Source: Callorhinchus milii
Lineage: Eukaryota
Direction: 5' to 3'
Assembly (NCBI RefSeq): GCF_018977255.1
Contig: NW_024704742.1
Span: forward strand, 42,472,001-42,536,000
DNA length: 64,000 nucleotides
Part shown: positions 1-64,000 of the stretch, in pieces
Numbering within the stretch: the first letter of the stretch is position 1
Layout: each line of letters begins with the position of its first letter
The notes under the pieces: generated by a model
What the model saw: the letters and a program-made list of their open reading frames with translations, nothing else
Database searches by the model: none
What the model was told of the DNA's origin: nothing
Translations under genes and position numbers: made by a program

Positions 1-390
1 GATGACACCAAACTCTATCTCTCTGTCTCCACCCTCGACCCTCAGCAATCCCTCAAACCCCACATTTATGCCATGACCTTTTCCTGCTTCATGTTACCTG
101 CACTTCCCGACCCACCATTCACAGTCGGACATTCAGCACTCCGCTCTCGCACTCTGGAACTCTATCCCGCAATCCCTCCACCTCACACCCTCTCTTGCCT
201 ACCTTCAAGTCCCAACTGAAGACTTTCCTCTTCAACTGTGCCTTTGGCCACCTTCCCACCCCCACCGCCCTCCTTTCCCTTCTGACCCCAATTCCCAGCT
301 TGGGTCCAAAACCCCTGATTGTCTAGCACCCTGGGATTTTTCCGATGTGAAAGGCACTATACAAGTGTAATTTATTGTTTTGGTTGTAGT
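1..390 (+). mobile_element. Degenerate, internally deleted L2 LINE fragment
   Basis: Starts with GATGACACCAAACTCTAT (DDT-LY of the RT motif), followed by CTCTGGAACTCT and the L2-type tail GTGAAAGGCACTATACAA. Confidence 0.75.
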
Positions 391-1907
391 GCCTTTCAAA
401 CATAAAGGGCATCTCAAAAGTGCTTCACAAAATGTTATTGTAAAGTGGAGTGACTAGTATTTTTGTGAGCAGTACTCCCCCACCCGCAACTCAGGAGCAC
501 TAAATCCAACACTGGGCTAATTACTCCAATCCCAACATCCTCCTCTTTGTCTGTGGCTTTCTAATTTGTTCCTCTTCAAATGTTTATCAAATTTCCTTGT
601 AAATGCTTTTACGTGTCAGTAGCCACTTGTGACAAATCAATTCTTTTTCTATGTGCAAAGGTTTCTTCTAACCTCCTCCCTTGTCTCTTCAGAACAGCAA
701 ATCCTGTGCTGCAGTGTGAATGCTTCCATTTTCCAAATTCAATCCATCCTTGTGACCTTGGAGAGATGCTATTAATCAAGCATCAATTTGTGCTTAGTAA
801 TGAGAAGTCAGGTTGCCCTGTTGACTCTGCTAATGTGGAACTAGGTTGAGGCCAGCCAAAGTGGCAGATGGGAAAGTGGAAACTTTCATCCCATCTGTCT
901 GGAATGGATTCAAACACAAAGGTTGTCAGGCAGTGTACCAATTCACTGCACTATTTTCCATTCTGCAGAATATCTTTTTAAAATTATTTATAGGATAAAA
1001 ATGCACATGTGTTGTATTCCTATGGGATATATTCAGCAGTACAAACTACCAAGGTCACTCCCAAGCTGTCTATAACTGTACACTGCCCCTCACACCTTTG
1101 TCACATGTACGGTGTGTTGAATGGCCAATGTATGGTGTTCCAAAAATGGGCTGAGGAATGTCATATCTTATATGACACTAATATGATGCTGATCACATCT
1201 TGGTGATACATTAGGATATTCCACTTCTAAAGACGTTCCAGCCAATAACTGCTTGCAGGTTGCTGCAGTAAATGAGGCAGCAGGTGGTGCCTTTGCTCTT
1301 GCCACCGTGCATTTCAGTATTGGTTTGGAGAATACCGGCTTAACTCTGTTTTTCAAAGAACTTGCTACATCTATGTAATGGAAAATAAGTTCATCATATC
1401 GCATGTAAATCCACAATGAAAGGATTGATATTCGTGGCGATTGGCATATAATAGATCCCCCCTCCCCTGACACACACACACACAGACTGTGGGATGCATT
1501 GGTTTTGTTCAGGAAGTTTTAATGGCAAAAAGAAACAATCAGAGAATTGCAGGTAAAAACTTTCAAATGTAAGACAAACCCAAGTGCCAATGTGCCCACA
1601 TAAGCCACCCTAATTTCACTCTAAAGGTCATGTCTTAGCTGATAATTGCTGAATATAGAGGGAACCAAGGGTAAAAGCCATCTTCATTGTTGTCAGCTCA
1701 AAGCTGATGCAACCATTAATAAAAATAAGCCACCTAAAAAGAAATCAATTCTGGACTGTTTCTTTACTTGAAATACTGCTTAGCCTTTGCTGGTGATTCC
1801 ATTAACACTCTGAAACAGTGTGAATCTCATTAACTTCTTTGAACTAAACGTGTGATCTTTTTTCTGCATGAACTTGAGGTGCCTGTAGCATTTTAGGTAT
1901 CATATCA

Positions 1908-2200
1908 TAATCCTTGCATTTGATATAGTAGTTTATCACCATGTTGAGATGTCTCAAAGAGCTTCACAGGATTCGCTGTAAAGTGTAGTGACTATAGTTG
2001 TAGGCGAACATGGCAGCCAATTTGCACACAGCAATGTTCTCATGAAGTGAATGACCAATTTTATTTGGGGGGATTGTTGGCCAGGACACCAGGTAACACT
2101 CCCTTCTCTTTTTTGAATAGTGCTGTGGGATCTTTAACATCCACCTGGACAAGGAAATGGGATGTCAGTTTAACAGCTCATCTGAAGCATGGAAGTTCAA
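1908..2200 (-). mobile_element. Deu-domain SINE fragment
   Basis: Reverse complement of the Deu core (GGATCTTTAACATCCACCTG) plus the ATAATCCTTGCATTTGATATAG tail. Confidence 0.7.
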
Positions 2201-2799
2201 CCGTGAAGCATCAGCCATTCCTGGTGGTCTTAGATTACTGAATAAAAGCAGAAATTATTTCTCCATTTGTACCTCCCAGTGAGAGAAATGATTGCGTGTA
2301 TGAATTTTTCTATACCCTAAATTAAATTAAACACACTACAGTCGGAATGGGAAAAAATGGGTTGGTGACTGGGAGCAAACAGTGATTCATCATGTAATCC
2401 TAAACACTGTTGGGACAGGTTCATTACTCGCAGGATTAATATTTTACATAATACTAATAAATAATCCTTGATATAGCGCTTTACCACATATTTGAGGACT
2501 GCTGGATACTAGCTTAATACAACAAAAAATTAGTTAAACCATTATCACAGTAAGCAACCCCAAATGCCCCATTGCAGAAAGATGGACCACTGGAGGCTTC
2601 TATTGGCTTCAGGCTCAACTATTCTGCTGAAGCTGGAGGTGGAGGTCACATCCACAGGGTATATTATTGTTGACTTGCTGATTGCAATCACCTCAGATTT
2701 CACCTCTTTAACCCTCGTTCTTAATGAATTTTGAGAAACTGCTCATAGATTATTTTTAATAATAAATAGTCATCCTTGTATTTGATATAGCATGTTTAA

Positions 2800-3359
2800 C
2801 TGCTTGTCGGCCTTCCGAACTCCTCCTTCCACAGGCGGCAGATAACCCAGAACTCTGCAGCCCGTGTCTTCTCCTGCACCAAACTCCGCGACCCCATCTC
2901 CCCATTCTCACCCGACTCCACTAGCTCCCTATCCTTCAGAGGATCCAGTTCAAAATCCTTGTCCTCATCTATAAGGCCCTGCATGGCCTCGCCCCACCCT
3001 ACCTCAGCAACCTCCTAATCCCTTCCAACCCGCCCGCTCCCTCTGCTCAGCTGGCTCTGTCCTGCTCCACGTCCCCCGCCCCACCCGCCCCACCATTGGC
3101 GGAAGAGCCTTCAGTCACTCTGCCCCCAACTTCTGGAATTCCATCCCCCAATCACTCCGCCTCGCCCTCTCCTTAGCCTCCCTCAAGTCCCGCGTCAAAA
3201 TCCTCGTCTTCAACCATGCCATCTGCCACCTACCTTCCCTTCCCCTCCCTTCTCTCCCCCCTGACCCCAGCTCAGGTCTGAAATGCTGTACACTATCCAG
3301 CACCTTGGGACATCCTCCCAATGTGAAAGGCGCTATACGAATGTAATCTTGTTGTTGTT
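2800..3359 (+). mobile_element. L2 LINE 3' fragment
   Basis: Homologous to the ORF2 C-terminus at 54760-55170 ([11 protein letters not shown] motifs). Ends GTGAAAGGCGCTATACGAATGTAATC(TTG)n. Confidence 0.85.
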
Positions 3360-3451
3360 TAACATCAGAAGACTGCCTCAAAGCCCCTCACATGATATAC
3401 TGTAAAAAGTTATTATTATTATTATTAAAGTGAAGTTCCCAAAACTGAACA

Positions 3452-3825
3452 TAATAATAATACTAGCATTTGATAAAGTGCCTTATCATATATTTGTAGA
3501 CAACATGGCAGCTAATTTGTGCACAGCGATGTCCAACAAACAGCCATCAACTAAAGTACCAATCTTTATCTGGTGGCATGTTGACCAAAACTTAGGGAGA
3601 AACTACCTTCAATTAAATAATGCCATGGGATCTTTAACATGCGCCTGAACTAGGAGATAGGACCTCAGTTTAATTTCTGATGTGAAGAAAGACACCTCTG
3701 TCAATGCGGTGCTACCTTTGTACTGAGTTGGAGTGTCAGCCTAGAGTATGAGCCGTACTTGGGACTTCAACCCACAACCTTGTAACTCAGAAGTGAGAGT
3801 AATACCAACACGGCCAGGCTGACAC
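3452..3825 (-). mobile_element. Deu-domain SINE, near full length, diverged
   Basis: On the minus strand it has a tRNA-like head, the Deu core and a (TTA)n tail. Confidence 0.7.
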
Positions 3826-4642
3826 AGCAGGACGATATTCCAACTGTAACCTAGCTAATGATTTCTACAGGTTTAGCAATATTACTTTCCATTTAGATGG
3901 GGCCTCATCCAAAACACCTTGGTGTAGCAGCTGCATTAAAATTATATTTCCATGTGCCTTTGGCAATCGTGGAGCCACTGGTTGATGGTTAGTGGGTAGA
4001 AGCATTCGAATAGTCGTTTCCCTGAGAGTGCAGGCTGACACCGAAACATGAATGCACCTCTGTGTATACAGCTTGACTGCTGGAATCCTGATGTGATTGT
4101 GACTCCTCAACTATGCTGAATCCAGGAAAGTGGGGCGGAAGGGGGGGACTGGAAAACACAGGGTACAGGGATTCACCCCCGAGGCTAGAGACTGCATTAT
4201 CGTCATTATTGGTTGATGATGACAATTCTCACATCACACGGTCTGCTGTCTCCCCTCCCCCACTCCACCTCAGGCTTTTATGTGGTGTGTGTCTTAAATA
4301 ATATATGTGTATTACAAAAGGAAAAGTGAAGGCAGGTAAAATCATGTTGCACAGATGGAAATAATTATATGCTTGAGGCATGGCAATGTAAAACAGTGAA
4401 CATGCTGTCCCTTCTAAACCATTTCCGTCTGTTGCTCTCACACAATAAGCAAACAGAAAAAGACTTAGCACATATAAATAATATCACTGTGTCTTAACAT
4501 TGTACATATTGAATATTCCTATCAACGTATAATAAATAATAGGGTCTGCTGCGTTGCACATATGAGCGAATAAAATAGATAATAATGAAATATAAAGAGG
4601 ATATTTGGGGTATGTGATATGATAATTATCGTTTTGTGTGCT

Positions 4643-4704
4643 GTGATAATTGCCACCAGTGATAATTACCACCAGTGATAATTACCACCAGTGATAATTA
4701 CCAC
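4643..4704. repeat. 16-bp minisatellite (GTGATAATTACCACCA), about 4 copies
   Basis: Tandem copies are directly visible, with one substitution in the first unit. Confidence 0.95.
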
Positions 4705-4915
4705 GTGTTGCAATTGTTTCCCCTTTATGTTTATTTTGCAATAATATAACTAAGTTTTATGATTACCTACCATCCAAACACGTGCAACAATTGGCAACAA
4801 AAATTAACATTAATAACTAAAGTATAATGGACCACTCCATTTCTAATGTTAGATATTAGAGAGGTTAGAAATGTCGTTAGAGCAGATATGAATAAGGCAC
4901 TTTGCTTGAATCAGA

Positions 4916-5540
4916 CAACAACACAAACAATAACTTGTACTTATATAAGGCCCTTCACATAGGATAATGACTTGGTGCACTTTGTAGTGATGGGGTTTGA
5001 CACCAAGCAAGGAGGAAGGGAAAGTGACCACAGGCTCCGTCAAAGAGTTAGGTTTTAAGGCAGGATTTAAAGATAGAGAGTGGGGAGATGGGGGAGTGTT
5101 AGAGGTAGGGAGTTCAAGCTGTTGGGAGGTGAGGACTGAAGGTAGTCAGTCAAATGCCACTATATCCAAGGATAATTAAAGACTGGAGCAGGCTGCCAGA
5201 AAGGATGGCTGGGGTCAGATGCTGGACATATTTGATAAGCAGCCTAAACAATTGCATTTATATAGCACTTTTCACATTGGGAAGATGTACCAAGGCACTG
5301 GACAGTCAAGAGTTTGCACCCAAGCTGAGGGTTGGATTCGGGAGGGATGGAGGCAAAGGGGAGTAGGGGTGGGAAGATGACCGAAGACGTGATCAAAGTG
5401 GAGGGTCTAGAGATGGATGGTGATGGAAGGAACGAGGCGAAGAGACGCCGAGATGGAGTTCGAGAGAGTGCGGGCAGAAAGGCTGAAGGCCCAACCACTA
5501 ACGGTGGTGCAGTAGAGAGGGGCACATGAAGCAGGTCAAA
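4916..5540 (-). mobile_element. Two degenerate L2 3'-end fragments
   Basis: (CAA)n tails and TTGCATTTATATAGCAC-like motifs at ~4916 and ~5248, each followed by purine-rich antisense L2 3' sequence. Confidence 0.6.
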
Positions 5541-6422
5541 CATTCGCTATTGGAAAGGGATTAAAACTACAAAGAAAGCATAGCCAAAGCATGATGCCTT
5601 ACAAAACTGACTGAATTCTAAACATACAATACAAAATACAATATTACATTTGCATAGCATCTTCACATCAGTAGGATATCCCAAGGTGCTGGACAGTCAA
5701 GGATTTGGACCCGAGCAGGAACATAGTTACAATGTAAACATAGGATTAATCTTGTAAATGAAATGGAATAAAAACATGTTACTAGCCTCAGCTCATGTCC
5801 TATCACTAGTGGAGAATACAGATTCAAAATCTGCAACAGATGCAGGCACCACAAAGAAATAATACGTTCACTACCAATAATGTACAAAGGAAAAGTCAGA
5901 TTGGAGAGCACAAAAACTCTGAGGCGATTAAGGGGTTCAGACGATATTGTAACCTCTGAGAATAATAGCTTTGACATTATGTGAACCAACCCAAACATCA
6001 TTTCAGGTAATATAGAACTGTTTTGTAGTTATATGTTTTTACAAGTGAATATGCTGTTGTAAAGTCTTTCATTATCTGCAACTCTCAGGCATGAAGGTCT
6101 TCTGAAGACAGTGGGAGATTTTATGTAATGGCACATGAGGGTGGAATTTATGCTTCAAGGCTTAAAATATCAAAATCACACGACAGAAAAAGCCAATCAT
6201 TCAAGAACATTTCTAATAGTTAGTGCTATAAAATGACATAGCTACTCCACACTCCAATCTCCTTAACCCAGCGGATATGCATTAGACATTGATAGCATGC
6301 CGGCCTGAAAGACGTAATAACCTAAATTTTGAAGGGCTTTTCAAACTGGGTACAAAAATGCGGTATACATTTTCTATTGTAATCACACTATTTTACATTG
6401 CTATTCAGCATAAAATACAGAT

Positions 6423-6547
6423 GGGTGAAAATTCCACTCAGCATTATGTGTAGAGGTCTTTGATGATGTGCAGCCATAATGGGAAATTCTATTCATGGCC
6501 AATAACACCAAAGACAATCACGTAATGCTGAATGTAATTATTTCCCC
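6423..6547. repeat. Imperfect ~125-bp palindrome (MITE-like)
   Basis: GGGTGAAAATTCCACTCAGCATTATGTG pairs with CACGTAATGCTGAATGTAATTATTTCCCC. Inner GTCTTTG/CAAAGAC and GCCAT/ATGGC also pair. Confidence 0.65.
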
Positions 6548-8799
6548 AAACTTACCAATAGATCCCATCTTTAGTGCATTCCTGAAAACAATAACAACTT
6601 GCATTTATAATAATAATCGTTTCGTTTGATATAGTGCCTTTCACGTCCGGAGGACGTCGCAAAGAGCTTCACCAAGATGGAAAAAGAGCCCAAGCAGGGT
6701 GGGAGAAATGGGGTGGGATTAGGAGGGAGGTGCTAGACTGTAGGTAGGAAAATTCAGTAAATAACATCTATTTTAGTTCTGTATGTTGTGGTGAAAAATA
6801 ATCTTGCACTTAAATGGATCTTGCATGTAAAGTTCCTGTTTTTGATTAAAGGTATTGTACGTTGTATGTCGTCTAAGTGACATGAATTGAAGATACATAT
6901 ACGTATGTACGTTTCACCATGTTGGTGTGACATATCCTTAGTTACAAATCCTAAGTCAATAACTTGCTCTATGTTCTCTGGCATCAGAAGAGGTACTTGT
7001 GCAGCTGCCAATCTCAACGTGTTTTAAAGATGTCTAAACAAAAGGAAGGGCTGAAATCTATTGAAGTAATGTCATTTTTCAGAGCCAGAAAAGTAAAAGA
7101 AAAACTTGAAACAGGGAGACAATTCCAAAAGCTCATGGGTTGACAGTTTTATACATGAGACAAAATTCTATTTCATTGGCACCATGGCAAAATATGAATA
7201 CAAATACTTAGTCTGCCCCACTATTCTACTTCTGCTTTGCAATAAAGGTTGGAATTGATAGTGTGAATTATTAATATTATAAAGAATAATGATTGCTGTA
7301 GGTGTGTGTGCGTCAGGGAAGCATAAATGGTTTGCACACTGGGATAAAGAGCCTCAGGATTTCAGCGCACGGAATGACAGATACATGACACCAGCTCGCA
7401 TCAACTTAGCTCTGATCCAGCTTCACCTTAGAGCTCAGATCTCGGCGTTTTTTAGTGAAATGTAAGGGGTTCAAGCACAAAACTTGCTTTACAACCTGAG
7501 GAACTTTTTTTTGAAGCTTAGGCCATTTATGTTGTGTATATTGTTCAAACACTTTCTTAACCTATTCCACCATTTTCTAAACCACTCAGCTGCAGGATAT
7601 TGGAGTGTCCTTTGTTCTCATGAACAGTGAAGGAGGTCACCCCCAAAGTATAACCCTCCGGTGTATTGATTAGCTGTCAAACACAGCAGAAGCCAGCTTA
7701 TTTAATAGATTTCATGCCTGCTCCTCTGTAAGGTGGTCAAGATATAAGAACAAAGATAGACTGACTGACAGAGATATGGAATCTGAAAACTCTGATAATT
7801 GAAGGCAACAATTTGGAAAGGTTATTGAGGATAACAAAAAGAGACAGTTTCCAAGTTTGCTTGTGATATTAAAATTGCCCAATGAAAGTTATTTGATTTT
7901 CTTTCATTTCCACAGCAACATGCTGTGGTCCTTCTCTCCTTTGAGCAAAACGTGTTCCGGGATCATGATGGCTTTGTGAGCAAAATGTATGGAAATGAAA
8001 ATCACAGAAATCGATTTGCTGCTCTGTTTTAATCATATGATTTACTCTCACTTGTCAAGAAACCTCATCTAAATTATTAATTGGGCAGCTACTGGACCAT
8101 TTTTAAAAAAAATGAAACTGAAACACTGTCAAATTTCTCCCATGATGTGCTTTAAATGTGTTTTAATGCTGGATAATATATCACCCATTATTTAATATTT
8201 ACATTGGTTTATGGCTATCATTTGTACTGCGTTGCTCTCTAGAAGATATGGAGAAACCAAACGAAGCCAGGAACTTTCCCATAGGTATGTAGAGATTCAT
8301 CCTCGACTGCAGTGGTGTACAACTGAACTTAAAACACAGCTCTTCCAGTGAGAGCAGTCATTTCTTCAAATGAAATTGTCAGAGTAATTGAACTTTCCTT
8401 TTTCGAAAAGTTGCATTTAAGGTATTTTTTTGTAATGTTTTCTCCTTACATATTCTAGCTGAAAGCATTGAATCATATTAGCTGTGTCAGTGTTTGCACC
8501 TCAAGCACTGAAGTAAACAGTCAACTGTAAGATCTTAACCTGGACAGTGAGTATAAGTGGGCTTATTCAGCCTTGGGGATCAATACATTGTCCTACCCGT
8601 ACCGAATGCTGCTCTAATTATGCAGGCACACACATATGCAAAGCATACTCACTTCCATGAGGAAACAATTGTGTTAGAGTTGGGATAGATATTTAGGACG
8701 GATGGCTGTAGCAAACCACTTCCACACTTGCTCGGTAAGGCTAGGTTGTTACAGAACAGCAATCAAACCCAAGATCATTCAGATTTATATGATTCACGT

Positions 8800-9117
8800 G
8801 GAGTCCTGTAGCTCAGTAGTTAGAGTACTCGCTTTGCAAGTGAAAGACTGGGTTCGAATCCCGGCAGGACGAAACCTTGGGCAAGTTTCCTTACTCCACA
8901 TGCCTGATAATAATCCCTCAAGATAAAAAACAATAATAAATTGGGCACTTCAATCAACGACTATTTGTGGGACACTGCTGTGCGCCGCATTTTGCACACA
9001 AATATACAGTCAATTCACTTTACAGTCTATTCTGTTAAGCGCTGTGAGACAACTAGAAGATGTGAAAAGCGCTATATCAAATTATCAAATGCAAGGATTA
9101 TTATTATTATTATTATT
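8800..9117 (+). mobile_element. Full-length tRNA-derived SINE (partial CORE-like middle, L2-related tail, (TTA)n end)
   Basis: A-box TAGCTCAGTAG and B-box GGTTCGAATCC, then CCTTGGGCAAGTTTCCTTACTCC. The tail reads GTGAAAAGCGCTATATCAAA...GG(ATT)n. Many copies occur in the window. Confidence 0.88.
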
Positions 9118-11109
9118 CGATTCCACATCACAAGATGAATTTACCAGCTAATCCAGAGAAGATCAAATTCTGATATTCTGTGAAGAAATGTGATAGGCTT
9201 GAATTCAGATCTTCTCTATTCCCCTCCCGTTCTATTTTTGTTTGTATTATTTAAATTCTTCTCACAATCCTAGTATTATCATTTCATATGCACGAGCGTC
9301 ACATTTTAAATAGCATAACACTGAGCCGTGAAGAATAGCACAGCAGTGTGATACATCATGCTGTTCTTCAGAGCAATTGACTCCAGAATTCAAACTTGAA
9401 TCGTTTCTACTGGAAAAGATATTAGTTAGCATGTTAATGAAGTGCAACTTCTAGAGACCTGTTAGAATATTTTCTTATTTGCTATATGTTAAAGCAATTG
9501 AAACATTTGCAGGAGCTAAAATTAAGGAAAAGCGTAACATCATGTGTAAACAGGGCCGCAATGATTGATTGGATACAAACACGAAAACATATGAAACCTC
9601 AGTGTGTTGCAAGTTGTGTGATCCATTACTGCTAAGATGCAGTAAACAGATGGGCAATCTAATGACTTGTTAATTAAAACAAGCCACTGGTGTCTTTCTC
9701 TAATCATTAGAGCAGTGCAAAAATCAAGTAGCGTCTGCATAGAAAGCACCAGACAAAGGTATATCTGGATTCTTTCTTTGCTATGTGATTTAAGAACAGC
9801 TGCCTTTAAATGTATCCTAAATTTAAGTATAAGAGACAATAATGTCATATGAGCAGATGCGCTCATTGCCCTTGTTTTATCAAATCACAACAAAGTTCCA
9901 ATTAAAGGCCATTGAGAGATGCTGTGTGAATGAAAGTTTCATGGCAGGGTAAAAGTTCCTAGGTATTATCCATGGTTCTGAAACTAAAAGTACATCCACA
10001 GCCCTTGAATGTGCTGCCCAACTGAAACACTTACATTTGTCTGTTCAGATCTATGGTGTGCTTATTACAACTTGTGACTAATTTTATTACAGTAGTAGTG
10101 CATGGCTGCAAATTGAATATCATTGATAAAGAATAGATTGAGAAGTGTTCTCACCAATCAAGGGCGGCAGAGGTAAAGGAAACCAAATACATATTCTGAT
10201 AAATAAGAATTGTCGTTGAACATTCTATAATCTGGCTGCATCTTTACATAAGGAAGGCAGTACACGTATAATGGAAATGATGCAATGGGGATTAGAAGAA
10301 AGGCTCCTGGTCTTCACTGAGTATAGTGTGTACAAAATGCCGTCAATCTTTCATGTTCTGAGATAAACTGATGTTTAATGCTATAACATCTCATCGATAC
10401 AAAGTAAAATACAATAATGAACACCTGCTTGTTACCCTTCTGGAATATTTCTCTAAGGGTATAGGTACAGTAAACTCCTGATATATCATCATTCCAAGGC
10501 AAAGCTTATTTGTTAAAACTTGTTTATACCGTATATATTTATATACAGGCATATTGCCTATAAAAACATTTTGTTCATTTTGCTCATTTTAATAATGAGC
10601 AAAATGAACGTGTGCGGTGCAGCTGGCTGAATGGTGCAAATAAGTTCTATGATACATCCAATATTTTACTTATTGGGATGTATACAATGCTAATTTATAT
10701 GTTATAATTGAGTGATGAAAAAATGGGGAGTAGGTCCCTTATTCACATTTTGCATGGGTAATGGCTGGGATAGTGATAGTGTGATGATATAAGCCATGTG
10801 ATGTTAAAAGTCAAAGTATTATCAGGAGTTCATTGTGCAAGACTTCAACAAGTCCATGAATGCTTATTAACATTTGTGACATGTGTTATTTTCTAATAAC
10901 AATGTTACAAAATATACAACAGCAGCTATCTGCACTTATTTTGCAACTTTCATCATAATAATAATCCTTACTTTTGATATAGCACCTTTCACATCAGTAG
11001 GATGCCTCAAAGCCCTTCACAGGATATACGACTGTAAATTGTAATGGCTGTATATTTTGTAGGCGAACATCTGAAAGAACAGTACATAACAAACTATACA
11101 TGTCTTTGC

Positions 11110-11650
11110 AAAGACTGAGTGGGAGCTTGGTTTTAAAGCGCGTTTTGAAAGCAGAGCAGACGGGACAAAAGGAGGGATTTGGGACAGAGAGGGGCAAAGT
11201 GGTAAAAGATCGCCTAACTATTCAGGGTGGAGTGCCCAAGGGGCATAAAGCAAGCCAGAGTTCATGGAGTGAGATCAGTGGATGCAGAAGTAGGGTTTCA
11301 GGAGATCAAAGAAGTAGGATGGGGCAAGGCTATGAAGCCATTTGAAGATAAGTTGATCTGCTGGGGGTAGGGAGCCTGGGAAGCTGGTTAAGGATGGGGG
11401 AAGATGAACTCTTGAAGATGAGAGAGGATATGGGTTGTGGAGTTCTGGATCGTCTGGAGCTTGTGGAGGCTAGAGCTGGGGAGAGCAGGAAGCAGGGTGT
11501 TTGTAATGTCAGATGATGGTGACAAAAGTGTGGATGAGAGCTTTGGTTACATGATGGGGCATGGGGGATGAGAGACTGGTAGAGATGGGTGATGCTGCAG
11601 AATAAGGATTTGAATGAATGGCCAGGAATTAGGGTAAATAAGCAAATCCA
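11110..11650 (-). mobile_element. Old L2 LINE fragment
   Basis: Purine-rich strand with weak similarity to the reverse complement of the L2 ORF2 3' part. Confidence 0.5.
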
Positions 11651-12196
11651 CAAAGTGCTGCGCCTGTACTTGTGAGCTAAGCTATGTCTGTTTTGGTATA
11701 TATATTATATATTTCCTCATGTACCATCTTTTGTAATTCTATTGTTATAAAATAATTTAATACAAAATCCAACAGTGATCTCTGTGTATCTGTCTTTACC
11801 ACCGAGAACTAGATATTTTTAATTACAAGCTCTATCCAGCAGTTATTGTGTCCCATAAGTCAGGGTCACATGGATACAAACTGAGAGATAAATCTCCGGA
11901 GTGCATCCAGAGACCTTGATTTGTGATATAATTAATTTGTGATATAACTGTGGACAGATTACAATATGAATGTGTTACAGTGGAGCAAGCATTTCAATCT
12001 GCAGGTAATTCACCTGCAATGTAAACATGTGTTTACTCACTAGCTGATATAGTGCTTTCTTCAGGGTAAAGATCACAATGTCTACACATAGTTCAAGTTG
12101 GAGCAATCAGTCACAGATAGCACAATTAAATGTGATAGCAAGAACATCTCATTCAGCATAAATATTTATTAAGATATTAATAATTCATACTACATA

Positions 12197-13126
12197 TGGT
12201 TGCAAATCAACTTTATTCACACCTCTCTCTCCACTCCCGACTCAAACCCGTCCAGCCTGGTTATCACCCTGCCACACCAGAGACAGCGCTCGTCAAAGTT
12301 CATTCTCCTGAACCTCTCTGCCGCGTTCGACACAGTCGATTTTATCATCCTCTTCCACTGTCCATATCTACATGCTCCCTCTTGGTGACATAATCTGTAG
12401 ATATGGGGTCAACTTCCACATGTATGCAGATGACACCCAACTCTATCTCTCTGCCTCCACCCTAGACTCCAGGACCACTGCTGTCCTGACAGAATGTCTG
12501 TCAGACATCAAGTCCTGGATGAGAGCTAAGTTTCTACAGTTGAACGTCAACAAGGCTGAGGCTCTCCCGATTGGCTCCACAACTCAGGCCCTGACTGCAT
12601 CACCATCTAAGGATGCACACTCCACCTCACTGAGCCAGTACAGAACCTTGTCATCTTGTTTGACCCTCAACTATCCTTTCTAGCCCGCATGCATGCCATG
12701 ACCCGCTCTCTGTGCCATGACCCGCTCTGCCTTCTCACCTCCGCAACATCGCCAGGCTCCACCACTGTCTCACCCCTCAGGTGCCAAAACTCTCATCCAT
12801 GCATTCATCACATCCAGGCTTGACTACGCTAACTCCCTGCTTGTCGGCCTCCCCAACTCCTCCCTCCACAAGCTTCAGATCATCCAGAACTCTGCAGCTC
12901 ATGTCGTCTCCTGCAAAAGGCTTTGTGACCCCATTACCCCTACCCTCGCCCGACTCCACTGGGTCCTCATCCCCCAGAATATAGAGTTCAAAATCCTCGT
13001 CCTTGCCTTCAAGACCCTCCACGGCCTTGCTCCTAACCTACCACTGCAACTTGCTAACTCCATATCAACCTGTCAGGAATGCTACCCCACGTGAAGACCG
13101 CTATATAAATGCAAGTTGTTGTTGTT
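12197..13126 (+). mobile_element. L2 LINE ORF2 (RT) fragment, frameshifted and internally deleted
   Basis: Translations include [35 protein letters not shown] and SRLDYANSLL..QNSAA. The tail reads CTATATAAATGCAAG(TTG)n. Confidence 0.93.
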
Positions 13127-13570
13127 TCAGCTGGCTTAATTGCTACCACTCTCATCTTTGAGTCAAAAGGTTGCAAGATCAAGCTCCACATTGAGACTTT
13201 CAGTTTAAAGTCTACCTTGACTCTCTTCAATGCAGCACTGGTATTATGAGAAGCCCTAACCTTTGATGAGACATTAAACCAAGGTCCCGTCTGCCTGTTT
13301 AAATGGACATTAAAGATCCCATGGCAGTTTTTGAAAAGAGAAGGGAATTTCTCTTGTTCCTGGACAACAATCCTCTTGATACAATTGGTTATTCACTTCA
13401 TGGCTGTTTGTGGGACATTGGTTACTGCTTGCAAAACTACAGTCACTACATTTTACAGTAATATCAAGTTAACCTACAAATACACAGTCACTACTCTTTG
13501 TAGTGTGGAGCACTTTGAGATGTTTCAACAATGTAATAAGGCACTCAAATGCCTGAATTGTTATTATTAC
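13127..13570 (+). mobile_element. Deu-domain SINE
   Basis: Deu core GATGAGACATTAAACCAAGGTCCCGTCTGCC...TAAAGATCCCATGGCA, with a tRNA-like head and an ATT tail. Confidence 0.8.
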
Positions 13571-14519
13571 GTTTAAATGATGTAGAAGAATATTGGAAAA
13601 TAAAGGTACCATATGATAAGGAGAAAAGGAGGTGAAAGGGAATAAACAAATAGTCTAACAAAATAGCAGAATATGCTAGACAGCCTGAAATGCCCCCTGT
13701 TCATCTGTACAGATTTAGCTCTGTGGCAAAGGCTTGCTGGAATGTAGATAAAATGCTTTCCTATTCAACCTGTTAATTATTGATAGTGATTCTATTAGAG
13801 TTCTTATTAAGACATTACTTTAACGTACATACGGTATCAAAACCAAGCTGATTAAGATCTATTCTTGGTCATAATAATATGTTTTAATTATTTATAGTCA
13901 TTTTTTAAGTTAGTACTATGCAGGGTTTTTTTAACAGCTACTTAAAATGAAGTGTTAGGCAATGTGTAGTGAACTTACCATCACACAAGTTTTATCTAAG
14001 AAATTGTTCAAGCTAATGGCCTGCTCTCTCATTCTCTGATATTACAAACATAGTGTAATACCACTATATTGGAAGTGCAAGAAATTTAAACAGATGTAAC
14101 ATATTAATATCAAAGTCTAAAGACAGTGGTACTTGTTTTATGTTCAATAATCCTGCAATGGTGTTAGTCTGTTTGTCACCCACCAATAACAAGGTACAGA
14201 TGCATGTCTATGACGATACTGATGATATAGTGCCCTCAATGTCAGGATCATGCACCAGTGGGACTGTGCATGACACAAATACTAATATTGTACAATTATC
14301 TGTACTTTCTATTCATTACAATCATGCAATGCAACTCTCAGACACTTTGGGCTCAATTCCAGACCCAGGCATGAATCAAGCAAATAATCATTCACCTCGG
14401 AGCAAGAACAACATTGCATTAGAAGAAAATAAATCTAATTATTGTGATTAAAGAGAGTTTTCGAAACCAATAGAATTTCCAAGCTGGGTTGAGAAAAAAC
14501 TAAGTATGATAGAAATTGC

Positions 14520-14630
14520 AAATAAAATGTGACAGACAACTTAATGGAGCTAAAATAGGATAAGTCGCCCAGCCCAGATAAACCACATATTTGACGCTTA
14601 AGAAAGTGGCTAATGAAACCAGTTGCAATC
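14520..14630 (+). mobile_element. Very degenerate CR1/L2-type RT fragment
   Basis: Translates as LMELK*DKSPSPD, resembling the recalled K(S/A)PGPDG RT motif. Confidence 0.4.
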
Positions 14631-17600
14631 TGCTCGGTATCTTTTGTCATTAAGTATGGATCAAAATAAATTGATGAGGCTGGGAAAGGGACATTAATGG
14701 TGGGGATATAGTATAAAGTAAATGGAAGACACAGACACAACAAAGTAGAAGGATACATGAGTACAAGTGAACAGTGCAATGAAACCATTAGCATGATATA
14801 TGACAGCAGAGAAGGAAGCAATATTTCTTGGAATGTACAAACACAGGGATAGATGATGAATTCTAGTGGAAGTGCTAAAAAACAGGCCACTCTTGGGGCG
14901 TCAAGAAGTGGCTCTTTGAACACACACAAGTCCAGGCAAGTCTGTGGCAAATCGATACCTATTTCCAGTAGCTACTAAGCCATGATTCCCATGGTTAGGC
15001 CATAATTAAAGAAAAATTAAGAATAAAAATAATAAAGAATACCTGATGATTGGCCACTTGAACTGCAATTTATCCTGCTAATGGAAATGCTACCAGCGAG
15101 TAATGCAAAACTGCCTCTGATTTGGAAACTTTTCCATATACTGACAATAAATTTAGTTTAAATCATGCTTCTTCGCAATATTTTCTAGTTGTTGTAGTGG
15201 TTTTACAGCTTGTCAAAGATGATGCCATTATTACTAATGATGATGCAATCTGAATATTATGGAAAGTGATGTCGTTTTATGTTATCCAGTGCTTCAGTAA
15301 ATTTTATGATCTAAAGAGCACTCTGCACAAAGACCGTACAAATGTACTGTATGCATCCAGAAAATGTGCTTAAATAAGATGTTGTACATTGCAAGGGTGC
15401 TGCTAATGCATGGAACTGGAAGAACAAAGCATCTGAAGAGAAGTGGGGAGGGGAGATTCAATGCTCCTCTGGTCAGCAGTTATCTGTAACTTTCTACGTT
15501 CCTCAAAAACATAATCATAAATGTCACAGGGAGTCTTTAGGTTATTTACACCATGTTCAAGAAATACTACAGTAATAATCCTTACATTTGATACATTACC
15601 TTACAGGCCCCAGTGCATTTCACAGAATATACTGTAATATACAAAATACAAAGCCTAGTGACTTTATATTTTGTAGGCAGATAATCACAGACAACATGTA
15701 TCTGGCTAATGCTGGAGAATACTCATCTGTAATGCTATTGATGAGTATTATAGGTTAAGAAAAAGAAATACTAGCAAAATACCTGTAAAATTAAATAATA
15801 CTGTACTAGATAAACACATCTATCAATAAACTAAGTGGGTTTAGAATGTTTGACCTGCACATCTTATTTTGAATGAACTGTGTAAATTTTATTGCTTTAG
15901 TTTTCAAAGAGATAGCATAGTGAACACTTTGGTTTTAGTTAGAGCCTCTTCAAAAGGACTCATGTGATACCCAAATTACCAGGGGTTACAACCACTGGCA
16001 ATCATTGTAAGGAATGTATATATAAATTGTTTTTTCTGTCCTGGAATCAAATCCTAAGTGAAAACCCAAGCCTATCCAATTTAGTAAAATTGGGCTGTTG
16101 TGTTAAACATCCGAATTTTGGTCACTTTGACTTGTCAACTGAGCTGTCTGTCACTTTAAGGAGATGATGATACATTAATGGAGATGGATAATCTGTCATT
16201 CTGTGTTTCATTGTACCAGTGTGCAATACTGTATCATTCTGTACTCACATCAAGGCTACCCATTTGTGATGTTTGACAGGCATCAAAAGAGCAACTGGAA
16301 TCAGGAAGGCATTTTATTTGCTTCATGCTTCCTCTGAGAGGGAAGGGGAATGGGCCCAATTTTGTTAGGTTTCGCGTAAAGGAGAAGCCTGAGTCCAGGT
16401 AGCCTAGTGAAGAGAGGGAAATGAATCCAGATTCCCTGGTGAGCGTGCAGAATCTAAGTTGCGTGGAAATAGTCTATTTTATACCGTGTGTACAGTTATT
16501 TGGAAAACTTTATATTTAAGGTTCAAGCAATGTTTTGAAAATATTTTGGAAGATTTTAAAGAATAAAAAAGAATTCCAATTGAGGAAACATCTGGCCTGC
16601 GTGCTGTGGATTTGCTATATCATCACATCATCAAATTTCTTACATTAAGGGGAGGACAAGCCATTTATTGTAATAAATGGAGGTCAGTTTTGGCCCTTGC
16701 GCACTATCAACAAGATAGTTGGAAGAAAATTCCCATTCATAGACTTTCTACTATATATGTTTTTGTCACAGGGCTGACTGCTAAAGAGCTTCTGAAGTCC
16801 CAAAGGAAACAATGAGTGATTATTAAGAGCTAATCTGTGAATTCCTTACTTCCGCATCACAGTTCAACCTTCATGGTAACACCCAAACCAATCTACTTCA
16901 TACTAAGCAGAACTGAAGGGCAACGTTTTTGCATTGTCTTATCAGATGGAATATAGCATGGAAGGTCACATTAACAAGGTTATATAGAGTCAAAATAAAA
17001 TTTGCCTTAATTTTTCCTTGGACTGATAATGAAATGTCAGAATATTTTAGTTTCAATATATTGCTGGCGCAGTCTATCAGACCATGTAGCTGAAATATAG
17101 TAAATAAGAATGTTTTCAAAAAGTAAGATTGATCTAGATCCACAGGGATTCTAGAATAACATAGGGATAAAATGCAGCTTATGTTGTGGGTTTTGAGGTT
17201 AGTCAAGGCTTTGAGGTTAGTCAAGGCTGACACTCCAGGACAGTGCTGGAGGATGCCTTCAGATGAAATGTTAAACCAAGATCCTGTTGAAGTGGTTGTT
17301 AAAGATCTCATGGCACTATTTAATAATAATCCTAGCATTTGATATAGTGCCTTATCACATTGTCGAGACACCTCAAAGCACTTCACGGGAAATACTGAAA
17401 AATGTAGTGACAATGTATTTTGTAGGCAAAAGAAACAGACAATTTGTGCAAAACAACTATATGAATGACCCATTTTATCTGAGGATTTGTTGGCCAGAGA
17501 AGGAAATTCCTAACAGTGTTCACCAAAAAATAATAATCCTCCAGATTACTTGGCCATTGCTGGTTTTGGGACATTACTGTGTGCAAATCGGCTGTCATAT

Positions 17601-20269
17601 CTGCCTACAACTACACAGTTACTGCACTTTACAGCAATTATCTGAGATAATTGAAACACCTTGAGATGTTTTGACGTTATGAGCGCTATATCAAATCCAA
17701 GAATTATTATTGTTATAGAATCAGCAATACCAATGTTTTATGTCCTTGCCAATGACAGGTTTGGGAGTGAACACCCCCAATATTTGGAGAATGTTTTCTC
17801 CTTTCAGGCAGTACTTTTGCCACCAGCTTTGATTTTTATGTTGTAGGTGAATTGTTTAGAACTGAATTTTTACTTTTGAATGATTTTTTGGACCAGTATC
17901 AGACGAAGAAGTATGAATCTTGTGTTCTCTATGGTGGCATTAAAGATTTTCAGTATCCTCACTGGGACAGGAAGGCAAAATGGACAGTATTTCCTCCTCT
18001 CCTTTGCGACAGTTGTCAGCACTCTCTCGCAGTTTCAATACATAAAACAATATTTGAAACTGGGTAGCAAACGGATTAAAACTTTAACCACCAAACTCGG
18101 ACAGACCACATGGGTGCTGTGTTTTTCTAATTTCTTTTTCTGAGAACTTTCTAACTATGATGGAGCCACTTCAATTGACGTATGTTCCCCTGGGTTAGGG
18201 AGGGGAAACACAGTCCAGAATTCTCACTCTTGATTACTACACAGGAACCCCTGCTGGAAGGTGTGTGTGAACAGTAGGTGAGGACCGCGTTGAAATTGGC
18301 TGTGATTTTACAGCTAATAGCTTGCCAATGCTCACTTTCAAGGTTCACACCTGAATAAAAGCCACTTAGAGAAGTTATTTAAGGACATCCAGCAGCCTTG
18401 GAACTGCAGCCCAGTAGGAGAAAAAATAACAACAACAATTAAAATTTTAATAGCAGTTACCGTAGAATCATAAAAATTTACAGCACAGAACAACTTGCAT
18501 TTATATAACGTCCCGGAGCATTTGACAGTGGCGGAGTCTGACACCAAGCCAAGGGGAGAGGGAGTCGGGGAGCTGACCGTAAACACGATAAAATAGGAAG
18601 GTTGTTAGGCAGTATTTGAAAGGGAGAGAGTTCCAGAGTTTCGGGGTGTAGTAGCTGAAGGCTACTGATGGTGGAGCAGAGGGGACGAGGGAGAAACAGG
18701 AGGCCGAACCCAGCCGAGCAGAAGCAGGCTATGCCGTTCTGTCATGAGATCGGAAAGGACTATTGTACCTGTAGTTATAGGAGTGATGTATTTACGGAGA
18801 ACAAATGGTTTGGCAAAGCTTTGGGCTGAATTTCCAGCTTGTCTAAGCGTCGAAGGCAATTTTGTCTTAAAATTAACACTAGTGCAGAATTCTAGGAAAC
18901 TTTTAAATTCAGTCTACAATTGCCTTTTTTAGAACTGTGGAAAACTGGCTTTTATAAAAGACTAAATTGTTCCTACATTTTCTTAAGCTTTGAGACTAAA
19001 TCATCTTAAAGGTGAAATTGCGAGTCTCATATTTTCTATTTGGCAACTGAGAGCAACTGTTTATAATGTGCAATAATACAATGAGTTGCTTTGATATCAC
19101 TTGTGGTATCAGATTGTGCGTTTGTAAGTAAATGAACAAAAGATTTTTCCCAAACACTTTTGACGAAGAGATGGCACCTTTAAGGGAAAAGTAAGTTTCA
19201 TTCATACCGAACAAATTAATGATTTACATAAAATGCTGGCTTGTTACTTCTGTCCTCTGTCTGAAGCTGAATAATGATGTGTACTCCGGCTTCATGTCTC
19301 TACTCTATTCCTAAACATGATTAACATTTTTCACCTTTCACAAGATGACTGCAATAATGAATGGTTGCCCAGTTTAATTTAAAAATGATTTTCTTTTCAA
19401 AAACAGAGATATTCAATAAGAGATTAATATTAATGAGAAGTACACGTATGGGGAAGTAGATTTTTTCCCCAAGCTGCTAGTTGCATTCATTATTAAAAGG
19501 TGCTAATGTTATTCATTGAAACTAATTCTCTGCAAACCTACACTGATATATTTCACTGCAAAGTATATGCTATATGATTATTATATTTGCTCTAGCAACT
19601 GGCACATAAATACCGGGTGAGCAAAAAAGTTGTGATATCTACCCTATTATCGAAAAACAAACAAAAGTGTCATTATTTCTTTAAGACTTATTAGACATTG
19701 TAATGGTATCATGACTTTTTGGTCTCCCTATACTATAGACATGTGAAGAAAAGATTGTAATTGATGCAGTGTCCTGCTGGGTAGCCTCAAAACATTTAAA
19801 ACAAATCAAACAGATTGGGACTGCACTGCACAGTAAAATATTTCTCCCTTGTAAGTTTGCAATTACTTCCTAATGGCAGAAAGAAATAGGCAGCAGATGA
19901 TAGCGGGTAAAGTAAAATTGATGGATCTTAAAACCGCAAATTTGCTTTAACATGATCATGGAAATATTTTGTTTCTGGAAAGATTTACTGATAGAATTTA
20001 GATTGTGAGCTATAGCCGCACAGCTGTCTAGAGCAACAAACCGATGACAGAATTACGTGAGAAACATACCAACAACCCTTAGAAATGGAAATGAAATTGC
20101 ATTAGTTTATAAGTAAGCGCTTATGAATTCTGTATTAAAGATTTAAGATCTCATATCTCTTAAGCTCCAACGTATTGTCAAAGGGGTTTTCTTCAGCATC
20201 TGTCAATGTTCAATTTTTCTTGTTAAATTTAGAGGTTTGTCATATATTATTTTCAATTGAATGGGTAAA

Positions 20270-20516
20270 ATACAATACAATATAAAATTACATTTCTATA
20301 GTGTCTTTCACTTTGGGAGGCCTCCCCAAAGCGTTGGATAGTCCAGTTTTTGGATCTGCGCTGTGGGGATTGGGATCGGGGAGGGTGGAGGGCAGGGAGG
20401 GTAGGAGGGTGGCCGAAGGCGCGTTGAAAAGTAGGGTCTTGAGACATGCCCTAAGGAGGTAATGGAGGGAGCGAGGAGAAGTGACTATGGAGTGAAATTC
20501 CAAAGGGTGGGGGCAG
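20270..20516 (-). mobile_element. L2 LINE 3' end
   Basis: Reverse complement of an L2 ORF2 end and 3'UTR, with a (TATTG)-type tail. Confidence 0.75.
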
Positions 20517-22110
20517 ATTACCCTGTTGTGATGTCCTAATTTTGTCCTTCAGTCTATCAGCTTTGTCTCATTTCACATTCTGAGTAACACAGCAACACAT
20601 GATGGTTACAGACTCTTAGCAGAATATTGCGTGGAGATTATGAATTTTCAAACCAGCATTGGCACCTGCTGAATCTGCTACAGAGATTTTGGCTCATACA
20701 GGTTTCGATCCTATTCACCTACCAATGAGCACTGGATGGCATGGCCACCACCAGGTAATAGCAGGAGTTTCCAATTTCGCAGTTATAAACAGCAATGCCA
20801 AACAGCAAGTGAGGTAGCATGTGCAGCTAAAATGTAAACAATCTCCCAACACCAAAAAAATCAGTAGAGATGAAGCTTTTCCTTGTGGCTGATTTGGGAC
20901 TTAAAGCATCTCTTAGATCAATTACACACAGTGGGTGTCTAATGAGTTATATTGCAAAGATTAAATACGTCAATGTATTAGAGGTTCATTTGGCGCAATA
21001 CAGTTTGCAAATATTTTATAAGGATTTGATATTTAATATTAGATTTGTTTATTTATGCTGCCGGGACATTGTTTTCTTTCCATTTGGTTCAAGTATTTTT
21101 TAAGTGCTACAAGGAAGCTACAGTGAGTAACATTACTACTTCACAAGACAATAAATAATATACATTTAATTGTGCATTTAATATTAATATATGTGTTGGC
21201 GAAACTCAGACAGCTCATCTACTTTACTGTGTCTCATTAACAGGCTGCAGTCATTCACTTTTTAACCCCTTCAGGCTACATGTAGGTTTAATCAAAATGC
21301 ACTTCCAGTGGGATTGAAACTTCTATGCGTTGAAATACAGTTTATACATCAGTACAAAGTGTCTGACACACTAATAATGCCAACCACAACACATAGCGCC
21401 AGAATAGGATTTCTAAAATAATGAAGTTCCGTGATAGCAAGAATACTAATAAAATGTCTCATGTTCTTGTCAACCAGACACATTTTGGGGCATAATAATG
21501 TTTCAGTCAACCAATTGTCTGGTCAACCCTTTAAATCCTTAACTTTAAATTATACTTATTCAGTTGCAATGATAGATATTGAGACACAATGCAGAACTTA
21601 TGAGACCCATTATTTTCAGACAGATAGTTCAAAAGCACTCGCTTTGGGAAACGGTTTGGTCAATCCCATTATTTAGAACAAAATCTTTTCGCCGGCATGA
21701 CAGAAATGCATCTTTGTCAGGTCAATACTTGAGGTTTGCATTGCAAACACACACAGTTAGCAGGTGAGACACAGACGGAGTCAAAGCTATTTTCCTTTAC
21801 AGCCACTGACTGACAGCTTGAACAGAGCTGAACTGTGCTTCAAAAGAAGCATTGATTTTCTCCTTGTTACAGGCATAGTTGGAGAAAGCGAGTGCCACAT
21901 CCGAAAAAATACAAAGGCAGCAAAGTTCATCACTGTTAATTATTCTTGTGCGTTGAACTCCATCACAAAACTTGGGAGCTCAACATCAAGTGGAGGAAAA
22001 CCAGAGGAGGAAAATCCCTTGGACCACTTTCACTTTAAAGTTTGCTGCAAACCCCCTCTCTGTTAACACAAAAACCCTGCACACCACATCCAAGGCGGGC
22101 GGTCCCTTAC

Positions 22111-22210
22111 CTTCAACAGTTGCTTCCAGCAGACCGAACTGCTCCAACACTTTAACAAACAGTACAATCACCACCAAGACTGCTATCATTTCAAGCCCTT
22201 CCAAGTTCAT
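22111..22210 (-). CDS. KCNIP4: Alternative first coding exon of a Kv channel-interacting protein, KChIP4a-type, encoding the KIS N-terminus MNLEGLEMIAVLVVIVLFVKVLEQFGLLEATVE plus the first base of the next codon
   Basis: The translation closely matches the human KChIP4a N-terminus as recalled (MNLEGLEMIAVLIVIVLFVKLLEQFGLIEAGLE-D). The ATG is in GCGCC-ATG context. After 33 codons plus 1 nt comes a canonical donor GAAG|GTAAGG (intron starts at 22110), the phase expected for the split Asp codon. The paralogous KChIP2x exon is similar, but exon length and the large exon-free flanks favour KCNIP4. Confidence 0.88.
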
Positions 22211-22860
22211 GGCGCTCAGGTCATCGCCTCTCCCTCTCTCTCTCTCTTAGGTGCGGCAGAGAAAGGTGCCTCCTGTGGGTTGTTCCAGTCGGGCTGTCGG
22301 TGAGGCCATCCAACTACGTTAGGTGTAGGGGCCGCGGTTCAGAGAGTGAGCACATCCTGCACATCCCAGCGCGGGCCAGGAGTGGCAGTCGGATTAACTC
22401 TCGGGATTATCCAACTCACTCGTTATCTCTGCTGCACAGAGAGGCAGCTCTGCATCAACGAGCACAAGGATCACCCACAGAGACCCCCCCACTCCCCCCC
22501 CACCCTCCTCCCCCTCCTCCCAGGAGGTCATTCAGTACAACTCCCCCCAGACAGACTGCGGGCTGGACCTCTGGGGGCTTCACAGCTCCCTGTGCCGGTG
22601 CTGCCGGTGGCGTTATTGCGGACAGTTTAAGTCGCCTTTAGTAACTGCGGATGCGGATTCGCATCGGATGCCGCACAAAAATCAGACTTCGTGCAGCCGA
22701 GGAAAAGTGAGCAGCAGCAGCAGCAGCAGAAGCCACACACACACACGACAGGGAAAGCCTTCTTCACGCCTTCGTTCGCTGGTGACTGTCAGCTCGACAT
22801 TGCACCGCACCTTTGCAAAGGTTTTTTTTTCTTTTGCGGGTCCCGCTGAAGCATTCACTT
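22211..22860 (-). promoter_or_regulatory. GC/CpG-rich promoter and 5'UTR region of the KIS exon
   Basis: GC and CpG content rise markedly against the AT-rich background. The region contains a (GA)n tract at ~22229-22247 (minus strand), G-runs at ~22484-22521 (minus strand), (CAG)n at ~22711-22728 and (CA)n at ~22734-22746, and no interspersed repeats. The TSS cannot be determined. Confidence 0.6.
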
Positions 22861-25164
22861 GTCACTACTTTCTCTCCACCCAACGAAGCCTGGTCAGAGT
22901 TTTGAAAGGTAAATGCAACTGAAACTTTTTGTCAGTTCCTTTTTTTTTGTTGTTGTTGCTGTTGTTAACAGGTGTGTGGTTTTTTTTTGTGTGTTTTTTT
23001 TTTAAAAAGAGTTTGCTGGCGCTTACCTTTGGAAACCCTGGTTACATTATTGCCTGAAAGATGCTCTGCTCGGGCAGAAGCCTTTCATTGCAATTGCTCA
23101 CTTCAGCAGAAAAGAGCCTGAGCTCCAGGAAGTATGCTTTGCAATGAACACGAATGCATGTGGGCACACTTCAGTGTGATGAGTTACTGCAAACTCCTGC
23201 TGCCTCGTACGAAGAGCTGGGAGCTGGAAAGAGCTTTCTCCTCCAGTCAGCTGCCTTCGTTTAAAGCCAAGCTCCAGGCAAATGCAGGGAGGGCAGAGGA
23301 GAAGGTGCAACAGAAAAAAAATAAAACAGACCACTTGCTGCTGTCTGACTGCCTGCAATGAGCAGATCGGCGCAAAGAAATGCAGAGCAGATCTAAGAGC
23401 GTTGAACAAATAACATTGACGTTTGCAATAGTTTCCGTATCCAGAGCCTAAGCTGAAAGAAATACCTGCAGTCGGAATGTAACGTTGGTCACAACACTTC
23501 AGTGCATACAACACATTGTTCAGTGCTGTAGGTGATCTGACAGAGTGTGTGACAGTTATCTATCAGAGATGATGAAAGACTAAAAGTTCAGGAACACTCA
23601 TTTGGTTTTCAATCATTCCCTGAAATCACGAGCTGGAGAGCCATTCATAATGTTCCTGTCGGCACCAGGTTATAGAAACACATGTTTTCCTCCATGTGTA
23701 AATACTGTTCATGATACATACCAAAATAGAAATGAAATTAGAGTGGACTTTTAATTTGTCTTCAAAGGTGCCCGTGCAAGGTCTCAGTGGCCACAGATAA
23801 TGATCCAACATTTCTCTACATCTTGCTTCAACACTTAGTTGGTGGTGCTTCTCTCTCACATGCCTGCCAGAATGTACCAAGAAGCAAACAGAAACTATCA
23901 AATGATTAAGATCTTTTGATCCAGGGAAAATTCAGTACACAAAAGAAAAATCACTCAAGAATTATAAAGTGCTACGAGAGAGCAGTCAAGACATAGAACA
24001 AGTGCAATCATTCTAAGTGTGACAAACAGGAGAACAGTGCTCAATATACTTTGTAGATGTTGCTGTTTCACTGCTTATTCAGTCTACGGATTGAATGGGC
24101 GCTTTGAAATAGGGGAAACCTATTCGATATGGAGACAAGAGAATACAAATTAGCCCCAAAGACTATTCTAATGTCTACAACATACTCCATCCTATTTACG
24201 ACTAAGTTGTTGTCGAGGGAGGTAAATATTTACAGGTCAAATTGCAAAAGGAAAGATTGTCTTTTGTCACTGACATTAAAGGTCAAAAGTAAAAACTCTG
24301 GTCATAGCATTACAATAATGGAAATTCTCAAGCTTTAGGAAAGGGTTATAGCCCGAGGAAAAGACAACAAATCCACAGTTATGTCAGAACTTCACAAATG
24401 TATTTTATCTCTTAACTCACAACATATACAGCAAGAGAAATAGACCTTGAGATAATGATACTTTTGTATAGTTTAATCGAATATTTGTTGCAAGATTTTT
24501 TTTTCTGTCTATGTATGTCTTGAAATATGCTTTTTTGGTAATTGTTTCAATTCATTTCTATGTCTCTTTCTAGCTACTTTGGTGTGTGTGTGCATGTTTG
24601 TATTTACTAGTGTTTGACAAGCAAAGGGAAGCCAGCAATATTATTTACACCTGATATAAAAATTTAATTAAAAAAAATCATACTTGGAGCCAATTTGGAT
24701 TCAAGATCTTGTTATTCCATCAAAATGGCAATTTACTGTGGAACAGATGTCATCCGTTGGCTTTAAGTAGGAAACAACTCTTTCCAAACTACCGATCACC
24801 CAATGTTTAGAGATCAATCAATTGAATCCATTCAACAGATTATTTAGCAGACTTCAGTGGGCTAAAACTCCAGATAAAAACATAATTGTTACAATTGCAT
24901 TGTGTTGTTATTTTTTACTTGCTTTTTAAATGAAGATTGTTCACTTGTTAAATTGATAGAAAAGCATTTTCGAATGATATTAACCAACTGTTAACAAAAT
25001 TGAGTGAGCGCCCAATGTTACAATGCAGCGAGAGTGCAAATTGAGTTTTCTTTCATTAGTTTTCATTACAAGGTAATGAAAATGCAGCAGCGAAAAATGA
25101 CACACCTTCAATAGTGAGTATCTCATGGTTTAGAGGCAGCTAAGGAAATAAAAATGAGGTGTCA

Positions 25165-25580
25165 GCCTCTGAGTCAGAAGATTGTTGGCTCAAGCCCCAC
25201 ATCGACAAGAACAACAACAACATGCATTTATACAGTGCCCTTCATGCGGGGTAGTGTCCCAGAGCGCTTAAAAAAAACATTGGGGCTGGGGGTGCGCTAC
25301 ACTATCAGATGAGCCATTAAACTAAGGCCTTGTCTACCTGTTCAAGGGGACGTAAATATCCCATGGCACTATTCGGATATTTATTGGTGTCTTGGCCAAC
25401 AATCCCCCTAAAAATTGGTCATTCACATCATGGCTGTTCATGGGACATTGCTGTGAGCAAATTGGTTACAGCTTAAAAATGTACAGTGACTACACTTTAC
25501 AGTGAAATCATGTGAAGCATTTTGAGATGTTTCAACAGCATGGTAAGGTGCTGTATAAAATACACAGATTATTATAACCA
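25165..25580 (+). mobile_element. Deu-domain SINE interrupted by a short antisense L2 tail
   Basis: Deu core at ~25305-25400. An inverted L2 tail CAACAACAACATGCATTTATACAG lies at ~25210. Confidence 0.65.
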
Positions 25581-27286
25581 ACTTCCATACAATTAAACTA
25601 TCCAGAATGTTGTGGTTTGTGAAATACATATCATAGCTGCTTGTGGGACCTCAATAGGAGCAAAGTGGCTGGCATATTTGCCTACAAAGCAGTTAGGGCA
25701 CTTATCAATAATTACTTGTGAAGGACCAAGATACTTTTTAACATGATGAAGCACTATAAGAATGCACATTCTCTCCTAATGCAAGGTCTGCTCTCTTCAC
25801 AGAACAAGGCATAGCCAGTGGAACTGAGGAGCACCCCACACCTGAGCACAATGTACCACAAACTCTGATTGAAACAACCTGTGTGAAGAAGGCTCCAGTG
25901 GGAGAAGTTTTGAGAACTGAGGTGGACTTTACTGCTCCTGGTATTGCAATAATAATGATAGACTGTCCCAATGGTGCACTTAAAGGGTTACTGAGGCGTG
26001 TTAGCCTCCACAGGCATCACTCCTTTGTTATGTCCAAGTAATTCACTGTATTGTAGCAGGCCTATAGCTTAGAGTACTGTCCACTTCGATCTTTTAGCTT
26101 CTGTTAGTTACTTTCTGCACTGAACCTCTGTACCCTCTGCTACCTAGATATAGCAGGCACTAGTCCCTTGCTCTACATCAGGTGTGACATCAACACTGTC
26201 AACGCAGCAAAATAAAAGGTTCAAAGACTGCATGAAAAATATCTTTTACATTACCCAGATGCAGACTGAGCATACACATACTGTATCATGCAGTGATTGT
26301 TTTGGCAGTTGTGAGGTTGAGTTGTTCATTAAAAAGTACTGGCGTAGTAAAATCTCACAGCTATATACATTTCTTCTTGTTTGTGTTACCATTAGATGGC
26401 TTGCCCCAGTCACTGATCTGTAAACAAAAATCAATTACTGCCTTAAAATTAAACTGAGATTTGACAAAAGCTTTTACTGCAGACCTAAATAGTTTCCAAA
26501 AAAATGAGTTTAAAGCTTATAATAGCAATTAGTCACATTGTTAACAGCAGGATCTCTGTGCAGAAGCACACGCAAGATACCAATAAATTTCTGAGTGAGT
26601 CAGAGGATTTTATAATTCTGAGCTCCATTATAGATGATACACAACCATAGCAATTGATTCCACAGTGATCTAACTCCGCATTAAGGAATGCAAAGACATG
26701 AATGCACCAGACATTTCACCACCCCAGTGGTGGCTTTTCCTCACCCCCCAAAAAAACAAGGAAACAAATTTCCACATTGGTTAAAACTAATAAATCCACA
26801 TCTTCTGCATTTGGTCATTGACTCAATGTTTTTTTGTGAGACATCAGTGTGCAAATTGCTTGTTACATTTACCTACAAATACACAATTGTACACTTTACC
26901 GAAATAGAGTTAAGCGCTTTGAGATGTTCATGACTTTTTAGGCGCTATACCAAATCCAAGGATTATTGTTATTATTATTATTTATTCTTGCTGTAGATTG
27001 AAATGGTTTGTGTCCCAGATAATAAACAGCTGAATAAATATAAATCTTAACCTACAGGATCTAACTTGCAATGTTGTAAACCAATTGGTTGCAGTAAATG
27101 CAAAATGCTTGGATGTAGATCAATGCTCATATTTCCACGCAATAAATCCTAGGAAATACTGAATGAAGTCCATGTGATTGCTCATGTGGAGAGGTAAAAA
27201 CTGCAGAAAAAATCCACTTTCTATGGAGTGAAATTTATAGACACCTAGGACTAGAATCTCTGTCAATCATGCTAGCCCGGGTGATG

Positions 27287-27648
27287 TGTGGTGTATCAGT
27301 ATACGAGAAGGCAAGAGAAAAATATCTGGCATTTATGTTGGCTCAGTGGATAACTGCACCCTGTGGTACTTAGGCATACTGACCATGAAGCTCCCAAATT
27401 TTGATCCATGAGTTATCTAAGCACAACCAGGTTTATCAATTGGGTTTAATAGGCCTGGGATTTGGGCCAATCTTACACTATGGTACCATTTGGTCTTACA
27501 AATGTGAGATAGTGAGGATTTGTGGAAAATTCTCAAATTCGGACTTAATTTTAGCAGCTGATTTTCCACATTTATATTTCAAGATATTTTTCCACATTGA
27601 AATTTCAAGATATTTTTCCCTTGCCTTCTCTTATACTGATACACCACA
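27287..27648. repeat. 41-bp inverted repeats (27287-27327 and 27608-27648) around a 280-bp spacer
   Basis: TGTGGTGTATCAGTATACGAGAAGGCAAGAGAAAAATATCT matches the reverse complement of the right arm with 2 mismatches. Confidence 0.9.
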
Positions 27649-27664
27649 TTAAAAAAATCTAGGT

Positions 27665-28559
27665 ATTTGGGGGCATTGTTAGGGCTTTCAAAAACTAGCC
27701 GTTTTGCAGATGTCATAAATTGGACCCCATTGCTATGATCCAAACACACACGTTTAAGTCTTGGCTCACACTGAAGAAACTGTACCCAGCAGGAGTCACC
27801 ACCTTTAGGAAAGGCTGGTAGTAAATCGAAGGGCGAGTAAATAATCTTTAAGCAATTCCATTCCATCATGCTGTTGCACAACACATGCTCATATCTTCAC
27901 TTGCTATCTATACAAAGGACCCACTGGAATTCCAATCTTCAAAAGTCGATTGCAAAGAATACAAATGATAGAACAGGTTCAGCGTTTAAGAACAAATGAG
28001 ATGCAAAGCTAAACAACATCTCCACAGTGATGCTTTGTTGGAAAATGTAAAATCCCAAAAGGATACATCAGTTACTCTGCATAATTCTGAGAGAATGCAA
28101 ATAGCCAGTGTGTGTGGTTAAACAGTTTTTAACACGATCGCTAATGACAGAGCAAAACAAACAAAACACAAGTCGATGACTGGAATGTTCAGATTAATTA
28201 TGGTTTTATTTATGTAAAAGGTTATCAATATGACAGGTAGTCTTTTGTACTAATATCAAATATTTAGCCTGTGAGCCTGAATGGGTTGAATGGCTAATTC
28301 TCATTGCATGTTCCTATTGAAACATTTGTCCAATCCAAGGATCTAACTTGTGTTATTTATGACACTTATTCTGGTTTCTAAAACCAGTCAGAATGTGAAC
28401 AAAAGCTGGAGGGGGGGAATGGACAGCTGTGGGGAAATAGTATTTTGCTTTCTGGCCTTTTTTGGCACTTTTGGGGCTTTCAAAAACTAGCCATTTTGCA
28501 GATGTCCATAAATTGGACCTCACTGTTATGATCCACACACACGTCTAAGCCTTGGCTCA
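27665..28559 (+). repeat. Diverged ~100-bp direct repeat (~27665-27768 and ~28460-28559)
   Basis: Both copies read GGGCTTTCAAAAACTAGCC.TTTTGCAGATGTC..ATAAATTGGACC...TATGATCCA..CACACACGT.TAAG.CTTGGCTCA. Confidence 0.9.
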
Positions 28560-29009
28560 TGACATTGTTTCCTGGCTGTCAAACATCTCCAATCTTCATA
28601 TAAGGTGCACACAGGCAGAAATGGGGAAGCTGTGCAGCAGACCTGCTGGAGAGCTCTTATTGCTGATTACATCCTTGGCCAGAAAACATGGCGCCAGCCG
28701 CTGTGATAAGCACTCTTGTTCACAAAGTGGAATGAAGATTCAGCTCAAGACGTGTTGCAACATAAACTATGTCTCATTCATGATACAAAGAAACAACTTG
28801 CAGTTTGTAGCACCTTTTAACTTTATTACATTAATAACATTAATAAACATCCATCTGAACAGGCAGGTGGTGCCTTGGTTTAACATCTCAACCAGGATGC
28901 AGTGCACTGGAGTGTCAGCATAAACTATATGAGTTACAAATCCTAATGTGGGCCTTGAAACCACAACTTTCTGACTCACAAGGTGGGAGTGCTACCAACT
29001 GAGCCAGGT

Positions 29010-29290
29010 TGAAAGAGATCTTGGGGTGTTAGTTGTCTCAGTGCCTGTCATGTCAATACAGTGTGTGAACCACCAATAAACAAGACAACTAGGATGCTGG
29101 GCTTTATTCCCAAATCAGTTAAGTTCAGATCCCCAGAAGTCATACTCAATCTATGTTGTCCTCCAGTCGGGCTGCACCTGCAGTACTGCAAACAAGTCTG
29201 GTCACTATGACAGGCCCTACGAGCAGTGCAGAGGAGAGCCCTGATATTGGAAGAATGAACTATGAACAGGTTACAGGGAAGGATGTTTGA
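29010..29290 (+). mobile_element. Degenerate CR1 LINE ORF2 fragment
   Basis: GAAAGAGATCTTGGGGTG (ERDLGV) followed by HLQYC..VWS-like and VQRRA-like motifs. Confidence 0.6.
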
Positions 29291-30020
29291 AGCCAGGATC
29301 CTGTTTAGAAATATTTTTCAATTAATTTTGAAGCTGATTTTCTTCAGGTTATGTTAAACTGGCTTGAAAATTAAGACCAAAGTTAAGAATTGTTCAGATT
29401 TGTGCATACTGAAATGCTAAATGATAGAATCGAAGTCTAGACCCAGGCGGAATTTCTCCCCCAAGGTTCGTATGGTGACCTGTTTTGAATTGCTAATCCG
29501 AACAGTTTTGTCAGTGAATGTTTCCCAGCCAATGCATCCCCTGCTGTCTCGGTGATTAGATCAGGCCAGGAAGGTGGAAAGAAGGATGCATTCTGACCAC
29601 TCACTGCAGGGAAAGAGCACAGAAGAGCAGGATGTTCCCTACAGGCACTATCACTGTTGTTTGCTGTTACTCTCACTCATGGCTTGCAGCAAATGAGTGA
29701 CCTGTTTGAAGAAACCAATTGTTCTCTGTTATCTTGAAAGAAAAAGCCTAATTCAAGGAAATTATCAACAGTCAATTGACTTCATGGCTTTAATTTGCCA
29801 TGATTGAATTGATAAAGAACTGCGTGGAACGTCCACCCCCTGCCAAAACCCAGACAATTGTCTGTTGTGCACTGACAGCCTCACAATGAGTTGTGCTGCT
29901 GGTACCGGGGTGTTTTACGGGCAGCGGCAAATGTGGAATATAGACCAGAACTGAACCAAAGTAAAAGATGGATTGACTGGCTCAGATATGTTTGATGTTC
30001 CCTCAAAGGCTTAGCTTTCG

Positions 30021-30472
30021 TAGTAATAATAGTAATAATAATCCTTGCATTTGCTATAGCCACTTATCATGTCATCGAGATGTCTCAAAGTGCTTCACAG
30101 AATATAATAATAATAATGCTTGCATTTGATATAATGCCTTATCACATCTTTGAGATGCCTCAAAGCTTTTCACAGAATATACTGTAAAGTGAATTGACTG
30201 TGTATTTTGTGGGCGAAATGCGGCAGCCAATTGCACACAGCAGTCTCCCACAAACAGTCCTGGATTGAGTAACCCAATTATTATTACTTTTATTTATTTT
30301 TTGAAGGGATCATTACCCCGGGAAAGTGAGCCACCAATCGACTAATAACTGGGTTCCTACTTACTGCTAGGTAAACAGAGGCATATGGAGTAAGGAAACT
30401 TGCCTAACGTTTTGCCCTGCTAGGAAGCCGCTTGCGAGGTGAGTGATCTAACCAATACGCAACAGGACTCCA
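30021..30472 (-). mobile_element. tRNA/CORE-like SINE (long form) plus an extra adjacent SINE tail
   Basis: On the minus strand it starts GTGGAGTCCTG and contains the GCCTCTGTTTACCTAGCAGTAAGTAGG segment. Two tandem tails lie at ~30021 and ~30106. Confidence 0.82.
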
Positions 30473-31774
30473 CAAATTAGCCTAAGCCGGGGTAAAATCT
30501 GTCATAAAATTTAAGATTATGTAGAACTGTGGAAAATTCTTAAAACTCAGAAATTAATTCCAAAGCTTTTTTCTCACAGTTCTTAAAGATCACCATCTTC
30601 CAAATGTACATTGTATTTAATAATTCTGCAGGATCATAAATTTTATCTTGAAGATAAAATGATCTTCAACTGGTATTTTGATTGCTAGGAAGCAACTCTG
30701 GCTGTAGTTACTGTTCACTGTTAATTACATGCTGTTGATAATTATGGACAGGCATTAAGGATGGATAAATATTAAGGAATTCAATGTTCTGAGAACCAAG
30801 ACTTGGTGACTTCAAGCCAGGACCTGGAAGCAAGGTGTAATAAGCTGGAGTAGGGATCTTGAATACATTGCAATTACAAATGACCTTTAGGTCAATGTGA
30901 AGGGGGTTTGAATGATCGTGTCTTGATACGCTGCAGTTATTCACTTTACACATTACAAGAGAAGGCTTTGATGTCTACATTGTTTTTTCCTGATCAATTT
31001 TAAAAGTATATTTTTCAGAGGGTACACTAGATTACAGTAAATGTATATCCAGCGCCTGTAATGGTTTTAAATTGCCACTGTATTTCATTCCTGCACAGCA
31101 TTTTCTTCCTGCGTACGAACACTACATAGCCCTCATTGGGTATTTTGTTTGATTTAGAATTGTGCCACATTCTTATCAATTTCACAGCAGCCTATTTAGC
31201 TGTCTATCTAATCTTCCAGTACCTTCTCAAAGCTAACACATCAGTCATGAATTTGTCATTAGAAAATAAGATGCCAGGTGTGCCTAAGAATTCCATTGAC
31301 AAATAATAGACAGCAACACAATTATTATTAGAGACAAATTGCCTTTGTGGTGCAGCAACATTCTCCAACCCAAATATATTTTCCCATCCCATTTCACCTT
31401 TCAAATCTATTTTGTAGTAAAAGGCAAAATACCAAATTTCATATGATACAACATTTACAATTCCATTTCTAAGGTCTGATCGCAAGATGTCTGACTATAC
31501 AAAGAAAAAGCTTTGACTGGTTTACTTCAGTTAATTAAGCCATTTTTTAAGCAGACTCTCCTTTAAATATACAAACTAAAATAGTCGGTGATATTCATCA
31601 AAGTGATTTCAGCGGGTTTTGATGGTACATCATAATGAAAACTCGTTATCAAATGAATGTCCCACAGCTCTTGTTCATTCTACTTCATCTCTGGTTGAAT
31701 GACTTGTTTCATGATAGATGGTAAACTTTTTCACCTTCATTTATTTTACATCTAGACTGACTTTCCAATACAAT

Positions 31775-32040
31775 GCTGGTGGAGTGCTGAATTGTCAGAG
31801 GTGCTGCCCTTCAGATGAGACATTAAACCGAGGTCCTGTCTGCCTATTCAGATGGACGTTAAAGATCTCATTCCCCTATTCGAAATGAGAAGAAAGGTTT
31901 TCTCAGTGTCCTGGCTAAAAATTCCCCAGAAATAATTGATCACTCGCTTCATGGCTATTTATGCACACATTGGCTGTCGCATTCACATATAAAATACAGT
32001 CACTACAGTACAGTAAATCCTGGGGAGCACTTTCAGTTGT
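31775..32040 (+). mobile_element. Deu-domain SINE fragment
   Basis: Deu core GAGGTGCTGCCCTTCAGATGAGACATTAAACCGAGGTCCTGTCTGCC. Confidence 0.8.
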
Positions 32041-33594
32041 CCTCCTGATCCCTGGTTACCCCTCCTCCCTCCCAATTCCAGCATAATGATGGAGACAGGA
32101 GATTTCAGTCAGCATCATATTTTCAATTGTGGCATTTTAGTGCAACTTATTTATGTACAGTCTTCATTTAAACCTAAGAAGGAGCATTCAAACATCAGCT
32201 ATACAGTTGGTTGCAAAACCAAAATGAGACAGTAGTTTCCAGTGTTCAACAGATAAGGATCTCAGTTGTTCACAACTGCTAAGGAACTGGCAAACTGCTC
32301 TGGGCACAACCATTGAACCAATAATAATAATAATGCTTGCATTTAATGTAACACCTTATCATATCTTTGAGATGTCTCAAAGTGCTTCACAAAATATACT
32401 GTAAAGTGAATTAACTGTATATTTTGTGGGCGAAACGCGGCAACCAATTGCGCACAGCAATATCCCACACCGTGGATTGAGTGACAATTTTTTTTAATTA
32501 TTAAACTTCATGAAGCGTTTATAGTTGGGGAATGAATGACATGGCTTAACAGCAACAGTACAAGCACTACCAAGGTGGATCCCACTTTGCAAATAGCTGG
32601 AAAGATGTGGTGTCATACACATTTGATATTTATTGAATCTGTTTTAAAATGTCACATTTTTCACCCCGAGATTGCCATGGTTTATTGAATAATGTCACAG
32701 CTGTGCGCTGTATTAAGTCTTCCTGCATTAATTTCTTGGTATTTCTGTGTCTCTGCTTGGTAGCAATCAGGTACGGAAATTGACAAACTACAGTACTATA
32801 TGTGTTCTAGTTCTTAAACAAAAGGAAGTGAACTTCGTAATTTGAAAGATGAAAAACTCTTGAAAGGCTCATGAGAGTGATTGTTATTAATGCTATGCAT
32901 TTCTCATTTAGACGTCAGTTACTTGAATGCATGCGTTGGATGAATAGTTTTTGTCTTGGTGAATTTGTGTGCTGAACAATGTCAATGCTGGAGAATGGAA
33001 TATTTTCCCATTTCAGTCTGAGTACCTAGCACTCCCAGAACAGGTATAGCACTGTCAAATATAGAATGAGCCTTTCACTACTTCTGCTCATGTAATGGGC
33101 CTTAATCCTCAGAGAACCATCAAATGAGTTACATGTTCACAACTCCGAACTCAAACTGTACAATTGAAAATTGTTTCAGAGATTGACAGTCGTATATATA
33201 TTCCACAGTCCTGTCAAATCATTCATATTTCAATTTTACAATTGAATGCAAAACCAGGATGACACTACAGTTGGTTCCAAAATACAACAGACACCCAGTT
33301 TGGTTGCTTGAAGAAAGAAGGGAGGTCAGATTTAGTTGTAGGTAGAAAACAGATTAGAATAGACTTAATGAAGCTAAAAATGAATTTCAAATAAAAAATA
33401 CAAACAGGGAGAGCATGTGGAAGGGAGAGAGTGATGAGTGACCACAGACTACAGTCATATGTAGTCAAGGTTTTTCAAATCAATCACTATAATTTCAACA
33501 CAGCAGGAGACCTGTTCCAGTTATATTGTTTAGAACTTAATTTTCTACAAACAGTGTAAGGTTCACAACTGCATTCAAATAATGGTTCTAATAA

Positions 33595-34110
33595 TACAAT
33601 ACAATTTACATTTTATAGCACCTTTCACATCACGTCCTAAAGCACATTCGCATTGCTGGATGGGCACCCGAGCTGGGGGTGAGTAATAGCTGAGGGGGGG
33701 TTGACAGAAGAAACATGACTGGAAACACATGAAAGAGACAACAGGAGAAAGTTTGAGACATGCCTTGAACGATGGGAGGGAGGAAACGAGTTACAGAGAC
33801 TCCGAGATGGAAATTCAGAGAGCGGGGCAGGTAGGGTGAGGGACATGAAGGAAGCCAGCAACCATGTCAGTAGGGTTAAAGGAAGCCATAGAGGTTGGAT
33901 GGGGCAGGACTGTGGAGGGAGTTAAAGGTGAGAATGAGGATTTTGAACTTGGTCTACTAGGGCAGGGGTGGCCAACTTGCGGCCCATGGGGATGGGGTGC
34001 GAATACAGTCGATTGAGAATGGGCGTAATAAGGGAGGATAGGAGAAAACATGGGCTTCAGAGTTCTCAATAGACTTTCTAGAGAAGAGTTAGAGAGTTTG
34101 TTGAGCAGAG
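33595..34110 (-). mobile_element. L2 LINE 3' fragment
   Basis: Antisense L2 tail (TTTATAGCACCTTTCACAT) followed by ORF2 C-terminal-like sequence. Confidence 0.65.
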
Positions 34111-35118
34111 TAATGTAATGTTGTATCATTATTATTCTAACTTTTGTAGTGCCACAATTGAATTCTCTTTCCCATGGTAATTGTGATCTGAAACAAAGCT
34201 TAGCACAATATTCTAGATCAGGTTGCTGATTCGGAAACCTAGTGCAAAGGTCTGAAATAATATCTGATTAAACACATTCTATTCTGGGACACACTGCTAT
34301 CTGAAGTCACAGGTCTCTTGGTGTTACTCTAACAGAAAGGCAATCACAGCTGTCTTAATGGAGACATAAATAAACTTGGCTAACTTTATCTGAAAAAATT
34401 TGAACATAATCTTCAACAATATCAATAGGTTGCAAATCCAAATATTGACAATGCAGCATCAGTGACTTGTGCATGAAATGTAACTCCAATTAGATCTCTT
34501 ACTCTTTATTAGAAGTCTCCTATATTATAGCAATCTCCTGAGCAATGCCAGGCCTCCCACAGATGACATCTACATTCTTTGCCAAATAGCAGCTCCAGGT
34601 TAATAGTCTACAATGTTATATTCACATGGTTTTCCAGAAGCAAAACTCAACCTCCACTTTTTCAGTTATAATTCCCCTAACATCTGGAATTCTGTCCTTC
34701 TACCCTTATGTCTTGCTCCCCTTTTCTATCCATAATTAAATCCCACCTAAAATCAAATCCTACCTCTTCAACTGCACTTAAGGTCACCTTCCTTCTCCCC
34801 TTCTCCCTTCCTTGGTGTCTGATACTATCCTTGTGAAACATTCTGAGATGTTATCTTACCTGAAGGGTGCTATATAAATGCAAGCTACTGTTAAATAAAA
34901 GTTCCAATAAAGGACACGATGTTCACAGTGAAAAGATGCACAGCTCTGCAGCAAACCAGACATAACCTTTATAAAGACATGAGGGCTGAAATACTGTTTT
35001 TCACTGAGCCAGTTTCACTGTTACCTTTCACTTATTATTTTTCCGAAGATAATTTTGCACTAGCTGCAGTTTTGAAAAGAAATGATACAGAAGGCTGAGA
35101 CGGGTGTTTAGAATTTAT

Positions 35119-35555
35119 AACAACAACAATTTGCATTTTTATAGCGTCCTCACGTGGGCCAGCGTCTCGAAGTGCTTAACAGTGACGGAGCATGACGCCG
35201 GAACCGGGGGAGGGGGGAGGTGACCGTCAACATGGTCGAAGAGCAAGGTCTTCAGTTAAGATCTAAAAGAAGAGAAGGAGGAGGCAAGGCGGAGGGATTG
35301 GAGGAAAGTGTTCCAAAGCTTTGAGGCGAAGTGGCTGAAAGCATGGCTGAAACTGGAGTAGAAGGGACGAGGGATAAGCAGGAGGCCCAAGCCAGGTGAG
35401 CAGATGCAGCGAGTAGTGGAATGGGGAGAAAGCAAGTCAGAAAGGTAGGGAGGTGCCAGGGCCTGGAGGGTTTTATAGATCTGAAATCGATCGGTTCTGC
35501 AATAGTCAGCCAGTGGAGGCTGGTGAGGACTGGTGTGCTGGGGGAATGGAGTTTA
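35119..35555 (-). mobile_element. L2 LINE 3' fragment (second subfamily)
   Basis: (CAA)n tail. Similar to the copies at 51507-51692 and 52247-52842. Confidence 0.75.
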
Positions 35556-37619
35556 GTAACTTTGCAAGATCTTACAGCTTAAAAGCACTTTTTATGGGGT
35601 AGCCTCACTGGTGCAGTGTGAGCTCACTGGTACAAGTCCTGGTTTGTGCTTAGTTTGCTGGACTCAGCCAAGGCTGCACGGGGAAGTAATTGGAGACACT
35701 AAATTATTTTTAAAAAATCAATTGTTATCATTTGTATTTTTAACCCCAAATATTTATCCAGAAATAGCAGTAATTTTATTGTTTTTTGGGTGAGGCAGCA
35801 GGTATGTCTTCAATAAATCCGAAGCATATGATGGTTGACCAATCTGTCAGGTACATCAAATGTACCTAGATGGAGACACATCCTCAGTCTTGTGACCCAA
35901 AGCTCCAACAGATATGATGGTCTGCAGTTACCATTTGTCTATTGCTTTTGAAAGCTTTGGTTTTGACTGCAAACCAGTCAGATCTATTCCTCTGCTTTAG
36001 GATATCATATCTCTCAGCCTTCTTCCCAGAGGAAGAATAGGGAAGTAGTAAGGATAAAACAAAAAATAAGCATATGACAATATGAGACGAGGCACTCCAA
36101 GGTCTACAATTTGCAACAATACTCACTCACCATTGTTTCAAAATACAAAATAAGTGGTGGGCCCTGGATCTGATTAAAATCATTTGCCAGGTGAGAGGGT
36201 TGTGCTGCCACCTAGTGTGCATTAATTATTGCTCGTGACAATTATCAAATAATGCAATCTTTAACAAATTACGATAAAAGGCAGTTTCTCCTAGGGTTCT
36301 AACCAACAATCCCCCCAACTAAAGATTGGTTACTCACTTCATGGCTGTTTGTAAGATATTGTTGTGAGCAAATTGGCTACTGTGTTCACCTATGAAATAC
36401 ACAGTTACTACTTTACAATGAATCCTTTGAAGCACTTTGAGATGTCTTCCTGATATGAAAATTGCTATAACAAAGGCAAGGATGTTTTATTTTAGAGATA
36501 TTCTATTAATTAAGAGTGAATTGAAGAATGTTTCAAAATCTTGCACAATATTAAGATAAATTATTTTACATTTTAATTTTGGTGGAATTTGGGGAATCTG
36601 GCTCCTCAGTGGTTAATTTTGTATATATTAGAAATGTTCTTCTTCAATAATCTGTGATTTGCCAGAAATTAATTTCTGAAAACGCAGTTTAATGGGGAAG
36701 AGATTCACCTGTTAAATTATGATGAAACACTTTAGACTTGAAATAAAAGTTGTGACGTTTTTTTCTGCATGTTCTGCAATTTTCAACAAATTCCCAGAGG
36801 AAAATAATCATAATAATCTTTACATTTCATATTGCACCTTTCACATCAGGAGGGTGTCTCAAAACACTTCACGCAGTTTACTATGAAGTGCAGTGACTGT
36901 ATTTTGCAGACAAACATCTATAAAAATAGATTGTCTGAATCTCATACGCAACTCAGAAACAAGCCAGGGATATTGGGGTCTTTTTGGGTGATTTCTTAAT
37001 GTGATTTTGTGATTAAGAAATTTGAATCTGTGACACCCATTCAAGGAAATTAATTTATCAATTTTAGGAACGAGGCTCCCTCATGATATTCATCCAGTTA
37101 ATGGAAGGAGTCCTCACTCAGATTTCTAAATTAAGCAAAACAGTAGTGCAAATTCCCCCCCCCCCTTAAAAATTGTGCCCTCGGTTCTTTTGGAAAATAA
37201 GTGAACAAATATTTATCTGTTTGAGTGTCTAGCAATTGAAAGAGTACCTGTGAGTTAAAGTAGCTCAGGTTAAAGTTCGCTAATACACTGTTACCCTTTA
37301 TTACAGTCTTAAAAATAGGTTGTGTCAACAGCACAGAAAATTTATTTCTACTTTTAGACTGCCATTGCCTTGCAAACAACCAGGAAACATATAATGAGAA
37401 AAACAGCAGCAAAATCAACAGAGTTCATTTTGTGCTCATAAATTTTCAACTTACTTATATTTGGTTGGATTTTGAAGATGCACAAAATAATTTTTAAGTA
37501 TTCCAGGTATTAGAAGTGAAAGTTCTTTTCACATGCCTACAAAACACTACTTAAAACCCTGTCGACCATTCTATGTTTTAACACCTTTCCTCTCAGCTCC
37601 AACTTCATGGTTGTGTTCT

Positions 37620-37853
37620 TGCCTGATTCTTGCCTGGAGTATCTTCACCTCGCCCCTTCCCTCAACTCCTTCAAGGTCCGTCCCAAGACCTTCCACTTTG
37701 ACCACGCCTTTGGTCATCTTTCCACTCCCACCTCCATTTTCTCCCATCCATCCCAATCCAACCCCCAGCTCGGGTACAAACCCTCAACTGTCCAGCACCT
37801 TGGGATATCCTCCAATGTAAAAGGCGCTATAGCATTGCAGTTTGTTGTTGTTG
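37620..37853 (+). mobile_element. L2 LINE 3' end
   Basis: CCTTCAAGGTCCGTCCCAAGACC...TAAAAGGCGCTATAG...(TTG)n. Confidence 0.75.
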
Positions 37854-40800
37854 TATTTAAAGCAAAAGCATATTCTGCATAACACATCTGGCTGCTTCCA
37901 GAATATTTGTTTTTTGTTTAGTCATCATTCAAGATACACCAACAAAATTCACACTGCTAACAAAGGTTCCTGTGACAAAAGTGTCAGCAAAATCGTTCCT
38001 CTTCCTAGACATGGCGCTATGTGATCGCTAGGCACAGATTGTCATACAAATGACAAGTGTTTTGAATGAGGGGAGTGAGGCTACGACTTGGAAGGACTCC
38101 ATAATCGATGAAAGCCTGCTCGCTGATGATGGGGCATTAGGATACATATAGAATTCAGCAAGCACAATATGTACACACTTATATAGGAGAAATACTTAGG
38201 AGGGGCACTTAATACAAAAGACATTTTAGAAAGCCAATTATGTATATTTATAAGAATCCTGCACCTTAACCACCTGAATGAAGGATGAAATCCATGCCTC
38301 CAACTGTATAATAACTAATGAAATGTTAGTCTAACCTGGTAAGATCCACAGATCAACGATTAGAAGAGGTCAGAATTAAACAACTTTAATGCATGCTGAG
38401 ATGAGTTGCAAAACTACATTTGTATGAAGATGACTTTAATTTGATTTGCAATTCTGTCTCCTGAAGACACTGACTCGTTCTAGGTTACTGTTTCACAGAT
38501 ACCAGCTGCCCTTTGGTGTCTCGCCCAAGTCTTTAAGTAGAAATCACAAAGTAAGCGCCGGGGGCAATTTAACTCAGCACAGGAATCAGCACAGCTGAGC
38601 CTGCTCCCATGCTGAGTGAATATCCTTTCAACGGCAGTTTTCATAAAATATTACTGAACCATGCTCAAGAGCTGGTATAAGATTTTTTCCTCTCCCTCTC
38701 CCTAATACTGAGGCTTATTCTGGTGGCTAATACAACAGCTCCACTGATATCTTAGCTAAGGTTAAGTAACGCTGTACAAATAAAGGATAAACTTGGGACC
38801 TTCCTGTGCTGTAATAATAATAATAATCCTTGCATTTGATATCGCACTTTTCACGTCGGGAGGACGTCCCAAAGCGCTTCGAATGCAAGGGCCAGTAGTG
38901 CATTTACCCACTGAACCTTCCTGTGAGCGCCACCTTATAACAAACAACAGAACAAATACCCACAAGCAGAACATGGGGAAAGTTCCTTTTGCAAAGTCAG
39001 ATCATCAAATTGGGTGCAGAGATACATTCAGAAATTCAAAATATGACTGAATTATTTGGGGTTTCACTGCACTTTACAACTGCAACTGAGTTTTTGTGGA
39101 AAAAGATACACCTTTTCCACCTTCTTTTCTTTTTACATTTTCTATTCCAACATCTGCTAAATTTATACACCCATTTGCTTTTCCTTCTTAGCGATCCAAT
39201 TCACTATAAATGTACGGAATAAGATAGCACTATGTGCATTCTCCTTGCATTCTTACCCAATGGATCAGAATAACCCTCAGTAATATCTGTCCCTTCATCT
39301 CTCTGAACCTTGTAGAACTCAATAGGCAAAACACAAATGTATAATTCCCAATGATTTATGTCTATATTTTAACTACTCAATACCATGTATCTTACAAACC
39401 TTTCTTTATCTTTATTGTTACCTGTATGAAACTTTTTTTGATAACTTTAATAAGAGCTACAGTTTGATGAAGGATGCTATAATTACATTTTCTATCAAAG
39501 GAGCAGCAAGAGAATGCGACAGAATCCTGCACAGATGCAGTTCATGTATCCCAGTATCTTCCTGTAAGGATCAAAGATACATCACTCAATCTAGCAGAGT
39601 ACTGAGAAATGGCATTTGAAATGATCTCACTCTCATCCTCTCTGAGATCCAATCCGCTTACCGACCACTGCAAAGGTGGATTGATCAAAGAAATACAACC
39701 ACAAAATGGTTGTCAAATACACAGAGAGGGACAAATTAGAAAACTTCAGTCACAATCTCCACCTTTCTGTTATATCACTGTCAACAATCTCCACCTCTTC
39801 TCTCGGAGGATTGCACTGTGAGAATGTCACAGCAACATTTGTTTCTTCCAACTGCAAAATATTCAATGACAAACTATCCCTTTCTCAATATGTTTTCTCT
39901 TCATTTTTTCAACACATTTACTATACTAGATGTTAAAATAAAATTTATTTTTAGTTACTGGGAATTTATCTATAAAAACAGTCAGTTTACCTGCTAGTAA
40001 TTGCCTGTAAAGTGCTTTGAGATGTTTTAACATAATAATGTGCAATAAAAATGCAAGTCTTCCAGGATCTGATGTGTGATAGACAGTCAGAAAAGCAGTG
40101 ATCCTGGAGTCGAGGAAAACACATTTTTTTTGTCGTTCAAACCCAAAGCCAAACCCTGCAACTCATGTTGCAGTTTAAAAGGAGCTTCGGTATTCTGCTG
40201 CTGCTTGCATGCAACTGCTGTGTGTTCATGATAATGTCATGTAAAACACTTGTGAAATATTCACTGAAATTCCCACATTAAGCTGAAAGTCAAATACCTC
40301 TGAGGGATGTGTGTGCACTCAATCTGATTGATACATGTGAGTGAACAATGAGCATTGACATTTTTTACAAAACACATACCTGGCACTGCAGTCCTTTTCT
40401 AGGGAGAAATAAATAAAATACCCTGATCTGGAAATGTTTTTAAATAATTGCAGATTTTTTTCTGATACAGCAGCTTTGATGTTAAAATCAAATCAGGTTT
40501 ATAAATCTACAGAACTCTGCAAAGTGCAGCCTCTCTTTCACTGGATTCAGTGACCCTCATCAGCTCCATCAATCCTTTTTTCATCAACAGCCTTCAGTTC
40601 AGCAGAAAATTGTTCTGTCTAACAATCCCCCCAATTACGCTGGCTATTTGCTTCATGGCTATTTGTGGGATATTTCTGTGCACAACTTGGCTACTCTGTT
40701 CACCTACTTTACAGTGAAATACTATGAAGCTCTTTAAGGTGTCTTGATGACATGACAAGGTGCAATATCATTGCAAGTGTTGTTATTGAAGATTTCTTCT

Positions 40801-43800
40801 CTCTTTATTGATCTCCAGTCAAAAAGCTGGAATGAGTTAAAGCTTATCACATACTAGAGCCATAGGCTCACAAAAGTCACACATTTTAATTGCTCAAACC
40901 TTAAATATTCACGCTGTGCCTTGATTTTCGCATTAACATGTAATTGTTTGTTTTAAAAAAAACTTGAATAATATTATTCACAGAATACCTGAAGTAAAGC
41001 AGATAAAATATCCTTTTTATTAAAATATTAGCTTATTATCCTGCTACGATTGTCCCTTACTGCAAAGAATTGGAAATTTGGGAACTTTAAGCTAGTGGGT
41101 TTGGAATAATTGATCCTAAACGTTTTAATTGCTTGATTATGGTCGATGAATTGCTGATGGGCAAGGGTACACAGTCTGTCACTATCCTGTACCAAACATT
41201 GTTTGATCGAGCCAGGTATGATGTTATAATGAATGCACATCACTGAGTTTGTTATGTCTGGAAGCCATGCCAACAAGCTGCAGGCACTGTTGGTCAGGAC
41301 TGTGAGGTTATTTTTAGCATGTACTCAGCTGCTACAAATCCAACCAGTAAATGATATCGTATTAACAGACAAAGAGAACGTGATTTCCAGAAAGATTGTT
41401 TCCATGACAAATATCAATCCTCCCTCCAATCCTAGCCTTTTTTTCAGAGGTAATTTCTGGCAAAGTGTCAGTAGAATTGAATCAAAGAACATCTAAATAT
41501 TAATAGTAATCTTGTATACTTGTCACAATTTGACACAGAGCTGTCTTACTTCTGGATCTTGAAGACAATCCATGTTTGCAAACTGTTTAATGTTCCATAA
41601 AAATAGAATATGATTTCACAAAAGAATCAGTTAGCACTCACTTATAGTGAAAATAAGATAATCATTACTAGTAGGATGAAAATTTAACATTGAAGTCAAC
41701 ATACCGATAGCTAACAGGTGCATGGTTTTCCTCAACAAAGGATGTGGAGAGAATGAAAGGAATAAAATGGAAGAACAGTATAAAACATTTTTTTTAAAAG
41801 GAATTGTGGTTCATAGATTCCAAGCCTGGAAAATCCACAACAGCTTCATTTTGTGTCTTTATTTTATAATTACGGTAAGCTCTGGATAACTCATCACTGC
41901 AAGGGAAAAGGGCTGAGTGACTAGTTATCTGGAGTGGCTAGTTAGGCATAGGTCCTCTCGGGCCACAAAGGGGCGTTGTGACTGCTGGCACTCGGCGAAG
42001 GTTTGGCGTACATTCTCAGATGTATCACAGAGGCCTCTACTCTGTTGACGCTCTGGCCAATTGCACGGATCATTAGTGTTGTAATGCCGCTTCAGGAAAT
42101 ACTGATTTTATGCAGTACAATTTACATTCACACAGCAACTTTCATGTCAGGAGATTTTCTTGAACTGCTACACAGTGCTGGTGGTGGGAGCTGAGGAAGG
42201 TAGAAAGTGGAAACAACAACAATAACAACAACAACTTGTATTGTTGTTGACCAAAGAAGACCAAAAGATGCAGTCAAAGAGGTATGTTTTGAGACATAGG
42301 GGAGGAGGGAGTCAGAGGGAGTCAACGATGGAATTCCAGGAGTGGAGGCAGAATGTCTCAAAGCCTGTCTTTTTAGTGTTGTTCATACTAAAAGATGATG
42401 TAGTTTAATATTGGAAAAGTCTGGTCAATGACAAAACTGCTGAAAACAGAAAAGCAGAGAGAACTGTGGCTTATTCTCCCACAATACGATGCTTGTATTG
42501 TACATTACTACAATGGTGACTGTTAAAAGTATCAGCATCCATGAATATTCCACCCTGTAATATTACTAATAATCCTTGCATTTGATGTAGCACCATATCA
42601 CATCTTCAAGATGTCTCAAAGCGCTTCACAGGATGCACTGTAAAGTGTAGTGACTGTATATTTTATGGGTGGAACGTGTCAGCCAATTGCACACAGCAGT
42701 GTCCCACAAACAGTTGTGGATTGAAGTGACCAACTTATTATTATTATTTTAGGCGAGCGATGGAGAGAGAGAATGGAGGAAGACATTGAGGAAGAAGCTG
42801 ATAGAGAGAAAGAAAGAAAGAGAGAGACAGAGGGTTAGGGAGATAGAGATCTGAAAAGACTCCTGGTCGCAGCTTTAAAACCAATTTGGCCCTAAAGATG
42901 TAAACGTGCATATAGTTGAGAATATTCCTTAACCTAGCCTTAATTTGGAAGATAAATTCTCTTTAAAAATTGTGGAGGGGTGGGGAAACATCTTTGAGAC
43001 TGAGCCTGGGTTTATGAAATTGTTCTGCTGTGTAGTACATATTTGGACCAAATGGCTTTGAGACTAGGACCAGGAGGAATCACAGGGCCTCGTAAATGCT
43101 TGACATTGAGTTCCCCCCACTGCACAACATCTTCAGTGAGGGTGACTGGGTCAGGAAGAGAAAGAGAGAGGGGGAGAGAAATAGAGAGACACCGAGCAAG
43201 AGAGAAAGGGAATTATTTTATTATTTTTATTTGAACTCCGTGAATTTTAAATGCTGCTAATGGATCCCCTTATTTTGAATATGTGGAGAGGCAGCACATC
43301 TGACCAAACAGAAAGAAAAAAGAGAAAGAATTAGCATTTTTCCAATGTCTCAAAGTGCTTCACAATTAATGTCCTCTATAACTTTTTTTTGCAAGCATGT
43401 GATCCAGTAAGGTCCCACAAACAAACAAACAACAAGAGGTGAATGATCAATCAATCCATAGGATTATGGTCATGCCATCGTGAAAAACATCTCTCGATTA
43501 TCATTAAATTTTTAATGTCCATCTGAACAGTACTTGTGACAATTCAATGATCACGACACTGCATTGGAGTGTCAGCCTAGACTATGAGCTCGAAATCCTG
43601 ACATGGGTTTCAAACCCATGAACTTCTGACTCAGAGGCAAGAGTGTTACCCACTGAGCCAAGCTACTACTGTATGTATTCCTGCTGAAACAAGGACAAAT
43701 ATGACACTACCATTTTTAAATGAAGAAATCATTCATGGCACAGGTTCTGATGTCTCTGATATTGTCAACTAAATCATAATCATTAGGATTAGCAGCAGCT

Positions 43801-44960
43801 TGGGAAAGTTAATAACCTTTAATGAGCCAATAACTGATGTAATTTCAGTTTTAATGTTGCCTGATGACTTACTGTGCTTTTAATGCCCTAAAAATACACT
43901 GTGGATCAATGGCATTTAAAACATAACAACCCTGTTACTCCACAACAATGGGCTCCTTATATCATTGGTGCTCACAGTTGCATACAGTGGAGAATAGATT
44001 GCATGGTTATAAAACAAGGCAATACATTTACTTTCATTTACCAACCAGAGCCAAGGCGGTTGGACTGAAATTAGGAAGCATTTCTTCACACAGAGGGTTG
44101 GGAGCGTGAGGAATGCTTTCCCCCTGAAAGTTGTGGAAACAACAGGGATGTTAAAAAGATAGATATTTGAGTAGTAGAAGTATACAGGATGAATGGAAGG
44201 AAAAGGGTGATGGAAACAAATGGCATTGGGATTAAAAGATCTGCCAAGATCTAATAAACTTGTGATATGTGGAATGGCCTGCTTTTAGTCATTTTTCCTG
44301 TTCCTCTACCTGTTCTTCAGCCACAAAGATTGCCTTTCCAAGTATATACATGTCTTGTTTTTCTCACAATGCTTTCTTAATCTCCTCAATCAGTCTGTTT
44401 CAGGGAGGATAACGGTTTGACATTGCAGAGCTAGTATTACTGAAATTAGGGAAATTGTTATAAGGAACAGATAGTACAAATTATTAGGATATGACTACCC
44501 TACAATCAGTAATTGAAGCAAGATCCATAAGAGGTTTTAAAAGAGGATTAGATGAATAAAAAGAGAATGAGGGATGGGAAGTGGGGCTAAATGGAGGGCT
44601 TTTTCAGAGAAATACTCTTATTCTAGGCTCTGATTCAAGGAAGGGATTGAAACATATTGAGAAGCATTACATACACATACATCTCTTTATAATACTCAGG
44701 ATTCTGATATATTTCAGTAAACTCTTTAAATGTCATGTGGCTAACTGGATCTACTGACAAAGCTTCCAAGAAAAGAGAAAACCCTTCTGGAATGTATTCC
44801 ATACTCATTGTGTTTTTATTAAATTCAGATACAGTATTAGTGCTTCTGCAACAGTCCTTAACTAATTGATCTTAGAACAAGTATCACACTGGTTGGAGGT
44901 TTGAACAAGATCTAGATTAGGCTGATATTCAATCTCTGAAAGTATACCTGGCCCGCGTTA

Positions 44961-45266
44961 TAATAATAATAATAATAATCCTTGCATTTGCTTTAGCGCT
45001 TTTCACGTCGGGAGGACGTCCCAAAGTGCTTCACAGAATACACTGTAAAGTGAATTGACCGTATATTTGTGGGCGAACACGGCGGCCAATTGCGCGCAGC
45101 AATGTCCCACAAACAGTCGTAGATTGAAAATGACCAATTTATTATTGTTTTGTTTTGGAGGGATTATTATTAGGCGTGTGGAGTAAGGAAACTTGCCCAA
45201 GGTTTCGCCCTGCCTGGAATTGAACCCAAGTGTCTCGCTTGCAAGGCGAGTGCGCTAACCACTGAG
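44961..45266 (-). mobile_element. Young tRNA-derived SINE (short form), slightly 5'-truncated
   Basis: Nearly identical to the reverse complement of the SINEs at 55391-55982. CpGs are retained and it has a (TTA)n tail. Confidence 0.92.
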
Positions 45267-45859
45267 ATTTCCAAAGTGGTACTTCTGTCAGCCAGACCTA
45301 CCTCAGGGGCTGGCAACAGACTTGAAACTGAATTGCCCCCATTACACTCAGTGCATCCATCTGTTCCAAACACATCATCCCCTCTTGGCAGTAAACACCT
45401 CCGCATTCTGATTGTCTATTAGATGTCACCTTGTTTGAATGTAAAATTGAACAAAAAAGTCATTGGGGTGTACAACTGTGTGCGCATTTCAAGAGAGAAC
45501 TTGAGTTCACGGTAGAATTGCTATGCTGAAAGCATCCATTATAATTGAGCCGGCTCCACTAATCCAATATGGATTCATTAGATAGATTGAGCCCAGGTTG
45601 CAACTTTCAGTCTCAGTGTAAACATGGCATACGGCTATGATTATAAATTAAGACACATTCAGGAAGTCAACAACAGGAAGAACATATATCTATTTATATC
45701 TCTTTACATCAATAGTTAAAAATGTGAGATGACAGAGATACATTTTTACATTACATCTCATAAGCAATAAGAGAGTTAAATACTGGAGTTGGGTGTCAGA
45801 GACAGTATGTGGAGAACCCAAAAGGCACAAGTAGATACAGAAAGTCTGAAATTCAACTA

Positions 45860-46018
45860 TTTCGCCCTGCCTGGAATTGAACCCAAGTGTCTCGCTTGCA
45901 AGGCGAGTGCGCTAACCACTGAGATTTCCAAAGTGGTACTTCTGTCAGCCAGACCTACCTCAGGGGCTGGCAACAGACTTGAAACTGAATTGCCCCCATT
46001 ACACTCAGTGCATCCATC
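45860..46018 (+). repeat. Exact 159-bp duplicate of 45203-45361
   Basis: Identical base by base, offset 657 bp. Confidence 0.97.
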
Positions 46019-46315
46019 CCCCATCCCCCAGTGCCTTTGCCTTGCTTCCTCCCTTTCCTCCTTCAAGGCCGGTCTCAAAACCTTTCTCTTTGACCGAGCC
46101 TTCAGCTCCCCTCTCGACTCTCTTCCCCCTCCTCGCTCCCTCCCTTCCCTCCCCTCACCCTGACCATTTCCCCCCTCCTCGCTCCCTCCCTTCCCTCCCC
46201 TCACCCTGACCATTTCCCCCCTGCTCGGGTCATGACCCAACTGTGCAGCGCCTTGGGACGTCCTCCTGACGTGAAAGGCGCTTTATAAATGGAATCTTGT
46301 TGTTGTTGTTGTTGT
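46019..46315 (+). mobile_element. Young 5'-truncated L2 LINE (ORF2 end plus 3'UTR with a ~40-bp tandem duplication)
   Basis: Nearly identical to 55103-55385, with a (TTG)n tail. Confidence 0.93.
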
Positions 46316-49300
46316 TCACCCAAAACTGTGACAGCATTTCATCCCAAAATTTAAGGAAATACAGAATTGTATGACGTTTTTAAATTCAGTCATAATATCA
46401 AATGTTTTTTCTTCAGTTCAGCTGTCTTTCAAATTTAAACTAGATTGAAGTGTTTTTGCACAAAGCCTTTGTATTTTCACTCTTCAGAATGCACCAAATC
46501 CGATATCATTTACAGCAACTCATTAGTGTTAACTGCTAAACTGCAATCCTGATATAGAAATCAAATTCCTGTTCTGGATATATTTGAACACACGCAGCAA
46601 TTGTATCTAGTAATGTAATTTTGCTCATCTTATACTTTGAATGTTTTTTGCTTTCAACTTTAACTGTTGCACAGCCCCATCAGGAAGTCTGACCCCTGGT
46701 AATTCTTGTTGACAGAACCTAAGTGATTTCAGCACAGTTTATGAGAGACTGAATTAAACTGTACGTGGACTAAATTGAGTTCTTGTTTGATATATCTTAT
46801 TACTGCACAATTTCTGACATTTCCAACTCAACCTACTGTTGACACTATTTCAGATCAAATCTTCACCACAGAATTTATTTTTCGAAATTTTGCAATCGTA
46901 GTTTACAACATATAATGTTTCGCCTAAAGAATGACAGGTAATTGTAAGGGAGTCTTAAAGATGTATTAACACGATCCAGTGAAAAAAAATTACATCATAA
47001 CAGAGAATTACCTCACTGTATCTGTTATTTATTGCATTTTGCATCTACTCTTAAAGTCTGGCAGGCATGATAATCCTCCCCAAAACCCTCAATTGAATGG
47101 ACCCAAATATAATCAGTGGCCAACTTGGTTGCTTTCAATCACCTACTCTAGCATTTTGGTGCACTTTCACAAGATCACCAGATTAGTTTGGATGAAGGCC
47201 CTTTGGCTAAAGCAAGACCATGAGGGAGAGATACAAGGCAGAAAATTGGCAAAGGAAAAAATCATCTGAAAGATGATTCACGTTGAAATAGAGGGTTGAT
47301 TCATTCACGTTGAAATAGAGGGTTCTGGGTTTTAGTCCTACATCAAGACAAATCCTAGAACAGCAACATCGTACAAAATACACAGTCACTATATTTTGCA
47401 GGAAATCCTGTGAAGCGCTTTGAGGTGTCTTCCTGACATAAAAAGCACTATGTCAAAATTGTAGGACTCTATAACATTATATTCAACTGTGATATGGAAT
47501 GCTTTATGATCTGAAGAGTAATCCTATCTCTGACAGCATATTGGTTGATGAAGAAAATTACGACCATGCCTTCCAGACACTTCCAAGGGAAAATGTGTAT
47601 CTTTGCCTTCTGGTACCTGGAATTTATTTCAGAATTAAACTATCACGTATGANTTTTTTTAGCTTTATTGTAAGAATAAAGGTTCATCAACCTCAACCCT
47701 TTTGCCAGTGGATTGGCTTTCTGGAAGTCTCTCAGTGCAGTGCAAGTAACGGCAGTTGTGAACTTATGTTTGAAGATCATTTTTGTTTCTTGATCAAATA
47801 ATTCAAGCCAATTTTCTAAAAATACTTAATGAGTGGTTTGCTTAGATAATCACCATCTGGCATGCAGTAATTTTGACATGCTTATTTTATAATTTTATTT
47901 ATAACAGCATAGGGATAAGGTGGGATAATATGATTGTCATAATATAATAATAAAAAAATTAAAGTTATCAAAAAAGTGACATCAAAAACATCACAATACT
48001 CTGGGACTCACAAGTACATAGAGATAGAACAGTAAACTGTAACAAACCAGATATTGTTATAAAAAAAACTAGTAGCCAGGGCTATCCCAAGTAATTACAA
48101 TGTAAGAAATAAGGAAATAGAGATCAGGAAATATATCGATCTACAAATTGAATGTAGACGTATGTGGCAATTTAAAACATAGTTCCTATAATCGGTGCAA
48201 CTGAGACTTGTTAATAAAACTATTCAGAAATGGCTTGACAAAATACTGGTGACTAATACATCAACTTCCTGCAAAAAGTAGCTATTTTAGGAAGTTTAAG
48301 TTCAAACATACCAAGAAAAGTAACATCCTTTCGTATGTAACATGGCAGTGTTATTGGGATCAATCACCGAAAAACACTTAGAAACGACCTCTGTGGAGTG
48401 ATTTAAATTGTAATTACTTGATAATAATACCATTAATAATAATCCTTGCATTTCATATAGTATGTGCATTTCATATCAGGAGAACATCTGAAAGGGATTC
48501 ACAGGATTTATTGTAAAGTTTAATGACTGTATTTTGTAGGCAAATACAGCAGTCAATTTGCGCACAGCAATGAACCCATAAACAATCGTGAAGTCGGCAA
48601 TAATGCAGTATGATGTGGGACTTGAACCCATAACCTTCTTACTGTAAGGCGAGAATACAAACAACTGAACCAGGAATAAATGGGCAGCTGATTGGAAAGG
48701 TAATATTGTACGGCTAATTTTTTTCTCAACACCTTATGTTACACAACAATTTGTCACTGTCACTCTGTACCACAATGATGTGATGGAAAACATTCAAACA
48801 TTTTGTTCACTTTACAGTATATTCTGTGGAGCGCTTTATCAAATGCAAGGATTATTATTATTAATATTATTATTATTATTTGTTTACAGCTCTTCTGATC
48901 ACTGCAAATGGGAAAGCAGATTGCATTTTATGTATTTTATACACATCAGGAAATCTCACAGAGACTGATAGACACTGAAGAACAAGGCCCAAAAATATTT
49001 CTTAATTGCAGATAAATGTTATCCTGTTGATGGTTCCTAAAGTAAATATTTAATATGTCCTATAATGAAATATATAATTCAACTGCCATTTCAATATATC
49101 TTATATTACTCTATTGGCTAATGATTGAAATGTTCTTTGCAGAACTATAGAGGAAAATTAAATTATTCCATATCTTTTAGACAAAATGTTACATTACCTC
49201 AGTAATACTGTCACTTCGATGAAACAATTGATTGTGAAGAAGAAAAGCGCTTTTGATCATAATGAAATGATGCAAATGTTAACTGAATGCTGAAATGTAG

Positions 49301-50179
49301 CAAATTACAACTCATGGCAAAATAGTGGCCCAATACATCTCTTTAAGAAAGCAGTGAACATTAAATTACTTTACATGTGAGGTACTCTTAATTTTCTGTG
49401 CACTTTCATTGAGAGCTCATGCTGTTTTGATATTGTCGTCTTTAGAACACTGTGCCAGCTGCAAACACATCCGAATTATCAGTGGACATGCAGCAACACT
49501 TCATTCGTGCTGAACCATTGCCTTTGCCAATAAAGAGCAAAGTATAAAAATATTTAGCAGCAGATTACAAATATGTATAATAAGTGAAGTGCTGTAGGCC
49601 ACAGCTGTTGTTTCAGCTTGTCATAACAGCCTATGTTGTCCATGCTAATATAATGTAAAAGCTGTGCATGATTTTAATAAATTTCACAAAATTACAATAA
49701 ACGTACACTAAAGCCAGGTGCTAATGAGCCATGGATTTTTTTATGGCTATAAATGTATCATTGATTTTCATCATATTTTACAGTACACATCATGAAATAG
49801 GAAAACAAATCAGTGCTTCCTGCGTTCCAGTAAAGACAAAACACACAGCTACATTTGATCCCTTACTTAGTGATCTTTGCTCCAATAGTCTATATTATAA
49901 TAATATTTAGACATCTTTCTAAAAGGTTATTTCTGATATTCGCTAGTTAATGGTATCTGTGAAAGAGCTGATATCCTCAGTTAGTATGTGATGTCTTATT
50001 ATAATCATAAATATAACACAAAGCCAGGGAGGTGAAGGTGATCAATATAACAGTGAAGGGAATGTTGAGTCTAATCATTTATACCTTCTTCGTAACCTGT
50101 TCATTTCCTTAGATAACAGAGTAGTTTGTATCGCAGTGCTAATGTATTTAAGGTTAACTAATGAAGGAGTCTAGCCTTT

Positions 50180-50720
50180 AACAACAACAACTTGGATTCA
50201 TAGAGCATTTTTCATGCAGATGGAATGCTGAGGTTAGGAGAAGGAGTAGGGGGAATGGCAAAGGAGAAATGATCATAGACATAGCTAAAGATGGAGGTTT
50301 TTAGGTGAGATTTAAAGACAGAGATGGGATGAGATGTAGGAGTAGAGTGAGGGAGTTCTAGGGGGCCATAGTAGCTGAAAACTTGGCCACTAATAACAAA
50401 GTCTTCCAAGACTTTGGATAGGAGGGGCAGTTTGGAGATGGGCCGGTAGTTGGAAAGTTTGGATCAAGGACAGGCTTTATGAAGATGGGATGATAAGAGA
50501 GGTTTTGAGGAGAAAGGGACAGTGCTGGAGGAAGGGACCAGGTTACAGCAGCAGGAGGCAAAGTAGAGGTGATTGGATGATCAGCAACTGGATTGGGGGT
50601 GTGGGGGCGGTCAAGGGAATCAATAATATGTTTCATGCTGATTATTAGAGTGGAGAATGATGAGGGAGAAATGGAAGCAAAAGTGTGCATGGAGGGACAG
50701 AAAGCAGGATATGTTGAGCA
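50180..50720 (-). mobile_element. Old L2 LINE fragments
   Basis: (CAA)n tail. The minus-strand translation resembles the RT N-terminal KPxLDP..NYRPIS.L region (IKPVLDPNFPT). Confidence 0.6.
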
Positions 50721-51759
50721 TGATAAAGGAACTTATTTGGGGAGTAATATGGGAAGATAAAGTACTTTAGAGATGCAACACAGCACGTACACTGAGCACA
50801 ACAAATCTATGTAGTGTCAGAAGACCACCTTCTTGAATTAGCGTCATTTGAAAGTACTCCCTTGAGCTTGGGAACAATCTACTACACATCTGGAATCAAC
50901 TTCAACACAATATTGGCACAGCAGCACTCTCAAAGGTACAGTGTGACATGATTATGCCTCAAGCACAATGTTCTCTGCATGGCATTCTGTTCAGTTTGTT
51001 CCATCAGTCAGCTCACCTTGGTGAGTCTCTGTTAACTTTGCTAATGGACATTTCAAAAAAGTACTGCTTGAATTTCCATAATATTAGAGTTCATTATTGT
51101 CTATTAAAAGGAGAATGACACATCAGGCTCAGATGTCATCTCTTTTGCTTGTCCTCAATTAGGGAAACCTTTGTCAAGAGACGATCAGGAGAAGCAAAAC
51201 TATAATAATGACCCAGCTAGCACAGTGGCTAGTTTCATGACATACATGATATCTGTGATTATCCAACCATGACACAATTCAAACCTCAGCTGCACTTAAC
51301 CCTTTCCATGTTGAATAAATATCAACTTTATACAATGAACACAAGCAACATAAGGATTAGCAGTTAATGGTAATATTTCTCATTCAAATGATATCTACTT
51401 TTCTGCCTGGTTTCTTCCTTTATTGGAGTAGCATTTGACTCACTCAGCTACTACATAAGAACAAAGGTAAAGAGAAACAAGAGGAGAAGGCTATTCAGCC
51501 CGTCAGCAACAATAATAACTTTCATTGATATAGCACTCTTCACTCGAGGTAGCATCCCGGAGCGCTCAACATTGGCAGAGCCTGAAGCCGAGCCAGAGGG
51601 TGGGAGGTGGTGACTGTAAGCACGGTCGAAGAGGAAGGTCTTCAGGCGTAATCTGAAAAAGGGGAAGGAGGTAGCAAGGCGGAGGGTTAGAGAGATTAAT
51701 TCAGAAGTGCTTTGATATATCCCTCTGACATGAAAAGTGCTATACCAAATCCAAGGATG

Positions 51760-51791
<32 letters not shown>

Positions 51792-51857
51792 GGAAGCCCT
51801 GGGCACTTCCATTTCAGATTCTTCCCAACACGAAAGGCACTATATCAAAGAAGAAGA

Positions 51858-52192
51858 ATTAGAGGTGATCTTATGGAAATCTATAAGATTCTTAAGGGTC
51901 TTGACAGGGTAGATATTTTGAAACTGATTCCCCCGGTTGGAAAATCTAAAACTAGGGGTCATAGTCTCAGGATTAAAGGTCAGCCCTTTAAAACTGAGTT
52001 GAGAAAACATTTCTTCACTCAGAGGTTAGTGAATTTATGGAATTCTCTACCCCAGAAGGCTGTGGATGCTCAGTTATTGAACATATTCAAGATAGATTTT
52101 TAGAAACTAAAGGGATTAAGGGATATGAGGATAGGGCGGGTAAATGGAATTAGGTTAGAAAATCAGCCATGATTGTATTTCTTATGTTCTTA
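51858..52192 (+). mobile_element. CR1 LINE 3' fragment (ORF2 C-terminus)
   Basis: RGDLMEIYKILKGLDRVD...TRGHSLRI..RKHFFTQRLVNLWNSLP is a typical CR1 ORF2 C-terminus. Confidence 0.92.
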
Positions 52193-52246
52193 AGTGTAAA
52201 GATACCCAAATGCCCAACCTTAGTTCAGGGGATATTCAACAAAAGC

Positions 52247-52842
52247 AACAACAACTTGGATTTATATAACGCCCTCCACGCCGGACTGCGTCTCAGAGTG
52301 CTTCACAGTAACGGATCCAGGGGCCGAGCCAGGGGGAGGGGGAGGAAGGTGACCAAAGGCACAGTCGAAAAGAAAGGTCTTCAGCAGAGATCTGAAAGTA
52401 GGAAGAGAAGGGGCGAGGCAAAGGGAGTGAGGAAGGGAGTTTCAGAGCCTCAGGGCATAGTGGCTGAAGGCATGGCCTCCGAGGGTGGAGTGGAGGACTC
52501 GGGAGACAAGGAGGAGGCCAGATCCGGAGGAATGAGGGCAACGGGCACTGTTTTGAGGAGAAAGAAGGTCAGAGAGGTAGGGGGTTGCGGAAGAGTGGAG
52601 AGATTTGAAGACAAGGGTGAGGATCTTGAAATCGATCCTCTCTGGGACAGGCAGCCAGTGCAGTTTGGCGAGGACTGGGGTGATCGGAAAGCGGAGTTTG
52701 GTGCGGGTAAGAATGTTGCTGGCAGAGTTTTGAATAACCTGGATTTTATGGATGGTAGTGGAGGGGAGGTCGGTGAGAAGGGCGTTAGAATAGTCCAGCC
52801 GAGAGGTGACAAAGGCATGGACCAGCGGCTATTGGAGTGAGG
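52247..52842 (-). mobile_element. L2 LINE 3' fragment
   Basis: The minus strand encodes the SRLDYSN..QNSASN..LHWLP..RIDFKI region and ends in a (TTG)n tail. Confidence 0.88.
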
Positions 52843-53510
52843 TACTCACATAACTCAATCAAAATAAACCCTGATGATTGAACCCGAAAGGCCACTTTCT
52901 GCATTTGCCAAAGGCAGACTCGGCCTGAGCTACCATTGCCATCGGATTTCTTCATTGGCAACTTTCACCTGATATTTACTCAATGGCCAAAATGGCCGAG
53001 ACTCCAGTTGCATATTGTGAGCACAAGTGCAGTTTCGGGATAAGCAAAGCTCCAAATACAGAACTGATAGGGTGATTAGAGATTAGCACTTTGTAATTAG
53101 TCTAAAATTGGATTATTGCAACAAATGTAAGCAATTAGCCACAGTGAGCCTGTGCTATAGTGAATTTTCAGCCAATAGTTCAAATGACATTTGATGTTTA
53201 TTCCATCAACCACAAGTTCATAACATGCAAACAGCTCGCTCCAAGCTAAACTGGGATAAGTACAATTCTATTGAAAATCTGTCACTATGAACTCATTTAC
53301 ATTATTACAAATTGAGGTGGAAAGACTCCAGCTAATTAAGATGTGAAGTGTCACAATAGCTAAGCCAAACACATCATGAAAGGATAAACAGATTAGCATT
53401 TTCCATTCTACATCCCAAGAGATCAGTCACGAAGACAAACAACATTGACTAAGCAAGAAAGGCTGATAAGAATAATGAAAGAAATCATATTTTAACCAAA
53501 AGGAGCACGG

Positions 53511-53877
53511 TGTCCTGCAGCGTAATGGTTAGCGAGCTCGCCTCGTATGCGAGAGGACCCAGGTTCAATTCCTGAGTGGAGCAAAACCATAGGCAAGTTT
53601 CCTTACTCCACACTCCTCTGTTTACTTAGCAGTAAGTAGGAATCCAGTTGTTAATCGATAAGCGGATCACTTTCTGGAGGTAATAATCTCTTTAAAAAAA
53701 TCCACTTAATCACTTAATTCACGACTGTTTGTGGGACGTTGATCTGGACAATTGGCTGCCACGTTTCGCACACAAAATACATGGTCAATCCACTTGACAA
53801 TATATTCTGTGAAGCGCTTTGAGGTGTCTCAACAACTTGATAAGGTGCTATATCAAATGCAAGGATTATTATTATTA
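53511..53877 (+). mobile_element. tRNA/CORE-like SINE (long form)
   Basis: tRNA-like head with B-box GGTTCAATTCC, then CCTCTGTTTACTTAGCAGTAAGTAGG and an (ATT)n tail. Confidence 0.85.
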
Positions 53878-53967
53878 TGTAGCTCAGCGCACTTGCCTTG
53901 CAAGCGAGACACCTGGGTTCAATTCCAGGCAGGGCGAAACCTTGGGCAAGTTTCCTTACTCCACACA
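53878..53967 (+). mobile_element. SINE 5' head abutting the L2
   Basis: TGTAGCTCAG..CTTGCAAGCGAG..GGTTCAATTCC..TTACTCCACACA, then an abrupt switch to L2 sequence. Confidence 0.85.
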
Positions 53968-55390
53968 CCTTCAGTCAGGTTTCCGTGCTGCCCATAGCAC
54001 AGAAACTGCCCTGGTCAAGGTCACCAATGATATCCTGACCATCTGTGGCCAGGGCTCCCTCTGTCTCCTCGTCCTCCTCGAACTATCGGCAGCATTCGAT
54101 ACAGTCGACCACGCTATCCTACTCCACCGCTTGTCCTCCCACCTCAACCTTCAAGGCACTGTCCTTGAATGGTTTAGGTCGTACCTTTCTCACCGTCTTC
54201 ACTTTGTCTCAAGGAATGGCTTCTCCTCCACCCCCGTACTGTCTCATGTGGTGTCCCTCAGGGCTCTGTCCTCGGTCCCCTCCTCTTCACCCTCTATATG
54301 CTCCCCCTCGGTGACATCATCCGCAGACATGGAGTTAACTTCCACATGTATGCGGATGACACCCAACTCTACCTTTCCTCCTCTACTCTCAACTCCACGA
54401 CCACCGATGTCCTGACAGCCTGCCTGTCCGACATCGAGTCCTGGACGAGAGACAACTTTCTTCAGCTCAACGTGCGAAAAACCGAGGCCCTCCTGATTGG
54501 CTCACGTCAGCGCCTCCGCACCTCAGGCGCTGACACCATCAGCATCCAAGGCTGCACTCTCCACCTCTCAAAGCCAGTCAGGAACCTCGGCGTTTTGTTC
54601 GACCCTGAGCTGTCCTTTCTCCCTCACATCCGCACTACAACTGGCACCGCCTTCCATCACCTCCGGAACATCGCCAGACTACGGCACTACCTCACCCCTC
54701 ACGCTGCTGAAACCCTGGTTCACGCCTTTGTCACCTCAAGGCTGGACTATGGGAACTCTCTCCTCGCCGGCCTTCCCGGCACCTCCCTCCACAAGCTGCA
54801 GGTCATTCAGAACTCTGCAGCTCGTGTACTGTCCCGCACCAGGCTTCGGGACCACATCACTCCCACCCTCGCTCGCCTCCACTGGCTCCCCATCCCCCAG
54901 AGGATTGATTTCAAGATCCTCATCCTCACCTACAAGGCCATTCACGGCCTTGCTCCCTCCTACCTCTCCAACCTACTATCCCCCTACCTACCTGCCCGTA
55001 CCCTCCGTTCCTCTGGCTCTGGTCTGCTCCACGTCCCCCGCCCCAACCGCCCTACCATCGGTGGTCGGGCCTTCAGCCTCTCAGCCCCCAGGCTCTGGAA
55101 CTCCATCCCCCAGTGCCTTCGCCGCTTCCTCCCTTTCCTCCTTCAAGGCCGGTCTCAAAACCTTTCTCTTTGACCGTGCCTTCAGCTCCCCTCTCGACTC
55201 TCTTCCCCCTCCTCGCTCCCTCCCTTCCCTCCCCTCACCCTGACCATTTCCCCCCTCCTTGCTCCCTCCCTTCCCTCACCCTGACCATTTCCCCCCTGCT
55301 CGGGTCATGACCCAACTGTGCAGCGCCTTGGGACGTCCTCCTGACGTGAAAGGCGCTTTATAAATGGAATCTTGTTGTTGTTGTAGTTGT
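53968..55390 (+). mobile_element. Young 5'-truncated L2 LINE; RT domain pseudogene with frameshifts near 54235 and 55123
   Basis: [24 protein letters not shown], then in another frame [39 protein letters not shown]. The 3'UTR ends GTGAAAGGCGCTTTATAAATGGAATC(TTG)n. Confidence 0.97.
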
Positions 55391-55982
55391 TTGCAAGCGA
55401 GAGACCTGAGTTCAATTCCAGGCAGAGGGCGAAAGCTTGGGCAAGTTTCCTTACTCCACACAGAGCCTAATAATAATTTATCCAAAAAACAAAAACAATA
55501 ATAAATTGGTCATTTTCAATCTACGACTGTTTGTGGGACATTGCTGTGCGCAATTGGCTGCCGCGTTCGCCCACAAATATACAGTCAATTCACTTTACAG
55601 TGTGTTCTGTGAAGCGCTTTGGGACGTCCTCCCGACGTGAAAAGCGCTATATCAAATGCAAGGATTATTATTATGTAGCTCAGTGGTTAGCGCACTTGCC
55701 TTGCAATCGAGACACCCGGGTTCAATTCCAGGCAGGGCAAAACCTTGGGCAAGTTTCCTTACTCCACACGCCTAATAATAATTCCTCCAAAAAACAAAAA
55801 CAATAATAAATTGGTCATTTTCAATCCACGATGTTTGTGAGACACTGCTGTGCGCAATTGGTTGCCACGTTTTGCCCACAAATATACAGTTAATTCACTT
55901 TACAGGATATTCTGTGAAGCGCTTTGAGACGTCTAGAAGACATGAAAAGCGCTATATCAAATGCAAAGATTATTATTATTAT
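55391..55982 (+). mobile_element. Two tandem young tRNA-derived SINEs (55391-55673 and 55674-55982)
   Basis: The head/body/tail unit repeats, each copy ending ATCAAATGCAA.G(ATT)n. Confidence 0.93.
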
Positions 55983-56091
55983 TTTTATTTGTGTTGTTGC
56001 ATTTGTTCGAAAGGATTTACTGAAAAGCTGAATCATTATAATTTCCAAAAGGCTATGGCATTTCTGAAATTACAGGTAGTTTGACAACAGG

Positions 56092-56505
56092 CGTCAGCCT
56101 GGCTCAGTTGGTAAACTCTTGCCTCTGGGTCAGAAGATTGTGGGTTCAAGCCTCATTTGGGGATTTTTAGATCACCGTCACTTGATTAGAGTTTTGGGGG
56201 AGCGTTGCATTGTCAGAGGTCCTGTCCTTCGTATGAGTTGTTAAACCAAGGCCCTGCATGTCTACTTAGGCAGGTGTTAAAGATCCCATGGTGGTATTCA
56301 AAAAAAGAAGGGAGTTTCTCCCAGGTCTGACAATCACCCAAATCAAATTGGTCATTCACTTCATGGCTGTTTGTGAAAAAATGCTGTGTGCAAATTGGCT
56401 TTTATGTCTGCCTACAAGTACACAGTTACTATGCTTGGAAAGTTCGTGAAGTGGTTTGAGATGTTCTTGAAGTTATATGTGCTAAATAAAATGTAGGAAT
56501 TATTT
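56092..56505 (+). mobile_element. Deu-domain SINE, near full length
   Basis: Head GGCTCAGTTGG...GGGTTCAAGCC, Deu core TTAAACCAAGGCCC...TAAAGATCCCATGG, and a degenerate tail. Confidence 0.82.
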
Positions 56506-58919
56506 TAAAAAATCAACAAACTCAGTGGCAAAATGAAAATGACATATATTTGTCTGTCGATAGTTATGAATTGAATTCCCTGACAATAAATTCCCCTTAA
56601 ACATCAATAAGATTACGGGATAACTTTGGAGATGTTTCTGTTCTCTCATGTTTCAGTCTATGTGGCCAGCCAGTAAATCAATTAATGGCATTTCTTTTCC
56701 ATTTATTGGATAAATCTTGCTGAAAAGCCTTAAGCCTGTGTTAGTGTTGTCATGACAACCCAATCACTCACGTCAATTAATTTTCTCTCGAGTGAGACTG
56801 ATATCACTGAGGACTTGAAATAGGCAACACAATTCAAATCATATTCTGAGATTCCACAGAATATTTTTTTCAAAGTAATTCTCAAGCATGGAAATCTTGT
56901 ATTTTCACAGTAATGTTCAAAGGTTGTGTTCTTTGCCTCTTTCCATTTTTTTTAATCATTTGGATGGATACTATTTTTTCTTGCTCATCTGTGTTTTTTT
57001 TAAACCTTCTGTGGAGCTGATGTTCTCTGGGCTCTGGTAACTCTATCAAGTCTAGTATGGCATTCAGATTTATTTATGCACTGATGCAGGGAGAGACATA
57101 ATAATCCTTGCATTTGATATCGTGCCTTTCATGTCATTGATATGTCTCAAAGCATTATGTGGAACTCAGTCTAGTTTGGATACTCTAGCATTGTGATGGG
57201 TTTCTGCAGATATCACATACCTTGGTGACCCAAAGAAATTCTGCATGGCTTGGCTACTGAACCATCATGAGAGCCTGCCAGCTCCGACTGTACTTGTCAA
57301 TATTTTCTAACATGATACTGACTTCTCTGAATTGACTGCAATGATTCTCTTCAGTGCCTTTCCCTGTCAGTTTATAGTACATCATTCAATGTTATTGTCT
57401 ATCTAAAGGGCAAAGCACAGAATATTTCAAACTAACGTCCAGAACTTTCTTAAATAGACTGAAATCAATGTCCCTTCACACAGCCACAAACTACCATTCT
57501 TTTTGGTCCCTTCTGATTTTGTCAATAGTGAAATAGTTGCCTGATGATCAGAGAATTGCACTGACGAAAACCTATCTAGAATTATTTTATATGGATTGCC
57601 ATCGTTTTCATTGCTTTTTATGGTGAAGTTAATCTGCACTCTGTTAATAGTCCAGTGTGGAATATGAAATACCTTTTACACAAAGGTGTTAAGTGAGTGC
57701 AACACGCAGAAGTGTAAAGTTGAGCTGCTGATACCGAGGGATGATTTTATCTTTGAGTTATGTGAAGTGCCTGATTCTAAGGGACTATCAAATTAATAAT
57801 AATAATAAAATAATAATTATCATCATCGTGTTTGCATTTGTGTCCTTGTCAAAGTGAGGGATATCAGAAGACTTCTCCCTGAGTGAGAAGGCCTCTTACA
57901 TAATGAGGAGGAAATTGGAGACTCCAGCTACAGTGCAATTGAGTGGCTCTGAGACTCCCACCCCCAAATGTCGCAGTCTATGGACTACAGGTTGCAAATG
58001 AATTGACTCATATGAGCATGGTCTTGGGACGAAAGGTGCTATAAAAATGTAATTTGTTATTGCTTTTGTTTTTCTCACCTAGAGTGAATTTGAGTTAGGA
58101 GTAGTTCACAGACTGATGTCTGTACTAACAGTATATTAGCCCTACATTGCAGTTACTTTTAGACAAGGTCTACTGTTTTAATAACATGATGGCTGGCTAC
58201 TACTAACATCCTTCCATCACACTGATTCCTTCCCACAGTACTGTAAAGTCATACAATTGAGCACCGATATGAAAATTACAAATTCCCTCATTCATGAAGC
58301 CAGAAGAAAAGAAGGTCTACAAACCTAAAGCAAACGGTAACACTTGCCTTTGACAGCTCTGAAGAATGGGTTAGCAACATGTACAAGTAAAGGAGAAATG
58401 TTATTAAATTTTAAGTAATGATACAAAGTATGACAGTAACAGTACTGCAGCACATTTGCATTTGAAGAAAAACCTTTAAATCTTCTCTGGGAAGTTGACT
58501 TTTCCTTCACTGCCAGGTTTGTTCAGATTAAACAATTTGTGTTGACTGCTTCTGCCACTCAGACGTTGGCCAAACCAAGACTGAAAGCCTATTTCTTTTT
58601 GGAAATGTGTCACCAGCTCTGAGGAAAAACTGGGACAATTTCACTGAGCATTATCCTTGTCACCAAACCAACATGAATCACAACAGTGATCAGTCACATT
58701 GCTTGACAATCACACACAGAGTGAAGGGTAATATGCAGCATGTGGTTTCAATATTAATTCTGAATTGAGCAAATAAAAGATTTTTATGGCAAGCCATTGA
58801 TTTTGGTTCGATGTTTAGTTCTACAGTAAATTTTTGCTTCATAGTCACCGGATTTACAAGGTGTATTCTGTAAGTCAATTCATACATGTAATTTAGGCAC
58901 TAGGTTTGTTCCCCAGCTA

Positions 58920-59520
58920 TCCTTGCTTCCCCAGATCCATTCCCTGACCAGAACTGCTTTCCCCGACCTCCGCCAGATCACCCACCTCCAACCATACGTC
59001 TCACCCAATACAGCTGAAATTCTCATTCATGCTTTCGTTACCTCCCACCTTGATTTTTCCAATGCCCTCGTTGCCAGTCTCCCCAGCTCAACCACCCACA
59101 AAATCCAACAGATCCAAAACTCCACTGCCCATATTCTCACCTGTATTAGGCCACAGGCCTCCATCATCCCAGTTCTTGATATGCTCCACTGGCTCCTTAT
59201 TGCAAAATGGATCGATTTCAAGATTCTCGAACTTATCTACAAATAAGTTCACGTCCTAGCACCTCCCTAACTCTCCAACCTGCTTATACCCCACTCCACC
59301 AGCCCCCTTCGCTTGGCTGGCTCCAGCCTTTTACATATCCCTCACCCCTCCGCTCCACCATCAATGACAGTGGTTGTGGTTTCAGCTGCTATGCCCCAAA
59401 ACTCTGGAATTCTCTACCTTAATGACTCAGCCTTGCCCCATGCTTGTCCATTTTCAGATTGCATCTGAAGACCTTCCTCTTCGACCATGCCTATGGTCAC
59501 CTCCCCTCTTTCCCTGGGTT
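58920..59520 (+). mobile_element. L2 LINE 3' fragment
   Basis: LIHAFVTSHLDFSNAL..IQNSTAHIL..LHWL..IDFKIL, then KLWNSLP. Confidence 0.88.
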
Positions 59521-59792
59521 GGTGTCAATAACAATAATCCTTGCTTTTGATATAGCGCTTTTCACGTCTTGTTGATGTCTCAAAGAGCTTCACAGAATAG
59601 TGAGTTGACTGTATATTTGTGGGCGAAACGCGGCAGCCAATTGCGCACAGCAGTGTCCCACAAACAGTCGTGGATTGAAAATGACCAATTTATTATTGTT
59701 TTGTTTTGGAGGGATTGTGAGTGCCTGGAACAGATGTTAACTCATTACACTCATAAACTAAGATTAACAAATCTGTTAAAAACTTCAACGAT

Positions 59793-59793
<1 letters not shown>

Positions 59794-59868
<75 letters not shown>
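59794..59868. repeat. (TAA)n microsatellite, about 25 units, expanded from a minus-strand SINE tail
   Basis: Directly visible, followed by TCCTTGCATTTGATACAGCGC. Confidence 0.95.
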
Positions 59869-59869
<1 letters not shown>

Positions 59870-60904
59870 CCTTGCATTTGATACAGCGCTTTTCACGTCT
59901 TCTAGACATCCCAAAGATGTAGGAACTGATCTGAGCATGGTATTACATATTTCATAACAATAAATGGTTAAAGAGGCACAAAATGTTTGCCTGGGGAGGA
60001 CATAAGCAGAACAAGCAGGCCTGCATCATTTCACCATAATATTTTCATGGTGCAATAATGTGAAGTAAAGGAATTAAGTTACTGCACTACAATCTTCAGA
60101 CAGCACAGATACGTGGCCTACTAAGCACTTTTACATGAAGTCAATGAGCTTTTAAAACATTTAAGGCTGACCGCATCGATCTGCAATGCCAACTGTGTCC
60201 TCTCTCACACCAGGTTTGATTAATCAAGTAATCTGACACTCCAAAATTGCGTCTTGGAATCACTACACCTTGCCCCTCTCTTGCCACCTTTAAAACTCAC
60301 CCTTGAGCCCCATGTCTTTTATCTTGTTTTCAACATGTTTCCCCTCCTCTGCTTCCACCCCCCACCCCATCTAGCCAGTTGTCTAAAGCACTTTGAGACA
60401 TCCTCCCAACATGAAAGATGCTATATGAATGGAAATTGTAGTTGTTAGGACACAGTAACATTAAATTTGGAATTAACACTTATAATCTTGAGGTCCTTCA
60501 TAATTTGGGAGCAGCAGAGAATTGCAGCTCACACAACATTAATAATAATAATAATCCTTGCATTTGATATAGCGCTTTTCACGTCTTCTAGACGTCTCAA
60601 AGTGCTTCATTTTGCACAGAGAAATGTCTGCATTCTTTAGCTTTTTCTACGGAGAAACCCAACCATAATCGTTAAGCAGTGATTTTGTCAATCAATGCAA
60701 AAATCCCATTTTAAATTCACATCATTCAAATTGCTGCATGCAGCCCTAACCAAAGAAAATAGAAATGTAAACGCAGGAGAAGTCCATTCAGCCCATCAAG
60801 TCTGTACCGGCTCCCAGAGAAGTAGGTCAATTCAATCTCACTGCTCCGAAGTAGCCCCATACCTCTTCAAGCCTTCCATATGCAGTCCCTCTCTTTCATA
60901 TGCA

Positions 60905-61197
60905 AAAACAGCCATGAAGTGAATGACCAATTTTATTTGGCAGATTGTTGGCCAGGACACTAGGAGAAACTAATGAAAAAAAGCTGCTTGAAAAGAAACT
61001 CCCTTCTCTTTTCAAGTAGCGCCAGGGGATATTTAGCACGGTCCCTTCTGTCTGAACAGGCAAAGCAAACCTTGGTTAATGATTTTTCCAAAGGATAGTA
61101 TCTCCAACAATGCAGGGCTACCCCAGCCCCAATGTGGGTCCTGAACCAACAGCCTTCTGGCTCAGAGGTGGGAGTGCTTCCAACTGAGCCAGGCTGA
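60905..61197 (-). mobile_element. Deu-domain SINE
   Basis: Reverse complement of the family seen at 56092-56505. Confidence 0.75.
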
Positions 61198-61394
61198 GAC
61201 CATATTGGAGTAGAAATTGCAAGATTGCAAGAAATTGGATTATTAATTAGCAACTCCCAGGTGTGTTGCGATGCCTAGATGTTTTGCGGTCTACCCTCTG
61301 GACAGGACTTCACTGAAATCGGAACTGAAAGTGACGTGCAAGCGGAATTCCTCAGCGTTGGCCTGTTAAACATCCGGAGGCCCCCTAAATCTAC

Positions 61395-61609
61395 CTAGTC
61401 ATAGCCTGTAAGACCATTTTATCTTAAAATTTAAGATTGTGCAGAATTGTAGAAAATTCATAGCTTTAGTATTCACTTGGAAGCCACCTATCCGAGGGTC
61501 TTAAAAAACATCTTCAATCTTAAATGAATTAAATCAGAATTTAAGAATTTTCCACAATTCTGGGCAGTCTTAAATTTTAAAACAAAATGGTCTTACTGTC
61601 TAAGACTAG
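61395..61609. mobile_element. MITE-like element with ~65-bp imperfect terminal inverted repeats
   Basis: CTAGTCATAGCCTGTAAGACCATTTTATCTTAAAATTTAAG...GAAAATTC pairs with GAATTTTCC...CTTAAATTTTAAAACAAAATGGTCTTACTGTCTAAGACTAG. Related remnants lie near 18860, 27490 and 30495-30670. Confidence 0.8.
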
Positions 61610-61719
61610 ATGACATTTCATGCCTCGGGATTCGAAAGTAAGATGAGATGGTTTTTCTAAAATAAATTAGAAATCTACGCAAAATGTTTTTACGAATAAC
61701 CATTTCACTTCAATCTTTA

Positions 61720-62012
61720 CAAAATGCAGAATACTGCAGATGCTGGAAATCTGAAACAAAAACAGAAGTTACTGGGAACACTCAGCAGGTCAGGCAGCAT
61801 CTATGGAGAAAGGAAAGTGAGTCAATGTTTCGGGTCCACGACCCTTCGTCAGAACTGGGGCACGTTGGGACATGCCAGAGTTCTGATGAAGTCCCCTCCC
61901 AACATGCCCCAGTTCTGACGAAGGGTCGTGGACCTGAAACATTGACACACTTTACTTTCTCCATAGATGCTGCCTGACCTACTGAGTGTTCCCAGCGACT
62001 TCTGTTTTTGTT
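61720..62012. mobile_element. Inverted pair of Penelope-like terminal-repeat fragments with hammerhead-ribozyme motifs
   Basis: Arms 61755-61870 and 61897-62012 are near-perfect reverse complements. Each contains CTGACGA-A-GGGTC-GTG-GACC(C/T)-GAAAC. The family is assigned from recalled shark repeat sequence. Confidence 0.75.
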
Positions 62013-63544
62013 CTCTTCAATCTTTGTTCTTTTTGGGAAACTCCTGCAAATTATTCTGATCCCACAGGGGACAGATTGCTTAATGTTTCTGTGAAGAAGA
62101 ATGCCGATAGCAATTACATGAGCAGAAAGGTCCAGCATTTCACATGTGTTCACCCTCTGGCCCTTCTTGTTATATCTATATGATAGCAGCATCACCTGCA
62201 ATCCAAAACTAGGATCATGCTGTGTTGTGGATGAAAGATCATGAGTTAGGTGTGGGCATTCCTCCACATTTCTCCATTACTCATGCTGGCTGTATAATGA
62301 AGCGGGTGTTTATTATATCCAAAAACCTTTTGGAAATGGGATTCATGGGAAATATTTTCTCTGCTGATAATGAATTAGGAGACTTGTGGACCTCAGAGTT
62401 TGAAAATAACCTTATACAGTCCCCCAGCAGCCCCCTCCCTTTTTCTTTTTTAAAAGAAAATTAGATGGATACATGCAGAGTAAGGGTATTAGAGGGTACG
62501 GGTAAAGAGCAGGGAATGGGTATTAGGTTAAATAGATTCATTCGGAGAGAAATCACTGACAAAAATATGTTTCAAAAGGCTTGCTTGGTTCCGTGGAGAA
62601 TATATCTAATACTTATTGCTCTCTTTCTCATCCTACATGCCAACAACAAATAAATCTTTGTCTATTTCACGTACCACTGAGCATCGCAAAATTTAGTTAT
62701 TTGAAGGGTATTGCATTCAATTCACTGAAGATTAAGTACATTTGGAGCATAGTATGATCCTGGGAAACAAAGAACATGAAGCAATTATTTCTTCCATATT
62801 GTTACATTCTAATAAATGAAGCTATATCCATCACTACTACACATGTGTATTGAACAAAGTAATTACAAACCAGAAGATGTCAATATAAAGAAAAACGAAC
62901 ATATTCACAGGCTTGGTTATTTGTTGGATTCCTGCTGAGGTTGTACAATTTCTTTTCTGGACTATTTATGATAAGAGATTAACATTTGTGTTAACCTTTC
63001 ACTTCACCTATTGTTTCATTAAGTATCAGCTTGGCTCATTTGGTAGCACTCTTACCTTTGGGTCTGAAGGTTGTGGGGTTAGACCAATGTTGGGGATTTG
63101 GACATGCACCTCATGGTCTAGGCTGATACTCCATGGCAGTGTTGGAGGAATGCTATATTGATGGAAGTGCTGTCCTTTGGATCCTATTAAACCAAAGTCC
63201 TGTCTGTACCTTGACTTTGTTCAAGGTAATTCTACGTTGATTTATAATAAACAGTTTACTAATGGCTTTGTTTGTAAATCAGCCAGAGAGTATATTTTAA
63301 ACTTATGAACACGTGCACAATTCTTCAAATGTATTGTCAAATAGTGACCAGATCTCTTTTATTTAGGATAGCAATCTCCATTACTCAGCTCTACCTTTTC
63401 ACCTGGAATCTGTCTGCAAATATAAGCAATGACATCCCACTAGGTCTAACCTCTCCCTTCTCCAAGGTTAATTTTACTGCCAATCACCTATATTAGGCAA
63501 ATAGTCATGGGGTAGTCAGTGCTTTCTTAGAGCAAACACATTTA

Positions 63545-63922
63545 TAATAATAATCCTTGTAATTTATTATAGTACCTTAGGAGGACATCTCAAATTGCTT
63601 CACATGATTGACTGTGCATTTTGTAGGCAGATGCGGTAGTCAATTTGCAAACAGTAATGTCCCACAAACAGCCATGAAGCGAATGCCCAATTTATCTGTA
63701 GGATGGTTGGCCAGGGCATCCTTCTCTTTTCAAATTATGCCATTGGAACTTTAATGTCCACCTACATAGGCAGACAAGACCTTGGTTTAATGACTCATCT
63801 GAAGAATGGTACCTCCAAACAATATAGTGCTCCCCCAGTACTATATTAGAGTATCATCTTAGACTGTAAATTCAAAGTCCCAATGTGGGGCTCGAATCAC
63901 AACCTTCTGACTTAGAGGTGAG
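63545..63922 (-). mobile_element. Deu-domain SINE
   Basis: Reverse complement of head, Deu core (CTTTAATGTCCACCT..CTTGGTTTAATG) and (TTA)n tail. Confidence 0.75.
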
Positions 63923-64000
63923 GCCAGCTATAATTCCATGTAACATAACCTATTCCTCCTGAGTAATGATATGTGATACTTTCTATTGAACTTACCTTTT

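Follow-up and report, generated by a model that had tools for sequence, protein, structure and literature searches.

The fold-back in the window (the whole 64-kb stretch of Callorhinchus milii DNA that we analyzed) is best explained as one old and dead insertion of an endonuclease-encoding Penelope-like element (PLE). We put the probability of this reading at about 0.88. The insertion consists of two heavily 5'-truncated 3' ends lying head to head, of which only one carries a tail, and an 11-bp target-site duplication (TSD) encloses the whole. The hammerhead motif found on each strand is the pLTR ribozyme of the family, copied twice in opposite orientations. The fold-back is not a unit of its own; the unit is the dispersed 3' end of the PLE. 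The window feature is thus most likely an inert, ordinary product of a known retroelement class. The first-pass annotation of this DNA, which worked from the letters alone, missed that the fold-back has the standard form of a PLE insertion.

Structure of the fold-back and its flanks

A repeat finder recovered two inverted arms of 116 nt that are 94% complementary and separated by a 26-nt spacer (Table 1). Folded as RNA, these 258 nt reached -214.1 kcal/mol on the plus strand (shuffle mean -74.6; z = -28.2) and -220.0 kcal/mol on the minus strand (shuffle mean -77.3; z = -28.7), and none of 200 shuffles matched the folding energy of the fold-back. The repeat finder and the folding (z about -28) thus bear out the first-pass description of a fold-back of ~260 bp with two 116-nt arms and a 26-nt loop. 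Between the arms there are 7 differences in 116 positions, and 4 of these lie at CpG sites. The left arm corresponds to positions 321-436 of a 472-nt reference stretch from another family copy (L030). The right arm ends without the tail.

Table 1 Features of the fold-back and its flanks in the window.
Feature	Position	Strand	Basis and remarks
TSD, left copy (CTTCAATCTTT)	61708-61718		longest word common to both 48-nt boundary windows
PLE tail, 34-nt optional 3' extension	61721-61754	-	left arm only; matches the extension of other family copies
Left arm, 5'-truncated copy of the PLE family 3' end	61755-61870	-	repeat finder and family alignment
Left-arm minimal hammerhead	61820-61856	-	core and G10.1-C11.1 intact; helix I 4/4 pairs; 15.2-16.2 CG -> CA
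Junction between repeat-finder arms	61871-61896		26 nt
Junction filler, partial third copy of the family stretch CATGCC..AGTTCTGA.GAAG	61871-61891	+	17/21 identical
Right arm, 5'-truncated copy of the same 3' end, tail-less short terminus	61894-62012	+	repeat-finder arm 61897-62012; family homology from ~61894
Right-arm minimal hammerhead	61911-61947	+	core intact; 11.1 = U (G.U wobble); helix I 3/4; 15.2-16.2 CG -> CA
TSD, right copy (CTTCAATCTTT)	62015-62025		same boundary-window comparison

The two copies of the TSD are 11 nt long, a length reached by 2 of 500 shuffles of the boundary windows. With one mismatch allowed, the duplication extends to 14 nt (61705-61718 and 62012-62025). No second TSD was found around either arm of the window. 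Because a single TSD brackets the whole structure and the tail is present on one arm, the two arms most likely derive from one integration event. This speaks against the earlier proposal that the inversion came later or that the arms had been homogenised.

The junction between the arms contains a third, partial stretch of family sequence. Its 21 nt copy the segment around the 5' half of the ribozyme, and when we aligned them locally to the family unit, none of 1,000 shuffled loops reached the same score. The first-pass annotation had reported a third partial ribozyme core in the loop. The sequence is indeed there, as 61879-61891 holds AGTTCTGATGAAG, but it is a patch of the family segment and not a third ribozyme: the filler lacks both stem II and GAAA. 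The patch is probably the product of a template jump.

The facing arms could instead reflect an inverted duplication of one arm after insertion, or an assembly artefact at the inverted repeat. Among contigs from four public runs none spans the fold-back, leaving the assembly of the inverted repeat without independent confirmation. Short-read contigs break at the repeat, which draws thousands of contigs from other family copies in these runs, and a passage in PMC8557442 says that inverted PLE structures trouble assemblies. However, neither a collapse nor a mis-join is expected to produce a tail on one arm, an asymmetric 21-nt patch, the seven arm differences (with their four CpG sites) and an outer TSD, and the same form recurs at other loci. 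We therefore consider a duplication or an artefact very unlikely. Separately, a 246-nt contig from a run that we guess to be RNA covers 61983-62228.

The repeat family and its other fold-backs

We searched the same genome (991.5 Mb in 1,762 contigs) with the right arm. This gave 3,022 first-look candidates, and the 42 matches that were scored are 93-100% identical to the query. We fetched 29 other loci, where the focal match consists of one arm alone and its 5' end varies between copies. Placed in register, the copies have between ~5 and >500 nt of homology upstream of the arm, and this wide variation is a pattern of 5' truncation. The 3' ends fall into two classes, which either stop at ...CTTCTGTTTTTGTT or continue for 34 more nt. 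The 34-nt tail follows ...CTGTTTTTGTT in 16-17 of the 29 other focal copies (~57%).

These copies bear directly on whether the fold-back could be a MITE or another fold-back DNA transposon in which a hammerhead-like word arose by chance. A palindrome of 258 bp that is nearly perfect and flanked by a duplication fits that description. However, copies elsewhere consist of one arm whose 5' end varies and are not whole fold-backs with fixed ends, and other members of the family continue into a frame for reverse transcriptase (RT) and endonuclease (EN). The single-arm copies elsewhere in the genome refute the MITE reading, to which we attach practically no credence. The neighbouring fold-back at 61385-61620 is MITE-like, with whole-unit copies in both orientations at 67-75% identity (1,773 candidates).

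The longest copies (L003, L012 and L030) extend upstream into coding sequence. In L003, one of the copies with arms 95-96% identical to the window arm, a Cys-rich motif is followed by ...VVYCIRCS / CGLYIGETKRRLGDRFAEHL..., which we read as the remnant of a GIY-YIG-type endonuclease. Pfam recognized GIY-YIG in this remnant at E = 0.23 only. The endonuclease piece itself had 1,147 first-look candidates in the genome. In L030, the arm begins 284 nt past the stop of the ORF. Another copy, L044, retains a 470-aa open frame comprising the C-terminal half of an RT (with YIDD) and the endonuclease, followed by the same 3' region with motif and tail. Pfam gave no match to this frame at E <= 0.1. The frame has 28 homologues, which are longer (best E = 6e-119, 48% identity, 90% coverage), and the two that were scanned contain RVT_1 and GIY-YIG. 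The domain assignment therefore rests on the homologues, because Pfam was silent on the 470-aa frame and weak on L003.

PMC8557442 gives the combination of an RT and a GIY-YIG endonuclease at its C-terminus as the defining architecture of endonuclease-encoding (EN+) PLEs. The family also has a CX5CX2C motif upstream of GIY-YIG, similar to the linker motif ascribed to Neptune and Nematis PLEs in the same source. By homology and predicted domain content, the arm family is an endonuclease-encoding PLE. The link to Penelope that the first-pass annotation had drawn thereby gained its coding counterpart, in the endonuclease remnant of L003, the RT/EN frame of L044 and the RVT_1 and GIY-YIG domains of the homologues. 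As a candidate N-terminus of the element we also considered an ATG-initiated frame that opens shortly downstream of the cleavage site and extends across the tail. It was set aside, as the N-termini of the homologues look unlike it by eye.

Fold-backs are not restricted to the window. A genome-wide pattern search found eight loci (the window included) with two intact facing cores <=200 nt apart, and the control search found none. Fold-backs other than that of the window were seen at L008, L017 and L018 (3 of the 29 other focal loci) and at L044, L045 and L069-L073. L017, L018, L044 and L045 were drawn from loci fetched for the family analysis, and the pattern search supplied a second group. The same genome contains at least nine fold-backs of the family beyond the window. 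L071-L073 resemble paralogues that stem from a single event. Of the 11 fold-backs examined, 6 have convincing TSDs: the window (11 nt), L017 (9 nt), L018 (14 nt), L044 (12 nt), L045 (8 nt, exact) and L069 (11 nt). In the remaining five (L008 and L070-L073), a TSD is absent or weak. Among the 10 full fold-backs, 8 carry the tail on a single arm, and none has it on both. As for the others, neither arm of L070 reaches the 3' end, and in L072 an insertion breaks the arm that extends furthest into the tail.

L017, L018, L044, L045 and L069 have one layout in common: a single TSD on the outside, a one-sided tail, and arms that abut within 1-31 nt. This recurrence is relevant to the possibility that the window holds two independent PLE insertions, in which a second 5'-truncated copy landed in the opposite orientation exactly where the 5' end of an older one lay. 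PLE endonucleases reportedly favour PLE sequence as a target, and PMC6765202 describes a tendency of PLEs to integrate within or beside existing copies. Each window arm also has 6-7 mismatches relative to L030, which is about as far as it is from its partner arm (7/116). However, one TSD brackets the composite and neither arm has its own, and the identical layout at the five other loci would be hard to obtain by chance nesting. We regard two separate insertions as unlikely and one integration event as the most likely origin of both arms.

The hammerhead motif and its decay

The plus-strand motif reads AGTT-CTGACGA-A-GGGTC-GTG-GACCT-GAAA-CATT-GACA. The minus-strand motif, read from 61856 to 61820, is the same except for GACCC and GACT. 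We scanned both strands of the window with a descriptor (CTGANGA, 0-1 extra nt, a stem II of 4-8 bp closed by a loop of 3-8 nt, then GAAA and NNTH, with a minimum of 3 of 4 helix I pairs). It matched exactly two sites, which are the two arm motifs. In 100 first-order Markov resamples of the window, the mean was 0.01 sites and the maximum was 1, with no resample containing 2. The strings that the first-pass annotation had quoted for each strand are therefore present where it placed them, and the descriptor finds only these two.

The Rfam models, which the first-pass annotation had suggested running, gave no hammerhead match. At the gathering score, the only matches in the whole window are two tRNA-like sites. 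At E <= 10, the interval 61600-62150 has 16 matches, none to a hammerhead. The best of these are to generic miRNA-hairpin models (40-65 bits, all below gathering), and we set the matches to miRNA families aside as generic long-hairpin matches. The missing hammerhead match is what we would expect of a motif that has no helix III hairpin.

The window motif is supported as a minimal type I hammerhead of the PLE kind. The minimal hammerhead ribozymes (min-HHRs) of PLEs are characterized by G10.1-C11.1, a helix I of 4-5 bp and a palindromic 15.2-16.2 segment without a helix III hairpin (PMC4209133). The motif shares with the min-HHRs described by Cervera & de la Pena 2014 (PMC4209133) the type I CUGANGA...GAAA core, the one unpaired nucleotide between A9 and G10.1, the G10.1-C11.1 pair, the 4-bp helix I and the absence of a helix III hairpin. 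In its family state it also shares the ACGU palindrome through which dimers would form, and, as in that study, there are thousands of mostly solitary copies from truncated elements. That study also found min-HHRs in pairs, one on each strand, with 100-700 bp between them. The motif differs in its stem II, which has 5 bp with a 3-nt loop compared with 7-8 bp in Schistosoma (PMC4209133). The window copy further differs from the published min-HHRs in that CpG decay has removed the palindrome. Even in dimeric form, self-cleavage of published PLE min-HHRs is poor (PMC4209133).

The commonest state in the family is AGUU-CUGACGA-A-GGGUC-GUG-GACCC-GAAA-CGUU-GACU (for example in L006, L011, L021 and L024). 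We counted exact copies of a 23-mer spanning 11.1 to helix I across the genome, with control patterns at 0. C at 11.1 with CG at 15.2-16.2 is present in 776 copies, T with CG in 230, C with CA in 257, and T with CA in 84. The ancestral family motif GAAACGUU is therefore present in 1,006 of the 1,347 exact copies, and 341 copies have CA instead. This confirms GAAACGTT, which the first-pass annotation had inferred as the family state. Likewise, C occupies 11.1 in 1,033 of the 1,347 copies. The doubly decayed T/CA state was observed 84 times with 79.5 expected, indicating that the two decays are independent. We had considered a spreading non-palindromic 'ACAU subfamily', as T at 11.1 and CA seemed to be linked among the 29 best matches. 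The link disappears in the genome-wide counts; it was seen in the sample because those matches had been chosen by their likeness to the query. In contigs of other family copies from run X1 that cover the left arm, 78% of the depth has C at 61826 (the CG state).

Both window arms have the two catalytic boxes. CTGANGA is found in 25 of the 29 focal copies and GAAA in all 29, while 31 other, older copies have them in 17 and 16 cases, respectively. The extra nucleotide is A in both window arms, in 29/29 focal copies and in 28/31 of the other copies. Around diverged endonuclease matches, the strict descriptor matched 3 times across 17 loci (L046-L062), and BLAST shows the same family motif there in a decayed form. 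Within the family, the motif varies mostly by CpG transitions, which in older copies also affect G8 and G12, and judging from these changes the variation looks like neutral decay. Only one stem II pair is doubly changed (L058). Variation of this kind offers no informative covariation test within the family. Of the family consensus that the first-pass annotation had looked to, the conserved CTGANGA/GAAA core thus stands, and stem covariation adds nothing informative.

A comparison between lineages is more informative. The genome also contains a second PLE lineage, which forms tandem units of ~2,995 bp with 825-aa open frames (RVT_1, E = 9e-12). Just upstream of the ORF, this lineage carries UUCAC-CUGAGGA-C-GGCUGC-(7 nt)-GUGGCC-GAAA-CGUC-GUGAG. 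The core, an extra nucleotide (C in this lineage), G10.1-C11.1 and ACGU are kept relative to the arm family, whereas helices I and II are wholly different. A variant of the second lineage has a U.G -> U-A change. The apparent covariation, drawn from two lineages only, supports the helices without being conclusive. Among further candidate lineages, the descriptor matched neither L080 nor L082, and L081 repeats the second lineage.

With a palindromic ACGU at 15.2-16.2 and no helix III hairpin, the family state implies dimerization through ACGU/ACGU pairing. In a model of the published domain-swapped dimer, the CpG-intact family motif forms all four pairs of helix III, and the two trans helices I are complete (8/8). 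The ACAU of the window would form 2/4 helix III pairs in a self-dimer and 3/4 with a CpG-intact partner. We used only pair counts here, as the lowest-energy dimers obtained when 37-nt units were cofolded differ from the hammerhead dimer. The U at 11.1 of the right arm is a G.U wobble resulting from CpG decay; the left arm and the family majority keep G10.1-C11.1. In helix I of the right arm, GACA forms 3/4 pairs with AGUU.

Each transcript strand would carry a single sense motif that has no tandem partner and is paired to its complement in the 116-bp stem. Self-cleavage at the window locus appears unlikely on these pairing models, and the ribozyme here is most likely inactive, because helix III is reduced to 2/4 pairs, the right arm has G10.1.U11.1 and a weaker helix I, and the motif is sequestered in the 116-bp duplex. 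Today the locus could plausibly do no more than form a long hairpin, provided that it is transcribed. The first-pass annotation had raised a KCNIP4 intron as a possible setting. A PROSITE-style EF-hand loop pattern had no match in the six frames of the window, which may be wholly intronic or belong to another gene.

Such a hairpin could in principle be an exapted structured RNA under selection, either as a miRNA-like precursor or ADAR substrate or as a working pair of ribozymes. Its stability is very high, and generic miRNA-precursor models match it at 40-65 bits. However, all of the Rfam scores lie below gathering, the arms have drifted 6% apart with CpG-type decay within the ribozyme core region, helix III of the dimer is lost, and sister copies number in the thousands. 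Exaptation is, in our view, highly improbable, and a decayed PLE insertion accounts for the hairpin.

The states of the two motifs also bear on the origin of the arms. The arms share only one non-majority state (CATT). CA is present in about a quarter of the copies, so two independent decays would give the shared state with a chance of ~6%, compared with ~25% for one CA-bearing source. As the shared CA is likelier under one CA-bearing source, a common source RNA for both arms is plausible and mildly favoured.

Proposed integration by two-strand priming

The structure suggests how the insertion may have formed. The PLE protein would have cut the two target strands ~11 bp apart. Both 3'-OH ends would then have primed reverse transcription from two internal start sites, which define the tail. 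Both cDNAs would have halted after ~120-150 nt and been joined with the 21-nt template-jump patch.

Several of these steps have counterparts in a purified system. The Anolis PLE protein PAc cleaves and extends both strands in vitro (Frangieh et al. 2024, PMC11167929), and the two internal sites from which its reverse transcription begins mark the bounds of the tail. Two-strand priming would correspond to the head-to-head copies seen here and the two start sites to the two classes of 3' ends. In that study the strands are reported not to differ in their start sites, whereas here the tail is on exactly one arm in every scorable fold-back.

The form of the insertion is also familiar from EN+ PLEs in genomes. 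The account in PMC8557442 has PLE insertions as 5'-truncated, often with an adjacent inverted 5'-truncated copy and with a tail of 30-40 bp that is often at one end only. In the rotifer example from PMC3846280, an inverted pLTR completes the insert, which is flanked by a TSD of 9 bp, and one of these inverted pLTRs carries a tail of 31 bp. The inverted copy and the one-end tail are thus common to the window and to the EN+ insertions described in these parts of Arkhipova et al. 2013 (PMC3846280) and Craig et al. 2021 (PMC8557442). The TSDs reported there are 8-10 bp, compared with 11 bp in the window. The window insertion further differs from the EN+ inserts presented in these passages in that there is no ORF or full pLTR between the ends, and copies of ~120-150 nt form a bare hairpin. 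Hammerheads in PLE-related repeats are likewise a feature of animal non-LTR retrozymes, for which bioRxiv 10.64898/2026.07.22.740005 lists one cartilaginous fish among other vertebrates. The retrozymes described there are head-to-tail tandem units, whereas the window has an inverted pair of truncated ends.

Inverted segments within one TSD also arise by twin priming of L1, in which the second nicked strand primes reverse transcription as well. The L1 segments are different, adjacent parts of one RNA, whereas both arms of the window are the same 3' end.

The strictly one-sided tail in bare fold-backs is a modestly new angle. If each arm chose its 3' end independently at the family frequency of ~57% tails, about half of the fold-backs should have a single tail. 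For seven independent events that are all one-sided, the probability under independent choice is ~0.007. One-sided tails may, tentatively, mark two-strand target-primed reverse transcription in vivo in which the RT start sites differ between the strands and are coupled, a possibility that we regard as less likely than not.

For the window locus itself, the finding has little significance: this is a decayed fragment, and the two-strand ribozyme is a by-product of PLE insertion. It does suggest a rule for annotation. In PLE-rich genomes, short perfect hairpins with CUGANGA...GAAA on both strands are best read as inverted PLE ends and should not be taken for new structured RNAs or paired ribozymes. 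The family is more interesting than the locus, with ~1,350 exact 23-nt copies and a clear CpG-intact ancestor, as is the second lineage with its intact ORFs and covarying ribozyme. The bare fold-backs could be mined to study PLE integration, and the one-sided-tail rule, if true, would constrain its mechanism.

Rearranged and apparently duplicated copies of the family

We examined several copies of the Penelope-like element (PLE) family whose 3' ends form the hammerhead-bearing fold-back of the window. Three fold-backs of this family on one contig (L071-L073) have near-identical junction sequences. From this likeness, they look like paralogues of one insertion, spread by segmental duplication. 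Because four identical matches to the 23-mer, an exact word from the motif region, lie on one strand of contig C24 at a spacing of ~20 kb, we suggest a tandem segmental duplication there, with a 20-kb period and carrying one PLE copy.

Locus L008 holds a truncated copy whose 5' end carries an inverted repeat of only ~64 nt, derived from the upstream part of the family. The inverted piece lacks the 3' end. This junction is snap-back-like and differs in kind from the full fold-backs, which are two inverted 3' ends placed head to head. The open frame in L043, another copy, is largely an H/T/R/E/Q-rich low-complexity repeat (...HTHTERDTH...), to which the PLE endonuclease end is joined in frame. 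It probably derives from a microsatellite-like insert within a PLE copy.

Coordinates of the features discussed (L, loci of the same genome; G000:C, contig and position)
Feature	Location	Details
Second fold-back	window 61385-61620	arms 61395-61462 and 61542-61609, 68 nt each, 85% complementary
tRNA-like match	window 8802-8872	51.3 bits
tRNA-like match	window 53519-53575	32.0 bits
L008 inverted piece	1352-1415
L008 truncated copy	1424-1617
Family fold-backs L071-L073	G000:C9:989130, 1135256, 1449168
Identical 23-mer matches	G000:C24:5303621, 5323022, 5342924, 5363768	n=4, one strand
L043 open frame	2395-3807	470 aa
L063, second PLE lineage	G000:C1063:1-9500

Other elements in the window

A second fold-back sits directly upstream of the PLE fold-back. 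The genome search returned 1,773 first-look candidates, and the copies matched the whole unit in both orientations at 67-75% identity. By this sequence behaviour, it resembles an old MITE-like element. The two tRNA-like matches are probably the heads of tRNA-derived SINEs; a comparable tRNA-like word, cctgtagctcagtggttagagcac, adjoins or falls within PLE copies at loci L012 and L072.

A second PLE lineage

Small unplaced contigs (L063, L064, L065, and L081) carry a second PLE lineage in head-to-tail arrays with a period of ~2,995 bp. Its 825-aa open frames match RVT_1 (E = 9e-12), with no GIY-YIG match at E <= 0.1. Inverted pairs are also present in L064 and L065. Each unit has a CAG-rich microsatellite within its spacer and its own minimal hammerhead motif directly upstream of the ORF.
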